Shown: in pieces, positions 1 to 64,000 of the stretch
Position numbering within the stretch: the first letter of the stretch is position 1
How the letters are laid out: the number at the start of each line of letters is the position of its first letter
Source of the DNA: Candidatus Velthaea sp.
GTDB lineage: Bacteria > Vulcanimicrobiota > Vulcanimicrobiia > Vulcanimicrobiales > Vulcanimicrobiaceae
Reading direction: 5' to 3'
Length of the DNA: 64,000 nt
Assembly (NCBI GenBank): GCA_050012475.1
Contig: JBEKHC010000039.1
Location: 1-64,000 of the forward strand
Notes under the pieces: model-generated
Seen by the model: only the letters and a program-made list of their open reading frames with translations
Told to the model about the DNA's origin: nothing
Database searches by the model: none
Made by a program: the position numbers and the translations under genes

Positions 1-434
1 TTACGAATGCCTGATCCGCGACATAGCGATGCCGTTTCTAACGGTTGGCGAACCCGAGAAGCCCAAGGGACTTTCTTGAGGATCACGCTCCGCCTGGCCG
101 GATTGCGACGTTGGCAGATGTCGTCAGTATATGCCTCACTCCGACGAAGGTCCATTATACTTTGGTATCGGATCCGCGCCGGCACTGACGCGCGAGGCCG
201 GCGGCCTGCCGATGCGCGTCTGCTGATGTGGTCACGTTCGATACCATCGCACAATAGACTCACCTTCAGGCTCCTGGTGTAATAGGATGTGCAGCACGCT
301 TCAAGCGCGCTTCGCTCGGCCTCCGTTTGCCGCAATGGCGGCCGATATCCGGATCTACGTGCCATTCGCCCTCAGTCGTCCCGACGACGGAGCAATCTTT
401 CTGAAAAGCTGACAAAGAAGGGGTAATCACGCCG

Positions 435-1508
435 ATGATTGGGACTAGACGTGCTGCGTTCGCGCTGCTGGCCACCGCGGTCGCTGCGTTTGCTGCCGGG
501 GGAAAAACAGCTCAACGCGCGGACTCCAAACCGAGCGCGCCATCGGGCGTCAACGACCGCTTCACGGCGGAGAACAGCCCCTGGTTCAATTCGCCTCCTT
601 TGACCGCAGCGTTGCTGAACCGAAAGGTCGTGTTGGTGAACTTCTGGACCTACTCGTGTATCAATAGCTTACGAGCTCTCCCCTACACGAAGAGCTGGGC
701 CGCAAAATATCGAGACGCGGGCTTGGTCGTGATCGGTGTGCATACCCCAGAGTTTTCATTCGAAAAAGAGCCCGCAAACGTTGACCGGGCCGTGCACGAT
801 TTGAAGCTTGCTTATCCGGTCGTAATGGACAGCGACTATGCGATTTGGCGAGCGTTCGACAACGACTATTGGCCGGCATTTTACCTCGTTGATGGAAGCG
901 GGCGTGTTCGCTATCACTACTTCGGCGAAGGCGAATATGACAAGACCGAGCGCGAGATCCAGAAGCTTCTGAAAGAAAACGGAGCGACCGACCGGAGCGC
1001 GAGCACCAATAGCATCTCCGGCACCGGAGCCGAAGCGGCACCAAACTGGGCGAGTGAAGAATCCCCCGAAACCTATGTGGGATATCGCCACGGCACCGAC
1101 TCTTTCGCATCGCCTGAACGACTGACTCAAGACGTTCCAACGAGCTACAGCGCCCCTGGCAATCCGTCTCGGAATGAGTGGGGATTGAGCGGATCGTGGA
1201 ATGTGGGTGCCGAGAGCGCCGTACTTGGGTCCGCGCCCGGGAAGATCGTCTTCCGGTTTCATAGCCGGGACCTGCATTTGGTGCTTGGTCCGACGCAGAG
1301 CGGTCAGCCCGTTCGCTTCAAGGTGCAATTGGATGGCGCCACTCCGAACGACGATCACGGAACAGATGCAGCTCCGGACGGCACCGGCGAGGTGCGAGCG
1401 CCGCGTCTCTATCAGCTCATTCGGCAAAAGGGTCAGGTCAGAGACCGAACGTTTGAGATCGAATTCCTTGATCCCGACGTTCACGCGTACGTTTTCACAT
1501 TTGGTTAG
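435..1508 (+). CDS. Exported DipZ-like thioredoxin/redoxin protein (no N-terminal membrane domain)
   Basis: VVLVNFWTYSCINS, VIGVHTPEF, NDYWPAFYLVD, ESPETYVGY and C-terminal AYVFTFG resemble the DipZ soluble domains; N-terminal RR plus hydrophobic signal. Confidence 0.85.
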   Translation: MIGTRRAAFALLATAVAAFAAGGKTAQRADSKPSAPSGVNDRFTAENSPWFNSPPLTAALLNRKVVLVNFWTYSCINSLRALPYTKSWAAKYRDAGLVVIGVHTPEFSFEKEPANVDRAVHDLKLAYPVVMDSDYAIWRAFDNDYWPAFYLVDGSGRVRYHYFGEGEYDKTEREIQKLLKENGATDRSASTNSISGTGAEAAPNWASEESPETYVGYRHGTDSFASPERLTQDVPTSYSAPGNPSRNEWGLSGSWNVGAESAVLGSAPGKIVFRFHSRDLHLVLGPTQSGQPVRFKVQLDGATPNDDHGTDAAPDGTGEVRAPRLYQLIRQKGQVRDRTFEIEFLDPDVHAYVFTFG

Positions 1509-1664
1509 CTGCGCGCTTGGCCCGGCGCCGCCGGAAAAGTCGCGCCGCTCGGAGATGACATCGATTGCGCGCGAACGGCTGTGGAGTGTGGAGAACGCTC
1601 GGCGCTGTGCGACGTCGGATCGCGGCGATTGCCGGCGCGGCCGGCGGCGTTTGGGCAAGCTTGT

Positions 1665-3089
1665 TTACGGCTTGATGTTTTGATTCATTCGGAAGAGATT
1701 CGTTGGATCATACTTGCGCTTCAAATCCACCAGCCGCTGATAGCTCGCGCCATAGGCTGACGGCACACGGTTCGACTCCTCAGCGGTCATGAAGTTGACG
1801 TAGACGCCGCCGGTAGCGTACGGCGTCGCTGCATCGAAGACGGCACGGCACCAAGCCACGCCGGCTCCGTCTTCGGCCTCCGTTTCCCAGCGTCCGTGGA
1901 CGTTCATGATGAACTTCACGCTGCGATCCCGATATGCTGTGGCGTCGGACGCGACGCGGCTCGTCGCCCCTCCCATCTGGCCGATAAAGATCTCGCAGTG
2001 CGGACTGGGGAGCTTGCCGACTGCTTCGATGACGGCGTCGATCACGCCGTCCGCGAGTTCGGCGAAGTCGTGCGACTTCCAGTAGTTCCGTGCGCCCGCA
2101 CCGAGCAATGGGTCGAATGCACCTTGCCAACCGACGAACGGTTGCACGCCGATCACGTCGACGATTGGTTTCCCGATCGCTCGCAGCGGCATCAGCGCCG
2201 CCTCACCGCTTGCGATATCGCCTGCACAGCACGCAGCAAAAACCAGCACTTCCTTGCCATGCCATTCTTCGGCAAGGAACGGCAAGGGCGGCGCCTTGCG
2301 CATCACGACCCACACCGTGACCTCATCCGGCGCAGTCGCGCAAAACTCACGATAGTGGCGAAGCAATTCAGGCGCATCCGCCATCGGATGAATGATCAAG
2401 CCGGCGAGGACCTCAGGACCAACCGGATGCAGCCGGTACTTGAACTCGGACACGACCCCGAAGTTTCCGCCGCCGCCACGAATGCCCCAAAACAGGTCGG
2501 CATTTTCGTCAGCTGAAGCGTTCAGGATCTGCCCTTCGGCCGTGACGACCTGAGCAGAAAGCAGATTATCGATGGTCAAGCCGTACTTGCGGCTGATCCA
2601 TCCGAACCCACCGCCTAGGGTCAAACCCGCGAGTCCGGTCGTCGCGTTGATTCCGGTCGGCGTCGCGAGGCCATGTTCCTGACACGCCTTATCGAACTCT
2701 CCGAGCGTTAGACCGGGCTCGACCGTCGCGATGCGGCCCTGCGGGTCGATGTCGATACGCTTCATCCGTGAGAGGTCGATGACGAGACCTCCGTCGCACA
2801 CCGCATTCCCGGCAATGTTATGCCCTCCACCACGAACCGAGGTGAGCAAGCCGCGCGACCTCGCAAGCTGCACGGCTGCGCGGATGTCGTCACTCGTCAC
2901 GCACCGCGCGATGACTTCCGGCCGCCGATCGATCATTGCGTTCCAAACGGCGCGGGCCGCGTCGTAATCGGGCGAGCTCGCGGTAATCACCTCGCCGCCG
3001 ACGAGACTCTTGATAACGGCCACGTCGAGCTGAGTACGGCTGCCGTCGGACGCAGTAAACGTAAGTTGAGACACAACCTTGCCCTCCAA
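1665..3089 (-). CDS. FAD-binding oxidoreductase, berberine-bridge-enzyme family
   Basis: RGGGHN FAD motif, LFWGIRGGGGNFGVV, C-terminal YVNF...KRKYDPTNLFRMNQNI. Confidence 0.9.
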   Translation of the reverse strand: MEGKVVSQLTFTASDGSRTQLDVAVIKSLVGGEVITASSPDYDAARAVWNAMIDRRPEVIARCVTSDDIRAAVQLARSRGLLTSVRGGGHNIAGNAVCDGGLVIDLSRMKRIDIDPQGRIATVEPGLTLGEFDKACQEHGLATPTGINATTGLAGLTLGGGFGWISRKYGLTIDNLLSAQVVTAEGQILNASADENADLFWGIRGGGGNFGVVSEFKYRLHPVGPEVLAGLIIHPMADAPELLRHYREFCATAPDEVTVWVVMRKAPPLPFLAEEWHGKEVLVFAACCAGDIASGEAALMPLRAIGKPIVDVIGVQPFVGWQGAFDPLLGAGARNYWKSHDFAELADGVIDAVIEAVGKLPSPHCEIFIGQMGGATSRVASDATAYRDRSVKFIMNVHGRWETEAEDGAGVAWCRAVFDAATPYATGGVYVNFMTAEESNRVPSAYGASYQRLVDLKRKYDPTNLFRMNQNIKP

Positions 3090-3736
3090 TCAGCTGAGCT
3101 AACGATCCCGAGAATCGACTAGACGCCGTCAAATCGCCGGCTTGACCCATCGTTGGACAACCGCCGCGAACGTGACGACTATGAGATCAAGGCCAATCGT
3201 GTTCCGCCGTACGAACGCAACATAATTGATTCAAGTCCGCGTTGCGAACGTCGCTCCCGAGTTGCGCTTCGAAGTACATCGGCAGTCGCCCCGACGCTCA
3301 GCCGAAGCGCTCGATTGCAACGTTTTCGGCCGCAGCATTTGGTGCGCCCGACCAACGGCATCGCCACGCTGGCGACATAAATGGCGTCGCCGGCGAACGA
3401 TGCATCACGACGCCGGAGCAATGTTGCATTGGACACGCAGAACCTCGACAAATCTGCTACGTCACAGCAGCCAGGGGAGAAGCGTGGCCTGAGCTCTCAA
3501 ATTGTACTGCGGCCGTTTTGCTCCGGCAACGGAATAGAGGCCGTTCGCTTGCTTCAGTCGGCATTTGGCGCCGCTGGAATGTATTCCGCCGCGTTAGGCC
3601 GCGCGTCGTCTCTCGAGCCTGCGAAGGAAACAGTGTTGCCCACGACTTCGCCCACGCCGCGATCGAATGGTGGAATTGCCCGGGTTGGCTCCGTTGCACG
3701 CTTCCGTGCAGCGCGGCCTGTGCGGCAAGTGATGCG

Positions 3737-4102
3737 TTACGCCCTTTGCAGGCCCTCCGATTTCTGCCGTCGGGGAAGCAGGCGATAGAATTCCACTCGT
3801 TCGAGTGTCATCGTACCCTCACCGACCATCTCGTCGATCCGCGGAATCACCTGAGCAATCTTTTCTTCCGTGTCGACGACTTCGATGAGGATCGGGAGAT
3901 CGCCGCGAAACTGGAAGATCTTTGCCACGTGAACCTCATGCATCGATCCGCCAAAGCCCTCGATGCCCCGGAACACTGACGCGCCGGCGACTCCTTCGTG
4001 CCGTAACACCTGTACGATCGCGGTGTAAAGCGGGCGGCCGTGCCACGTATCGCTCTCGCCGACAAAGATACGCAAGAGTTGCCCTACCGTAAATGCACCC
4101 AT
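3737..4102 (-). CDS. DUF190 (PII-like) protein
   Basis: LLRIFVGESDTWHGRPLY...GVAGASVFRGIEGFG...DLPILIEVVD; GGAG upstream of ATG 4102. Confidence 0.85.
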   Translation of the reverse strand: MGAFTVGQLLRIFVGESDTWHGRPLYTAIVQVLRHEGVAGASVFRGIEGFGGSMHEVHVAKIFQFRGDLPILIEVVDTEEKIAQVIPRIDEMVGEGTMTLERVEFYRLLPRRQKSEGLQRA

Positions 4103-4593
4103 GCCGTTACTCCACTGAATCGAAAGCAATCGCGGCCGGAGGATCCCGCGTTCTCTGGAATATTAGTTGGTATTTCGGATTCTTTTCTGCTTCGGTAGGC
4201 GCCGGTTTCGCAAGCATAATCGGCGTACCATCGCGGGCTAATGCCAGTATACCCCCGCGAAAGCAAAGCGTACACCTGCCCTCGCAAGTCGGTGATCTTC
4301 GCTCTTCGGGAACGAAGAGTCGCTGGAGAGCGATCTAGGGGTCACCGGAGATAGGGCGAAATCAGGAACTCGCGGACCGTAAGGAACTCGATGGATGTTG
4401 CGATGTTGCGGACCGGCTCAGGCCGATACAACGTCGGAAACAGCGACTGCGCTCGTGTGCGCGCCGGTCGGTGTCCCGCATAGGCACGGTGCGCGCTGCG
4501 CCCCTCGACTGTTCCTGAGGCGTACTGTCGAGTATCGTTTTCAACAAGCCGATTCGCCGGCAACACCCACGGAGTCCGGAGCGGGACGAACGA

Positions 4594-4938
4594 ATGAAAA
4601 TCGAGCATAACGGGACGCTCATGCGAATCTACGTCGCACAGAGTCAGCACCGTAACCATGCGGATGTCCACCGGTTGATCATCGAAGCACTGGCTCAGGC
4701 GAAGATATCCGGTGCCGTTGCTTTTCTCGGCATCCAGGGCTACGGTAGACATAACTATATCTCCAGTGCGAATACGGTTGATGCCTTCGTAGATTTACCG
4801 ATCCTCATCGAGGCTGTCGACGATGACGACAAGATTCGAGCATTCATACCGAAGCTCGAATCAATCCTCGAGGACGGACTGGTGACGCTCGAGCGACTGC
4901 AAACGATCTTCTATCGTGTTGGCGACGTCGCCGACTGA
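4594..4938 (+). CDS. DUF190 (PII-like) protein, second copy
   Basis: LMRIYV...ISGAVAFLGIQGYG...DLPILIEAVD...GLVTLE. Confidence 0.85.
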   Translation: MKIEHNGTLMRIYVAQSQHRNHADVHRLIIEALAQAKISGAVAFLGIQGYGRHNYISSANTVDAFVDLPILIEAVDDDDKIRAFIPKLESILEDGLVTLERLQTIFYRVGDVAD

Positions 4939-5016
4939 ATGCAGCGATCTTGCGCCCGCTGCCCGAGCTATGATGGCGGAGGTGATTTAGCGACGATAGA
5001 TAAACGTTGCGTTCAA

Positions 5017-5080
5017 CGGGGATGGGGCCCACCCGAAACCGCCCAGTTTGGGCTGATGGCTCCTGCGTAATAGCGGGAGC
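5017..5080 (+). ncRNA. Fluoride riboswitch (crcB motif) with expression-platform hairpin
   Basis: GGGGATGGGGCCCACCC-GA-AACCGCCCAGTTTGGGCTGATGGCTCCTGC fits the GGNGATGG..CRCC..AACCGC..GCTGATGRCNCCT consensus; GCTCCTGC/GCGGGAGC hairpin covers GGGAG; next to DUF190 genes. Confidence 0.85.
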
Positions 5081-5089
5081 ATGGCCAAT

Positions 5090-5185
5090 ATGCAGGCGCA
5101 CCGGACGCAGGAACAGCAGGGCGGCAGGGGTCGTTCACGCGGCGTCTTGCGGGACGAGCAGATTCCTGATTTGGCCGCCGCATGA
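5090..5185 (+). CDS. Putative 31-aa leader ORF coupled to hyfC-like gene
   Basis: MQAHRTQEQQGGRGRSRGVLRDEQIPDLAAA*; GGGAG 10 nt upstream; stop overlaps next start (ATGA 5182-5185). Confidence 0.4.
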   Translation: MQAHRTQEQQGGRGRSRGVLRDEQIPDLAAA

Positions 5186-6135
5186 GGCTCTCGCCGTTCG
5201 CCATCCAGACCGCCCAAATCTTCACCGTCGTTTTCGTGTCACCATTGTTGACGGGTCTCATCGCTCGGGCGGAGGCGGTCGTCGCCGGTAAACGCGGGCC
5301 GTCCATTTTTCAGCCCTACCGCGACATCGTCAAATATCTTCACAAGCAACGCGTGAAGCCCAGCCCGTCGTCGTCGATCTTTTCTATTGCGCCTTACGTC
5401 GCGTGCGGGTGCTACGTCACGGTCGCGACGCTCATTCCGGTCTTGACGACCTTTCCGCTGCCCGGCGCAACCTACGGCGATATTCTGGGAGGAGCGTTCG
5501 TGCTCGCGCTCGCCGGGTTTGCAACCGCCGTTGCCGGCCTCGATTCAGGATCGCAGTACACGAACATCGGCGCGAGTCGGGCGACGATGGTTGGAGTCTT
5601 CGTCGAGCCAACGCTTATATTCGTTTTTTTCTCGGTTGCCTATATTACCGGAACCGATCTTCCTTACGCGATGAACGCGGCGCTGAGAAGTTCTGCCGTT
5701 GACGTACTGCGTCCGGTCCATGTACTTGGTTTGGCTGCATTCTTCATGATGCTGCTGGTCGACACGGGCCGGATCCCGATTGAAAGCAGCTCGGCAACCA
5801 TCGAATTCGGAATGATCGACGATGCGCGGTTATTCGAGCATAGCGGACCCGAGATGGGCTTGTTCAAATGGGGCTCGTCGATGAAGCAGTTCTTGCTGTA
5901 CACGATCTTTGTCAACGTGCTGTTTCTGCCCATGGGCCTCTCCTCCGACGGCGAGCTCGCCTCGGTCATTCTCGCGATTGTGCTTTTGTTCTTGAAAATG
6001 CTGATCGTCGCAGCGGTTGTCGTCACCATCGAGGTAACGTATGCGAAGTTACGTCTTTACAAGATCACCGAGTTCATAGCGACCGGCTTGCTCGTAGCGA
6101 TACTGGCGACGTTTGTCTACGTTATCGGAGTGTGA
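5182..6135 (+). CDS. hyfC: Hyf/Ehr complex membrane subunit (HyfC/HycD, NuoH-like)
   Basis: GKRGPSIFQPYRDIVK, GRIPI, EHSGP, AKLRL; multi-TM. Confidence 0.85.
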   Translation: MRLSPFAIQTAQIFTVVFVSPLLTGLIARAEAVVAGKRGPSIFQPYRDIVKYLHKQRVKPSPSSSIFSIAPYVACGCYVTVATLIPVLTTFPLPGATYGDILGGAFVLALAGFATAVAGLDSGSQYTNIGASRATMVGVFVEPTLIFVFFSVAYITGTDLPYAMNAALRSSAVDVLRPVHVLGLAAFFMMLLVDTGRIPIESSSATIEFGMIDDARLFEHSGPEMGLFKWGSSMKQFLLYTIFVNVLFLPMGLSSDGELASVILAIVLLFLKMLIVAAVVVTIEVTYAKLRLYKITEFIATGLLVAILATFVYVIGV

Positions 6136-6141
6136 CGCCGT

Positions 6142-6807
6142 ATGCACCACTTAACCGTGCCCGAAGCCATCGCTGGAACGATCTCAGCAGCGCTCCTGCT
6201 CGTACAGCTTGCGCTGTTGCGCTCGCTCGTGCTCGCCGAACTGATCGGCCTTTACTCCGTCCAATCGCTTTTTGTCGCGTTCATCTCGTTCGCTGTCGGA
6301 ATCACCGAACGAGACGGGGCGTTGATCGTATTGGCGGTCCTCACCCTCGTCGCCAAAGCGATCGTCCTGCCCTTCTACATGCGCCGGCTCAGTCGAGACA
6401 TATCAACGCGGGTGGAGATTCCCGAGAGCATCAATGTCACGCTTTCGCTGATCATCGCGGCCGCCATCATGGGGACGGCGATCCTGACAGCGGGCGCGCT
6501 GCCGCTCAAGACCGGCGAGTTCTTGCCTCAGGCCGATCTCGCGACGACGCTTGCCATTGTTTTCGTCGGCTTTCTCGTTGCGATTCTACGCCCTAATGCA
6601 CTCGCGCAAGTAATCGCGTTTCTGACCATTGAAAACGGGCTGTACTTCGGGACGGTCACGCTCGCTCCGGGCTTGCCGTTCGTGGTCGGCATCTTGCTGC
6701 TCATCGACGTTCTGATCGCCGTGGTGGTGTTTGCCGTGCTCGTTCGCGTTCTGGTCTCTCAGGAAGCCTCAGCTTCGGTTGACGTGCTGCAGCAGCTCAA
6801 GGGATGA
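6142..6807 (+). CDS. hyfE: Hyf/Ehr complex subunit E (HyfE-like)
   Basis: Multi-TM, QVIAFLTIENG motif, operon position. Confidence 0.8.
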   Translation: MHHLTVPEAIAGTISAALLLVQLALLRSLVLAELIGLYSVQSLFVAFISFAVGITERDGALIVLAVLTLVAKAIVLPFYMRRLSRDISTRVEIPESINVTLSLIIAAAIMGTAILTAGALPLKTGEFLPQADLATTLAIVFVGFLVAILRPNALAQVIAFLTIENGLYFGTVTLAPGLPFVVGILLLIDVLIAVVVFAVLVRVLVSQEASASVDVLQQLKG

Positions 6808-8249
6808 ACGTCATCGACGGCTTCATCGTCGGACTCCCCGCAGCGGCGGCGATCGCCTCGCTCGTCCTTCCCTCGCGGCTCTCTCGCTCCGTGACCGCGT
6901 GCGCAGGTCTGGCAACTGCCGCGTGCATCGTCGTTGCCGTTCTTCAGACCAGCGGGCATCGCGGGGAGCACGACGCGCTCAGCGCGGTATTTCTGCTCCC
7001 CGTTGCCATCGTCTACGGTGCGGTCGGACTCTACGCGCACTGGTACGTCGCCGAAGAAAGCCCCGACGGCGGCCCGGGCGAAGCGTTTCGGCGCGAGTTT
7101 CTCGCCCTGACGAACGCGTTTGCTTTCGTCGAAGTCATCGTTCCGCTCGTGACGAACATCCCGGGCATGTGGGTCGCCTTGGAGGCGACGACGATCGTCG
7201 CGGCGCTCCTCGTGCGGCTGCAGGGCACGCCGGCTGCGCTCGAAGCAGCCTGGAAGTATATTCTGATCGCATCTTGCGGCCTAGCGCTCGGACTCGTCGC
7301 CGTGATCATCCTCTACGCGGCGGGGGCGCGGGCACTCGGAACGCACTATGCACCGGAGTGGAGCTCTTACGTCCATTTCGCTCGCCAACTCGATCCCGAC
7401 GGAGTTCGCTTAGCGTTCATCTTCGCACTCATCGGCTTCGGAACGAAAATGGGACTGGCTCCGATGCATACCTGGCTGCCCGATGCGCATGGCGCCGGCC
7501 CAACGCCGACGAGCGCGATGCTGTCGGGGGTCGTTCTCTCCGATGCTGCGTATGTGATTCTCCGCTTCGCCGCCATCGCCAATGCCGCACTGGGCTCGAC
7601 CGTCGTTAGCCGCATGTTCATCGGCGTCGGCTTGCTCTCGCTGTTCGTTGCGGCATTTTTCTTGCTGCAGCAGCGCGATATCAAACGCATGCTGGCGTAT
7701 TCGAGCATCGAACATATGGGCATCGCTGCGATTGGGTTTGGATTTGGTGCTCCGCTGGCCGTTGCCGGGGCACTGCTGCACGTCGTCAATCACTCGGCGT
7801 CTAAATCCGTTGCCTTCTTCGCAGCAGGACGAATGGCGGCGCGCTACCAGACGCGCGAAATTGCCGGCATTGCCGGGAGCGTCGACACGCTTCCGATTTC
7901 CGGAACGCTGTTCGCCGCGGCCGCCTTGTCATTGGCCGGCTTACCGCCGTTCGGAATATTTCGCAGTGAACTCATGATTCTCACGGCGGGGTTCGGCTCG
8001 CCGTTCTGGATCGTCGCGGCGTTTGTCCTGGCGTTGTTGCTGGTTGCCTTCGCGGGCATAACCCGCTGGGTAACGGCGACGACGGTCGGCGACGCCCCCG
8101 CCACGGTCGAGCGCGGCGAGCATGCCCTGCTGCCCATCGTCGGAATGGGGCTGGGTTTTTGCGTGATCCTGGGCCTGGGTATCGGCGTTCCGCTGGTGCT
8201 GCAAACGCTTCTTGCCGACGCTTCGGCCCTGATCGGGACAACCTCATGA
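6804..8249 (+). CDS. hyfF: Proton-conducting antiporter-like subunit (HyfF-like)
   Basis: WVALEATT, EAAWKY, GFGTKMGLAPMHTWLPDAH, KRMLAYSSIEHMG. Confidence 0.85.
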   Translation: MNVIDGFIVGLPAAAAIASLVLPSRLSRSVTACAGLATAACIVVAVLQTSGHRGEHDALSAVFLLPVAIVYGAVGLYAHWYVAEESPDGGPGEAFRREFLALTNAFAFVEVIVPLVTNIPGMWVALEATTIVAALLVRLQGTPAALEAAWKYILIASCGLALGLVAVIILYAAGARALGTHYAPEWSSYVHFARQLDPDGVRLAFIFALIGFGTKMGLAPMHTWLPDAHGAGPTPTSAMLSGVVLSDAAYVILRFAAIANAALGSTVVSRMFIGVGLLSLFVAAFFLLQQRDIKRMLAYSSIEHMGIAAIGFGFGAPLAVAGALLHVVNHSASKSVAFFAAGRMAARYQTREIAGIAGSVDTLPISGTLFAAAALSLAGLPPFGIFRSELMILTAGFGSPFWIVAAFVLALLLVAFAGITRWVTATTVGDAPATVERGEHALLPIVGMGLGFCVILGLGIGVPLVLQTLLADASALIGTTS

Positions 8250-9646
8250 TCGAGGCACGGCGAACTCCGGCGCGCGCGGCGGTCGAGAGCGTTCGGGCGG
8301 CGATCGCCGCCGGCGCGCGATTCGTCGCCGCGTTCTATGACGAAGAGGGCGGCGTACGCCAGATTCGCTACGTTCTCGCCGGAAAAACGGGACTCAGTCA
8401 GACGATCGGCGTCGTTTCTGATGATCCCGTGCCGGCGTTGGCGGCCGATATCCCCGCTGCCGATTGGGCGGAACGAGAGATTCGCGATCGATTCGGCGTG
8501 GAGTTCGTCGGCATTCCCGAAGGCCGGAGACTCCTGCCGCCCGGCGATCCCGGTTCGTACCGGCGCAGCGTGGCCTCCGAAGTGTCGACGGTGCTTTATG
8601 GACCGGTACGGTCAGGAATCGTCGAGTCCGCGCGCTGGGTCATCGAAACGGCCGGGGAAGATTTCATCGCGGTCTACCCGTCGATGTTTTTCAAGCATCG
8701 CGGACTGGAGCATCTTTTCACTACCGTCGATCTCCAGCGTGCCACGTATGTCGCCGAGCACGTCTCGGGCGCAACTGCCGCAAGCCACGCGATCTGCTTT
8801 GCGCTTGCCGTCGAGCGCGCGCTGGGCATCCACCTTGCCGCGGCCGATCGGGCTGCGCGTCTCGTGCTCATCGAGTTCGAGCGGATTCACCAGCACCTCG
8901 ACGCGCTGGCAAAGTTGGCCGACGATGGCTCGCTGGCCGTCGGAGCGGCCCAAACCTTCGCGGCCAAAGAGCGCGTCCATCGACTGCTTGGCGAGGCGAC
9001 CGGAAATCGGTTCGCACGCGGCGCGATTCGGATCGGCGGTGTCTACGGTGATCTGCTGACAGCGCTGCGTGACGTTTGCGGCCGGCATCTCGATGAAGTG
9101 GAACACGAAGCGACGAGTGTCCTGGACGGGCTGTTCGGAACGCAGTCACTGCTCGACCGCCTCATCGGCACGGGTAAATTATCGCGAGAACTCGCGATGC
9201 AGTTTGGCTCGGTCGGGCCGGTAGCACGCGGCAGCGGCGCCTCGACCGATGTGCGCATGACTGCTGACGTGCTTTTTTCGATCGGAGAAGGCGATGAGGC
9301 GCTCGAAGAAGACGGCGATGCGTTCGCGCGAGCGCGCATTCGCGCAAGCGAGATTCGGCGTTCGTTCTTCATCGTGCGGGACGCGCTGGGCGCCGATGTC
9401 TCGACCGCCGCGCCGTCGTATGCCGCGCAGCAAAATGGAAGCGGACTCGCGCGCGTCGAGTCGCCGCAAGGCGAACTGGTCTATTTCGTTCGCGTCGTTG
9501 ACGGTCGTCTCGCTCGCGTAGCCATCCGGTCGGCTTCGTTCGCGAATTGGCCGCTTTTCGTTCACACGCTCCCGGGCAATATCTTTACGGACTTCTCCTT
9601 CATCGAGCATTCGTTCGGATTGATTCAAGCGGAGACCGATCGATGA
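8246..9646 (+). CDS. HyfG/HycE-like (NuoCD-like) large subunit without NiFe cysteines (Ehr type)
   Basis: WAEREIRDRFG, GPVRSGIVES, HRGLE, GPVARGSG, VESPQGE, SFANW; no CxxC pair at either end; start ATG 8246 overlaps hyfF stop. Confidence 0.85.
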   Translation: MIEARRTPARAAVESVRAAIAAGARFVAAFYDEEGGVRQIRYVLAGKTGLSQTIGVVSDDPVPALAADIPAADWAEREIRDRFGVEFVGIPEGRRLLPPGDPGSYRRSVASEVSTVLYGPVRSGIVESARWVIETAGEDFIAVYPSMFFKHRGLEHLFTTVDLQRATYVAEHVSGATAASHAICFALAVERALGIHLAAADRAARLVLIEFERIHQHLDALAKLADDGSLAVGAAQTFAAKERVHRLLGEATGNRFARGAIRIGGVYGDLLTALRDVCGRHLDEVEHEATSVLDGLFGTQSLLDRLIGTGKLSRELAMQFGSVGPVARGSGASTDVRMTADVLFSIGEGDEALEEDGDAFARARIRASEIRRSFFIVRDALGADVSTAAPSYAAQQNGSGLARVESPQGELVYFVRVVDGRLARVAIRSASFANWPLFVHTLPGNIFTDFSFIEHSFGLIQAETDR

Positions 9647-10398
9647 GCAACTGGCTTGGGCGCGGCCTGCGGCGTGGCGTCTTGACGACCCGCTACCCGT
9701 TTGACGAAGCCGAGATGCCCGAGCGCTATCGCGGTCGCGTCCGCCTCGTCGAAGGAGCGCCGGCGCAAGCGGTTCTGCGCGCGGGAAGCGTCTGTCTTTC
9801 GAACGCGATCGAGCTGCAAAACGAGTCCGGGCACGTCCGCATGTCGCGCTGCTTCCAATGCGGCGCCTGTGAGCGCGAGGCGCCCGAGGCCGTGCACCTC
9901 TCGAATGATTTCGAGGTCGCCATCTCGGACGGTGAAGCGGATGAAGCGCGCCATCGCCTTCGCGCACGGATGCGGCCGCTGGGCCGGTCGTTCATGGTGC
10001 GGCACGTCGACGCGGGCAGCGATGCGTCGTGCGAGCAAGAAATTCAAGCGCTGTTCAATCCGTTTTACGATATCAATCGTCTGGGGTTCTTCTTGACGGC
10101 CACACCGCGTCACGCCGACATCCTGCTCGTGACCGGAGTCGTCACGACGGCCATGGCCGGTCCCCTGCGCGAAACATACGACGCCATGCCCGATCCGCGG
10201 GTTGTCGTCGCCATTGGAACGGCCGCCTGTTCCGGCAGTATTTTCGTGACCGGCGAAGAGGTGATCGGCCCGGTCCACGAGGTGCTGCCCGTTGACGTCC
10301 GGATTCCGGGTGCGCCGCCGTCGCCGTTATCGATCATCAACGGCTTGTGGGTCGCTGTGGGCCGCGCAACGGCTCATCTCGCGGCACCGAGGCGCTGA
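9643..10398 (+). CDS. Fused ferredoxin-like (HyfH/NuoI) and NuoB/HyfI-like small subunit
   Basis: TTRYP, CFQCGAC, then VDAGSDASCEQE, PRHADILLVTG, GTAACSG, IPGAPP. Confidence 0.85.
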   Translation: MSNWLGRGLRRGVLTTRYPFDEAEMPERYRGRVRLVEGAPAQAVLRAGSVCLSNAIELQNESGHVRMSRCFQCGACEREAPEAVHLSNDFEVAISDGEADEARHRLRARMRPLGRSFMVRHVDAGSDASCEQEIQALFNPFYDINRLGFFLTATPRHADILLVTGVVTTAMAGPLRETYDAMPDPRVVVAIGTAACSGSIFVTGEEVIGPVHEVLPVDVRIPGAPPSPLSIINGLWVAVGRATAHLAAPRR

Positions 10399-10400
10399 TC

Positions 10401-12416
10401 GTGTCCGCGCAACTCGTCGCCGTCGCCCTTCTCGTCGCCAGCGCAGGCTTGCTCTGCGCGCTCTGCATTCCCGCAAATATCTCACGCTGGCTCGGATACG
10501 GCGCACTGGCGCTGGCCTCGCTCGCTGCGCTGGGCGGCGCCCTTCACGAATTGAGCGCCGGCAGTTCAACGTCCGTATGGGTGGCGTTAGCGCTCGCCCA
10601 TGCGGTGGTCCGGATCGATGCGACCTCCGCTGCCTTTGTTGCGATCGTCAGCGTCGTTGCGCTCGCCGCGAGCGTCTACGCTTTGGGCGGCAAGGCACGC
10701 GACGAGCGGCATCAAGGCCGCGCCGGTGCCGCTGCGGCGAACCTGATTTGGATCGGCTCGATCATTGTTTGCAGCTCCGGCGACGTGTGGTTCTTGCTCT
10801 TTGGATGGGAACTGGTGGCGCTGGGATTTTATGCTGCCATCGCGTACTCGGGCAACGACGAGTTTGCCGGGGTCGCCGCCTACTATACGCTGGTGATAAC
10901 GCACGTCGCCGGCGCCGGAATCGTCGCCGGACTGCTCGTCTTAGCCAATGCGGCCCATAGCTTGGGGGTCGTGGAGGTTGCTGCGGCGGGCTCCGCGCTC
11001 GAACCGGCGGCCCGGACCGCCATCTTCTTTCTCTTGTTGGCCGGATTTGGAGCGAAGATCGGGCTCTTGCCGCTGCAAGGCTGGCTCCCCTATGGCTATC
11101 CGGCGGCACCCACGGCAATCGCCGCGCTCATGGCCGGCGGTGCGCTCAACGTCGGCTTCTATGGAATCATTCGCTTTCTCATCGGCTTTGGCGGCACCAT
11201 GCCGCTGACGTGGGGACTCGTCGTCGTCATCCTCGGCGCGCTTGGGGCGTTCTTTGGGATCGCTTGGGCTCAAGCGCAGCGCGATGTTCGCCTGCTGGCG
11301 GCCTTCTCGAGCGTCGAGAACGCCGGGCTGATCGTTGTCGTGCTGGGGATCGCACTGGTCGGCCGAAGTGTTGGCCTCCCGCTCTTGGTTGGGCTCGGGC
11401 TTGCCGCGGCGTACGTCCAGATCGCAGCTCATGCATTGGCAAAATCGCTGCTGTTTCTGTGCGCTTCGGGCATCCGCAACGCCGTGGGCACGCTCTCGTT
11501 CGAATCGCTCGGTGGACTCGTGCATCGGCTGCCGCTTCACGCAACCGCGGGGCTCGTCGCCGCGATGTCGCTGGCGGCCCTGCCGCCATTGGGCGGCTTC
11601 ACCGGCGAGTGGCTCGTCCTCGAGTCGTGCATGCAGGGATTCCGAACGGCGAACGCGCCGGCCGAAGTTACGCTGGCTCTCGCCGGCGCGGTGGTCGGCC
11701 TTTCAGCCGGGGTCGCGATTGTCGCATTTGTAAAATTCGTCGGCATCGCTTTGCTCGGAGCCCCGCGCAACGCCGCAGCCGCAACGGCCATTGAGCCTCG
11801 TTCGCCCTTCCAAACGATCGCTCTCGCCGGGCTATCGCTTTCGATCCTCGGCCTCGGGATAGCGACGCCCTGGTATCTGCGAGCACTCACTGCGGCCATC
11901 GACGGCATCGCCCATGCGGATGTCGTCGCTCGGATGACGGCATCGCTGCCGCTCATCCAGCCCACGTTTCCGGGCTTCTCCTCAGCCTCCGGTCTTGGCT
12001 TGGGCGTAACGATCGTGATTGCCGCCTGCGCTTTTGGAATCATCGTCCGCCTGATTCCAAGACCCGCAACCAAAACCGAACAGCCTTGGACGAGCGGCGC
12101 TGCGTACGCCCCCTGGACCCAATACACCGGTACCGGATTTGCAAATCCGACCCGCGTCATCTTGCACGCCGCGGTGCGCACCGTGCGCACAACCTCGGGC
12201 GACGTCTTCGATCCGCACAGCGTGGCAAGTGAATATGACAGCGTCAGCCGTCAATTCTTCGATTTACCCAATGCAATCGCGATCGGAAACGCGTTTTTAA
12301 GTATCGCAGCAATCGTTCGCCGAACGCAGTCGGGCATTATCGCGGCCTATCTCTCATATATCCTGGCATTTGCGCTCGCCGTACTCGTTCTCTATCCCTC
12401 GATTCGGCACTGGTAA
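10401..12416 (+). CDS. hyfB: Proton-conducting antiporter-like subunit (HyfB/HycC-like)
   Basis: FLLFGWEL, GFGAKIGLLPLQGWLP, AFSSVEN, HALAKSLLF, ALPPLGGFTGEW; GTG start 10401 assumed. Confidence 0.85.
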   Translation: MSAQLVAVALLVASAGLLCALCIPANISRWLGYGALALASLAALGGALHELSAGSSTSVWVALALAHAVVRIDATSAAFVAIVSVVALAASVYALGGKARDERHQGRAGAAAANLIWIGSIIVCSSGDVWFLLFGWELVALGFYAAIAYSGNDEFAGVAAYYTLVITHVAGAGIVAGLLVLANAAHSLGVVEVAAAGSALEPAARTAIFFLLLAGFGAKIGLLPLQGWLPYGYPAAPTAIAALMAGGALNVGFYGIIRFLIGFGGTMPLTWGLVVVILGALGAFFGIAWAQAQRDVRLLAAFSSVENAGLIVVVLGIALVGRSVGLPLLVGLGLAAAYVQIAAHALAKSLLFLCASGIRNAVGTLSFESLGGLVHRLPLHATAGLVAAMSLAALPPLGGFTGEWLVLESCMQGFRTANAPAEVTLALAGAVVGLSAGVAIVAFVKFVGIALLGAPRNAAAATAIEPRSPFQTIALAGLSLSILGLGIATPWYLRALTAAIDGIAHADVVARMTASLPLIQPTFPGFSSASGLGLGVTIVIAACAFGIIVRLIPRPATKTEQPWTSGAAYAPWTQYTGTGFANPTRVILHAAVRTVRTTSGDVFDPHSVASEYDSVSRQFFDLPNAIAIGNAFLSIAAIVRRTQSGIIAAYLSYILAFALAVLVLYPSIRHW

Positions 12417-12438
12417 CGGGCGGCGGCAGAACCACGCC

Positions 12439-12560
12439 GTGCCCGCCCGAGGCTATGAGATCACCAAATGCCATCCGCGCGAGTTCATCGCGTCCGGCGA
12501 CTATGTCGTGGCCCTGGTGACCATCGCCGGGCATCCGCGCGAAACGCCGACCGTCGCTCA
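12439..12560 (+). pseudogene. Possible remnant of a SnoaL/NTF2-like gene
   Basis: YEITKCHPREFIASGDYVVALVTIAG resembles the EPREFIAxGDxVVVL segment; no N-terminus. Confidence 0.35.
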
Positions 12561-12606
12561 GAGAACGGTTGACAGGCCGGCTGACATGCTGGTACGGTAA
12601 ACTCCC

Positions 12607-12681
12607 ATGAAAGGTCAGATGATGTGCGCGGTGGTTTGTTGTTGCCCAACTGGGCTCCGGCGACGTTTCGCATTGGACTGA
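12607..12681 (+). CDS. Cys-rich attenuator leader peptide L1 (ssuACB)
   Basis: MKGQMMCAVVCCCPTGLRRRFALD*; TTGACA 12569-12574, TACGGT 12593-12598, ATG 8 nt later. Confidence 0.8.
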   Translation: MKGQMMCAVVCCCPTGLRRRFALD

Positions 12682-12704
12682 CGCCGAGCGTCAACCCGCC
12701 TGTG

Positions 12705-12740
12705 AAGCCCTCGCCCCAGCCGGCCGAGGGCTTTTTTCTT
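12705..12740 (+). terminator. Attenuator terminator L1
   Basis: AAGCCCTCG...CGAGGGCTT followed by TTTTCTT. Confidence 0.8.
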
Positions 12741-12777
12741 TCCCGTCTTTTCGTATGTAATCAAGGAGAATCTCCCA

Positions 12778-13761
12778 ATGAGCCTGGATCGACGCTCCTT
12801 CATCATCGCGGGCGCCGCGGGAACAGCGACGGTGCTGGTGCCGCGAATCGCGCGCGCTGCCGCTCCCGACCGCATCGCGCTCGACTATGCGTATTACAAT
12901 CCCGTCAGCCTCATCCTCAAGCAGAGCGGGTGGCTCGAAGGCGAGCTTGCGAAGCGCAAGACCGGCGTCGATTGGGTACTTTCGCTGGGCTCGAACAAGG
13001 CAAATCAGTTTTTGCAAGCCGGCGCCGTCCAATTCGCCTCGACGGCAGGCAGCGCCGCGTTTCTCGCGCGAGTCAACGGCACGCCGCTGCATACCGTCTT
13101 CCTTTACTCGCAGCCCGAATGGACGGCATTGGTCGTAAGCAAGGACAGCCCCATGGCAACGGTGCGCGATCTCAAGGGCAAAAGAGTCGCTGCGACGCGC
13201 GGAACGGACCCGTGGTTCTTCCTTTTGCGCTCGCTGCGCGAATTCGGGCTGGATGTCGCCGACATTCAACTCGTCGATTTACAACATCCCGATGGCCGCA
13301 TCGCACTCGAACGCGGCCAGGTCGATGCTTGGGCCGGACTCGACCCGCACATGGCGGCCTCGCAACTCGACGCCGGCTCCAAGCTGATCTACCGCAACGT
13401 CGCGTTCAACACGTTCGGTGCGCTCAACGTGCGCGAAGACTTCCTGCAAGCGCAGCCCGGGATCGTCGATGTCGTCCTGCGGGGTTACGACCGCGCTCGC
13501 CAGGCCGCACTCGCGAATCCCGATGCGACCGCGCAAACACTCGCGACCGCATCGAACGTCGAACCGCAAGTCGCGCAACTGGTGATTCGCGAGCGCACGA
13601 AATTCCCTGATCCGACACCCGGCCGCGCATTCGCCGATGCCATCGCCGGCGTCGTCCCGATCGTGCGCGCGGAGCATCTGACCGCCGCCGGCGCCGACCT
13701 CGACGGCGCGGCCGCGACGCTCGCCGAAGCTCGCTACGCCCAGGCAGCCGCAAAAGCGTGA
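12778..13761 (+). CDS. ssuA: Aliphatic sulfonate ABC substrate-binding protein (Tat signal)
   Basis: DRRSF signal, DYAYYNPVSL, GSNKA, DLKGKRVAATRGTDP, DAWAGLDP. Confidence 0.85.
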   Translation: MSLDRRSFIIAGAAGTATVLVPRIARAAAPDRIALDYAYYNPVSLILKQSGWLEGELAKRKTGVDWVLSLGSNKANQFLQAGAVQFASTAGSAAFLARVNGTPLHTVFLYSQPEWTALVVSKDSPMATVRDLKGKRVAATRGTDPWFFLLRSLREFGLDVADIQLVDLQHPDGRIALERGQVDAWAGLDPHMAASQLDAGSKLIYRNVAFNTFGALNVREDFLQAQPGIVDVVLRGYDRARQAALANPDATAQTLATASNVEPQVAQLVIRERTKFPDPTPGRAFADAIAGVVPIVRAEHLTAAGADLDGAAATLAEARYAQAAAKA

Positions 13762-14501
13762 AGTTCGTCGTCCCGATCGCGCTGGTGGTCGCGTGGTTCG
13801 CCGCGACTTCGACGGGCGCGATCAAATCGTACCAACTCGCCTCACCGCAAGCCGTGCTCGTCGAGCTGAACGATCTGGCCTCGCGCGGTCTGCTCTGGAC
13901 GGACCTCGGCGCGAGCCTCGAGCGCGTCGCGACCGGCTTCGCGCTTGCCGCGATGCTCGCGATCGTCCTCGGATCGCTGGTCGGCGCTTCAAGGATCGCG
14001 GAAAAGCTTCTCGATCCGACTTTACAGGCAATACGTTCGGTGCCGTCGCTCGCTTGGGTGCCGTTGTTGCTGTTGTGGCTTGGAATCGGAGAGACGGCGA
14101 AGATTGCGCTGGTCGCAATCGGTGCGTTCTTCCCGATATACGTTGCGCTGGCATCGGCAATCCGCAACGTCGATCGAAAGCTGGTCGAAGTCGCGCGCGT
14201 GCTCGGCGTGCGCGGGTTGCCGTTCATCGCGCGCGTGCTTCTGCCGGCGGCGCTGCCGCAACTGCTGGTCGGCTTGCGGATCGGCTTGACGCAAGCGTGG
14301 CTTTTTCTCGTCGCCGCGGAATTACTCGGCGCCTCGCGCGGTCTGGGATTTTTGCTCACTGACGGCCAGCAAATTGCGCGCACGGATGAGATTCTCGTCG
14401 CGATCCTTGCTTTTGCGATCTGCGGCAAACTCTCGGAGTCCGCAATGCGATTGCTCGAGCGGCGTCTGGTGGGCTGGACCGATACGGTGGTCGCACGTTG
14501 A
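13758..14501 (+). CDS. ssuC: Sulfonate ABC permease
   Basis: SVPSLAWVPL, EAA-like loop, LVAAELLGASRGLG. Confidence 0.85.
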   Translation: MKFVVPIALVVAWFAATSTGAIKSYQLASPQAVLVELNDLASRGLLWTDLGASLERVATGFALAAMLAIVLGSLVGASRIAEKLLDPTLQAIRSVPSLAWVPLLLLWLGIGETAKIALVAIGAFFPIYVALASAIRNVDRKLVEVARVLGVRGLPFIARVLLPAALPQLLVGLRIGLTQAWLFLVAAELLGASRGLGFLLTDGQQIARTDEILVAILAFAICGKLSESAMRLLERRLVGWTDTVVAR

Positions 14502-15169
14502 ACGCGATTACGATTCGCGGCTTAGTGAAGCGCTACGGCGCGCATATCATTTTCGACGGCCTCGATCTCAACGTCGCGCACGGCGAACGGCTGGCCGTGC
14601 TCGGGGCCAGCGGGTGCGGAAAGTCAACGCTTTTGCGCTGTATCGCGGGCCTCGAATCGTGGGAGGGTGGTGAGATCAGCGTCGCCGGCGAGATCGGCTA
14701 CGTTTTCCAGGAGCCCCGGCTGTTCGGTTGGCTCGACGTGGAGCGTAACGTCGCATTCGCGGCCCGGAATGCCGAAGAGAAAGCGCGCGTACCGGAGGTG
14801 CTGGCCCTCGTCGGTTTGACCTCCGCACGGTCCAAGCTGCCCAAGCACCTTTCCGGCGGGATGGCGCAGCGAGCGGCTCTTGCTCGCGCGCTGATCCGCA
14901 AGCCCGAGATATTGCTCTTCGACGAGCCCTTGGCGGCGCTCGACGCGCTCACGCGGCTCGAACTGCGGGCTTCGTTGCGCGAAATCCTGATCCAAGCGCG
15001 CGCTTCTGCCGTGTGGGTAACGCACGACGTCGACGATGCCCTGAGCCTCGCGACCCGCACGATCGTGCTCCAGCGGTCCTCCAATTACGTGCTGGCGGTC
15101 GAACCGGCGCTCGGCGTCGACGTTGGAGTCCGGCGAGCCTTGCTCGCTGCGCTGGGCGTTAGCGCCTAA
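14498..15169 (+). CDS. ssuB: Sulfonate ABC ATP-binding protein
   Basis: GASGCGKST, FQEPRL, LSGGMAQR, DEPLAALD. Confidence 0.85.
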   Translation: MNAITIRGLVKRYGAHIIFDGLDLNVAHGERLAVLGASGCGKSTLLRCIAGLESWEGGEISVAGEIGYVFQEPRLFGWLDVERNVAFAARNAEEKARVPEVLALVGLTSARSKLPKHLSGGMAQRAALARALIRKPEILLFDEPLAALDALTRLELRASLREILIQARASAVWVTHDVDDALSLATRTIVLQRSSNYVLAVEPALGVDVGVRRALLAALGVSA

Positions 15170-15397
15170 CGCGCAAGCACGCGTCCGGCACGACGTCGAC
15201 AGTCGAAGCCGGGAAGCATCATGTCGAACGGAGTGCTCGACGTCGCAACAAGTTTGTTTGTATCCGCGATCGTCGCTGGCGCGACGCTCGCGCTTTCCTC
15301 GAGACGCAAGTGGCGACGCGGCGCAACGAGTGGTGGTCAATCGACTTCGTTGACGACACGTTGTCGATGGACTACCGGTGATGATGAAAAGCCACAA

Positions 15398-15697
15398 CGC
15401 GGTGAGTTTGCTAGTGACAAGATGCTCAAATGGCCCAGCGATCATAACGTCGCGCTGCACTTCATCGATCCCGGCCGTCCTATGCATAATGCAAACGTGG
15501 AGTTTTTTTGGGGACGGCTAAGAGATGAGTTTTTGAACGAACACACCTTTCCGAAAATCTTCTACGACCGCAAGGCGATTGAAGAATGGCGGCGAGATTA
15601 TAACCACCATCGACCTCAGAGCATATTCGATGACTTGACGTCGAGTGCATTCTTGGAGGATCATTTCCGTATCAACCCACCGGAACAAGTGGCCTGA
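15398..15697 (+). mobile_element. Degenerate IS3-family transposase remnant (3' part of integrase core)
   Basis: GEFAS...HFIDPGRPMHNANVEFFWGRLRDEFLNEH...EEWRRDYNHHRPQS; 5' part missing. Confidence 0.75.
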
Positions 15698-15713
15698 GCT
15701 TTGGGGTTGTCTC

Positions 15714-15971
15714 GTGGACGTATCGAACTATCTTATCGCTCTGACATTCATCGCTTTCCCAATCGTTTTGTTGATCTGGGAAATTACTTCGCATGCTGCC
15801 GTACGCCGGCGGCCGCTAAACGCAATTCTGCTTTACTTTGGGCTGGTCTGCGTCGGCCTGGCAATTGTTGTCGACCATTAGCTCATTGCAGTCTACCTGT
15901 TGCGACTTCTCAGCATCGTTGGCTTCGTTCTCATATTATCGGGGTGGTGGCTACGGTCGCGACGTCAGTAA
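15714..15971 (+). pseudogene. Small 3-TM membrane protein interrupted by TAG at 15879-15881
   Basis: Two hydrophobic helices, TAG, then in-frame LIAVYLLRLLSIVGFVLILSGWWLRSRRQ*. Confidence 0.35.
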
Positions 15972-16209
15972 GCGTCTTCTCAAGGCCGTCTTGCGCATGA
16001 CGTCCGTCGCTCAGGATGATGGAGAAAACTGACCATCGATCGCGAGGATTTCATGGCAACAACAGCATCAAAGGCGCGTGCGCTGCATCGCTCCTGGCCG
16101 CCGGCGGAATAGCGGCGAATCGTTGAACTGACGCTGCGCGACCATCGCTCGGCCGCCGGGCGGAAGTCCGACCGGAATCACGCGAGGCTTGCTCGAAAAG
16201 GAGAGCCAC

Positions 16210-17790
16210 ATGGGGAATCGCCGTTCAAGGGTTGTCGCCGCGTGGGCACGACGAATGCTCCGCGCACTTTTCGGTGTCGCTGTTGCCTTCGCGCTCGAGC
16301 GCGGCGCGGTCGGCGCCCACGACGACTCTGTCGACGACAGCACGATGAAGATCGTTTCGCGCAACAGCGAAGCCGCGATTCGTGCCGTCTTGATAAAGTC
16401 GATCTTCGGCAGCACCGTAACGTTGCCGCGCGATATTCAACCGACGCAGACAATCGCATCCTACCACCCGGTTTCGGGTGACGCGCTTCCGCCGGTCATC
16501 GTGGGACTCGACCGTATCGAGAAAGTCATCGTCGAGATGACCGAGCCCCAGGCGAACGGTAACCCGATCACGATCACGTCGACGGCATATATCTATCACC
16601 CTCGGGCGCCAAACGGCGAAATCGTCGTCGTCCATCAAGGTCATAACTGCCACCTCAACGGCCAGGACGACAGCAACATCCCTGCCGTCATCGAAGAGCT
16701 GGTTGCCGGCCACGTTGCGGTCATCGCCATGCGCATGCCGTACTTCCAGTCGCCGTCCGACTGCGGCTCGAGTGCCGACCACAACGCGCTCATGGAACGT
16801 CGCCTAAAGGATGGACGCGGAAGTCCTATCCGTTTCTTTCTCGAGCCCGTCACGCGCGTCATCAACTTCGTGCAGTTGAAATACTCTGGCATCTATCGCA
16901 CCTTTGGCATGATGGGACTCTCGGGCGGTGGCTGGACCACCACCGTGTACGCCGCGATTGATCCCCGCATCACGCGAAGCATCCCGGTGGCTGGATCAAT
17001 ACCGCTCTACCTTCGTGGCCATAGCTACCCCGACGATCGCGAGCAATATATCCAAAGCTTTTACGCGGTGGCTGGCTATAAGGACCTGTACGTCTTAGGC
17101 GCCGATACGCCGAACCGCAGTCAGCTGCAGATCTTGAACCGCTTCGATAACTGTTGCTTTGGTCAGCCCCAAGACACCGTCGGTCCACCGCCATATCTCA
17201 CGGCCGTGAGGCTCTATGCCGACGATGTCCAGGCTGCGCTCAGGCGATTTTCTGGTGGCACCTACAGCCTCTTGGTTAGCGAGACAGCACACTCGCACAA
17301 GATTCCGATCGAGGCCTTTCAGCAGGTCGCTCTTCCGATGCTCGGCGTCGCACCACCGCACGATCTCGAGGACGACGGAACCCAAATGAGCAACATGCAC
17401 GGGTGCGGTGCCGGCAACTTCATGAGGGGCGTTGAGATTGCCGAGAATACGTTTCTCTGCATGAAGGCGGGTCAAACCGAGGCCGGAGTCGTGGACACCG
17501 GGACCGAGCAGACGTTCTCATACGGCGGGCACCCGCATAAGGTCCACGTCTGCCCTGATGGATTGGCGATGCAAGGCTTGCAGGTGGCGCGGAATCAGCT
17601 CTTGTGCACGAAACCGACTCGTCCACTCGTTGCGGCGCCCTTCATCGACCAGCATAGTCAGGCATCCATTCCAACGAGCATCAGCGGTAAGTCCATGCAC
17701 GTGTGTTCGGGACCCGCACGAGACGCGTTGATGATCGGGATTCAGGCAGCGAATAACGTCCTCGTCTGCAAGTCGCTCGTAGGAGCTTGA
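16210..17790 (+). CDS. Putative secreted alpha/beta-hydrolase with three C-terminal Cys repeats
   Basis: AAGGAG RBS, signal-like N-terminus, HQGH, GLSGGG nucleophile elbow, FDNCCF; three HxC...MxG...NxxxC units. Confidence 0.6.
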   Translation: MGNRRSRVVAAWARRMLRALFGVAVAFALERGAVGAHDDSVDDSTMKIVSRNSEAAIRAVLIKSIFGSTVTLPRDIQPTQTIASYHPVSGDALPPVIVGLDRIEKVIVEMTEPQANGNPITITSTAYIYHPRAPNGEIVVVHQGHNCHLNGQDDSNIPAVIEELVAGHVAVIAMRMPYFQSPSDCGSSADHNALMERRLKDGRGSPIRFFLEPVTRVINFVQLKYSGIYRTFGMMGLSGGGWTTTVYAAIDPRITRSIPVAGSIPLYLRGHSYPDDREQYIQSFYAVAGYKDLYVLGADTPNRSQLQILNRFDNCCFGQPQDTVGPPPYLTAVRLYADDVQAALRRFSGGTYSLLVSETAHSHKIPIEAFQQVALPMLGVAPPHDLEDDGTQMSNMHGCGAGNFMRGVEIAENTFLCMKAGQTEAGVVDTGTEQTFSYGGHPHKVHVCPDGLAMQGLQVARNQLLCTKPTRPLVAAPFIDQHSQASIPTSISGKSMHVCSGPARDALMIGIQAANNVLVCKSLVGA

Positions 17791-18291
17791 CGGCCAGAGC
17801 TTCAGCGTGATGGGCCACGGCGCCGCGGCCGCGCAGCGCGGAGAGGAAGAGCGCCTCGCTGACGCGCTCGGTGTGCGCGATGAGTGGCTCCGGCTGCTCC
17901 TGACCTCATGGAGATCGAGCTGCGGTGCTTTTAATGTCTGCCACGATTAGTGCCGTGTTGTCCTTTGGCATCGACTGCAATTGGCGGACGCAGGCGTTTA
18001 CACAATGCAGCGATCAACGCGCGATTCGGGATCGGGATACCTTTCGTTTCAGAAGCCGATATCGAAATGAGCGCGTTGCCGGCGCCGGTGCTGCAAGCGA
18101 CGGAGTGTTGTTTCCCTGCCGTCAACGGCAGTATCGGGAACCGATCGATCGCAAACGCCCGCGGCTTATAGGTGAGGAACGAATGCTCGCAGCGGACGAC
18201 GACGACAACGCTGCGATTGGGAGCAGGTTCCGCTTGCACTGGTCGTGGCGTCGTAGGTTAAGCACGGCGCGCACAGAACTTTCGGGTTCGT

Positions 18292-19692
18292 ATGATTCGT
18301 AAGCGCGTCGTTCTTATCGTTGGCGGCGGTGCGAGCGGAACGCTCCTGGGAAGGGCGCTCGTTGCCGCAGCCGACGACATTGACGTAGCAATCATCGAAC
18401 CACGGGAACGTCTAGGGGCAGGGATGGCGTACTCGACCACCTGCCCCCTGCACTTGCTCAATGTGCCGGCCGCGAAGATGTCCGCTCTGCCCAACGAACC
18501 AACGCACTTCATCGCATGGCTCGCCGCGAACGGCTACGAAAGCTATGACGGTCGGACGTTTGCCCCGCGGCAACTTTACGGAGAGTATCTTGCCGGTCTA
18601 GGCGCGGACGTCCAAGGGCAAGATCCACAGCGGTTTCGCCACGTTCGTGAAACCGCGGTGGCGGCCTCGATAGAACGCTCCGGCGTGGAGGTCGAGTGCA
18701 CCTCAGGCCGGCTCTTGCGGGGCGACTTCCTTGTGCTCGCGTTTGGTAACTCTGCTCCGGCGGCATGGCCGAATGTCTCCGACGAGGCGCGCCATTCGGG
18801 TCGTTTCTTTGCCTCAGCCTGGGAGCCGAACGCTCTGGCCCCAGCCGATCCCGCTGAGGTCGTGCTGCTCTTGGGAACGGGATTAACGGCCGTGGACGCC
18901 GTTCTCGGATTGCGTCACAACGGGCATCGTGGAACCATTTACATGGTCTCCAGGCGAGGGCTTCTTCCGCACGAGCACCGGCTGTTCGATACTCCTCCGG
19001 CGGCCTGCCCCAACGCAAAGAGCGTGGGCGAGCTTTTGACCAAGGTACGGGGTTCGGCACGCGAAGCGAACGATGCGTTCGACAACTGGCGCATTGCGAT
19101 CGACGGAGTTCGACCGAAGACCAATGAGCTTTGGCAGGCATTCTCGCTTGCCGACCAGCGCCGTTTCGCCCGCCACGTCATGCCGTACTGGAACGTGCAT
19201 CGGCACCGGATGGCACCCGAAGCGGCGAAGGCGCTCGCCGATCTCATGGCCGCCGGTTCGCTGCAGATGCTTGCGGGAAGAACCGAGAGCGTGGCGGACG
19301 AGGGACAGGTCCTCAGTGTCTCGATTCGCAGGCGTGGAAGTGATGTGCGGACCCTGATCCAAGCCGCTCGCGTCATCAATTGCAGCGGCCCCGAACACGA
19401 CTTTCAGAAGCTTCCGAACCCGCTCGTTGGCTGCTTGTTCTCCAATGGCTGCATCAGTGCCCATCCACTGGGAATCGGCCTTCGCGTCGCACCCAGCGGA
19501 GCAATGGTCGCGAACGATGGGACGATATCGGCTCGCTTGTTCGCGATCGGTCCCGTCCGCTATGGAACTCTGATCGAGACGACCGCGATTCCGGAGATAC
19601 GGATACAGGCCCAAGAGCTTAGCGAACTTCTAGCTCGCACGGCTCCGGATGCTACGCAGCAAGACACGAAGACGACGCAAATTTGCGGATAA
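18292..19692 (+). CDS. FAD/NAD(P)-binding oxidoreductase (YdhS-like)
   Basis: IVGGGASG, GMAYST, LLNVPAAKMS, GTGLTAVD, SRRGLLP, HRHRMAP, ETTAIPEIR. Confidence 0.8.
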   Translation: MIRKRVVLIVGGGASGTLLGRALVAAADDIDVAIIEPRERLGAGMAYSTTCPLHLLNVPAAKMSALPNEPTHFIAWLAANGYESYDGRTFAPRQLYGEYLAGLGADVQGQDPQRFRHVRETAVAASIERSGVEVECTSGRLLRGDFLVLAFGNSAPAAWPNVSDEARHSGRFFASAWEPNALAPADPAEVVLLLGTGLTAVDAVLGLRHNGHRGTIYMVSRRGLLPHEHRLFDTPPAACPNAKSVGELLTKVRGSAREANDAFDNWRIAIDGVRPKTNELWQAFSLADQRRFARHVMPYWNVHRHRMAPEAAKALADLMAAGSLQMLAGRTESVADEGQVLSVSIRRRGSDVRTLIQAARVINCSGPEHDFQKLPNPLVGCLFSNGCISAHPLGIGLRVAPSGAMVANDGTISARLFAIGPVRYGTLIETTAIPEIRIQAQELSELLARTAPDATQQDTKTTQICG

Positions 19693-19779
19693 GCGCGTCC
19701 AGTCGGACCGTTCCATGCCGCGGCGGTTCGAGCGAGGCGGTATTTGACACGCCTTAGCCGTGAATGGTATAAGCAACTC

Positions 19780-19851
19780 ATGCGTTTAATGGGGCTGTCC
19801 GCTGGCTGGTGTACGAGCTGCGCACGACAGGTTGACAGCGATCGCTTCTAG
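19780..19851 (+). CDS. Cys-containing attenuator leader peptide L2 (cbs)
   Basis: MRLMGLSAGWCTSCARQVDSDRF*; TTGACA 19744-19749, TATAAG 19768-19773, ATG 6 nt later. Confidence 0.7.
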   Translation: MRLMGLSAGWCTSCARQVDSDRF

Positions 19852-19885
19852 TCCGGCGTGGCGGACCCGACGGGTCCGTGTTCCC

Positions 19886-19922
19886 AGAAAGCCTCTCGCT
19901 GCGCCGAGAGGCTTTCTGTTTT
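19886..19922 (+). terminator. Attenuator terminator L2
   Basis: Perfect 13-bp stem AGAAAGCCTCTCG/CGAGAGGCTTTCT then GTTTT. Confidence 0.8.
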
Positions 19923-20059
19923 CTACAGTTGGGAGTTACCAGCGTGCCGCTTCAATCGATCACGAGCCGAACGCTTCAGGAGAAGCGCCTACGATCGGCA
20001 CGGCTTGTACAACGCTCAGCGCGGTCGGCATTTCGCCGGCTCGAAGGCGCGCAATATCA

Positions 20060-21445
20060 ATGACAACAACGCGCCTTCCAGCCACCCATCCGATCTACTT
20101 CCGAGATGCTCTTGACGCAGTCGGCCACACGCCGCTCATACGATTGAACAAAGTCGTCGACAACGCACAGTGCCTGGTGCTGGCGAAAGTCGAGTACGTC
20201 AATCCCGGCGGCAGCGTCAAGGACCGGCCGGCCGTCGAGATGATCCGCGACGCGGAGACGCGCGGCGTGCTCAGGCCCGGCGCGACGATCATCGAGGCTA
20301 CGAGCGGCAACACGGGGACGGGGCTGGCAATGGCCGCCGCGATCCGCGGCTATCGCTGCATCCTCGTGATGCCGGATAAAATGTCGAAAGAAAAAATCGA
20401 CCTTCTCAAAGCGTACGGCGCCGAGGTCGTCGTCACACCGACGAACGTCGCGAACGAATCGCCCGATTCCTATAACAACGTCGCCAACCGGCTCACGGCC
20501 GAGATCCCCGGCGCATTTCAACCCGATCAATGGCACAACACCAACAACCCCGATGCGCACTACCGCACGACCGGGCCGGAGATCTGGGAACAAACCGGCG
20601 GCACGATCACGCACTTCGTCACCGGGATGGGAACAGGCGGAACGATCTCGGGTACGGCCCGCTACTTGAAGGAGCAGAACCCCGCGATTCACGTCGCGGG
20701 CGCCGACCCCGAGGGCTCGATCTACTCGGGCGATACGCCCAAGTCGTACAAGGTCGAAGGCATCGGCATGAGCTATCTGCCGCAGACCGTCAACATGCGC
20801 GTGATCGACCAGATCCTGCGCATCTCCGACAAAGAGAGCTTCCTTATGGCGCGGCGCGTCGCGCGTGAGGAAGGCTTGCTCGTCGGCGGCTCGTCCGGGA
20901 CCGCGGTGGCTGCGGCGACGCGCATCGCGCGTACACTGCCGCCGACGGCGGTGCTCGTCGTCATCATGCCGGATTCGGGCCGCGGCTACATGTCCAAAAT
21001 CTTCAACGATGAGTGGATGACGGCCAACGGCTTCATCGGTGACGATCGGCGCAAGGACACCGTCGGCGACGTGCTGCGGTCCAAACAGCCGTTGCCGTCG
21101 ATGATCACCGTGACTGAAACGGCGGTCGTGCGCGAGGCGCTCGATCTGCTGCGCCGGTTCGAGATATCTCAACTGCCGGTCATGCGCGGCAACGACGTCG
21201 TCGGTTCGATCAACGAGGTGGGCGTGATGCAGGCCGTCTTCGACCACGCCGATCTGCTGCACAAACCGGTGGCTGAGGTGATGGGCCGCCCCTTCCCCAT
21301 GCTCGAAACCGCTGTTGAAGTCGATCGCGCCTACAAGCTGCTCACGCTGTCGAACGCGGCCATCGTCGCAACCGAACTGGGTAAACCGGTGGGCGTGCTG
21401 ACTCGCCAAGACATCATCAGCTTCCTCTCGACATCGAGCCCTTAA
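20060..21445 (+). CDS. cbs: Cystathionine beta-synthase with C-terminal CBS domains
   Basis: NPGGSVKDR PLP lysine, TSGNTG, GMGTGGT, PDSGRGYMSKIFNDEWM, tandem CBS pair. Confidence 0.9.
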   Translation: MTTTRLPATHPIYFRDALDAVGHTPLIRLNKVVDNAQCLVLAKVEYVNPGGSVKDRPAVEMIRDAETRGVLRPGATIIEATSGNTGTGLAMAAAIRGYRCILVMPDKMSKEKIDLLKAYGAEVVVTPTNVANESPDSYNNVANRLTAEIPGAFQPDQWHNTNNPDAHYRTTGPEIWEQTGGTITHFVTGMGTGGTISGTARYLKEQNPAIHVAGADPEGSIYSGDTPKSYKVEGIGMSYLPQTVNMRVIDQILRISDKESFLMARRVAREEGLLVGGSSGTAVAAATRIARTLPPTAVLVVIMPDSGRGYMSKIFNDEWMTANGFIGDDRRKDTVGDVLRSKQPLPSMITVTETAVVREALDLLRRFEISQLPVMRGNDVVGSINEVGVMQAVFDHADLLHKPVAEVMGRPFPMLETAVEVDRAYKLLTLSNAAIVATELGKPVGVLTRQDIISFLSTSSP

Positions 21446-21570
21446 GTTCAAACACGCTTTCGCCCACCGTCCTAGCTGACGGCCTGTGGCAAAGCCGCAA
21501 AGGCGACCGCGGCTTGGCGCGAAGCGCCAAACGCCATGGATTTGCGGCGCGTTCAGCGCCGCGAATCCTG

Positions 21571-22152
21571 TTAGCCCCGGTTCGCGCGAGCTGCGAGCGG
21601 CTCCGGCCCGAAGTGTCCGTTCGACACCTCGCGCGTTATCCTCAGCAGCGTATCCGCGAGCTCGTCGAGCTGCCCCCGTGCCCCGGGAGTCGGTCGTTTC
21701 GCATCGTCGAAATCCGAGCTCGTCAGGTAGACGCTGGTCGGAAGGGCGAGTGCGCCGAACCAGGCGAGGACCGATCGCAGCCCCGTATCGACGCCCAGAT
21801 AGTGGTGAAACGAAGCGCCGACGACAGCGACGCCGACCGGCTTGTCGCGCAAAGCATCGACCGGCAGGATGTCGAGGAAATTTTTCAAGATGCCGGTGTA
21901 CGTCGCGCGATAAACCGGTGAAGCGATCACGACGCCGGCGGCAGCTTCGATCTTTGCGACTGCCTGACGAACCGTGCGATCATACGCTTCTAGGGCACGG
22001 CCGTCGGCTGGTTCGTAGCTGACCTGAGCGAGGTCGAGAATGTCAAGCTGGAGGGTTGCATCGCGCGCGCGAAGCGAGTTGCCGACCTGTGCAGCGATTG
22101 TATGAGTGCGCCCCGGTGTCGTTGCAGAACCAACTAAGATGACGATGCTCAC
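21571..22152 (-). CDS. NAD(P)H-dependent FMN reductase (SsuE/MsuE-like)
   Basis: GSATTPGRT, SPVYRATYTGILKNFLD; AAGGAA before GTG 22152. Confidence 0.85.
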   Translation of the reverse strand: MSIVILVGSATTPGRTHTIAAQVGNSLRARDATLQLDILDLAQVSYEPADGRALEAYDRTVRQAVAKIEAAAGVVIASPVYRATYTGILKNFLDILPVDALRDKPVGVAVVGASFHHYLGVDTGLRSVLAWFGALALPTSVYLTSSDFDDAKRPTPGARGQLDELADTLLRITREVSNGHFGPEPLAARANRG

Positions 22153-22242
22153 GGTTTTTCGTTCCTTGGTGAAAAGTGAAAGAGATGAAAATCTTCGATT
22201 CTCGCTTGACGACCGCCGGAGTCCTCCGCTACACTGACCACG

Positions 22243-22332
22243 ATGTTGGTTAGCAGTCGATCGATAGCTGCGAGTTGTCCGCCTTGTCACGATTCTTCGT
22301 TGACCGGCTTTGAAGTGTTCTCGATCGCTTAA
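22243..22332 (+). CDS. Cys-containing attenuator leader peptide L3 (sfnG-1)
   Basis: MLVSSRSIAASCPPCHDSSLTGFEVFSIA*; TTGACG 22206-22211, TACACT 22230-22235, ATG 7 nt later. Confidence 0.7.
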   Translation: MLVSSRSIAASCPPCHDSSLTGFEVFSIA

Positions 22333-22357
22333 TTTTCGAACGAAGCGACCAACAGAC

Positions 22358-22388
22358 GCCTTTCGCCGGCCGGTGGGAGGCTTTTTTA
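22358..22388 (+). terminator. Attenuator terminator L3
   Basis: GCCTTTCGCC/GGTGGGAGGC stem with GU pairs then T6. Confidence 0.75.
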
Positions 22389-22429
22389 TTTGCAGTCCGG
22401 GCCATCTGCCCGAGTGGAATGGAATATTG

Positions 22430-23527
22430 ATGGAGATTAAATTTGCCTATTGGGTGCCCAATGTCAGCGGTGGGCTCGTCACCTCGAACATCGCGCAACG
22501 CACGGACTGGTCCTTTGAGTACAACCACCGGCTCGCGTTGACGGCAGAAGCTGCAGGCTTCGACTTTGCGCTCGCGCAGGCGCGCTTCTTCGCCAGCTAC
22601 GGCGCCGACAAACAACTCGAAGCCGTGACGACCGCGACGGCCCTGGCCGCCGTGACCACCAAACTGAACGTCATTGCCGCCGTGCATCCGGGTTTGTGGA
22701 ATCCGGCGGTCATCGCGAACGTCATCGCGTCGGCAAATCATATATCGAACGGCCGGGTAAGCCTCAACGTCGTCAGCGGTTGGTTCAAAGACGAGTATAT
22801 CGGGTTCGGCGAAACCTGGCTGGAGCACGACGAACGTTACGTTCGCTCCGAAGAGTTCATTCGGGTGCTCAAGGGGATGTGGACGCAAGAGCGCTTTTCG
22901 CTGCACGGCAAGTATTACGACATCACCGACGTGCCGCTCGAGCCCAAACCCAAATCCAAACCGCATCCGACGATCTTCCAGGGTGGGAATTCCGCCGCTG
23001 CGCGTGAGATGGCGGCACGCGTCACCGACGTTCTGTTCATCAACGGCGGCAGTGTCGAGCATATAGCGGCGCTCATTGCCGACGTCCGCCGGCGAGCCGC
23101 GCGGTACGGTCGCGAGAACCACATTCGCTTTGCGATGAACGCGTTCGTGATCGCTCGCGATACCCAAGCAGAGGCCGAGCAGACGCTGCGCGAGATCATC
23201 AAGCAGGCCAACGTCGAAGCCGTACAGGGTTTTGGAGAAGCGGTCAAGGAAGCCGGCCAAGCATCGCCGGAAGGCGAGGGCATGTGGTCCAACTCGACCT
23301 TCGAGGACCTCGTCCAATATAACGACGGCTTCAAACCGCAGCTCATCGGCACGCCGGAGTTCATTGCGGAACGCATCCAACAGTACGAAGCCGTCGGCAT
23401 CGACATCCTTCTCACCGGCTATCTCCATTTCATCGAAGAAGTTGACTACTTCGGCTGGGCCGTTCGTCCGCTCGTGCGGCAATTGCCGAGCTTGCGGGGC
23501 CGACGTCTCGAGCAAGTCGCGGTCTGA
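22430..23527 (+). CDS. sfnG: SfnG-family luciferase-like monooxygenase, paralog 1
   Basis: KFAYWVPNVSGGLV, NVVSGWF, HDERY, FQGGNS, DLVQYNDGFK. Confidence 0.8.
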   Translation: MEIKFAYWVPNVSGGLVTSNIAQRTDWSFEYNHRLALTAEAAGFDFALAQARFFASYGADKQLEAVTTATALAAVTTKLNVIAAVHPGLWNPAVIANVIASANHISNGRVSLNVVSGWFKDEYIGFGETWLEHDERYVRSEEFIRVLKGMWTQERFSLHGKYYDITDVPLEPKPKSKPHPTIFQGGNSAAAREMAARVTDVLFINGGSVEHIAALIADVRRRAARYGRENHIRFAMNAFVIARDTQAEAEQTLREIIKQANVEAVQGFGEAVKEAGQASPEGEGMWSNSTFEDLVQYNDGFKPQLIGTPEFIAERIQQYEAVGIDILLTGYLHFIEEVDYFGWAVRPLVRQLPSLRGRRLEQVAV

Positions 23528-23662
23528 GCGCCGGATCTTCGTTCGCAGCACACGAAATCACCGTGGCAAGGCGAAGCCGGAGCCGCGCCTCGCCACGGTG
23601 GCCCGTCGCGCAAGTTCGGGGGGAGAGACCCAAAACGCGACGGGTCGTGCGCACCGTGCCTG

Positions 23663-24763
23663 CTACGCCAGGACCGGTTCGCGCAACCGCTTGGCTTCGA
23701 GCTCGCGAACCAGCGGGATGACGTGCTTGCCGAAATACTCGACTTCTTCCTGAAAGTGCAGAAAACCCAACAGGATCAGATCGACGCCGATATCCTTGTA
23801 GGCCAGAATCCGTTCGGCGATCTGTTGTGGAGTTCCGATCAGATTCGTCTTGAAACCGTCGTTGTACTGAACGAGATCTTCAAGCGTTGATTTGGCCCAA
23901 TTCCCTTCACGCTCGGGAGATGCGTTGCCCGCGTTTTGCACTTCGTAGTGGAAGCCCTTGACCGCTTCCGGATCGGCCTTATCGAGAATGTCCGCAAGCA
24001 CGTGGCGCGCTTCGGCTTCGGTGCCGCGAGCGATCGCGAACGCGTTGACGCCGACCTTCGCTCGGCGACCGCTTCCGGCTTCCTTCGCGCGGATGTCGTC
24101 GACCTGCGCCTTGATGCCGTCCACGGTATTGCCGTTGGTGAAGTACCAGTCCGACACGCGGGACGCCAAGTCGCGGGCCGCGCGTGAACTTCCGCCTTGG
24201 AAAATCTGCGGCAGCGGCTGCAGCGGCTTGGGCTTGAGGCGGTAGTCGTGGAACCGGTAGAAGTCGCCGCTAAAGCTGAATGCTTCTTCGGTCCAGATCC
24301 CGCGCAGCGCCCGGATGAATTCTTCCGATCGGCGGTAGCGTTCGTCATGGTCCAGCCAGGGCTCACCGATGGCGTGAAATTCGCCCCGGAACCAACCGCT
24401 GACGATGTTGACGTGGATGCGGCCGCCGATCAGATGGCTGATGGTCGCGATTTGCTTTGCGACGAGCGCCGGGTGCCACGGACCCGGCAGGATCGCCGCG
24501 ATGACGTTGAGGTTATCCGTTGCTTCGAGCAGCGCGTGCGAGAACGATACCGACTCATGCTGGTTGTCGGCGCCGTAACCGGCAGTGAAGCGGATCTGCG
24601 TGAGCGCGAATTCGAACCCAGCCTGTTCGGCGATCTTCGCCAACGCACGGTTGTACTCGATATCCCAGCTGGTTCGCTGTTCGATCTTGCTGATGACCAG
24701 CCCGCCCGAGACGTTCGGGACCCAGTAGGCAAACTTGATTGGCTGGCTTTGTGTATCGGACAT
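23663..24763 (-). CDS. sfnG: Dimethylsulfone monooxygenase SfnG, paralog 2
   Basis: KFAYWVPNVSGGLVISKIEQRT, QIRFTAGYGA, DLVQYNDGFKTNLIGT. Confidence 0.9.
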   Translation of the reverse strand: MSDTQSQPIKFAYWVPNVSGGLVISKIEQRTSWDIEYNRALAKIAEQAGFEFALTQIRFTAGYGADNQHESVSFSHALLEATDNLNVIAAILPGPWHPALVAKQIATISHLIGGRIHVNIVSGWFRGEFHAIGEPWLDHDERYRRSEEFIRALRGIWTEEAFSFSGDFYRFHDYRLKPKPLQPLPQIFQGGSSRAARDLASRVSDWYFTNGNTVDGIKAQVDDIRAKEAGSGRRAKVGVNAFAIARGTEAEARHVLADILDKADPEAVKGFHYEVQNAGNASPEREGNWAKSTLEDLVQYNDGFKTNLIGTPQQIAERILAYKDIGVDLILLGFLHFQEEVEYFGKHVIPLVRELEAKRLREPVLA

Positions 24764-24830
24764 GGTTCAATCTCCATTTGTGAAAGTGGCACAGAAGGTG
24801 TCGGGGAGTGAGCGACGGCAGCGATTGGAG

Positions 24831-25394
24831 TCAGGCGGCCGATCCGGCCAGGACTTTCCGCCGCAAGGCGGCAAGCGCCACGGCTTCTTCCGCCGCTCGC
24901 CGCGCCCGCTCGGCAATCGCTGCTCGAATCAAACGGTAATCCTCGAAGTCCGAGTCGAGCGCGAAGATGCCGGTCGGCACGGTGTAAGCGTTGAAAAAGC
25001 TAAACAGCGGCCGCAGGTGATGCTCGATCACAGCCGCGTGACGATCCGTGCCGCCGGTCGCCGTCAGCACAACCGGCACGCCCACGAGCGCATTGGGAGC
25101 CACGAAGTCAATCAAATGCTTGAAGAGGCCGGTATACGAGCCTTTGTACACCGGCGAGCCCACGACGAGGATATCCGCGCTGCCGATCGCAGCCAAGGCA
25201 ACGGCGACGCGCTGTGGGATTGCCACCGCGCTCGTCAGGAGACCCAGGTCCGCAGCTAGTGCGCCGACCTCGATCGAGGTCGTTTCGATGGCCAGGCGAT
25301 CCTCGATTGCTCGAACGACCTCGTCGACCAAGGCGCGGCTGCGCGAGCGCTCACCCAGATTGCCCGAAACGGCAACGACGTTGATCTTGCCCAC
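24831..25394 (-). CDS. msuE: FMN reductase (MsuE/SfnF-like)
   Basis: SPVYKGSYTGLFKHLID, ATGGTDRHA, LRPLFSFF. Confidence 0.85.
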   Translation of the reverse strand: MGKINVVAVSGNLGERSRSRALVDEVVRAIEDRLAIETTSIEVGALAADLGLLTSAVAIPQRVAVALAAIGSADILVVGSPVYKGSYTGLFKHLIDFVAPNALVGVPVVLTATGGTDRHAAVIEHHLRPLFSFFNAYTVPTGIFALDSDFEDYRLIRAAIAERARRAAEEAVALAALRRKVLAGSAA

Positions 25395-25398
25395 GACT

Positions 25399-26607
25399 TC
25401 AGATCCAGGCGTGCCGCGGCGGTTTGACGCCGTTGAGGTAGTAGTTGCCGACGGCGTGATATTTCCAGCGCACCGGATCGTGGAGCGTGTGCGTGCGCGC
25501 ATTGCGCCAGTGCCGGTCGAGATTGTACTTGCCCAGAGTCGACCGCGTCCCGGCGAGCTCGAACAGCTTGTTGGCTGCGAGCACCGCGATCTCGGTCGTC
25601 AGTGCCTTCGCCTCTGCTACCGCGATCGATGCCACTGCCACCGTGTTTTCGTTCGGTTCGCGTACGGCCGCATCGACGACGCGCCCGGCGTGCTCGAGCA
25701 GCGCTTCGGCGGCATGCAGCCGAATGCGCAGATCGCCGACCGCAGCGATCGTGTAGTGGTCTTCGTACCCGTGCTCCTGCCCGCTGTCGGGCCACGGACG
25801 GGTGTAGGTGCGCACGAAGTTCTCGGTCTCTTCGATTGCCGCGCGAGCGATGCCGGCGTCGATTGCGGCATGGATGATTTGTTCGATGGGACCGTTGGCG
25901 GTGGGTTCGTCGAACACCAGGTAGGCCTTGATCACCCGGCTTGCGGGCACCACGACGTTATCGATCACGACCGTGCCGCTCGCCGTCGTGCGCTGCCCGA
26001 AGCTGTCCCAGTCGTCGACGATTGACAAACCCGGAGCATGCCGGTCCGCAATCGCTAGGTGGGCTCGCCCGTTTTCGTCAGCCGCGACGATGGGGACGAA
26101 CTGGGCCAGCAGCGCCCCCGTCGAATAGAACTTGCGCCCGTTGACCGCAAAAGCGTCGCCTTGCGGCGTGATACGGGTCAGAAACTCGGAGACGTTCTTG
26201 CTGTGCTGCTCGGAGAACGCATTACCGAACCGGACGCCGCCGAGCACTTGGGCGAAGAGCTCTCGCTTCTGCTCTTCCGATCCCGCCGACCGGATGATAT
26301 CGACGATCGCCAGATGATTCTGCGGAATCTGCCCGAGCGACGGGTCCGCCACGGCGATGATTCGCGTCACCTCTGCAACCGTCGCGTACGAAACCTCGGC
26401 GCCGCCGTAGGCTCGCGGTACGGTAATGCCCCAGAGCCCGCTCTGCGAGTATTCATCGAGTTCGCGCAGCGGCAGACGGCGTTCTCGATCGCGGGCCGAT
26501 GCCTCCACGCTGAAACGTTCCGCCAAGCTTTTAGCTATCGCGACGGCTTCGGCGTCGTCACGGATGACGTGCGCGGCCGGCCTTTCGGTTGAAACGGACA
26601 AAGTCAT
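25399..26607 (-). CDS. sfnB: SfnB-family sulfur-acquisition oxidoreductase (acyl-CoA dehydrogenase fold, DszC/MsuC-like)
   Basis: DPSLGQIPQNH, KFYSTGAL, DDWDSFGQRTTASG, LDRHWRNARTHTLHDPVRWK; GGAGG RBS. Confidence 0.9.
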   Translation of the reverse strand: MTLSVSTERPAAHVIRDDAEAVAIAKSLAERFSVEASARDRERRLPLRELDEYSQSGLWGITVPRAYGGAEVSYATVAEVTRIIAVADPSLGQIPQNHLAIVDIIRSAGSEEQKRELFAQVLGGVRFGNAFSEQHSKNVSEFLTRITPQGDAFAVNGRKFYSTGALLAQFVPIVAADENGRAHLAIADRHAPGLSIVDDWDSFGQRTTASGTVVIDNVVVPASRVIKAYLVFDEPTANGPIEQIIHAAIDAGIARAAIEETENFVRTYTRPWPDSGQEHGYEDHYTIAAVGDLRIRLHAAEALLEHAGRVVDAAVREPNENTVAVASIAVAEAKALTTEIAVLAANKLFELAGTRSTLGKYNLDRHWRNARTHTLHDPVRWKYHAVGNYYLNGVKPPRHAWI

Positions 26608-26705
26608 AAGGACCTCCTGCAAAGAGAGTTAGCGCGGGGAGATCGGCGCGATGCCGTCCGGCGCGCAAGGAACGCGGCGGCGGCCGCAGGGCGGACGCGC
26701 CGACG

Positions 26706-26748
26706 AAAAAAAGCGAAAACGAGCCGCTCTTGAGCGACTCGTGTTTCG
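26706..26748 (-). terminator. Attenuator terminator L4
   Basis: Minus strand CGAAACACGAGTCGCTC-AA-GAGCGGCTCGTTTTCG then C and T7. Confidence 0.75.
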
Positions 26749-26778
26749 GGAAACTATCGACCTTCGGAGATCGCTACG

Positions 26779-26892
26779 TCACGGGCGTGAAGACGCCTCC
26801 GACGACGTGCGAGTCGAGCGACAGATCCCGAACGCAACGCAACAACAGTTTGCGGCGGAGGCGTGGCGTTGAACGGCGAGTCTGCTTTTCAT
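26779..26892 (-). CDS. Cys-rich attenuator leader peptide L4 (sfnB-msuE-sfnG)
   Basis: MKSRLAVQRHASAANCCCVAFGICRSTRTSSEASSRP*; minus TTGACA 26953-26948, TAGTGT 26930-26925; GGGGA just before ATG. Confidence 0.75.
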   Translation of the reverse strand: MKSRLAVQRHASAANCCCVAFGICRSTRTSSEASSRP

Positions 26893-27091
26893 ATCCCCGA
26901 CAGCAAGCAACGAAAGTTGATGAAACACTAAATGCTGCAGACGTGGATGTCAACCCCATTGACCGAAGTGTGCAGCTACAGCTGTTCGCGGCATGTCGCA
27001 TCAGATGCCCGCCGGCGAAATTTACTTTCGGCTGCCTGTGATGGCCGGGCGCTTGACGGCGGCTGCGCCGCTCGCCTACAATGCGCCCAGC

Positions 27092-27187
27092 ATGTTTGCA
27101 CGTTCCATCTCCAGTTCGCACGCTTGCCCTGCTTGTTGTTGTCGGGAGTCTTTCGCTCCGCGGTGCAGGTGCGTCGTTTTCGCGTAG
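27092..27187 (+). CDS. Cys-rich attenuator leader peptide L5 (Liv-type ABC operon)
   Basis: MFARSISSSHACPACCCRESFAPRCRCVVFA*; TTGACG 27053-27058, TACAAT 27077-27082. Confidence 0.8.
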   Translation: MFARSISSSHACPACCCRESFAPRCRCVVFA

Positions 27188-27205
27188 TCTCGTAAGAGCT
27201 GCGTT

Positions 27206-27246
27206 GAGCGCCTCTCGCCGTGAGCCGAGGGGCGCTTTTCTTTTTT
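27206..27246 (+). terminator. Attenuator terminator L5
   Basis: GAGCGCCTCTCG/CGAGGGGCGCTT then TTCTTTTTT. Confidence 0.8.
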
Positions 27247-27330
27247 GCGGTCGCCGCGGCGTTTCTCGCCCTGGCCGGCCTTGGATTTCCTATTCGTTGC
27301 CCGTCCTCATAGGAGAGTTTGCGAAAGCCC

Positions 27331-28149
27331 ATGACCGCAACCCTCATCAGTCCCGCACCGCTGCTCGCGCTCGAGGGCATCAACTTGTCCTTCGGGGGAG
27401 TCGTCGCGCTCTCGGGCGTCGACCTCGCGGTTGCCGAGGGCGAGATTTGCGCGATCATCGGTCCGAACGGTGCCGGCAAAACCTCGTTACTCAATATTAT
27501 CAGCGGACTGTATCGCCCACGAGCGGGAAGCATCACCTTCGCCGGACGTCGTTACAGTGAACTGCGCTCCGGCGCGCTGGCGCGCTTGGGCATCGGGCGC
27601 ACATTTCAAAACCTCGCGCTCTTCAATGGCATGAGCGTGTTCGACAATATCGTCATGGGCCGCGTGGCGGTCGCGCGTTCGAGCGCGGCCGAACAGGTGC
27701 TGGGACTGCCGCGCGCACGCCGCGAAGAACGTGACGGCCACGAACGCGCCGAGCGCATCGTCGAGTTTCTGGAACTGCAACGTGTGCGGCGCCAAATCGT
27801 CAGCACGCTGCCGTACGGGCTGCAAAAGCGCGTCGAACTCGGACGCGCCCTCGTCGCGGCTCCGCGGCTGCTCCTGCTCGATGAACCGCTCGCGGGGATG
27901 ACGATCGTCGAAAAGCGCGAGATGGCGGCTTTCATCCTGGCCATCAACGAACGGTTCGGGACGACGATCGTGCTGATCGAACACGACGTGGGCATCGTGA
28001 TGAACCTCTCCGATCACATAGCCGTGCTGGACTATGGGCGCAAGATCGCCGACGGGCCGCCGGATCGCGTCCGCGACGACCAACTCGTGATCGACGCCTA
28101 TTTGGGCGTGGACCACGATGCTGCCCTTGCCGAGGTGTCCTCCACATGA
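27331..28149 (+). CDS. Branched-chain-type ABC ATP-binding protein (LivG-like)
   Basis: GPNGAGKT, RTFQN, LPYGLQKRVE, IEHD, AYLG. Confidence 0.9.
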   Translation: MTATLISPAPLLALEGINLSFGGVVALSGVDLAVAEGEICAIIGPNGAGKTSLLNIISGLYRPRAGSITFAGRRYSELRSGALARLGIGRTFQNLALFNGMSVFDNIVMGRVAVARSSAAEQVLGLPRARREERDGHERAERIVEFLELQRVRRQIVSTLPYGLQKRVELGRALVAAPRLLLLDEPLAGMTIVEKREMAAFILAINERFGTTIVLIEHDVGIVMNLSDHIAVLDYGRKIADGPPDRVRDDQLVIDAYLGVDHDAALAEVSST

Positions 28150-29002
28150 GTTTCTTCATCGAGGTGCTTGTCGGCGGATTGCTCGCGGGCATCATGTATT
28201 CGCTGGTCGCGCTGGGCTTCGTGCTCATCTACCAGCCGTCCGGCGTGCTCAATGTCGCGCCGGGCGCGATGGTGCTCTTCGCGGCGCTGACGTTCGTGAG
28301 GCCGCCGCGCTCGTGCTGACGCTGGCCGCGATGGTGCTGCTCGGGTGGCTCATCGAACGTTTCGTGCTGGGACCGCTCGTCAACCAACCGGCGATCACGC
28401 TCTTTATGGCGACCTTAGGAATCAGCTACCTCATCGAGGGCGCCGCGCAGTTGCTGTTCGGCACAGCGACGCACGAACTCGATCTGGGCATTCCCGATGA
28501 GCCGCTGCATCTTGCGGGTGTCTCGGTGAGCGAGTTCGATCTCGCGGCCGCGCTCATCGCCGGCGCGCTCGTCGCGGCGCTGACCGTCTTCTTCCGCACG
28601 ACCCGGACGGGGCTCTCGTTTCGCGCGGTGGCCGACGATCAGCTTGCGGCGATCGCGGTCGGGTTGCGCTTACCCCGCATCTGGACCATCGTCTGGACCT
28701 TAGCGGGTGCGGTCGCGCTCGTCGCCGGTCTCCTCTGGGGAGCTCGGCTCGGCGTTCAATTCTCGCTCTCGCTCATCGTCCTCAAAGCGTTGCCCGTGCT
28801 CGTGTTGGGCGGCTTCGACTCGATTCCCGGAGCGATCGTCGGCGGTCTGCTCATCGGCGCGATCGAGAAACTCGCCGAAGTCTACGTCGGCCCGTTCGTC
28901 GGCGGTGGCATCGAAGGCTGGATCGCCTACGTCGCTGCGCTGGGCTTTCTGTTGATCCGGCCCGCCGGTCTGTTCGGCCAGCGAATGGTGGAACGGGCAT
29001 GA
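28146..29002 (+). pseudogene. LivH-like permease, frameshifted near 28299
   Basis: MSFFIEVLVGGLLAGIMYSLVALGFVLIY...AALTFV in one frame; LTLAAMVLLGWLIERF...RPAGLFG in another. Confidence 0.8.
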
Positions 29003-30003
29003 AGCGCTGGGCTACGGTCGCGCTACTGCTCGTTGCCTTCGTCGCGGTTCCGCGCTTGGGGGACAGCTATCTCTTCGACGCGATTCTGTTGCCGTTTCTC
29101 GCCTTGAGCCTCGCGGGGGTCGGGCTGAATCTGCTCACCGGATATGCCGGTCAGATCTCAGTCGGGTCGGCCGCTTTCATGGCGGTCGGCGCATTCGCGG
29201 CCTACAACTTTAACCTGCGCGTACCGCACCTGCCGCTGCCGGTGACCCTGGTTCTCGCCGGCTTGACCGCAGCGGGCGTCGGCGTCTTCTTCGGTCTGCC
29301 CAGCCTGCGCTTGCGCGGATTCTATCTGCTCGTCTCGACCCTGGCTGCGCAGTTCTTCGTGCAGTGGGTTCTGACGAATTTCCACTGGTTCGCAAACGAC
29401 GATTCATCGGGGGTGATCACCGCGCCGCCGCTGCACATCGCCGGAATCGATTTCAGCTCGTCGGCGGGACGGTACGTGTTCTCGCTCGCGGTGGTTGTTG
29501 CGTTGACGCTGTGCGCGCAGCGGCTGGTACGGGCCCAGACCGGCCTCAACTGGATCGCCGTACGGGACCGCGAGCTTGCCGCCACGGTGATCGGCGTTCC
29601 GGTCTTTCGCGCCAAGCTGCTCGCCTTTGCGATCAGCTCGTTCTACTGCGGGGTCGCCGGCGTGCTGTGGGCGTTCGCGTATCTGCGCACCGTCGAGTCC
29701 GACGGGTTCAGTCTCGACCTCTCGTTCAAAATTCTGTTTATCATCATCATCGGCGGCTTGGCCAGCATCCGCGGCGCTTTTTTCGGCGCGGCATTCATCG
29801 TCATCTTTCCGCTGTTGCTCAGCCGCGTGGGCGCCAGCGTCTTCGGCAGCACGGATTCTGGAGTCGTCGAGTTGGTCGAGACGATGATCGTCGGGCTACT
29901 GATCATCGTCACCCTCATCGCGGAGCCCAAAGGGTTGACGGCCCTGTGGGATCGCCGCTTCTCACTTCACTCGCTCACCACAAAGAAAGTGCCCTCAGCA
30001 TGA
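28999..30003 (+). CDS. LivM-like permease
   Basis: GLNLLTGYAGQIS, LRLRGFYL, AFAISSFYCGVAG, IIGGL. Confidence 0.85.
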   Translation: MKRWATVALLLVAFVAVPRLGDSYLFDAILLPFLALSLAGVGLNLLTGYAGQISVGSAAFMAVGAFAAYNFNLRVPHLPLPVTLVLAGLTAAGVGVFFGLPSLRLRGFYLLVSTLAAQFFVQWVLTNFHWFANDDSSGVITAPPLHIAGIDFSSSAGRYVFSLAVVVALTLCAQRLVRAQTGLNWIAVRDRELAATVIGVPVFRAKLLAFAISSFYCGVAGVLWAFAYLRTVESDGFSLDLSFKILFIIIIGGLASIRGAFFGAAFIVIFPLLLSRVGASVFGSTDSGVVELVETMIVGLLIIVTLIAEPKGLTALWDRRFSLHSLTTKKVPSA

Positions 30004-31379
30004 ATCGTTTCATCACCAGGCTGCGCCGGCGCACGCCGACGTTGCTGGCCGTCGCGCTGCTCGCGACGACGGCGAGTTTCGCGAGCGAAGCACGCGCCGA
30101 CAACAAACAAGTGGCCGCGGCGCCCAAGTCGCAGCAACAGGAATATTTCCCCCTGCAAAGCTATCGTGTCGGCCCGTATGCCGCCGGCGGCACCGGATTC
30201 TTCGGCGGTTTTATCGATTACATGAACCTGGTCAACATTCGCGACGGCGGCGTCAACGGCGTCAAGCTCTGGTGGAACGAGTGCGAAACCGAGTACGAAG
30301 TCGAACGCGGCGTCGAATGCTACGAGCGCGAGAAAACGCAAGGCAACCCGGGGCCGGCCGCGTTCAATCCGCTCTCGGTAGGGATCGCTTACGCCCTCAT
30401 CGATCGCGCCACCGCCGACAAGTTCCCGCTCATCACGATCAATCACGGACGCACCGACACCACCGACGGCGCCGTCTTCCCCTACGTGTTTCCGCTGCTG
30501 CTCAATCCCTGGAGCGAAGCGTCCGCGATGGTGAACTACATCGGATTGCGCGACGGCGGCCTCGACAAACTCAAGGGCAAGCAGATCGTCGTGCTCTATC
30601 ATGGCTCGCCGTACGGCAAAGAGACGATCCCGGTCTTCAAACTGCTCGCGGACAAGTACGGCTTCACCGTCACCGAGATCGAAGTGCCGCATCCGGGCAA
30701 CGAACAGGAATCGCAGTGGCTGCAGATCCAACGCATCCATCCCGAGTGGGTGTTCCTGCGCGGCTGGGGCGTGATGAATCCGGTCGCGCTCAAGACGGCC
30801 CAAAAAGTCGGCTATGCGGCCGACCACATCGTCGGCAACATCTGGAGCAACTCGGAGGAAGACGTGCGGCCAGCCGGCTCCGCCGCTGTCGGCTACATCG
30901 CGCTCACCGATCATCCGTCGGGGACGGATTTCCCGGTCGTCCAAGACATCATCAAACTCGTCTATGGCGCGGGCAAAGGAAATTTACAAGACACCGGCCG
31001 CATCGGCAGCGGCTATCACACCCTGGGCATCATCAACGGGATATTGAACGTCGAAGCGTTTCGTATCGCCCAGAAGCATTTCGGCAACGGCGCGCTCAGC
31101 GGCGAACAAGTGCAGTGGGGCTTTGAGCATCTCGACCTCAACGAGAAACGAATCGCCGAGCTGGGCGCCACCGGTTTGCTGCCGCCGATCAACGTGACGT
31201 GCGCCGACCACGAAGGCGCCGGCGCCGTGAAGTTCCAGCAATGGGACGGTCAGAAGTGGGTCGTCAAGACGCCTTGGATTCAGGCGGATCGGAAACTCTT
31301 GCGCCCGCTCATCGAAGAATCGGCCAACAAGTACGCCGCCGAGCACGGCATCAAACCGCGCGACTGCTCGAAGGTCTGA
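30000..31379 (+). CDS. Liv-type ABC substrate-binding protein
   Basis: Signal peptide, YRVGPYAAGG, ECETEY...GVECYER, SPYGKE, GWGVMN. Confidence 0.85.
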   Translation: MNRFITRLRRRTPTLLAVALLATTASFASEARADNKQVAAAPKSQQQEYFPLQSYRVGPYAAGGTGFFGGFIDYMNLVNIRDGGVNGVKLWWNECETEYEVERGVECYEREKTQGNPGPAAFNPLSVGIAYALIDRATADKFPLITINHGRTDTTDGAVFPYVFPLLLNPWSEASAMVNYIGLRDGGLDKLKGKQIVVLYHGSPYGKETIPVFKLLADKYGFTVTEIEVPHPGNEQESQWLQIQRIHPEWVFLRGWGVMNPVALKTAQKVGYAADHIVGNIWSNSEEDVRPAGSAAVGYIALTDHPSGTDFPVVQDIIKLVYGAGKGNLQDTGRIGSGYHTLGIINGILNVEAFRIAQKHFGNGALSGEQVQWGFEHLDLNEKRIAELGATGLLPPINVTCADHEGAGAVKFQQWDGQKWVVKTPWIQADRKLLRPLIEESANKYAAEHGIKPRDCSKV

Positions 31380-31384
31380 TCGAC

Positions 31385-32182
31385 GTGGCTGCACCGCTCC
31401 TGGACGTTCGTGACCTCGAAATCCTGTACGACAAAGCGATCCTCGCCGTGCGTGACGTCACGCTGTCGGTTTCGGCCGGCGAGATCGTCGCGCTCTTGGG
31501 AGCGAACGGTGCGGGCAAGAGCACGACGCTCAAGGCGATCTCGGGCGTGCTCGTCGCCGAGCGCGGCGAACGTACGCACGGGACGATCGCTTTCGACGGC
31601 GTTTCGACGGCCAAAGCCGGTGCGGCCGACCTCGTCGAACGCGGTGTCGTGCACGTGCTCGAAGGACGGCATTGCTTTCCGCATCTCACGGTTGAAGAAA
31701 ACCTGGTGACCGGCGCGATCGCGCGTCGGTCGAAGCGGAGCGAGCTTCGCAACGATCTCGACCGAATCTACACGTATTTTCCCAAGCTGCGCGATAAACG
31801 CGCCCTGACAGCGGCGCTGGCATCGGGCGGCGAACAGCAGATGACGGCGATCGGGCGCGCGCTCATGGCGCGCCCGCGATTGCTGCTGCTCGACGAACCC
31901 ACGATGGGCATCGCTCCGATCGTGGCACGCGAGATCTTCGCGTTCCTCGCGCGGCTCAATGCGGAGGCTGGTCTGAGCATTCTCGTCGCCGAGCAAAGCT
32001 CTGCGCTTGCCTTGCGCTATGCGCACCGCGCGTACGTCCTGGAAACAGGCCGCGTCGTCCTCACCGGGACGGCAGCCGAACTACGCGAACGCGACGACAT
32101 CCAGCACTTCTATCTCGGATCCGGAGCCGACGACCCAGGCACCCGCCGTAAGCGTCCGTTGCCGGTCGGTAACCCGGTATAA
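31385..32182 (+). CDS. LivF-like ABC ATP-binding protein
   Basis: GANGAGKST, SGGEQQM, DEPTMG, FYLG. Confidence 0.9.
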   Translation: MAAPLLDVRDLEILYDKAILAVRDVTLSVSAGEIVALLGANGAGKSTTLKAISGVLVAERGERTHGTIAFDGVSTAKAGAADLVERGVVHVLEGRHCFPHLTVEENLVTGAIARRSKRSELRNDLDRIYTYFPKLRDKRALTAALASGGEQQMTAIGRALMARPRLLLLDEPTMGIAPIVAREIFAFLARLNAEAGLSILVAEQSSALALRYAHRAYVLETGRVVLTGTAAELRERDDIQHFYLGSGADDPGTRRKRPLPVGNPV

Positions 32183-32305
32183 ACTCCGGTTCGATAGCTC
32201 TTGCGCGGCATTCGGATCGGCGTCCGATCTTCATCCCGGCGTTGAAGATTTGTCGCCTGACATTTGCTGCTGGACAACCGTGCCGACGTCACGTATAGTA
32301 GACGG

Positions 32306-32386
32306 ATGTTACGGATTGCCGTCTCCAACCTGCAATTGAATTCGACCCAATGGTGTCGGGTCCAGGCGTGGTTCATCATGCGCTGA
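32306..32386 (+). CDS. Single-Cys attenuator leader peptide L6 (sbp-xsc-HOT)
   Basis: MLRIAVSNLQLNSTQWCRVQAWFIMR*; TGGACA 32271-32276, TATAGT 32294-32299, ATG 6 nt later. Confidence 0.6.
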   Translation: MLRIAVSNLQLNSTQWCRVQAWFIMR

Positions 32387-32440
32387 CGTGCAGTCCGCGC
32401 GGACTTTCGAGCCGCGCTGCCAACAAATCTCTCGCTGATG

Positions 32441-32471
32441 ATCCCCGCGCCAGTATGGTGCGGGGATTTTT
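32441..32471 (+). terminator. Attenuator terminator L6
   Basis: ATCCCCGCGCCA/TGGTGCGGGGAT then TTTT. Confidence 0.75.
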
Positions 32472-32533
32472 CATTTTCGGGCCCCTCCCTGATTCCGGCT
32501 TGCGTCCCTGATGTGATACGAAACACGGAGCAT

Positions 32534-33655
32534 ATGATCGTTAAAGCCAAACCCGGTAACACCTGGACAAATATTGCTGCACTGGCCCTAGTCGTCGTGG
32601 CGTGTGGTTTGTTGCTGTCCAAAAACTATCAAGGGCACACGCAGTTTGAACTGCTAAATGTCTCCTACGGCCCCACGCGTGAGGTCTACCAAGAACTCGA
32701 CCGCAACTTTATCGCCAAATTCCGGAAAGACACCGGCAAGCTGATGCGCGTCGACGAGTCGCACGGCGGCTCCTCGAGCCAGGCGCGAGCCGTAGCCGAC
32801 GGCTTGGCGGCAGATGTCGTAACCTTGGCACTTCCTTCGGATATCGACAGCCTGCGCAGGAGCGGTCTCGTCGCCGAAAATTGGGAAAGACGGTTCCCGA
32901 ATGCTTCACAGCCCTACTATTCCACAATCGTCTTTGTCGTGCGCAAGGGCAATCCGAAAAGCATCCATGATTGGTCCGACTTGACGACTCCCGGAGTCGA
33001 AGTGGTGACGCCCGATCCAAAAACTTCAGGCAACGGCAGGCTGAGCTTTCTCGCCGCGTGGGGATCGGTGATCCGGCGGGGCGGGACCACGGACCAAGCG
33101 CGCGATTTGGTAACCAGACTCTACCGGAACGTATCGGTTCCAGGAGCCGGCGCGCGCGATTCGTCCAATTCATTCGAGCCGGGAGGGGAGGGCGACGTCC
33201 AGCTAACGTGGGAGAATGAGGCGATTCGCGAAGTTGGCGAATCGCACGGCGAACTGGAAATCGTCTATCCTCCCGCAAGCATCCGTGCCGAGCCAAGTGT
33301 CGCCCTGGTGGACGCCGACACAGCCAAGCACCACTCGGAAAAACTCGCAACGGCCTACCTGACGTATCTGTTCAGCGACGAAGCTCAGGAAGTCTTCGCC
33401 AGGAATGGCTATCGGCCAAGCAATCCGGCAATTCTCAACAAGTACAAAGATCGACTACCCCAAATTGGTGACGACGGACTTCATTTCCAAGCGAAGCCAA
33501 CGGTGCAGAGGACAACGGTGCCGAGGAAGCGGGTACTCACCGCCTCGGATAGAAATCCGAACCGAACACAAATGGAGGAATGTCGATCGTGGTGCAAACG
33601 AAACCGAACGGTGCCGCGCAAGCAGAGACGGGACGCAGCGGACCCGTCCGGATGA
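32534..33655 (+). pseudogene. sbp: Sulfate/thiosulfate-binding protein, apparently 3'-truncated near 33466 with read-through tail
   Basis: LLNVSY, SHGGS, ADVVTL, STIVFVVRKGNPK, PKTSG, WENEA; similarity ends at DRLPQI and ORF runs into xsc. Confidence 0.7.
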
Positions 33656-35351
33656 CACCGAGCGAAGCCTTTGTGGAAACGCTCCGCGCCGAGGGCGTCA
33701 CGCTCGTCCCCGGGATCGTCGGCTCCGCCTACATGGACGCGCTCGACTTGTTTCCCGCGGCCGGAATCCGGTTTGTTTCGGTAGCCCACGAACAAAACGC
33801 CGTGCACATGGCCGACGGTTTAGGCCGCGTCAGCGGCAAGCCCAGTGTCGTTATCGCGCAAAACGGCCCCGGAACTACGCATTTCGTTACCGGCGTGGCC
33901 GCTGCGTACTGGGCGCACACGCCGATGGTGGTGGTCACGCCCGCGGTCGGATCGCTCGGTGTCGGTCTGGGGGGATTTCAGGAAACCGAACAGCTGCCGA
34001 TCTTCTCGAAAATCACCAAATGGCAAGTCGCGGTCAATCGCCCGGAGCGCATGGCGGAACTCCTGCGGCGTGCGTTTTACATCGCCAAAGCAGAGCTGGG
34101 ACCCGTTCAAGTTGACATTCCGCGCGACTATTTTTAGGCGACTTCTTCACCGAAATCTATCCGTCGCTGACGCTCGAACGCGGCTCCGGAAACCCCGCTC
34201 AAATCGCGGCCGCCGCCGAAGCGCTCGCCAACGCACGGTATCCGGTGATCCTTGCCGGCGGCGGCGTCGTTGCAGGCGACGCGCTCGCGGAGACGCGCGA
34301 ACTTGCCGAATTCCTCAGCGCTCCCGTCGCATCTTCGTATCTGCACAACGATGCGTTTCCGTACGACCACGAGCTCGCCGTCGGCCCGCTTGGATATCAA
34401 GGTTCGAAGGCCGCGATGGAAACGATCGCGCAAGCCGACGTGGTTCTCGCACTCGGTTCCCGGCTGGGCCCGTTCGGCACGCTTCCCCAGTACGGTCTGG
34501 AGTACTGGCCGCCGAACGCGCGTGTCATTCAAGTCGATGCCGATCACCGCGTCTTGGGCTTGACCAAACGCCTCGAGCTGGGCATCTGCGGCGATGCGAA
34601 GCAAACCGCGCGCGCCATCCTCGAGCGACTGCGCACGGTCGCTCCCGGCCGCGTGCGCAACGGCGATACCGTCCGCGGCATCACGCAACGCCGCGAGGCG
34701 TGGCGCGCCGAACTCGCCGGGCTGTCGTCCAAGACCGGCACGCCGATCAGCCCGCGGCACGCGCTCAAAACGGTCGCCGAAGCGCTGCCCGACAATGCGG
34801 TCGTCACCACCGACATCGGCAACATCTCGTCGGTCGCCAATAGCTATCTGCGCTTCAAAGATCCCCGCCGCTTTCTAGCCGCGATGAGTTTCGGCAATTG
34901 CGGCTACTCCTACCCGACGGCGCTCGGTGCGAAGCTCGGCCGGCCGGACCTCCCGGTCGTCGCCTTTATCGGGGACGGCGCGTGGGGGATGAGTCTAGCC
35001 GAAGTGATGACGGCGGTTCGCGAGAACATTCCCGTCGTGGCGATCGTTTGGAACAACAACCAGTGGGGAGCGGAAAAAAAGAACCAGATCGATTTCTACG
35101 ACAATCGCTTCCTGGGCGCAAACCTGCAAAACCCAGATTTTGCCGGGATCGCGCGCGAAATGGGCGCGAACGGCTATACGATCGAGCACGCATCCGAAAT
35201 CGCCGGAACGTTGCGCGAAGCCATTGCGTCGGGCCGCCCGTCGGTGATCAACCTGCTGGTCGACTCTGAGGAGCTGGGCGATCCGTTCCGGCGCGACGCG
35301 CTCAAGAAGCCGCAGCGGTTCCTCGAGCGTTACGCACATCTCAATGCCTGA
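33580..35351 (+). pseudogene. xsc: Sulfoacetaldehyde acetyltransferase (TPP), frameshifted at about 34136
   Basis: MTPSEAFVETL, GSAYMDALDLF, GPLGYQGSKAAM, MSFGNCGY, GDGAWGMS, WGAEKKNQIDFY, LGDPFRRDAL; one base missing at TATTTTTAGGC. Confidence 0.85.
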
Positions 35352-35357
35352 GTCGGC

Positions 35358-36668
35358 ATGAGCTGTTGTCACCATCACTACGCCGCGTCGGTCGACGGCG
35401 ACCGCGGCTTCGAGGTCGACGCGACGCGCGTGCGCTTCGGTCGTGGGCTGCTCGACGAGTGCGGCGACGCGGCGCGCGAGCTCGGCATGACGCGCGTCGC
35501 ACTCATCACCGATAAGGTCGTCGGCAAGCTGCCATTTGTGGCGACGGTCCGCGAGTCGCTACACGCGGCCGGAATCGACGTCGTGACGTACGACGAGGCG
35601 AGCGTCGAACCGACCGATGCATCATTCAAAGCCGCGGCGCGCTTCGCCGTTGAAGGAAAGTTCGACGGGTACGTTTCGGTCGGCGGCGGTTCGGCGATCG
35701 ACACGGCCAAGGCGGCGAATCTGTACGCCACCTATCCCGCCGACTTCATGACGTATGTCAACGCGCCGATCGGGGACGGACGGCCCGTGCCGGGTCCGCT
35801 CCGGCCGCACATTGCCTGCCCGACGACGAGCGGGACCGGCAGCGAGTGCACGGGGATCGCGATCTTCGACTTGATCGCCATGAGGGCCAAAGCCGGAATC
35901 GTATCGCGCCGGCTCAAACCGTCACTGGGCATCGCGGATCCGGACACGACGCGCACGCTTCCCGCGCAGGTCGTCGCATCGAGCGGGTTCGACGTGCTCA
36001 GTCACGCGCTCGAATCGTACACCGCCCTGCCCTTCACGCGCCGTAAGCGGCCAGCCAACGGAAGCGCGCGGCCGCTCTCGCAGGGCGCGAATCCATTCAG
36101 CGACATCGCTTGTCTCGAGGCGCTCAGATTGCTCGGCCGCCATATCGAGCGGGCGGTATGCGATGCGAACGATGATGAGGCGCGCGAACAAATGATGTTC
36201 GCCGCGGTGCTCGCCGGCATCGGTTTCGGCAACGCGGGCTGCCACGCGCCGCACGGCATGTCGTATGCCGTGTCGGGGCAAGTTCGAGATTTTCGACCCG
36301 CCGCCTACCCGCAGGACGAGGCCATCGTTCCGCACGGCATGTCGGTCATCGTCAGCGCGCCGGCGGTCTTTCGATTTACGGCCGAGGCCTGCCCAGGCCG
36401 GCATCGCGAAGCGGCGCGCGCGCTTGGCGCCGACGTTAGCGGCGTTGACGATCGGGACGCGGGAGTCGCGCTGGCCGAACGCATCATCGGACTGATGCGC
36501 GGGACGCAGATTCCCAACGGATTGGCCGCCCTGGGGTACACGCCCGCCGACGTCGACGCGTTGACGGCAGCCGCGTTTCCGCAACGGCGCTTATTTGAAA
36601 ACAGCCCGCGTGAAGTTTCACGCGGCGATCTTCATCATTTATTCGATACGGCGATGGCCTACTGGTAA
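35358..36668 (+). CDS. Hydroxyacid-oxoacid transhydrogenase-like iron-containing alcohol dehydrogenase
   Basis: [61 protein letters not shown]. Confidence 0.85.
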
Positions 36669-36726
36669 CGCAGCCTGCCGGACGGTGACAGTTGACATCG
36701 GGGACGACGGGATGCTAACCTGGCCC

Positions 36727-36804
36727 ATGGTCTTGTGCCTCCATCTTGCCCCGTGTCGTTGTCGTGCTTGGGTGTCGGTACGGAAGAGTGTTGTGCGCGG
36801 ATAG
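36727..36804 (+). CDS. Cys-rich attenuator leader peptide L7 (tauC pair)
   Basis: MVLCLHLAPCRCRAWVSVRKSVVRG*; TTGACA 36692-36697, TAACCT 36716-36721, ATG 5 nt later. Confidence 0.75.
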   Translation: MVLCLHLAPCRCRAWVSVRKSVVRG

Positions 36805-36829
36805 TTTCTGCGTTTTCTCCCTGCTGCGT

Positions 36830-36860
36830 AACCCTCTGCCAAGTCCGGCGGGGGGTTTTT
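36830..36860 (+). terminator. Attenuator terminator L7
   Basis: AACCCTCTGCC/GGCGGGGGGTT then TTT. Confidence 0.75.
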
Positions 36861-36889
36861 CCTTTCGCAGGTCCTGAAAGGCAGTCGTA

Positions 36890-37717
36890 TTGGATATTGC
36901 GTCGACGCAAGCGTCACCGTCGACCCGGACGAAAAGGCGGTTCCGCGCACGGGATTACTCGAATCAACTCTTGAGCATCGCCTCCGTTTGCTTGGGGTTT
37001 CTTGCGTGGCAGTTGCTGCACGCATCGGCGATCATCTCGCCCGAACTGCTGCCGGGGCCGGGTGACGTTTTCAATGCGTTCCTTCAGATCGTGCATGAAG
37101 GTTACCGCGGAACGACGCTTGGGCAAAACATCTTGTCGACGCTGGGCCGTTGTGCGAGCGGGTTTCTGTTGGCCTGCATCAGCGGCATTCCGCTGGGCCT
37201 CTGGATGGGGATGAGCCGGCCGGTCGCCGCAGCGGTCGATTACATCGTGCAGTTCATGCGGCCGCTGCCGCCGCTCTCGTATCTGATCCTGCTCATTCTC
37301 TGGTTCGGAACGGGAAATACATCGAAGATCGGGCTGTTGTATTTGACCGCTTTTCCGATCGTGGTGAGCAGCGCGATGGCCGGCGTTCGCAGCGTGAAGA
37401 CGCAAAAACTTCAGGCTGCCTATTCCCTTGGTGCGTCACGTTGGCAAGTCTTTCGTTACGTCGTGTTCCCGTCGGCGTTGCCGACGATTTTCACCGGTAC
37501 GCGAATTGCTCTCGCCGCCGCCTTCTCAACCGTGGTTGCAGCGGAACTCATGGCCGCAACGGATGGGCTGGGCTGGATGATCGTCTCGGCGAGTCAGTTT
37601 TTGCGCAATGACGTCATCATTCTGGGCATCATCATCCTCGGTGTCCTCGGGTTGTCGCTGAACCGGCTCGTGCTCGCGCTCGAGCAAGCCACCGTGCACT
37701 GGCGAAGCGTCGAATGA
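36890..37717 (+). CDS. tauC: Taurine/sulfonate ABC permease 1
   Basis: RPLPPLSYLILLILWFG, VAAELMAATDGLG, HW at C-terminus. Confidence 0.8.
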   Translation: MDIASTQASPSTRTKRRFRARDYSNQLLSIASVCLGFLAWQLLHASAIISPELLPGPGDVFNAFLQIVHEGYRGTTLGQNILSTLGRCASGFLLACISGIPLGLWMGMSRPVAAAVDYIVQFMRPLPPLSYLILLILWFGTGNTSKIGLLYLTAFPIVVSSAMAGVRSVKTQKLQAAYSLGASRWQVFRYVVFPSALPTIFTGTRIALAAAFSTVVAAELMAATDGLGWMIVSASQFLRNDVIILGIIILGVLGLSLNRLVLALEQATVHWRSVE

Positions 37718-38502
37718 GTCGCGTTGCTGCTCGTATCTTCTCCGGCGGCGAATGGCGTTTCACGCTCTTGAGCGTCGCGATTTTGGCGGCGGCGTGGGTG
37801 GCCGTTACCTCCAGCGGCCTCGTGCGCGATCTGTTCCTCCCGGGGCCGGCGCTGCTGTGGTCGGGGTTGGTCGATCTGGTCGAAAACGGCTACAAGAGCC
37901 GTCCGCTCTGGATGCACTTCGCCTTCAGCATCGAGCGAGTGCTGCTGGGCTTCGGAACCGGAGCGGTCTTCGGCATCGTGCTCGGTCTCGCGATGGGATA
38001 CTATCGCAGAGTCGACGCCATCTTCAGCCCGTACGTCGAGTTCTTGCGGCCGCTGCCGCAGCTTGCGTACCTGCTGCTGCTGATCGTTTGGTTCGGCATC
38101 GGCGAAACGCCGAAAATCGTCCTGCTCTTCCTTACGGCGTTCCCCGTCGCCGCGGTCGCAGCACGTGATGGGGTGCGCAACACGTCGCAGCTCCGCATCA
38201 AAGCGGCCCGCTCACTGGGCGCGAACGAATTCCAGATCTTTCGCTATGTGATCTTTCCATCGGCGCTCAGCGACATTTTCACCGGTGCGCGGCTGGCGAT
38301 CGGCATTGTCTATGCGACTTTGATCGCGGCCGAGATCATCGCGGGGAGCACCGGGATCGGCTGGATGGTGTTCGACGCAGGCCGCTACCTGCGATCCGAC
38401 TACGTTTTTGTCGGTATCGGCCTGATCGGACTTACGGGCTTAGCTCTCGATCGCCTGATTTTGTCGATCGAGAAGCGCACCGTCCACTGGGCCGGGAAGT
38501 GA
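37714..38502 (+). CDS. tauC: Taurine/sulfonate ABC permease 2
   Basis: RPLPQLAYL, WFGIGETPK, HWAGK. Confidence 0.8.
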   Translation: MSRVAARIFSGGEWRFTLLSVAILAAAWVAVTSSGLVRDLFLPGPALLWSGLVDLVENGYKSRPLWMHFAFSIERVLLGFGTGAVFGIVLGLAMGYYRRVDAIFSPYVEFLRPLPQLAYLLLLIVWFGIGETPKIVLLFLTAFPVAAVAARDGVRNTSQLRIKAARSLGANEFQIFRYVIFPSALSDIFTGARLAIGIVYATLIAAEIIAGSTGIGWMVFDAGRYLRSDYVFVGIGLIGLTGLALDRLILSIEKRTVHWAGK

Positions 38503-38537
38503 TTGACATGGCGTCCAACCGAGTGCTAATCTGGCTC

Positions 38538-38618
38538 ATGTACTCGCGCCCATGTCTCTGCCGGTGCTGCTGTTGCCTTTCGTTTCCGCGAACCCGGGAG
38601 AGTTTTGTGCGCACGTAA
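38538..38618 (+). CDS. Poly-Cys attenuator leader peptide L8 (tauAB)
   Basis: MYSRPCLCRCCCCLSFPRTRESFVRT*; TTGACA 38503-38508, TAATCT 38527-38532, ATG 5 nt later. Confidence 0.85.
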   Translation: MYSRPCLCRCCCCLSFPRTRESFVRT

Positions 38619-38645
38619 TTTTCAACGATTCATCTTCGTTGCGTG

Positions 38646-38677
38646 AACCCTCTGCCGAGTTCGGCGGAGGGTTTTTT
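38646..38677 (+). terminator. Attenuator terminator L8
   Basis: AACCCTCTGCCG/CGGCGGAGGGTT then TTTT. Confidence 0.85.
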
Positions 38678-38729
38678 GTTTCGCCGTTTTGTGAAGTTCA
38701 CACTTGAACGTCACGCTGAAAGGAAACTC

Positions 38730-39791
38730 GTGAGCGCATCTTTGTCAGAGCCGAGTCACCCATTCGACCGCCGCACGTTTTTGCGAGCCGCCGGGCTCGG
38801 CGTCGGAGCGGCCGCACTCGGCTTTCCGCTTTCGCTGCCGGCATCGGCCGCTGTCCCCGACACGACCAACATCGCCTTCTTCACGGAAACGAAGCCGACG
38901 GAGATCGCCAAGGGTCAGGGCTGGTTTGCCGAGGGGACGAAGGGCAAGATCAACTGGAGCGAGGTCGGCAGCGGCGCCGAAATAAACACGGCAATCGCAG
39001 CCGGCTCCGTCGACATCGGTCTGGGCATCGGCTCCGCACCCACGGCAGCCGGCATCAGTCAGGGCATTCCCTACCAGCTCGTCGGGATCATCGACAACAT
39101 CGGTCCGGCCGAAGAATTAACGGTGCGCAAGACGGCGAACATCAAGACACCGGCCGATCTCAAGGGGAAGAAAATCGGCGTCCCGTTCGGGTCGACCTCG
39201 CACTTTCGTTTGTTGGGTTTTCTCAAAGAGAACGGCTTGACGGAGAGCGACGTCACCGTCCTGGATTTGCGGCCGGACGCACTGGTCGCGGCCTGGCTTC
39301 GCGGCGACATCGACGGCGGATACGTCTGGAGCCCGGCAAAATCGAAGCTGCTGGCCAACGGCGGCGTGCCCTTCCGCACCTACGACAAGCTCGACGCTGC
39401 CGGATATGTCATCGCGGACCTCATCGTCGCGCGCACCGCCTACGTGCAGCAGTATCCCGAGGCGGTCAGCGGCGTCCTGCATGCGTACGGCCGCGCGCTT
39501 GCGTTGTGGAAAACCAAACCTTCGGACGCGGCCGAGATCGTCGGCAAACAGGCCGGTGTGAGCGCCGAGGTCGCGCGTCACGATCTCGACGAATACGATT
39601 TCGTGCCGCTTCGCGAGCAGCTGACGCCGACATGGTTGGGCGACCCTGGACACCCGGGTCAGTTCGCCGCGGTGCTCAAACGCACGGCAGATTTCCTGGT
39701 CGAACTCAAGAGCATCCGCTCCGCGCCCGACCTGACGGCGTTTCAGACCGCAGTCAACACCAGCCCGTTGGCGCAGGCCGCACGTGCTTGA
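38730..39791 (+). CDS. tauA: Taurine/sulfonate ABC substrate-binding protein (Tat signal)
   Basis: DRRTFL signal, DLKGKKIGVPFGSTSHF, AAWLRGDIDGGYVW. Confidence 0.8.
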   Translation: MSASLSEPSHPFDRRTFLRAAGLGVGAAALGFPLSLPASAAVPDTTNIAFFTETKPTEIAKGQGWFAEGTKGKINWSEVGSGAEINTAIAAGSVDIGLGIGSAPTAAGISQGIPYQLVGIIDNIGPAEELTVRKTANIKTPADLKGKKIGVPFGSTSHFRLLGFLKENGLTESDVTVLDLRPDALVAAWLRGDIDGGYVWSPAKSKLLANGGVPFRTYDKLDAAGYVIADLIVARTAYVQQYPEAVSGVLHAYGRALALWKTKPSDAAEIVGKQAGVSAEVARHDLDEYDFVPLREQLTPTWLGDPGHPGQFAAVLKRTADFLVELKSIRSAPDLTAFQTAVNTSPLAQAARA

Positions 39792-39797
39792 GCGAAC

Positions 39798-40586
39798 GTG
39801 ACGAGTTCGCCCTTCGTCGAATTCGACGATCTGTCGATCGAATTCGCATCGAGTGACGGACCCGTCTTAGCGCTCGACCACGCTTCGCTGCACTTCGAGG
39901 AAGGCGCGTTCGTCTGTATCGTCGGACCCTCGGGCTGCGGCAAGACGACCTTGCTCCAAACGCTCGCGGGATTTCTCAAGCCGACAAGCGGCACCGTTCG
40001 GCTCGACGGCCGGGTCATCGACGGACCCGGCGCCGACCGCGGCGTCGTCTTCCAGCAGCCGGCGCTTTTTCCGTGGATGACCGTGGCAAAAAACGCCGGT
40101 TTCGGTCTCATGGTGCGCGGCACCGCCGACAGCGAACAACAAGCCGCAGTCGAATCATACCTGCGGTTCGTGGGTTTATGGGATTTTCGCAACCGTTATC
40201 CGTACGAGCTCTCCGGCGGGATGCAGCAACGGCTGGCGATCGTGCGCGCACTGGTCAACGATCCCAAGGTCCTGCTCATGGACGAGCCATTCGGCGCTCT
40301 CGACGCCTTGACGCGCGAGAAAATGCAGGAAGAGCTGCACACGGTCTGGCGGCGCACGAAGAAAACGATCGTGTTCATCACGCACGGTGTCGAGGAGGCG
40401 GTCTACCTCGGCACCGAGGTCGTCGTGATGTCGCCGCGACCCGGCCGAATCCTCGAACGCCTGCCCCTGCCGTTCGCTCGCAACGGTGAAGACCGTGACA
40501 TTCGCGCCGTCAAGTCGAGTCCGGAGTTCGTCGCGCTGCGCGAACACGTGTTGTCGCTGATCTGGAAAACAGCCGACGCATTCTAA
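39798..40586 (+). CDS. tauB: Taurine/sulfonate ABC ATP-binding protein
   Basis: GPSGCGKTT, GPGADRGVVFQ, LSGGMQQR, KSSPEFV. Confidence 0.85.
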   Translation: MTSSPFVEFDDLSIEFASSDGPVLALDHASLHFEEGAFVCIVGPSGCGKTTLLQTLAGFLKPTSGTVRLDGRVIDGPGADRGVVFQQPALFPWMTVAKNAGFGLMVRGTADSEQQAAVESYLRFVGLWDFRNRYPYELSGGMQQRLAIVRALVNDPKVLLMDEPFGALDALTREKMQEELHTVWRRTKKTIVFITHGVEEAVYLGTEVVVMSPRPGRILERLPLPFARNGEDRDIRAVKSSPEFVALREHVLSLIWKTADAF

Positions 40587-40587
40587 G

Positions 40588-42291
40588 CTACACCCCGATC
40601 GCCATGCTTTGCATCGACTGGGCCGGCGGAAATGCCATCGCAGCGACAAAGACCTTGGTAAACCCTGGATCGGTCGCGAGCTCGATCGACTCGACCGCAC
40701 GGGTTACGGCGAGCAGCGCGCCGCGGGCATCCGCGTTGACCAGCAGCGCTTCGGCGCCCGTGCGCGCGGTGTTGCCGACAAACGTGACTCTGCCTTCAAG
40801 TTGGGGCGGAAACAGACCAATGTCGATGAGGCTGCGCGTCGTGAGGTGGTAGCCGAACGAGCCCGCGACCAGCACCCGGTCCAGATCCGCAGGCACGAGT
40901 CCGTTATGTGCGAGCATCGTATCGATGCCGGCCCGGACGGCTGCTTTTGCCAGTTGCACTTGCCGGATATCGCCTTGGCTGAGATACACGTCGCCGGACA
41001 AATGAAAAACCGTTTTTCCGTCGCGCGGGCGCAAGCGATCGCGTAACGCCGGCGACAGCTGCGTCACCTTGCGCGTGAACCGCCCCGAGCTTTCGACGAC
41101 GCCGGTAACGACCATCGCGGCGAGCGCTTCGATCAAGCCGCTGCCGCAAATCCCGACGGCATCCGCACCGTCGATGGTCGCCACCCGGATGTCGTCGCCG
41201 TCGACTGCAACGCGTTCCACGGCGCCGCGCGCGGCACGCATACCGCAGGCGATGTTCATGCCCTCAAAGGCCGGCCCCGCAGCGGTCGATGTCGCTTGCA
41301 GCCGGCCGTCGCGCGCCAATACCATCTCGCCGTTGGTGCCGATGTCGACGAATAGCGTCACGCCGCCGGCGTTCGGCAGATCGGTCGAGAGCACGCCGGC
41401 GGCGATATCCGCGCCCACGAATCCCGAAATAAGGGGTGGAAAATAGATCTCGGCGCACGCGGCGACACGCAAACCCAGGGACCCGGCGGCGCGCGACTCA
41501 TCGCCCGCGAGCGCCGGCGTGTACGGAAAACGTCCGAGCGGTTCGGGGCTGACGTTGGCGGCAAGGTGCATCATGCACGTATTTCCGGCAACGACCACTT
41601 CGTAGATGCGCCGGCGCGGAATGCGGGCTTCCGCGGCGAGCAATCCGATCATGCGGTCGATCTCGGCCATCAGCTCGTCGTGCAACAGCGCCAAACCGTC
41701 CGCTTGCGATGCAATCTGCACGCGCGACAATACGTCCTGGGCGTGGGCGACCTGTGGATTGAGCGCGGCAACGGAACCGACGCGCGCTCCAGTCCCCAGA
41801 TCGAGTAAAGAGGCAACGAGCGTCGTCGTTCCGATGTCGACTGCGACCCCGTAGAGGCGGGTCGTCGTGTCGCCGTTTTCTTCGGCCAGCTGCCGTTCAC
41901 CCGAACTCACAATGGTGCACCGGCGCTCGTCATCGTAGCTTTTTCGAATGGCCGGGCGCACCGGCAGATCCAGCCGAAGACCGTCTTCGAGGATTCGCAG
42001 GCCGCGCTCGCCCGAACCCGGCAAGGTAACGTCCAGATCCCCCTCGACGAGCGTACTGCACAAGAGCACGCCGCCTTCCGCGACTTGCTCGCTCGAAAGC
42101 CCGCGGGTCGAAACGATGCGCGCTCGCGTCTGCCCTACCGCGTCCAGACGCACGCGGCACTTGCCGCAGGTGCCGACGCCGTTGCACGGTGCTTCCAAGC
42201 GGACGCGAGCCAGTCGCGCGGCGTCGAGCAGCGAGCTGCCGACGGGAACCTCCGCGCTCGCACCGGTGGGGAGAAACGTGACGATCGGCAT
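40588..42291 (-). CDS. ASKHA-family reductive activator of corrinoid proteins with N-terminal 2Fe-2S domain
   Basis: CNGVGTCGKC...C, DIGTTT, DIGTNGE, AAGPAFEG, GICGSG, QLAKAA. Confidence 0.9.
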   Translation of the reverse strand: MPIVTFLPTGASAEVPVGSSLLDAARLARVRLEAPCNGVGTCGKCRVRLDAVGQTRARIVSTRGLSSEQVAEGGVLLCSTLVEGDLDVTLPGSGERGLRILEDGLRLDLPVRPAIRKSYDDERRCTIVSSGERQLAEENGDTTTRLYGVAVDIGTTTLVASLLDLGTGARVGSVAALNPQVAHAQDVLSRVQIASQADGLALLHDELMAEIDRMIGLLAAEARIPRRRIYEVVVAGNTCMMHLAANVSPEPLGRFPYTPALAGDESRAAGSLGLRVAACAEIYFPPLISGFVGADIAAGVLSTDLPNAGGVTLFVDIGTNGEMVLARDGRLQATSTAAGPAFEGMNIACGMRAARGAVERVAVDGDDIRVATIDGADAVGICGSGLIEALAAMVVTGVVESSGRFTRKVTQLSPALRDRLRPRDGKTVFHLSGDVYLSQGDIRQVQLAKAAVRAGIDTMLAHNGLVPADLDRVLVAGSFGYHLTTRSLIDIGLFPPQLEGRVTFVGNTARTGAEALLVNADARGALLAVTRAVESIELATDPGFTKVFVAAMAFPPAQSMQSMAIGV

Positions 42292-42294
42292 TGG

Positions 42295-43329
42295 TCAGGC
42301 CCGGTGCCCGGTCTTCACCGCGCCGGTCAGGGCTCGAATATTGTCGAGACCCGTCGATGTGCTGAGTCCGCAGGCCGGGGCGATAATGTCGACACCATCA
42401 TGCACGAGCCGCTCGGCGCTGCGCTGGACCTTGTTCGCGTCAGCGAATTCCAGCAGCGCGGTACTGAGGTTTCCCATCGTCGTGATTTGCGGATAGTCTG
42501 CTTTGAGCCGCACCAGGCTGACTTTCGCGTCGACGCTGATCGCATCGGCGTGCAGATCGGCGAGGTAGTGGCGACTGCGGCTCATATCACCGCAAATATG
42601 AACGATGACGGGCTTGCCCGCCGCATGCACCGCATCGCACAGCAGGTTGAGGTAACGCACCGCAAACGAGCTGAAAATCGCCGGCCCCAAGATCTCGCCG
42701 GTCGCCGTAGGATCGCCGATCGCGATCACGTCGGCGCCGTTGCGAGCAACTTCCTGCGCGTAAGCGACGAGCAGCCGGGTGATGTAATCGAGCACGCGAT
42801 GCGCGTCGCGCGGTTTGGTGCGCAATTCCTTGAGAAAGCTGAGCGGGTCGACGACCGAAGCAGCCGTGCTGATCGGCCCGGAAAGCGTCGCAATCACCGG
42901 CACGTCGGGGTTGCGCGTTTTGAGCTGATAAGCGGCTTGAATGACCGTCCCGATGCGCCCGCTGCGCACGAGTTGCTCAACGTCGTGAATCTCCACGTCG
43001 CTCGACGAAGCATAGGCCTCCGCCGCGATTTTCGGCTCGCACGAAAGCGAGCCCGAGTCGATGCGGCTGCCGAGCACCTCCGGCTCGACGGTCATGCAGA
43101 ACGGAACCCCGAGATTTTCGAATCCCGTCTTCGCGCGCACGCGTTCGGCAAGTTTGGTCATGCTCTCCGATGAGTAGTGCGCTTGCGGCAGTTTGGGCGA
43201 GTCATCCTCGTCCATCACGCCGACGACCGCCGCGTTGAGCATGCCACCGGTGCAGATGACGGGAGGCCGGTCGACTTGCTCGTTGGCGAGCACGCGCACC
43301 AGGCGTTCGCGCGGAGCAAGCTCAAGCAC
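42295..43329 (-). CDS. UroD-fold methyltransferase (MtaA/CmuA family)
   Basis: PFCMTVE, DPTATGEILG, HICG, APACG. Confidence 0.85.
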   Translation of the reverse strand: MLELAPRERLVRVLANEQVDRPPVICTGGMLNAAVVGVMDEDDSPKLPQAHYSSESMTKLAERVRAKTGFENLGVPFCMTVEPEVLGSRIDSGSLSCEPKIAAEAYASSSDVEIHDVEQLVRSGRIGTVIQAAYQLKTRNPDVPVIATLSGPISTAASVVDPLSFLKELRTKPRDAHRVLDYITRLLVAYAQEVARNGADVIAIGDPTATGEILGPAIFSSFAVRYLNLLCDAVHAAGKPVIVHICGDMSRSRHYLADLHADAISVDAKVSLVRLKADYPQITTMGNLSTALLEFADANKVQRSAERLVHDGVDIIAPACGLSTSTGLDNIRALTGAVKTGHRA

Positions 43330-44386
43330 GAGCGGTTCTCTCCGGCGCGAAAACCGCCGGCAGACCGGTCACGGCAGCGGTCAGTGCGGCGATGTTGGCC
43401 AGGCTGGTGGCGCTTGCCAAACCGCAAGCCGGCGAGACAACGTCGACGCCGCCGCGCACAAGACGGGCACCGACGTTTGCAATTTGGCCAGGCTCTCCCT
43501 GATGCAACAGAAACGTGCTGACGTTGCCTACCACGGCCAACTGCGGAAAGGCTTGGGCGAAGTACTGCAGCGACACCGCGGCATCGGGAATGAAACCATC
43601 GCAGCGCAACGTGCGAAGCTGCGCATCGACGCGGTCGAGGTGACCGCACATGTGCACGAGCACGCGCGCCCCGGTCTGCGCAACCGCGTCGATGAGCCGC
43701 TGCAAATGCGGCAGAACGCTGCGCTCGAAGACCGCCGGACCGGCGAGTGCGGGAGTGACCGTATCTTCGTGAATGACGATGACGTCGGCACCGGCCGCGA
43801 CCAGCTCGCGCGCAAAACCGATCTCGAAGTCCGTGACGTGCTCGACGAGCGAGCGCACATCATCGGGACTTTTGCGCAGCTCGCGAAAGAACGCATCCGG
43901 GCGCACGGCCGCAGCCGCGACGCTGACGGGCCCGATTAGATTCCCGATGATCGGTAAATCTTCCGCGGTCTCGGTCAACCGGCGCACCGCCGCCACCGAG
44001 ATCCCGATGCGCCCGCGCTGCAAACGCTCGTCCACGGGGACGCGCGGCACGTCCGCACACCGCTCGTAGGGTTCGCGCACGACCCGTGCTTCCGTGGCCT
44101 CGTCACCGAGATCGACGATCGCGCCGAATGCTTCCGCCTCGACCGTCGTGCAGAGCGGAACCCCGACCGATTCGAACCCGGTGAGACGCGCAGCCGCCAG
44201 CGCCAGACCGGCCATCGCCGCCGCGTCCGAATGCGCGTCGGGCAACCGGTAGCCCGAACGAATCACGACTTCCGCCGGGACGCCGCTCATGCTGCCGCCG
44301 CTGCAAATGACCGGGGGACGATCGACGGGGAGGCGCGCGAGCGCCTGCAGCAAACGGGCGCGACGATCCAATGCGGCGCTCACCAT
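43322..44386 (-). CDS. UroD-fold methyltransferase (MtaA/CmuA family)
   Basis: PLCTTVEAEAFG, HMCG, SPACG. Confidence 0.85.
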   Translation of the reverse strand: MVSAALDRRARLLQALARLPVDRPPVICSGGSMSGVPAEVVIRSGYRLPDAHSDAAAMAGLALAAARLTGFESVGVPLCTTVEAEAFGAIVDLGDEATEARVVREPYERCADVPRVPVDERLQRGRIGISVAAVRRLTETAEDLPIIGNLIGPVSVAAAAVRPDAFFRELRKSPDDVRSLVEHVTDFEIGFARELVAAGADVIVIHEDTVTPALAGPAVFERSVLPHLQRLIDAVAQTGARVLVHMCGHLDRVDAQLRTLRCDGFIPDAAVSLQYFAQAFPQLAVVGNVSTFLLHQGEPGQIANVGARLVRGGVDVVSPACGLASATSLANIAALTAAVTGLPAVFAPERTARA

Positions 44387-44391
44387 TGCAA

Positions 44392-45474
44392 CTAATAGTG
44401 CCCGTAGAGCCGGGCGGCCTTGACCATGGTCGCGGCGCTGAGCAGGTTGCCGTTGGGCGGAAACTCGCAGCCGCTCGAGAGGATGAACCCGCCCTCGGCA
44501 ACGCGGAAGGTTTCGATTTGCTGACGGCATTCTTCGAGCAGATCCGCTTGGCTGAACTCGTGACCGGCCTTCGCGGGGTCGATGACGCCGATGGTCACGA
44601 CCTTCTTCCCCCAGTTCTGCGCGTGCGCCGTGAGGTCGGCCGAGCCGTAGGCCGGATACGCGTGCGAGATCGCAATCGGTTCGATGTGCTCGATTACCGC
44701 GTCGAAATACACGCCGTTACCGCAATTGTGCACGATCACGGGTACGCCGGCGGCGCGAACTGCGTCAGCGATCGGATGCATGAACACGCCCTCGAAATCG
44801 ACCCAGGTCTGTTTCTTGAGAATCGACGCCGAGGAATACAGCGGATCGAGGACGATGGCGTGCGCTCCCGCCTCCACTTGGGCGACAGCGTACTCGACGA
44901 GCACGCCGGTAATCGTGTTCACCGCTTCGAGCACGCGATCGGGATGGCGGATCAAATCTTTAAACAATTCGGCATGACCGCGAATCTGCGACAACACGCC
45001 CAACGGGCCATACACGAAACCCATCACCGCGACGTCCTTGCCGCGCGCTTCAGCGAGACCGCGCACGATCTCGATGACGCCGCTGGTGCGGCGCGATTTG
45101 CGCGGATCGAAAGCGCGCACTTTCCCGTACTCCTGCGCCGTTGCAATAAACGGATTGTCGAAGTTCGGGAGCGCCGTGCTCCAATCGGGGAAGAGCACTT
45201 CTTGGCCGAAGTCTTCGGCTTCGACCGACAGGTCGACCAGGGTGAGCCAGCCGTCGAACCCGATCAGTTCTTGCGCCGCGAGCAGGCTGGCCGTCGCGGC
45301 CTTCGCATCCTGCGACCAGCGGCCGTACGAGATGCCCAAGACGCGGCCCGAGGCGCCGCAGACGAGCGGCGCCGCCGGTACCCGGTCGGGCTTTTTGTAT
45401 TGCAGCGCCAGTCCGACCCGTTCGAGCGACGTCAGTTGGTCGCGCTGGGCCGTGGCGGTTCCGTTGGTGCTCAT
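44392..45474 (-). CDS. UroD-fold methyltransferase (MtaA/CmuA family)
   Basis: PDRVP, DLSVEAEDFG, HNCG, FILSSGCE. Confidence 0.85.
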   Translation of the reverse strand: MSTNGTATAQRDQLTSLERVGLALQYKKPDRVPAAPLVCGASGRVLGISYGRWSQDAKAATASLLAAQELIGFDGWLTLVDLSVEAEDFGQEVLFPDWSTALPNFDNPFIATAQEYGKVRAFDPRKSRRTSGVIEIVRGLAEARGKDVAVMGFVYGPLGVLSQIRGHAELFKDLIRHPDRVLEAVNTITGVLVEYAVAQVEAGAHAIVLDPLYSSASILKKQTWVDFEGVFMHPIADAVRAAGVPVIVHNCGNGVYFDAVIEHIEPIAISHAYPAYGSADLTAHAQNWGKKVVTIGVIDPAKAGHEFSQADLLEECRQQIETFRVAEGGFILSSGCEFPPNGNLLSAATMVKAARLYGHY

Positions 45475-46133
45475 GCCGCGTGCACGACTTCAGTCAGGCG
45501 TTTTGCCAGTTGCACGGCGAGCGTCGCCTTCGCCGCGTAGCCGTCGGCTCCGATGCGGTCGGCGAATTGCTGCGAGAGCGGAGCGCCGCCGACGATCACT
45601 TTGAAGCGCTCGCGGATGTCCTCGGCTCGGAGTATTCGGACGACTTGCGCCATCTGATCCATCGTCGTCGTCATGAGCGTCGAAAGTGCGATCACGTCGG
45701 CATTCACTTCCAACGCGCGATCGACGAACGTTCGGGCCGGCACGTCGCGGCCCAGATCGAAGACCTCGAAACCGGCAACTTCGAGCATGATCCGCACCAA
45801 ATTCTTGCCGATGTCGTGCGTGTCGCCGGCAACCACGCCGATGACGACCCGGCGACCGCGCACGGACGATTCCTGACGAATATGGGGCTGCAGGATCGCG
45901 AGGCCGGCATACATCGCATCGGCCGCAATCAAGAGTTCGGGAACGAAGTACTCCTCTTCGTCAAAGAGTTTTCCCGCCGCATTCATGCCGGCAATCAACC
46001 CATGTTCGACCGCCGCCCAAGCGTCGAGGCCCTGCGTGACTACCTCCTGCGACAGCTCGGCCGTCAACGGCTCGTCAAGCTCGAGAACCGCGTTGGCTAG
46101 AGCGGCATGCAGCTCATCAGGATCTTCGGACAT
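45471..46133 (-). CDS. Corrinoid (B12-binding) methyl-carrier protein
   Basis: YFVPELL, GDTHDIGKN, DLGRDVP, STLMTTT, VGGAP. Confidence 0.9.
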   Translation of the reverse strand: MSEDPDELHAALANAVLELDEPLTAELSQEVVTQGLDAWAAVEHGLIAGMNAAGKLFDEEEYFVPELLIAADAMYAGLAILQPHIRQESSVRGRRVVIGVVAGDTHDIGKNLVRIMLEVAGFEVFDLGRDVPARTFVDRALEVNADVIALSTLMTTTMDQMAQVVRILRAEDIRERFKVIVGGAPLSQQFADRIGADGYAAKATLAVQLAKRLTEVVHAA

Positions 46134-46180
46134 AACATCTCCTTCTGTCGAAAGCGGCGCGTCCGGACGGCCGCGCAGAG

Positions 46181-46426
46181 TCAGTCATCATCGAGCTGCG
46201 CGACACCATTCACGAGCTCGATCCTTTCGTGGCTGCAGGCACCGGCGCACGCCCCGCATCCCGCACAGCGTCCGCTATCGATACTGATGCCTTCGTCGAC
46301 GCGCGTAACCGCGTCGTTGAAACACACTTCCGTGCAAGGCGCTTCACAAACGCGACAGACCCCGTCGGACGGTCCGCGATCCGAAGCTGGTTGACCCACA
46401 CCCGATGACGCCACGAAGATCGACAT
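46181..46426 (-). CDS. 4Fe-4S ferredoxin; start uncertain, may be the 3' part of a frameshifted gene starting near 46574
   Basis: CRVCEAPCTEVC and CAGCGACAGAC. Confidence 0.7.
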   Translation of the reverse strand: MSIFVASSGVGQPASDRGPSDGVCRVCEAPCTEVCFNDAVTRVDEGISIDSGRCAGCGACAGACSHERIELVNGVAQLDDD

Positions 46427-46595
46427 TCAACAAGCGGTCTTTCTGATCGAGAGAACCGGCGCTCAGATGGTCGAGCATCGCGTCGAGCGCTTTTAAGTCA
46501 GTACCGACATCGACGTTCAAGCCGGCGATTCGACCGCGTAGGCCGTGCCCGCTGGTCCGGTACCTTCGAGCCACACCGCAATGTCGCGTTTGGAA

Positions 46596-46636
46596 GAAAA
46601 ATGACGAAGCCCCTCACCGAACCGGCGAAGGGCTTC
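46596..46636 (-). terminator. Attenuator terminator L9
   Basis: Minus GAAGCCCTTCGCCG/CGGTGAGGGGCTTC then GTCATTTTTC (imperfect U tract). Confidence 0.6.
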
Positions 46637-46674
46637 TTCGCAGAATAGCGCGGTGCGCTAACCCGCGGTGAAAC

Positions 46675-46734
46675 TCACCGGCCCATTCGAAGGGGCCGGG
46701 TACACCACTGCGCTAACGCACGAGAGAGAAGCAT
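46675..46734 (-). CDS. Single-Cys attenuator leader peptide L9 (corrinoid operon)
   Basis: MLLSRALAQWCTRPLRMGR*; minus TTGACA 46773-46768, TACTAT 46749-46744, ATG 9 nt later. Confidence 0.6.
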   Translation of the reverse strand: MLLSRALAQWCTRPLRMGR

Positions 46735-47048
46735 TGCTTAATGATAGTAGCTGTTTGACGGTTCATGTGTCAAGCAGATGAATGCAGTTCTCAAACACAT
46801 GTGCTAAAGCAATTGCTATGCTTTATTGGAATTAAATCGTTTGCTCCGCATGTTGCCGGTTTGCTCGCTGCGCGCTTTCGACAGGGATGCCGCGCTGCAA
46901 CGAGCATTCGACGCTAACTTAGGGTCAACTATAATTTAACGTAGGGCCGACAAAATGCAAAATGCCGGCACCCATTATGCAATCGCTGCTTAACTACTTC
47001 ACGACGGAAGCGAACTTCCGGACGCGACGTACGAGCAGCTCCGCCTCT

Positions 47049-47708
47049 TCACTTCGCGCGATGATCGATTTGCTGCGTGACCCGATCGCCGCCGGCCTGA
47101 ACCGCGCACACGAACGCGATCAGCACCAGGACGACGGCGATCATCACGGTCGTCTCAAAGCGCTGATACCCGTAGCGGATCGCGAGGTCGCCCAAACCGC
47201 CCGCGCCCACCGCACCCGCAACGGCCGACTCGCCGATGAGCGAGATCAACGTCACCGTAAAGCCCGCCGACAGCCCGGGGAGCGCCTCGGGAACGAGCAC
47301 TTCCCAGACGATCGTGGCGCGGTTCGCTCCCATCGCGCGCGCCGCTTCGATCAGGCCTCCGTCGACTTCGCGCAGCGAGACTTCGGCGATGCGGGCAAAG
47401 TATGGGATCGCCGCGATCGACAGCGGGACGATCGCCGCCAACGTGCCGATCGACGTGCCCGCGATCAGCCGCGTAAACGGAATGAGCGCAACCATCAAGA
47501 TGATGAACGGGACCGAACGAAACGAATTGACGACCGCGCCAAGGATCCGGTTGACCGTCGGTTGTTCGACGATTCCGCCGCGATCGGTGCATACCAGAAC
47601 GAGGCCGATCGGCAACCCGATAAGGAGTGCGATAAGGCCCGAAGCGCCGACCATCAGCAGCGTTTCGAGCAGGGCCTCAACCGTGAGGTTAACGATCTGA
47701 GTTGAGAT
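47049..47708 (-). CDS. metI: Methionine-type ABC permease (probable ATC start at 47708)
   Basis: RSVPFIILM, EVDGGLIEAA, GAGGLGDLAIRYGYQRF; GGAGGT 8 nt before in-frame ATC. Confidence 0.85.
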   Translation of the reverse strand: MSTQIVNLTVEALLETLLMVGASGLIALLIGLPIGLVLVCTDRGGIVEQPTVNRILGAVVNSFRSVPFIILMVALIPFTRLIAGTSIGTLAAIVPLSIAAIPYFARIAEVSLREVDGGLIEAARAMGANRATIVWEVLVPEALPGLSAGFTVTLISLIGESAVAGAVGAGGLGDLAIRYGYQRFETTVMIAVVLVLIAFVCAVQAGGDRVTQQIDHRAK

Positions 47709-48783
47709 AGCCGAGCACCTCCACGGAAGAAACGCGGTCTTCGACGAACGCGCGGAAGCGCGAAGCCACGTCCGGCCCAGTATTTTTCACGCTCACGAAC
47801 AGGGTTCCGATCGGCTCGCCCTGCACGTGCTCGACTCCGCCCTCGAGCAGCGTCGCCGCGCCAAAGACTTGCGAAAGGTTGGCAAGGAGCGGCGAGCGCG
47901 CCTGATCCCCTTGCACGTCGAGGCGCACGACGAGAGCATCGCCCGTCACTTCGTGCAGCCGTGCAGCGATAAACTCCGGCAGCTCCGGCCGCAACGCGCC
48001 GAGCAGCCTGCGCGTGCCCGGCGCCTCGGGCGCGGCGAACACCGCAGACACGGGGCCCGTCTCGATGACCCGGCTATTTTCGAGCACGACGACCCGGTCG
48101 GCGATCGCACGGATCACGCTCATCTCATGGGTAATCAGCACGATCGTGAGCCGCAAGCGGCGGTTGATCTCGCGCAGCAGTTCGAGAATCGAAAGCGTCG
48201 TCTCCGGATCGAGCGCCGACGTGCCTTCGTCGGAGAGCAACAGCAGCGGTTCGGCGGCGAGCGCACGCGCGATGCCCACGCGCTGTTTCTGGCCGCCGGA
48301 AAGCTGCGCCGGATAGGCGTCGCCGCGCCCGGAGAGATCGGCGAGGTCGAGCAGTTCGTTCACGCGCCGGCGACGCTGGGCAGCAGCGATTCCGGCGATC
48401 TTCAGCGGCAAGGCAATGTTCTGCGCCACCGTCTTCGATGAGAGCAGATTGAAGTGCTGAAAAATCATTCCGATCCGGCGTCGCATCGGCTGCAGTTCGC
48501 TCTCCGAGAGGCGGGCGATATCCACGCCCTCGATCTCGACCATCCCGGTGTCGGGACGCTCGAGACCGTTGAGGCAGCGAATGAGCGTCGTCTTTCCCGC
48601 GCCGCTGCGGCCGATGATCCCGAGGATCTCGCCCGGCTGCACCGCGAGCGAGATCGCATCGAGCGCAACGTATTCGCCGAATCGCTTACCGACGTTGCTC
48701 AGCCGCAGCAGCGCACGCGAATCGGTTTGGTCGTCGACGGGCTGATCCCGGATAGCGAACGGCGACGCAGAAACCTGGCTCAC
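47689..48783 (-). CDS. metN: Methionine-type ABC ATP-binding protein with C-terminal NIL-like domain
   Basis: GRSGAGKTT, FQHFNLL, LSGGQKQRVGIARAL, TSALDPETT. Confidence 0.9.
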   Translation of the reverse strand: MSQVSASPFAIRDQPVDDQTDSRALLRLSNVGKRFGEYVALDAISLAVQPGEILGIIGRSGAGKTTLIRCLNGLERPDTGMVEIEGVDIARLSESELQPMRRRIGMIFQHFNLLSSKTVAQNIALPLKIAGIAAAQRRRRVNELLDLADLSGRGDAYPAQLSGGQKQRVGIARALAAEPLLLLSDEGTSALDPETTLSILELLREINRRLRLTIVLITHEMSVIRAIADRVVVLENSRVIETGPVSAVFAAPEAPGTRRLLGALRPELPEFIAARLHEVTGDALVVRLDVQGDQARSPLLANLSQVFGAATLLEGGVEHVQGEPIGTLFVSVKNTGPDVASRFRAFVEDRVSSVEVLGYLNSDR

Positions 48784-49592
48784 CAGCCCGGAAGCGCCGT
48801 TCCGTGGTAGACCTTGACCAAGGCGCTCTTGATATCGTTGTTCTCGTACGACGCCACGAGCGTGCGCACCCAGGTTTCGTTCTCCTCACCCGTTTTCACC
48901 GCGATGAAGTTGCGGTACGGGTTGTCCTTGGCGGGCTCGGTCGCGATGCGGTCTTTCTGCGTGAGCTTCGACTTGGCGGCCCAGTCGGTGTTGACGACGG
49001 CGGCATCCACGTCGTCGATCGAGCGGCCCACGATGCCGGCGTCGAGTTCGCGCACGACGATGTTTTTCGGATTGCTGACGATATCGGTCTGCGTCGCCGT
49101 TATGCCGGAGCCTTCGCGCAGCTTGATCAGGCCGACGTCCTCGAGCAGCACCAGCGCGCGGCCTTCATTGCTTGGATCGTTCGGCACGCCGATCTTTGCG
49201 CCGGCCGGCAGATCGGCGACGCTGCGATGCTTGTGCGAATACAGTCCGATCGGCCAAATCGCCGTGTAACCGGCGATCGCGATATGATAGCCGCGCGTCT
49301 TGATCTGATTGTCGAGATACGGCTTGTGTTGGAATGCATTCGCATCCAGTTCGCCGTGTTCGAGTGCTTCATTGGGTTGCGTGTAGTCGTTGAACGTCAC
49401 GACCTTCACGTTGAGACCGCGCTTCTTGGCCTCTTGCACGACGAGGGCCCAGAGGTCCTCATCCTCACCGCTTTCGATGCCGACGCGGACGGGATTCGGG
49501 GCGCTGTCCGCGTGCGCGAGGAGCGGCAGCGAACCGCCGAACAGAACGCTGGCTGCGAGGACGGCGACAGCCCAGCGGCGATAAATCTTCAC
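48780..49592 (-). CDS. metQ: MetQ/NlpA-family substrate-binding protein
   Basis: FNDYTQPN, DANAFQHKPYL, PNDPSNEGRAL; AAGGAG before GTG 49592. Confidence 0.9.
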   Translation of the reverse strand: MKIYRRWAVAVLAASVLFGGSLPLLAHADSAPNPVRVGIESGEDEDLWALVVQEAKKRGLNVKVVTFNDYTQPNEALEHGELDANAFQHKPYLDNQIKTRGYHIAIAGYTAIWPIGLYSHKHRSVADLPAGAKIGVPNDPSNEGRALVLLEDVGLIKLREGSGITATQTDIVSNPKNIVVRELDAGIVGRSIDDVDAAVVNTDWAAKSKLTQKDRIATEPAKDNPYRNFIAVKTGEENETWVRTLVASYENNDIKSALVKVYHGTALPGW

Positions 49593-49638
49593 GACGAGAA
49601 AACTCCTTGCATGAGTGCGGGGTGAAATGACATGAAAT

Positions 49639-49668
49639 AAAAAAGCCCTCGACCGATCGGTAGAGGGC
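49639..49668 (-). terminator. Attenuator terminator L10
   Basis: Minus GCCCTCTACCG/CGGTCGAGGGC then T6. Confidence 0.8.
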
Positions 49669-49690
49669 AAAATCTTGCGCTCCCGCGTCT

Positions 49691-49768
49691 TTAGACGCGC
49701 GCAAACCTCTTCCGACCTATTATGGGCGCCGACGAACACCGACACATCGCGCTGGCGGAAGAACTCAT
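49691..49768 (-). CDS. Cys-containing attenuator leader peptide L10 (metQNI-1)
   Basis: MSSSASAMCRCSSAPIIGRKRFARV*; minus TTGACA 49804-49799, TAGCGT 49780-49775, ATG 6 nt later. Confidence 0.75.
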   Translation of the reverse strand: MSSSASAMCRCSSAPIIGRKRFARV

Positions 49769-50126
49769 GGCGCTACGCTACCATCCCGTTGCGCGGCGTG
49801 TCAACCATCGCCCACGCCAACGTTGCCTTTCCGCTCCAACTCGCCGGACCGCCGCGCAGCGAGATCGCAGCGCGCGGTGGTCTTTGCAGGCGCCACGTCA
49901 TTTCCGTGGGCGCAACATCGCGCTCGAATCCCAACCGCGCGAAATCGTGCGTAGCGACCAGGCCGCGCAGGACGAGCCTCCCATCGTTCGCGCGCTCAAG
50001 CGTGTCGGATTGACCGCGTTTGCGCGCCCGCGCGGGGACGGCCGAACGCTGTTCGAGATAAACGTTCGCCGGATGGGCGATCCGGCAGGCGGGTCCTCGC
50101 ACAGCCGCGTAAGTTGTCGCTCTGCA

Positions 50127-50207
50127 ATGTACCCATCCACTTTCTGTTGTGCTTGTCGGTGTTCGACTGCTCCATTGGGCACGCCGGTGAGGTATATGCG
50201 CGCTTAA
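50127..50207 (+). CDS. Cys-rich attenuator leader peptide L11 (FadL-DUF4395-cysK)
   Basis: MYPSTFCCACRCSTAPLGTPVRYMRA*; promoter not clearly seen. Confidence 0.75.
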   Translation: MYPSTFCCACRCSTAPLGTPVRYMRA

Positions 50208-50232
50208 GCGATCGTCGCAATTCAGCCCGTAC

Positions 50233-50268
50233 AAGCCCTCTACCGACCGTAGCGGGCTTTTTCTTTTT
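50233..50268 (+). terminator. Attenuator terminator L11
   Basis: AAGCCCTCTAC/GTAGCGGGCTT then TTTCTTTTT. Confidence 0.75.
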
Positions 50269-50312
50269 GCTTTCGAGCCATCAACTGAGGACACAATGTC
50301 AGGGGTCACACG

Positions 50313-51605
50313 ATGAAATCTTATTTCGCGATCGCTCTTTGCGCGATCGTCGCCGGCCTGCCGTCTGCCGCGCTGGCAACTGACGGGTATTTCACTCTCG
50401 GGACGGGCCCGATCCAAGACGGGCTGGCTGGGGCGGGCGTCGCACTTCCGCAAGATAGCGCGGTTGCGGCCGTCAACCCCGCAGGCCTCGTTCGCGTCGG
50501 CAACACCTGGGAGTTCGGCGCCGCACTTTTCGCACCGTATCGGCAATATTCGGTGGACGGAACGCCGTCCGGTGCGACCGGGACGTTCGGGCTCGCGCGC
50601 GGCACCGTGAAAAGCTTGGACGATAACTTTCTGCTTCCGCACGCATCGTTGAGCCGTCGAATCGACACGAAATCCGCCTGGGGCCTGGCCTTTTACGGCA
50701 ACGGCGGCCTGAATACAACCTACCCGGGGGCAGGTCCCGGGACGGGTACCTTCTTCGCGGGCCCGACCGGCGTCAATCTCGTGCAGATCTTTCTCGCGCC
50801 CACCTATTCCCGCGCGATCGGCGACAAACTCGCGGTCGGGGTCTCGCTGACCGGATCGTACCAGGCGTTTCGTGCGACGGGGTTGGCGAACTTCGGACCG
50901 TTCGTAAGCGACGGCCATCCTGGCAATCTTGCCAATCGCGGCGCGGAAGGCTCATGGGGAGTCGGCGGCCGTGTTGGGGTGCTCTACGACGCGACGCCGG
51001 CCTTGACGCTCGGCGCGGCATATCAGAGCGTTACGTCACAGTCGTCGTTCGCGAAGTACGCGGACCTTTTCGCGCAGCAAGGTAGCTTCAACATTCCGGC
51101 GACGGCCACGGCCGGTCTCGCCTGGAAATTCGCGCCGTCCGTGGTCGCGCTCGACGTCGAGCACATCTGGTACGGCCGCATCGCGGCGGTGGCGAATCCA
51201 TTTTCCAATCTCAACATCGGCCTGGCCACGGGCAACCCGTCGTACTTGCTCGGGGGCACGAACGGTCCGGGATTCGGCTGGCACGACACCACGTTCTACA
51301 AGGCCGGATACCAAATCGCGTTGTCGCAGCGCCTGACGTTGCGCGCCGGTGCCGCCTATGGACGGCAACCAATTCCGTCGTCCGACGTGTTGTTCAACAT
51401 ACTCGCACCGGCGGTTACCGAATGGCACTTCGCGCTTGGAGGAACGGTGAAGACGACCAACCATGGCGAAGTGAGTGCGGCCGTCGTCGACGTGCCAACG
51501 GGCTCGGTGAGCGGACCAAACCCGCTCGAGGTGCCCGGACGCCAGCAGATCATGCTCGCGATGCATCAATTCGAGATCGAAGTCGGCTACGGCCGCAAAT
51601 ATTGA
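50313..51605 (+). CDS. OmpP1/FadL-family outer-membrane transporter
   Basis: Signal peptide, ATDGYF, GLAGAGVA, NPAGL hatch motif, GNGGLNT, GFGW, NILAPAV. Confidence 0.85.
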   Translation: MKSYFAIALCAIVAGLPSAALATDGYFTLGTGPIQDGLAGAGVALPQDSAVAAVNPAGLVRVGNTWEFGAALFAPYRQYSVDGTPSGATGTFGLARGTVKSLDDNFLLPHASLSRRIDTKSAWGLAFYGNGGLNTTYPGAGPGTGTFFAGPTGVNLVQIFLAPTYSRAIGDKLAVGVSLTGSYQAFRATGLANFGPFVSDGHPGNLANRGAEGSWGVGGRVGVLYDATPALTLGAAYQSVTSQSSFAKYADLFAQQGSFNIPATATAGLAWKFAPSVVALDVEHIWYGRIAAVANPFSNLNIGLATGNPSYLLGGTNGPGFGWHDTTFYKAGYQIALSQRLTLRAGAAYGRQPIPSSDVLFNILAPAVTEWHFALGGTVKTTNHGEVSAAVVDVPTGSVSGPNPLEVPGRQQIMLAMHQFEIEVGYGRKY

Positions 51606-51612
51606 TGGAACG

Positions 51613-52074
51613 ATGATAATACACCCCGCACCTGCGCAATCCGATTGCATCACGCTCATCCCGCTATCGATCGTCCGGCTCAACCGGTTGACGATTTTGT
51701 GCAGCGTGATCCTCGCTTACGTGCTGCACGCACCGCTCATTACGACCGCGTTGTTCGTCATCGTGACGCTCGCCGCCGGTTTCGGGCGCCGCGCCAGCCT
51801 CATCTATGCCGTCGGCCGGCTCGTTCTGCGACCGGCCAAGCCGGCAACCGACGGTGAAGACCCGCGCTTGATGCGCTTCAACAACACGCTCGCCGCGATC
51901 ATCCTCGGTCTCGCGCAAGTCGCTTTCGTTCTGCACGCACCGCTCGTTGGTTGGATTTTCGCCGGCCTGGCCGCGCTCGCCGCGGCGGTCGCGCTTGCCG
52001 GCTTCTGCTTCGGCTGTTTCTTGTTCTACCAGTTTAAACTCAACCGCGCCCGGCTCTTTGGTTCGACGAAGTGA
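51613..52074 (+). CDS. DUF4395-like membrane protein
   Basis: VRLN, EDPRLMRF, GFCFGCFLF. Confidence 0.7.
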   Translation: MIIHPAPAQSDCITLIPLSIVRLNRLTILCSVILAYVLHAPLITTALFVIVTLAAGFGRRASLIYAVGRLVLRPAKPATDGEDPRLMRFNNTLAAIILGLAQVAFVLHAPLVGWIFAGLAALAAAVALAGFCFGCFLFYQFKLNRARLFGSTK

Positions 52075-52202
52075 TCGAGTCTGGTCGCCGGTTCTCGGCA
52101 AAGTAATTCCCGAATCCTTAGCGCCCGCTCGCACGGCGCCGGCCGGATCATCGAGGCACTTGTGCGCAGGCGCCAATTCAGCGTTGCCCGTAGATTACGA
52201 CC

Positions 52203-53219
52203 ATGAACGCGAATGCAAACACCGGCGCAACGCACGGCTTTGTCGGTACGATCGGGAACACGCCGTTGATCGAACTGCCGAAACTATCGGCCGCGCTCGG
52301 ACGAACGATTCTCGGGAAGGCCGAATTCTTGAATCCCGGCGGGTCGGTAAAAGATCGCGCGGCGCGCGGCATTATCGAGGATTTCGAGCGCCGCGGTCTC
52401 CTCGTACCGGGCGGCACGGTCGTCGAAGGCACCGCCGGCAATACGGGCATTGGCCTGGCCCTGGTCGGCAACGCGCGCGGCTATCGCACGGTCATCGTCA
52501 TGCCCGACGATCAGGCCGAAGAGAAGTACGCACTGCTGCGAGCATATGGAGCGGATCTACACGTCGTCGAAGCCGCGCCGTTCACCAATGAAACGAAGAA
52601 CTACTACCACGTTGCTCGGCGACTGGCCGAATCGATCCCGGGCGCCGTGTGGGCGAATCAATTCGAGAACACCGCGAACTACGACGCCCACGAACGGACG
52701 ACCGGGCCGGAAATCTACGCGCAAGCTGGGGGCAACCTCACCGCCTTCGTCGCCGCCGCGGGAACCGGCGGGACCATCGCCGGCGTCGGCCGCGCCCTGC
52801 GCGAGCGAGATCCGCGCATCAAGATCGTACTCGCCGACCCATACGGCTCGGCGCTCTTCAACTACATCAAACACGGCAAGCTCGAAGCCGAAGGCGATTC
52901 GAATGCCGAAGGGATTGGAATCAAGCGGATCACCGCCAATTTCAGCGCCGCACCGATCGACGACGCTGTGCGCATCGACGATCGAACCATGGTCGAGATG
53001 GCGCACTGGCTCTTGCGGGAAGAAGGACTGTTTCTCGGTGGGTCAGCGGGTCTCAATGTCGCCGCCGCCGCCCGTTTTGCCGCGACACTGCCGGCCGGCA
53101 GCCGCATCGCCACGATCCTGTGCGACGGAGGCGACCGTTACCGTTCGCGCCTGTACGATAGCGCATGGTTAGCTGAAAACGGCGTCACTCCAACCGCGCA
53201 TGATCTCTCATTCCTCTGA
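52203..53219 (+). CDS. cysK: Cysteine synthase (O-acetylserine sulfhydrylase family)
   Basis: NPGGSVKDR, EGTAGNTG, WANQFEN, GTGGT, EEGLFLGGS, TILCD. Confidence 0.85.
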   Translation: MNANANTGATHGFVGTIGNTPLIELPKLSAALGRTILGKAEFLNPGGSVKDRAARGIIEDFERRGLLVPGGTVVEGTAGNTGIGLALVGNARGYRTVIVMPDDQAEEKYALLRAYGADLHVVEAAPFTNETKNYYHVARRLAESIPGAVWANQFENTANYDAHERTTGPEIYAQAGGNLTAFVAAAGTGGTIAGVGRALRERDPRIKIVLADPYGSALFNYIKHGKLEAEGDSNAEGIGIKRITANFSAAPIDDAVRIDDRTMVEMAHWLLREEGLFLGGSAGLNVAAAARFAATLPAGSRIATILCDGGDRYRSRLYDSAWLAENGVTPTAHDLSFL

Positions 53220-53561
53220 AAGTCCCGTTTCAAGCGTCCTGATGAAGATCATTGACCAGTCGTGTACGCTAGGCTCCCGTTGCGCGGCGCCTCAACGTTT
53301 GTGCATTTGCTGAAATCGCCGGGCACGAGCGTTCCAGGGCAGTGCGTTATCCGCTATATTGGACAAGCGGGAGGTTAAAGCGGAACCGAGCCCTTCTTCA
53401 TCACCCAAAATTCCGTTGTAGTGGACAGGATGGTATCGATGTCCCATTTGTAGCATTGTCTGCCCCTTACAAGCGCGTTACGATTGAATCACCAGCACGG
53501 CCAAGGTTGATGGTCGAGCAAACGAGACTATCGCTTTCCACAGCAAAAGGATGCTAAAACG

Positions 53562-53978
53562 ATGATGCCCGCGATGCAGATGCCGACGAACGGAATGATG
53601 AACCCCATGATGAGCATGCCGATGAACCCAATGATGAGCATGCCGATGAACCCGATGATGAACCCCATGATGATGAACGGCATGATGGGCATGCCGATGA
53701 ATCCGATGATGATGAACATGATGGGCATGCCGATGAATCCCATGATGATGAACGGCATGATGGGCATGCCAATGCCAATGCCGATGATGATGTGTACAAT
53801 GACCTGCGAGATGACGCCCGAAGGCATGGTCTGTACCATGAAGCCGATGGACGGCATGTCGATGGATATGATGAAAGACTGTTGCGAACGCATGAACGCA
53901 GCAATGTCGATGGGAATGCCCGCGATGATGATGTGTTCCAATATGCCCATGATGATGTGCATGCCCGCGAAGAAATAG
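53562..53978 (+). CDS. Extremely methionine-rich small protein with internal MPMNPMM repeats
   Basis: 138 aa, about 62 Met and 7 Cys by hand count; AAGGA RBS; own terminator. Confidence 0.75.
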   Translation: MMPAMQMPTNGMMNPMMSMPMNPMMSMPMNPMMNPMMMNGMMGMPMNPMMMNMMGMPMNPMMMNGMMGMPMPMPMMMCTMTCEMTPEGMVCTMKPMDGMSMDMMKDCCERMNAAMSMGMPAMMMCSNMPMMMCMPAKK

Positions 53979-54005
53979 CTGCCCGACGCACCTGGCGGCT
54001 TTTTT
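53977..54005 (+). terminator. Probable terminator of the Met-rich gene
   Basis: AGCTGCC/GGCGGCT then T5. Confidence 0.5.
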
Positions 54006-54364
54006 ATCCGAAAACAGGGGCGCTTCGATCAGGCCGACGTTTCGATGACGCTGCGGAACGTCGGCCTCGAAGTGAATTGCATTCCCGCTTCAAACAAGCG
54101 CGATGGGGGTGGGTCTCACCGATAACTACGTTGCTGGATTCGTAACGCCGCCGTTGTTCCATCGTCGTCGATCACTTCGGCTTCGCTCTCGCCTGGCGTT
54201 TACTCGCACTCTTATTGACCGGCGCGGCGCTGATCGTGCTGTTCGGCGGCGACCATGTTCGACGAGGAATATCGTGAAGGCCCAAGGCCCTCACTTTTGC
54301 GCAGCGCCCGACCGAGTTCATTTGCCAGCACAATGCCATGGCTCAGCCGTGCACAAAAGGTTTT

Positions 54365-54940
54365 CTATCCGATCGGGTCGACGTATGTCATTACCAAAAA
54401 CATGAGCGCTTCGATTTGGCCGACATTTCGATAATGATGGGGAACGTCGGCATCGAAGAGAATCGCATCGCCGACTTCGAGAACGTGGAGTTGCGCCTCG
54501 ACCGCAATTTCCACAGTTCCCTTGCTGACCACTAAGTTCTCGACGGTTCCCGTCGCATGGGCTTCGGCTTTTTCCAGACCCTTCGAACTCAGGCGCAATT
54601 CGTAGAATTCGACTCTGCGTTGACTATCGAAAGGGAACAACGCTCGCGACGTAAACTCCCGCGAACTCGATATCAGGACTTTCGAGTCGGCTGCTTTTAA
54701 TACCGTGGGACCGTGGCTGTGCGGTCCGCCGGTGAGGGCAGATAGCGGAATCTCCAGCGCTCTTGCGACTTTCCAAAGCAGGTTGATCGTCGGAGCACTG
54801 CGTCCCAGTTCAATTTGGCCGAGCATCGCCCGGCTGACGCCGGAGATTTGCGCGAGACGCTCGAGCGAGTATCCGCGGCGGGATCGCAGCAGCCGCAAAT
54901 TATGGCCGACGACTGCCGAAAGATCCTCTTCATCGGCCAA
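54365..54940 (-). CDS. XRE-cupin transcriptional regulator (SutR/YdcN-like)
   Basis: SGVSRAMLGQIELGRSAPTINLLWKVA HTH; AHATGTVE...GDAILFDADVPHHYRN cupin. Confidence 0.85.
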   Translation of the reverse strand: MADEEDLSAVVGHNLRLLRSRRGYSLERLAQISGVSRAMLGQIELGRSAPTINLLWKVARALEIPLSALTGGPHSHGPTVLKAADSKVLISSSREFTSRALFPFDSQRRVEFYELRLSSKGLEKAEAHATGTVENLVVSKGTVEIAVEAQLHVLEVGDAILFDADVPHHYRNVGQIEALMFLVMTYVDPIG

Positions 54941-54952
54941 CGTGACGACTAA

Positions 54953-55120
54953 CTAAAAGGGCCGATTGAACGCGAACGCGTACGGCAGCGGCATCCAGAC
55001 ATAGCACCACATGACCGGCATGACGGCTGTGCGCGGCTGAGCTGCGGCAAGCTTCGCTTCTTCCCGGCGGCGCCGATATGCTTCGAGGTCGTGAACCACT
55101 GCCAGGGTGGCGGATGCCAT
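54953..55120 (-). CDS. 55-aa hypothetical protein upstream of the XRE regulator
   Basis: MASATLAVVHDLEAYRRRREE...VMPVMWCYVWMPLPYAFAFNRPF; GGAGA RBS; directly after terminator L12. Confidence 0.6.
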   Translation of the reverse strand: MASATLAVVHDLEAYRRRREEAKLAAAQPRTAVMPVMWCYVWMPLPYAFAFNRPF

Positions 55121-55166
55121 TTCATTCTCTCCGAGGGTGCAACGTGAAGTGCGGCGGCGGATCCGC

Positions 55167-55202
55167 AAAAAAGAACCTCTCGCCGACGGACGAGAGGTTC
55201 TT
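55167..55202 (-). terminator. Attenuator terminator L12
   Basis: Minus AAGAACCTCTCG/CGAGAGGTTCTT then TTTT. Confidence 0.85.
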
Positions 55203-55234
55203 GGAACTCGCTGCTTGACGCTACGAGAGCACGC

Positions 55235-55297
55235 CTAGTCCAAACGGCTCGCTATGAGCTTCCCAGGGCGACAGCGTCGACACAACATGCTTTCCAT
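55235..55297 (-). CDS. Cys-containing attenuator leader peptide L12 (small ORF and XRE)
   Basis: MESMLCRRCRPGKLIASRLD*; minus TTGACG 55333-55328, TAGATT 55310-55305, ATG 7 nt later. Confidence 0.75.
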   Translation of the reverse strand: MESMLCRRCRPGKLIASRLD

Positions 55298-55651
55298 CCA
55301 GCGTAATCTATCATGTGCCCCAACCAACGTCAATCGCTTTGGACGTAAAGCCTTACCCGAGACGCGGCTCCCCATGTCCAGTCAGATGATAGCTCCATCT
55401 CGATAGCCAGCCGGGCGGCAAGATGAGCGCGCGCCCGGAAACCCAACGGCGCCGAGACCCCGTCGGCGTTGCGGGACGGAGCGCTCAAGCCGGTAAGACT
55501 CTCGGTAGCAACCTTCCCGGGGCCGCCGTTCACGGTTCACGCTGCCGGCGGCCGGCGGCCGGTGCGGCCAGCCCCGGGTTCCGGCATCTTACTGCCGGCA
55601 GCTTGCCCGTCAACCTTGACGTCCGGAACCGGCGATGGTACTATGCCCTGC

Positions 55652-55717
55652 ATGAACGTTGCGAGCGCATCGTCGTGTTGCCGTTGTCTCGGTCCCTCAC
55701 CCGGCGTAGCGGCATGA
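55652..55717 (+). CDS. Cys-rich attenuator leader peptide L13 (metNIQ-2)
   Basis: MNVASASSCCRCLGPSPGVAA*; TTGACG 55616-55621, TACTAT 55639-55644, ATG 7 nt later. Confidence 0.8.
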   Translation: MNVASASSCCRCLGPSPGVAA

Positions 55718-55747
55718 CTTGATCGCAGCAGCGTGCGACTCTTGAGC

Positions 55748-55777
55748 GCCCTCGCCAAAACGGTTGAGGGCTTTTTT
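55748..55777 (+). terminator. Attenuator terminator L13
   Basis: GCCCTCGCC/GGTTGAGGGC then T6. Confidence 0.75.
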
Positions 55778-55845
55778 AATTCCGAACGCGTCTCATTTCC
55801 CGGGCAGTGGACGGCGCCGAAATCGTTTCTCGCTCGTCTTCACCC

Positions 55846-56607
55846 ATGATCGAACTCGACGGGGTCGGCAAGACATACGCAAGTGGTGAGTCGACGGCCG
55901 TCGCGTTAGCGGACGTGCATCTTCGCATCCGTGCTGGCGAGATTTTTGGTGTCATCGGTCGCAGCGGCGCTGGCAAATCAACGCTCGTGCGGTGTATGAA
56001 CCTCCTGGTGCGGCCCACTCTCGGCACGGTTCGCATCGACGGCGTGGAATTGACCGCCCTGCGCGAGCGCGAACTGCGCCGCGAACGCCGCGAGATCGGC
56101 ATGGTCTTCCAGCACTTCAGCTTGCTGGCGTCGCGAACCGTGTATGCCAACGTCGCCTTTCCGCTCGAACTCGCCGGAACGCCGCGCCGCGAGATCGACA
56201 GCGCGGTGACGTCGCTGCTGTCATTCGTCGGTCTGTCAGAACTGCGCGACCGCTATCCGGCGCAAATCAGCGGCGGACAGGCGCAGCGCGTGGGGATCGC
56301 CCGCGCGCTGGCCACCCGGCCGAAGGTGCTGCTCTGCGATGAAGCGACATCCGCTCTCGATCCGCAAACCACCGAGTCGATTCTGGCGCTGCTTCGCCAA
56401 ACGAACCGTGCGTTCGGCGTCACGATCGTCATCATCACGCATGAGATGCGCGTCGTTCGAGCGATCTGCGATCGCGTCGCTGTTATCGAGGCGGGCCGGA
56501 TCGTCGAAATTGCGACACCGGAGGAGATCGCACAGGCGCCTCGTTCCGCGACCGCGCGCGCGTTCTTTTCCGGCGACGTTGCCGAAATAACGGTGGCCGG
56601 ATCGTGA
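55846..56607 (+). CDS. metN: Methionine-type ABC ATP-binding protein, short form without NIL domain
   Basis: GRSGAGKST, FQHFSLL, CDEATSALDPQTT; start could be 55807. Confidence 0.85.
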   Translation: MIELDGVGKTYASGESTAVALADVHLRIRAGEIFGVIGRSGAGKSTLVRCMNLLVRPTLGTVRIDGVELTALRERELRRERREIGMVFQHFSLLASRTVYANVAFPLELAGTPRREIDSAVTSLLSFVGLSELRDRYPAQISGGQAQRVGIARALATRPKVLLCDEATSALDPQTTESILALLRQTNRAFGVTIVIITHEMRVVRAICDRVAVIEAGRIVEIATPEEIAQAPRSATARAFFSGDVAEITVAGS

Positions 56608-57263
56608 CGATCCCCGATAATCTCATCGCACTCATCGCCGGTGCGCTCGGCGAGACACTGCAAATGGTAAGTATCTCCGCGTTGGTCGCGGCGCTCGCCG
56701 GCGTCCCGCTGGGCGTGTTGCTCACGGTCACCGATCGCGGCGGGGTACGGGAGAATTTGCCGCTCAACCGGACGGTCGGTGCGATCGTGAACGCGACCCG
56801 CTCGACTCCGTTCATCATCTTGATGGTCGCGATCATCCCGTTTACCCGCTTTATCGTGCACACGTCGATCGGAACGAACGCTGCGATCGTGCCGCTTTCG
56901 GTCGCGGCGATTCCGTTCTTTGGCCGGCTCGTGCAAGCAAGTCTGCGTGAAGTTCCCGAGCAAGTCGTCGAAGCGGCCAGTGCGATGGGTGCCTCGCCGA
57001 TGCAGATCGCCGTCTTCGTGTTGCTCCCCGAAGCCCTGCCCTCGATCGTAGCAGCCTTTACCGTTACGTTCGTCAGCCTGATCGGCTACTCGGCGATGGC
57101 CGGCGCCGTGGGCGGCGGCGGCCTCGGCGATTTAGGCATCCGCTACGGCTACGAGCGGTTTGAGCCGGCCGTCATGCTCGCTACCGTTGCCGTTCTCATC
57201 ATCCTCGTCCAACTCGTTCAGATGCTTGGCGACCGCATTGCGCGGCGCCTTTCCCACCGTTAA
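56604..57263 (+). CDS. metI: Methionine-type ABC permease
   Basis: RSTPFIILM, YSAMAGAVGGGGLGDL. Confidence 0.9.
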   Translation: MTIPDNLIALIAGALGETLQMVSISALVAALAGVPLGVLLTVTDRGGVRENLPLNRTVGAIVNATRSTPFIILMVAIIPFTRFIVHTSIGTNAAIVPLSVAAIPFFGRLVQASLREVPEQVVEAASAMGASPMQIAVFVLLPEALPSIVAAFTVTFVSLIGYSAMAGAVGGGGLGDLGIRYGYERFEPAVMLATVAVLIILVQLVQMLGDRIARRLSHR

Positions 57264-57272
57264 GGAGTCAAC

Positions 57273-58106
57273 GTGTTCGTGTCCCGCCGCCGCCGTCGAG
57301 CCGGTTCGCACCTGGCAGCGCTGCTCGCAATCTTCATGAGCCTGGCTACGAGTTCGGCTGTCCTCGCCGATCAAACCATCAAAGTCGGCGTGACTCCGGG
57401 GCCGCACGAAGAGATTCTCGATGAAGTCTCCCGTCTGGGCGCAAAACAAGGGCTGTCGATTCAGGTCATTCCGATCAGCGATTATGCGGTCCCGAATGCC
57501 GCGCTCGATGCCGGCGATCTCGACGCGAACAGCTTCCAGAATCCGCCGTTTCTGGCAAAGCAAATCGCTGACCGTCACTTCAACATCGTTGCCGTGGGCA
57601 AGACGATTTTCTTACCGATGGGAATTTATTCGAAGAAGATTCGTACACTCGGCGCACTGACAGACGGCGCAGTCGTGGCAATCCCCAACGATCCGACCAA
57701 CGGCGCGCGCGCCCTGCTCTTATTGCAAAGCGCAAAACTCATCCGGCTCAAAGACGGGGGCAACCGGCTTTCGTCTCCGCAGGACATTGTCGACAATCCC
57801 AAACACCTGACGATTCGCGAGCTCAACGCGGCCCAAACACCGCGCTCCCTCGACGATCTCGACGCCGCCGCCATCAATGGCAACTATGCCGCAACGGCCG
57901 GACTGGCGCCGAGCCGGGACGCGCTTTTTTCCGAAGGCGGCGGCGTCGGCGAAGCACTCCAATCGGTGTACAGCAACATCATCGCCGTGCGCACCGTCGA
58001 CCAAGGGAAGCCGTGGGTGGCGCAACTGGTCGCCGTCTACCATTCGAGCGCGATCCGGGGCTTCATCATCCGCCATTTCGGCGGCACGATCTATCCGGCA
58101 TTTTGA
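57273..58106 (+). CDS. metQ: MetQ/NlpA-family substrate-binding protein
   Basis: VGVTPGPH, DANSFQ, PNDPTNGARAL, AAQTPRSLDD. Confidence 0.9.
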   Translation: MFVSRRRRRAGSHLAALLAIFMSLATSSAVLADQTIKVGVTPGPHEEILDEVSRLGAKQGLSIQVIPISDYAVPNAALDAGDLDANSFQNPPFLAKQIADRHFNIVAVGKTIFLPMGIYSKKIRTLGALTDGAVVAIPNDPTNGARALLLLQSAKLIRLKDGGNRLSSPQDIVDNPKHLTIRELNAAQTPRSLDDLDAAAINGNYAATAGLAPSRDALFSEGGGVGEALQSVYSNIIAVRTVDQGKPWVAQLVAVYHSSAIRGFIIRHFGGTIYPAF

Positions 58107-58157
58107 TCCGGATCAGCCCGTTTTCAATCGAAGCTCGAACGATCGTTCCTTTCGAGC

Positions 58158-58475
58158 TTACGCTGTTTCGGCAAGGCGTTGGCGAGCTTGCGCGGCGGAA
58201 ACGTCGGGGTCGTCTTGCGTGCTGACGGGCGTTTGCTCACGATCGAGCCGAACGTCGGGAGAACCGTACGGAGTTGAGCGAACGGTCACGACGGCGTGAT
58301 CAGCGCTTAACCAACGCAGGAGCAGCCCCCGGCCGTCAACCGTTCCAACCATCTCGAGGAGTGTCGTTCCGTCTTGGAACGCATCGAAACGGAGGGTTGA
58401 TTGTCCTGCGTCCGGCTTGAGCGCGATCCAGAATCTTCGAGTCCAGCTTCTATATTCCATCATGATCTTTCCCAT
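58158..58475 (-). CDS. Hypothetical protein
   Basis: 105-aa ORF with GAGG upstream; no recognised motif. Confidence 0.35.
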   Translation of the reverse strand: MGKIMMEYRSWTRRFWIALKPDAGQSTLRFDAFQDGTTLLEMVGTVDGRGLLLRWLSADHAVVTVRSTPYGSPDVRLDREQTPVSTQDDPDVSAAQARQRLAETA

Positions 58476-58595
58476 GAGCGCGCCGCCTCTGCTGCCTGCG
58501 CTGCCAACGCGCTTTCAAGCAACGCCGACGGAACACCAATGTATGCGGCACTGACTGCTGCGGGCCATCAGCTACCTGGTGCATCATGGAACCGC

Positions 58596-59084
58596 CTATT
58601 CGTTCGTGACCGGCACGGGATGGGCTGATTTCTTCCGCTGTTTGAGGCCGTTGAACGTCACTTCCGCTGACGCATCTTCAACGTGTTCGACGGTTGAAAC
58701 GCCTTCGAGCGACGGTTCCACGCGCGCATCTTTGACTTGGTCGACCGTCGAAACAGTCGCCTTGAGAGAATCGCGACAAGTCTCGATAACCGCATCCTGC
58801 AGTTTACCGACCTGAACAGCAAACTTTTCAGAGAAATCAGCCGTGATTTGAACGCGCGAGCAGAACTCGCCGGCGGTCAGGTTCGCGAGCTCACTAGCGC
58901 GCTCGATGTTTTCGCCTATGGCCGATGTCACTCCCGGCGACGAGTAGGGCCGCGAGGCGATCTCCCAGACCGACGTCCAATAGCCCAGCCTGCTCCGCGC
59001 GGCGGAGTCGAGCGTGTCGACGATCAGGGTGTAGACCCGATTGGAAAGGGCGACGTATTTCGCCGTGCTGCCTTGAGTATTCAA
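58596..59084 (-). CDS. Hypothetical helical protein, possibly phasin-like
   Basis: 162-aa amphipathic-looking ORF, AGGA upstream, divergent from Crp gene. Confidence 0.5.
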   Translation of the reverse strand: MNTQGSTAKYVALSNRVYTLIVDTLDSAARSRLGYWTSVWEIASRPYSSPGVTSAIGENIERASELANLTAGEFCSRVQITADFSEKFAVQVGKLQDAVIETCRDSLKATVSTVDQVKDARVEPSLEGVSTVEHVEDASAEVTFNGLKQRKKSAHPVPVTNE

Positions 59085-59434
59085 TTCAATTCAGTTCCTG
59101 TTTGACAATAATTGTGAACAGAGATTTGCTCGTCAACCGCGGGAGCGCTTTGCAGCGACAAATGCCGTTTTGGGCAGCGATCGGCAACGGCACATCTCCG
59201 ACCGGGCTATCCTATAGCTGTCGAGGCGGCGAAATCGGTTCGTTGTCGGACGAAACCGGCCTGACTTTTATCGAACCAATAATCCGCTTCGCGGGCTCCG
59301 ACAAAAGGTGAAGAGCATCAGGCCGAGAAGGACTTCCTGCTGAAATGTCAGCCGTTGCTCGCTGACCTTCGCGGATAGGCTCCCTCATAGACCGGGCTGT
59401 CCGCGACTACAATCTCTCATTTTTCCGGTTTTCT

Positions 59435-60241
59435 ATGCGCCGGTGGTCAGGTACTCAGGCTATGCTGGCATCAGCAGCGGTCAATGCGGGCCTTTCAGGA
59501 AACCTTTTTCTCGACCATTTGGCGCCTGAATCTGCCAAAGTTTTGCTCCCCAGACTTATGCGCGTCAACGCCGCGAGCGGGAAGACGATCTCCGATCCGG
59601 GCATGCCGCTCAAGCACGTCATGTTTCCCATCAACAGCATCATCTCGGCGGTAACCCGCATGCAGGATGGGACAGACGTCGAAGTGACGATCATCGGCCG
59701 CGAAGGACTGTACGGCTTTCAGCTTGCTCTCGGCCATGATACGAGCGCAACGGCAGCAATGGTGCAAATCCCCGGCTCAATGTTGCGGATCACGGGCGAC
59801 GACTTCCGTACTTGTTTGCGGGCCGACCCGCAGTTGAGTCAACGCGTCCTAAACTACGCAATGGTGAACCTCGAGACCATCGCACAATTTTCCGGTTGTA
59901 ATCGGCTGCATCCCATCAACGAACGCCTAGCGCGCTGGCTGCTCATGGCTCACGATCGCGTTGTCGGTGACGAGCTGATGCTCACGCACGATTTCCTTGC
60001 AACGATGCTGGGAGTTCGTCGGCCGGCCGTGAGTCTCGCTGCGGCTGCTTTGGATCAAGCGGGCGTGATCCAGTACCGTTATGGGCGGATTTCGATCATC
60101 AATCGCGGCGGGCTCGAGCTCGCTGCCTGTGAATGCTATCTGGTTGCCAACAACGCAATCGAGTGTCTCCTCGGCTACACCATTCGCAAAGGCACACAGA
60201 ACGGTGAAGCGGAGAAGCCCAACCTTCACGCCGTCATTTGA
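59435..60241 (+). CDS. Crp/Fnr-family transcriptional regulator
   Basis: IIGREG, CNRLH..ERLARWLL, LTHDFLATMLGVRR, ACECY. Confidence 0.9.
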   Translation: MRRWSGTQAMLASAAVNAGLSGNLFLDHLAPESAKVLLPRLMRVNAASGKTISDPGMPLKHVMFPINSIISAVTRMQDGTDVEVTIIGREGLYGFQLALGHDTSATAAMVQIPGSMLRITGDDFRTCLRADPQLSQRVLNYAMVNLETIAQFSGCNRLHPINERLARWLLMAHDRVVGDELMLTHDFLATMLGVRRPAVSLAAAALDQAGVIQYRYGRISIINRGGLELAACECYLVANNAIECLLGYTIRKGTQNGEAEKPNLHAVI

Positions 60242-60338
60242 AATGCTGCCGGCGATCTGCGCGGGATCGCGCCGCGGTCCAAGACGGTCCTGCCCGTTGA
60301 CGGACGTTCACTTGCCGCGGCGCTGCAGGCCGATTAGC

Positions 60339-61031
60339 TCAGGCGGGCACCTCGAAGCTGCCGGGACTGCGCTGCGAACCGCTCCAGTCGGGCGTGCGTT
60401 CGCGTTTCGCCTCCGAGAGCGCACGCCGCACGCCGGCCGCGTCGAAATCTTTGGTGTAAACGGGGCTGCCCGGTTGTTGACGCCAGGATTCGTCGAGTCC
60501 ACCAGCGTCGACCGGGTCGAAGCCAAGCTGATCGACCAGTTCGAGCACGACCTTTTTCGCAGCGACGTCGTCGCCGGCGACCGGCAACGCGACGCGGTCG
60601 GGGGCGCCGGCGGGCTTGCCGTTTTCAAGCAGATGCTGCGCGTAGATATTATTGAATGCCTTGATCACTGGATGTCCCAGCTGCCGCTCGACCCACCGGC
60701 TCTCGGGCAAACCGGACTCGATTGGTTCGATTCGTCCATCACGCTGGCGCGGATAGTAGTTGCCCGTGTCGACGACGACGCTCGCAGCCGCCCCCGCGAA
60801 TAGGCCCGCGGGCAATTTGGGGATGTCCTTCTCGGGGATGGTAACGACAACGAGGTCCTTGCCGCGCGCCGCCTCAGCCACCGATACCGCCGTGGCGCCG
60901 GTTTCGGCCGCCAGGGCGGCGAGGCTTTCGGGACCGCGCGAGTTGGCCACCACAACGGTGTGTCCGAGCGCCCGCAGCCGGCGGGTGAGTGTCCCGCCGA
61001 TGTTGCCGGCGCCGATGATTCCGATGTTCAT
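60339..61031 (-). CDS. NADP-dependent oxidoreductase (F420:NADP oxidoreductase-like family)
   Basis: IGAGNIG, ANSRGP, DTGNYYP, KAFNN, SWRQQPG. Confidence 0.85.
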   Translation of the reverse strand: MNIGIIGAGNIGGTLTRRLRALGHTVVVANSRGPESLAALAAETGATAVSVAEAARGKDLVVVTIPEKDIPKLPAGLFAGAAASVVVDTGNYYPRQRDGRIEPIESGLPESRWVERQLGHPVIKAFNNIYAQHLLENGKPAGAPDRVALPVAGDDVAAKKVVLELVDQLGFDPVDAGGLDESWRQQPGSPVYTKDFDAAGVRRALSEAKRERTPDWSGSQRSPGSFEVPA

Positions 61032-62124
61032 GCGTGCTCCTTTTGGTTGTATGCGTCAACTCGTGGCTACCCGTGACGAGACCCGGCTCCGCACCGGCGA
61101 TAACGCAGCTCGGCTGCCGGCCGCAACTCGACCGTGAGTTGATCGTAGCAGCCGAGTGTGCCAGCTGGCCCCCGCTGAAACCCGCAGGGACGTGCAATAT
61201 GCAAGAAAAGTTCAGTCGTCTCGAATGCGCACGCAACGATGCCGGTCCCGCCGACGGTCGATCTGACCGTAGTGCAAGTCGTGCTACTGTATCAATGCGC
61301 TTATCGGTTCGACCGCGCCGGCGGCGCCGACGCTTCCGAAGCGCGTGAAGCCGATCGGTCGGGCTCGAGTGGTAAAGCGAGGGTGCCGGTCGTTGTCCGC
61401 GAGTAACAAGGTTTATCCGTCGGTCTCCTCGGATCGCTCCGGAACTCGTGCGCTGTGTCAATTGAGCTCACGAGTTGGGGGCGACACGCGCCGCGCCGGT
61501 GGTTGGTTGCATCACCCCGGCGCGGCCCACGATTGCTCAGCGCGAGCGCCGCGAACTTTCGGACATTGGCTCCGGATCTTCAAGTGCCCGCTCTAGCGCC
61601 GGTACGGTTCCCGCGTCGCCGATCTCGCCGAGAGCGAAAGCGGCTTCCTTCCGGAGAATGCAATTACGTGGTACACGTGGGCGCATCTGCTCACAGTAAA
61701 TGACACGTTACTCGAATCATGTGATCAGCGCTCGACGTCGAAGGCGTCTGATCACAATTGGTGACACCAGCCTTCATCGCGCGGAGATTACAAGCGACCG
61801 AGGGCCAGGGGGTCGCCAGCCGCTTTCGATTTTCATCGCGAACGCGACCCGCGGTTTTCGGTGGAGGAGTCGATCGCTGCGCTAATGGGAGTGGAGCGCG
61901 CGAGAAACGCGTTCGTCGCCGCCTAAGCTGACAGCTCGCCGACCGATGCGCGTGCCGCCTGTCAGGCCGGCCGTAACGGTCAAAAAAAGCCGCACCGAAT
62001 GTGATCCGAATCACAATCACCGACAGCGCGGTGGTTGGGCCGGACTGCAACCCGATACCCAAGATATGACGGATGTGCCCCGGACTCAGCCCATCCATTC
62101 TTTTGCCTAAGGAGCCGCTTCTAC

Positions 62125-64000
62125 ATGGGCGCCGGCACGGCTCGCACGCTCGTCCGTCGTGATCTTCGGCTCGCAACGCAACTGATCGCGTATGCGGCGG
62201 CCGGCTGCATCGTGCTCACCGTCGCCTTATGCGCGGTCATTGGCACCAGCGTCCGCAACTCCACGCTTGCACAACTTGAAGCGCGGACGACCGCGATCGG
62301 AAGTGTCCTCCACGCATCCATCGCGCAAATCGGGCCCGCGAGCGTCGACCGGGGAATTCTGCGTTTCGGAAGCTGGGTCGCAAATAATCGCAACGCCCTC
62401 CTCGATGACGTTCACTCGCACTTCGGCGTAAATGCCTCGATCTATGCGGTCGTGAACGGGCGGCCCATTCGGGTCGCCACCTCGAACAAAAAGGGGGATG
62501 GAACACGGGCGATTGGCGTCGAGTTGACTGGAGCGGCGCGCGCGGCGCTTGACCGAGGTGTCGGCTATGACGGCCTCACGACGACGCCCGAAGGCAGCCG
62601 GCACATCAGCCACTTCGAGCTCGTTCGCGACGCGCGCGGCCGCACGATCGGTCTCGTCGGCGTCGGCTCCTCACTCGACGGTATCGGTGCTGCAGAGTGG
62701 GCCGCAGTGCTCCCATGTCTTATCGCCCTCGCGGCCGCGAGTGCGCTGACGATGATATGCATCGTCCTCATCGTCCACCCGATCGGCTTGCACTCCGCCC
62801 TGCACGATCAGCTGACCGGACTCCCCAATCGTTTGAACTTCGTCCAACGCGTAGAGCGTGCACTCGCCCGCACTCATCAGCCCGGCGCCAGACCGGCAGC
62901 AATCCTCTTGCTGGATTGCGACCGCTTCAATGTCGTCAACGATGCCTTCGGCCACGCCGCGGGCGACGCGCTCATCGTTATGCTCGCCCGACGGCTGGAG
63001 CGCGGAATGCGCGGCCAGACGTTGGCCAGGCTAGGCGGCGACGAGTTCGCGATCCTGCTCGAGGGGGTCGACGACGAGCACGAAGCCGTCGCGTTCGCCG
63101 ATCGCATTCTTACGAGCCTGTCCGAGATGTTCTCGCTCCAGGGCACGGAGCTGAATCTCAGCGCGAGCATCGGCATCACGCTGAGCTCGATCGGCTATGA
63201 GACTCCTGACGATATGCTTCGCGACGCCGACATCGCGATGTTCCGCGCCAAGTCGCGCGGCCGCCATCGCCACGAAGTCTTCCATACCGGACTGCGGGAT
63301 CAGATCACCCACGTGCTCCAACTCGAAATGGCGCTTCGGCACGCCATCGACCGTGACGAGCTGACGTTGTGCTTTCAGCCCATCGTGGCGCTCGAGGCCC
63401 AACGCATCACCGGGTTTGAAGCTCTTCTGCGCTGGCATAGCTCCGAGTTCGGCGCCGTTTCGCCGGCCGAGTTCGTGCCGGTTGCGGAAGACAGCGGCCT
63501 GATTTTGAAGATCGGCGACTGGGTCATGCGCGAAGCTTGCAGGCAAATGCGGCGGTGGCAAACCGCCGTTCCGGAATACGACCGGCTGACGGTCTCCGTC
63601 AACGCTTCGATGGTACAACTTCGCGAGGTCGACTTTATTGAGCGCGTCGACAGCGCGCTGCAGGAAAGCGGACTCGACCCCGGCTCGCTGCACGTTGAGA
63701 TCACCGAGACGCTCCTTATGGACGATCTCCCGACATTCAAGGCGGTTCTCGAACAGCTCCACGAGCGCGGAGTCAAGATCCACGTCGATGACTTCGGAAC
63801 CGGATACTCGTCGCTGGCGTATCTCGGCCAACTCTCGGTCGACGCCCTCAAGATTGATAAGTCGTTCGTCAGCGGATCGGGCTACGGGCTGACGAATCCC
63901 GAGATCATCGAGACGATCGTCACCCTGGCGCGGCAGCTCGGCGTGACCGTCATCGCCGAAGGCATCGAGACGCCCGAGCAAGAGCGAGAACTTCGCGCGC
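62125..64000 (+). CDS. Membrane Cache-sensor diguanylate cyclase/phosphodiesterase, truncated by window end
   Basis: AAGGAG then ATG 62125; TM, RVATS..GTRAIG, TM, HDQLTGLPNR, GGDEF near 63034, EAL at 63418, DDFGTGYSSL in one frame. Confidence 0.85.
   Translation, partial: MGAGTARTLVRRDLRLATQLIAYAAAGCIVLTVALCAVIGTSVRNSTLAQLEARTTAIGSVLHASIAQIGPASVDRGILRFGSWVANNRNALLDDVHSHFGVNASIYAVVNGRPIRVATSNKKGDGTRAIGVELTGAARAALDRGVGYDGLTTTPEGSRHISHFELVRDARGRTIGLVGVGSSLDGIGAAEWAAVLPCLIALAAASALTMICIVLIVHPIGLHSALHDQLTGLPNRLNFVQRVERALARTHQPGARPAAILLLDCDRFNVVNDAFGHAAGDALIVMLARRLERGMRGQTLARLGGDEFAILLEGVDDEHEAVAFADRILTSLSEMFSLQGTELNLSASIGITLSSIGYETPDDMLRDADIAMFRAKSRGRHRHEVFHTGLRDQITHVLQLEMALRHAIDRDELTLCFQPIVALEAQRITGFEALLRWHSSEFGAVSPAEFVPVAEDSGLILKIGDWVMREACRQMRRWQTAVPEYDRLTVSVNASMVQLREVDFIERVDSALQESGLDPGSLHVEITETLLMDDLPTFKAVLEQLHERGVKIHVDDFGTGYSSLAYLGQLSVDALKIDKSFVSGSGYGLTNPEIIETIVTLARQLGVTVIAEGIETPEQERELRA

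Follow-up and report, generated by a model that had tools for sequence, protein, structure and literature searches.

A rare family of methionine-rich bacterial proteins paired with an XRE-cupin regulator: a candidate methionine and sulfur reserve

The window analyzed here, a stretch of 64,000 nucleotides from a Candidatus Velthaea genome (contig JBEKHC010000039.1), carries a gene whose product is nearly half methionine. Members of the same family are found in several phyla, and in most of the loci examined they lie close to a gene for an XRE-cupin regulator. A DNA dyad is conserved upstream of the family's genes, and in a number of loci genes of cysteine, methionine, or sulfur metabolism lie nearby. 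We tentatively read the Met-rich protein as a methionine-induced sink and reserve for methionine and sulfur that forms a two-gene unit with the regulator, a reading to which we give a little less than an even chance.

In this preferred reading, a dimer of the regulator would occupy TCCG-N6-CGGA dyads upstream of the promoter, and its cupin pocket would sense methionine or a close sulfur amino acid. Plentiful ligand would lead to synthesis of the Met-rich protein, which would take up methionine and, upon later degradation, would return methionine and sulfur. We infer that the regulator occupies the dyad, which ligand it senses, in which direction it regulates, and that storage is followed by remobilization. 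As regards the direction, a protein with 45% Met should be synthesized only when methionine is available, and the opposite arrangement, namely, synthesis under methionine scarcity, makes no physiological sense. The features of the locus are collected in Table 1.

Table 1. Coordinates of the Met-rich gene, its putative control elements, and its neighbors in the window
Feature	Position	Strand	Remarks
Cysteine synthase A (context)	52203-53219	+	NCBIfam NF007989, 451 bits versus a cutoff of 387
Dyad 1, TCCGCTATATTGGA	53350-53363	+	Putative operator, half-sites TCCG / YGGA
Dyad 2, TCCGTTGTAGTGGA	53412-53425	+	Distance to dyad 1, 62 bp; the putative -35 follows after 30 nt
Putative sigma70-like promoter, TTGTCT-17 nt-TACGAT	53456-53484	+	Inferred, by eye
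Shine-Dalgarno-like AGGA	53548-53551	+	10 nt ahead of the ATG
Met-rich ORF	53562-53978	+	138 aa
N-terminal low-complexity part	53562-53783	+	Residues 1-74, 51% Met, M/P/N/G/S repeats
Conserved C-terminal Met/Cys domain and stop codon	53784-53978	+	Residues 75-138, alignments A1 and A3
Terminator-like hairpin (53977-54000), then a T run	53977-54005	+	Folding of 53972-54012
Spacer of about 386 bp between the Met-rich gene and the regulator	54008-54393		27-nt direct repeat at both ends
XRE (HTH_3) + Cupin_2 regulator, convergent partner	54365-54940	-	Pfam
MetN/MetI/MetQ-like methionine ABC transporter (context)	55807-58106	+	MetI above cutoff; best matches of MetN and MetQ below cutoff

The Met-rich gene and its family

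Counting of residues reproduced the figures of the initial annotation, with 62 Met (44.9%) and 7 Cys (5.1%) next to 20 Pro and 12 Asn. The product has a calculated mass of 15.6 kDa and a pI of 5.0, consists by mass of 52% methionine and 14% sulfur, and carries a charge on 11 of its 138 residues (8%). Among the 32,867 ORFs of at least 60 aa in the genome, this ORF ranks first in Met content; the runner-up has 15.3% Met, and the mean for likely genes is 2.0% (SD, 1.0%). Such a composition is far beyond chance expectation. Tandem Repeats Finder returned overlapping arrays at positions 53580 to 53787, with periods of 12 to 75 and matches of 58 to 93%, and synonymous codons alternate within the ORF (AAC 9 and AAT 3; CCG 9, CCC 8, and CCA 3), in agreement with the tandem repeats and synonymous variation described at first sight. 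The Cys-bearing C-terminal part was likewise confirmed, all seven Cys falling within residues 75 to 138.

The ribosome-binding site that had been proposed is present, and an AAGGA stands at comparable spacing to the start in two Eremiobacterota loci (L011 and L017). The proposed terminator was recovered in part: folding produced a hairpin followed by U6 (-13.1 kcal/mol, z of -2.3), but a consensus terminator scan listed none, the loop of this hairpin being above the limit of the scan. In line with the earlier remark that no attenuator leader was seen, Rfam returned no leader or riboswitch at threshold in the region 53100-54500 (E ≤ 10), and its sub-threshold C/D-box matches there are an artefact of ATGATGA. 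At gathering scores, the only Rfam matches in 10 related loci were an unrelated TPP element and a tRNA. The idea that the ORF is itself an amino-acid attenuator leader peptide is disfavored by its 138 aa, its conserved folded domain, the gene's own terminator-like hairpin, the convergent downstream gene, and the lack of an Rfam leader.

The protein consists of two unlike parts. After the conserved start MMPAMQMP, residues 1 to 74 were modeled as unstructured by AlphaFold2 (pLDDT < 50), and this part varies in length across homologues. The C-terminal domain, with Cys at positions 78, 82, 91, 107, 108, 125, and 133, was modeled as a hairpin-helix-hairpin (pLDDT of 70.6, pTM of 0.43). By inspection, the N-terminus (MMPAMQMPTNG) has neither the basic n-region nor the hydrophobic h-region of a signal peptide, and in the preferred reading the protein is predicted to be cytoplasmic. 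Neither Pfam (at E ≤ 0.01) nor NCBIfam holds a family or model that matches it. Foldseek found no match to the domain model in the PDB at E ≤ 0.001, and VIA-align against 48,161 chains reached a best Z of 2.7, a weak or absent match that does not make the fold new. A sequence profile search of the PDB gave a best E of 1.4, i.e., no sequence relative, and the ESM Atlas held only nameless clusters of "hypothetical protein."

Because it has homologues, synonymous codons at conserved columns, and coding-type differences, we take 53562-53978 to be a real coding gene and a member of a nameless, rare family. A word-indexed protein search gave 56 homologues at E ≤ 0.01, all of them named "hypothetical" and devoid of Pfam domains. 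A scan of one genome per species, for which alignment A1 was too diverse to serve, gave 183 pattern matches, of which 101 encode relatives, and 80 loci were retained. In 92 domain copies taken from 81 loci, several synonymous codons are used in frame at the conserved columns of Gly, Pro, Cys, and Glu. RNA libraries also contain the family: 14 metatranscriptome runs, drawn from 10 studies of peat, soil, permafrost, and a bioreactor, contained 5 to 20% of the sampled words of 53300-54400, and contigs from four runs of four studies cover 53732-53992 (with two differences), 53725-53933, and 53740-54005, along with small fragments of the repeat part, leaving 53300-53595 uncovered, which is uninformative either way. 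Of the 21 listed differences in these contigs, which come from relatives, 16 are at third codon positions, and all three indels are of 3 nt; this speaks for presence in the library and for coding constraint, not for proof or level of transcription.

Family members are 75 to 200 aa long (median, 149 aa) and contain 35 to 49% Met (median, 43%). Each begins with M-x-x-A-M-Q-M-P, continues with a low-complexity part of Met, Pro, Gly, Asn, Ser, and Gln that is free to vary in both repeat unit and length, and ends with a domain of about 62 aa whose consensus is MMCxMTCEMTKDGMVCKMMPM..(5)..DMMKECCxAMxxMMxMGMPMMMMCGGMPMMMC. Within this domain, Gly88, Pro95, Gly118, and Pro120 show little or no variation, Cys91, Cys108, and Cys125 are almost always kept, Cys82 is frequent, and the remaining Cys positions vary; a few members lack several Cys (e.g., P0029 and P0040). 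Two-domain forms with 15 to 19 Cys are found in Xanthomonadales and some other Gammaproteobacteria. An exhaustive profile search of 1.84 billion cluster representatives returned only 74 proteins at E ≤ 0.001, all between 30 and 169 aa and none fused to another domain. Our literature searches found no paper on the family; a paper on Advenella XRE/cupin proteins that came up (PMC5373536) was set aside, its subject being other proteins.

Among the carriers are many Myxococcota, Xanthomonadales, some Rhodospirillales and Hyphomicrobiales, and two Eremiobacterota metagenome-assembled genomes; cultured carriers include Sorangium cellulosum So ce56, Corallococcus (e.g., C. terminator), Magnetospirillum fulvum, Pseudoxanthomonas suwonensis (e.g., DSM 17175), and Tianweitania populi. 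Occurrence is patchy across Myxococcota, Alpha- and Gammaproteobacteria, and Eremiobacterota: the gene was found in one of 60 genomes of the window's relatives, in two of 300 sampled genomes of the phylum (which belong to one other genus), and in none of three genomes of the window's own genus. This patchy distribution points to horizontal spread.

The XRE-cupin partner and the upstream dyads

The two flanking genes are those first described, cysteine synthase A on one side and an HTH_3+Cupin_2 regulator on the other. Both domains of the regulator score above the Pfam cutoff (47 bits for HTH_3 and 40.5 bits for Cupin_2), and the same pair was found in all four orthologues scanned. To cluster neighbors, ORFs were called in the 80 loci and the window, with four neighbors taken on each side. 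The homology and synteny check proposed in the initial annotation rests on the homologues and genomic relatives counted above and on a regulator orthologue near the Met-rich gene in 58 of 81 loci from four phyla, invariably on the opposite strand. It lies downstream and convergent in 53 loci (directly adjacent in 49, mostly across gaps of 1 to 160 bp) and upstream and divergent in five; in the other 23 loci, no regulator was found within four genes by our own ORF calling, some of these loci being at contig ends. In the window, the direct repeat that bounds the spacer stands at 54008-54034 and 54394-54420. The spacer is missing in a close relative, and one RNA-library contig joins 53992 to 54361.

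The 58 regulators share 45 to 82% identity with the window's copy across phyla, with an invariant HTH and invariant cupin residues H128, G131, T132, E134, H168, and Y170. Among the 60 relative genomes, a set that does not include the later-found genome G166, the sole close regulator orthologue (77% identity) belongs to the genome that has the Met-rich gene, and the next best matches reach 31 to 33%. Pairwise identities of the Met-rich gene and the regulator are correlated over 57 loci (Mantel r of 0.76, 0 of 999 permutations), which shows a shared history of the gene pair, not protein contact.

The closest solved homologue of the regulator is 1Y9Q from Vibrio cholerae (the family profile gives an E of 7e-38, the window's own protein 9e-25), in which the family-invariant H128, E134, H168, and Y170 are matched at modest overall identity. 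The E. coli protein SutR (YdcN), a regulator of sulfur utilization, is also of the XRE-cupin type. According to the available text of Trouillon et al. (PMC7901475), the cupin pocket of 1Y9Q contains D-methionine; this homology is our lead to a methionine-type ligand, which the pocket of the family's regulators may bind, and the D-methionine of the crystal may be adventitious. The same source describes Pseudomonas XRE-cupin factors as local and highly specific repressors of adjoining genes, whose products handle the metabolite that is sensed, and as dimers that act on palindromes and are transferred horizontally together with their targets (PMC7901475).

A dyad of the form (CC)TCCG-N6-CGGA(GG)AAA is conserved upstream of the Met-rich genes. 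The loose form, TC[CT]G-N6-[CT][GA]GA, is found between 40 and 250 nt ahead of the ATG in 62 of 79 loci, compared with 121 (2.6%) of 4690 control windows taken from the same loci; for the strict form, the corresponding counts are 20 of 79 and 62 of 4690. With the dyad as anchor, the loci show a TTGnnn 28 to 30 nt downstream and a TAnnnn after a further 17 to 18 nt. We read these as putative -35 and -10 elements, which would place the dyad center near -72. The window and the two Eremiobacterota loci share TACGAT with a TTGnnn 17 nt upstream; the putative promoter of the window agrees with the consensus at 8 of 12 positions and falls below the threshold of the consensus scan. It would put the 5' end of the transcript near 53491. 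Binding of the dyad by the regulator is proposed from their co-conservation, and because palindromic sites are known for this class of regulator. A center near -72 suits an activator, whereas the characterized Pseudomonas XRE-cupin factors are repressors.

Three further proposals concerning the dyad were dropped. A wider regulon is not indicated by the 5.36-Mb genome, where TCCGYT-N4-YGGA occurs at 45 sites against about 41 estimated by chance, a count that is uninformative; the window's two dyads are nevertheless the only such pair no more than 120 bp apart genome-wide. Autoregulation of the regulator was rejected on finding a dyad upstream of its gene in only 5 of 56 loci. Finally, the upstream GGAGGAAA/TTGAG blocks, tried as an RNA motif, proved to be the DNA dyad and the -35/-10 elements at fixed spacing.

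Sulfur-gene neighborhoods and the role of the protein

In 12 of 29 diverse loci scanned, the Met-rich gene has a sulfur or Cys/Met gene no more than about three genes away, a classification made post hoc and without a background rate. Eleven of these 12 belong to the 18 non-Myxococcota loci scanned, and 10 of the 11 Myxococcota loci have no sulfur theme. Several of the neighbors pass the cutoff of their model: CysK in the window, with MetNIQ slightly further away; CysK again in L013, together with a CBS-domain PALP enzyme and an enzyme of the cystathionine gamma-synthase/lyase family; CysE in L038, in a cluster that is also seen in L056 and L062; and, in L042, a sulfate-binding protein accompanied by a CysB-like regulator. 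Matches below the cutoff are a CBS-like gene in L036, a cystine-type binding protein in L063, and, in L011 and L017, a RuBisCO-like protein with methionine-salvage enolase as its best match, while the taurine- or sulfonate-type binding proteins of L058 and L065 are below or near it. Multi-rhodanese proteins are encoded in L041 and L065, and MsrA lies three genes away in L064. As a whole, these neighborhoods are no more than suggestive of a tie to Cys/Met/sulfur metabolism. The claim that the gene stands among sulfur-poor proteins held for some neighbors and failed for others: ranked by Met+Cys content among 2964 likely genes, FadL (percentile 3), MetQ (4), and CysK (11) are indeed poor, but MetN (57), MetI (74), and DUF4395 (80) are not, and the regulator is at percentile 27.

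The interpretation of the protein as a sulfur or methionine reserve, put forward from composition, is partly supported: its link to sulfur and methionine gains indirect backing from the 1Y9Q lead, from the sulfur-related neighbors that recur in several phyla, and from an N-terminus in which no signal peptide was seen by eye, while storage itself is a proposal. The conserved Cys/Met domain also points to a more specific biochemical role; three to four nearly invariant Cys would be needless in a plain store. Other points also count against storage, namely, that ribosomal synthesis is a costly way to store amino acids, that Myxococcota loci mostly lack a sulfur context, and that the dyad has an activator-like position while the known members of the regulator's family are of the repressor type.

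A cytoplasmic sacrificial oxidant sink, or a redox-responsive low-complexity protein, is an unlikely alternative to the reserve, though the one that fares best. Here, exposed Met would be oxidized by HOCl, chloramines, and H2O2 and re-reduced by MsrA/B, and the regulator would sense oxidative or thiol stress. Such a role is in keeping with an N-terminal half that is 51% Met and predicted to be disordered, with the ease of oxidation of Met-rich proteins, above all by hypochlorite, and their reduction by Msr enzymes, as described in the accessible text of PMC3514235, and with the precedent for a Met-rich scavenger offered by MrpX (PMC4436054). The MsrA gene of L064 and an AhpC-family gene in L033 also fit, but Msr or peroxiredoxin neighbors were found in only these 2 of the 29 loci scanned, and neighbors of Cys/Met biosynthesis outnumber stress genes. 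A further argument against an oxidant sink is that PMC7901475 describes the regulator's family as sensing metabolites.

MrpX of Azospira suillum is similar in being small and rich in Met, with a largely unstructured Met-rich part and a dedicated regulator (PMC4436054). As the available text describes it, MrpX has 20% Met, 44% charged residues, a signal peptide, and little sequence conservation, and it is encoded in a yedY1Z1-mrpX operon under SigF/NrsF (PMC4436054). In contrast, the protein of the window has 45% Met, 8% charged residues, no signal peptide by inspection, a conserved Cys/Met domain, and an XRE-cupin partner, and no yedYZ (msrPQ) gene was found within three genes in the 29 loci scanned. 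The low charge, the lack of a signal peptide, and the lack of this linkage also count against an oxidant sink. The likeness to MrpX is limited to Met richness, none of the defining MrpX features open to testing being seen in the protein.

More doubtful still is a cytoplasmic protein that binds metal (Cu(I), Ag(I), Cd, or Hg) or Fe-S, in which the near-invariant Cys of the C-terminal domain would act together with thioethers and the Met-rich tail would add soft-metal capacity. The three nearly invariant Cys and the frequent C82, the Cys-rich two-domain forms of Xanthomonadales, and a heavy-metal-type P-type ATPase two genes away in L036 would fit this proposal, as would the binding of Cu(I) by Met-rich motifs. 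However, Met-rich copper sites are typically periplasmic, and this Met-rich protein has no signal peptide by inspection. The ATPase is the metal-related neighbor of the only such locus among 29 (copper families were not a specific target of the scan), several family members lack some of the Cys, and the regulator, to our knowledge, falls outside the known metal-sensor families. Bacterial metallothioneins and Csp copper-storage proteins are likewise small, cytoplasmic, and rich in sulfur ligands, yet they are Cys-rich, not Met-rich; the Met-rich protein is only 5.1% Cys, and neither Pfam nor NCBIfam matches it to metallothionein, Csp, CopZ, or any other metal family.

We consider it improbable that the protein is a trans-acting sensor or translation-coupled co-regulator of the XRE-cupin protein, whose N-terminal Met tract would be translated only when Met-tRNA is plentiful and whose C-terminal domain would then bind the regulator and alter its activity. 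The strict pairing of the two genes and their shared evolutionary history argue for such a partnership, but a shared history is expected of any linked gene pair. A small conserved folded domain that follows a Met tract of varying length, and the absence of fusions among the 74 representatives, would also fit this role, but a tract with 35 to 49% Met is far beyond the needs of one. That the ORF is an artefact of a repeat or an annotation error, as the long opposite-strand ORFs (53528-53962 and 53554-53991) also yielded by this ATG-rich repeat might suggest, can practically be dismissed given conservation of the family across phyla, synonymous variation in the same frame, 3-nt indels, differences favoring third codon positions, and a conserved start motif, ribosome-binding site, and terminator.

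Comparison with known systems and significance

Returning to the methionine and sulfur reserve, a functional precedent comes from plants. In the available text of Liang et al. (PMC3514235), the proteins picked out in a 2012 survey of NCBI nr have 21 to 33% Met, among them Nostoc "FeNos" (33% Met and 12% Cys) and the maize delta-zein DZS18 (24% Met), and delta-zein is a genuine seed store of sulfur and methionine. At 35 to 49% Met, the present family lies above that selection, FeNos being compared by composition alone (PMC3514235). Zeins are eukaryotic proteins of the secretory pathway, whereas the Met-rich protein has no match to plant sulfur-rich seed storage families (zeins and 2S albumins) in Pfam at E ≤ 0.01. 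Yeast ataxin-2 (Pbp1), which forms redox-sensitive condensates, likewise has a disordered Met-rich region of low complexity; being eukaryotic and of much lower Met density, this protein offers a mechanistic analogy only.

On the side of the regulator, the closest comparison is with ErfA, PsdR, and PauR of Pseudomonas and with 1Y9Q, which share the HTH_3+Cupin_2 architecture, a position beside the presumed target, and apparent horizontal transfer as a unit, the conserved dyad being a putative counterpart of their palindromic sites (PMC7901475). Two differences emerge from the available description: the known targets are enzymes and transporters, whereas here the adjoining gene encodes a storage-like protein, and the characterized repressors are thought to occlude promoters, whereas here the dyad lies upstream of the -35 and the genes are mostly convergent (PMC7901475).

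Taken together, the gene appears to represent a new and rare protein family with a dedicated regulator and a putative operator, far from any characterized system. No bacterial protein serving as a polypeptide store of methionine or sulfur came up in our literature searches. Known bacterial sulfur stores include elemental sulfur in desulfurase encapsulins, thioferrate, and sulfur globules. In a bolder version of the preferred reading, which we regard as possible and put at roughly one chance in three, the pair would be a horizontally mobile module in which a methionine-sensing XRE-cupin protein turns on the first bacterial protein-based reserve of methionine and sulfur, possibly as a condensate formed via the Met/Pro/Gly/Asn part and anchored by a new Cys/Met fold. 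The protein might also find use as a very dense source of methionine or as a substrate in Msr assays. With a dedicated conserved regulator, a conserved putative operator, and a methionine-bound homologue of the regulator, the question is directly testable in the cultured carriers. Should the protein instead buffer oxidants or metals, the family would still represent a novel way of doing so in the cytoplasm, with a small domain of a new kind.

Paired dyads and gammaproteobacterial members

The putative operator upstream of Met-rich genes, a TCCG-N6-CGGA dyad, is accompanied in the window and at many loci carrying relatives of the Met gene (L058, L061, L063, and others) by a second dyad ~50-65 bp upstream of the first, with dyad scan positions of about 160-186 at these loci. 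The paired dyads, as putative sites, suggest that two regulator dimers sit on the same helix face. The gammaproteobacterial members at L016, L019, L030, L031, L037, L040, L042, and L070 have 15-19 Cys and carry the Cys/Met domain in two tandem copies. The regulator gene of Xanthomonadales is divergent, not convergent, and the upstream region there holds a palindrome (GGAAATTTCC) unlike the dyad, along with an adjoining sigma-70-family gene.

Spacer and Rfam matches at the Met gene

Within window 54008-54420, a spacer of ~386 bp separates the Met-gene terminator from the regulator gene's 3' end. It is absent in a close relative, as an RNA-library contig of the latter joins 53992 to 54361, and resembles a genome-specific insertion or partial duplication. 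Over the Met ORF (53570-53990), Rfam gives matches below threshold to C/D-box snoRNAs of archaea and eukaryotes; these are artefacts, since the repeated ATGATGA resembles a C box.

Coordinates of features in the window, its genome, and related loci
Feature	Location	Details
27-nt direct repeat	54008-54034 / 54394-54420	copies 81% identical; flanks spacer
Inverted repeat	54031-54044 / 54054-54067	within spacer
FadL/TodX-type outer-membrane channel + DUF4395 membrane protein	window 50313-52074	directly upstream of cysteine synthase, same strand
RuBisCO-like protein gene	L011:8121-9278, L017:8121-9242	next after regulator, two Eremiobacterota relatives
Met-rich ORF	contig C24:36908-37279, outside window	124 aa, 15.3% Met

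Possible sulfur-linked neighbors and a second Met-rich ORF

The FadL/TodX-type channel, 430 aa long, has only 3 Met and 1 Cys, which places it at the 3rd percentile for sulfur; the channel and DUF4395 genes may form a sulfur-related uptake operon. In NCBIfam, the RuBisCO-like proteins match the methionine-salvage DK-MTP-1-P enolase best, but their scores of 167-171 bits do not reach its cutoff of 409. Elsewhere in the genome, the C24 ORF ranks second for Met richness and has a signal-peptide-like N-terminus; its product is possibly periplasmic, a Met-rich protein either of the copper-binding kind or like MrpX, the methionine-rich peptide of Azospira suillum.
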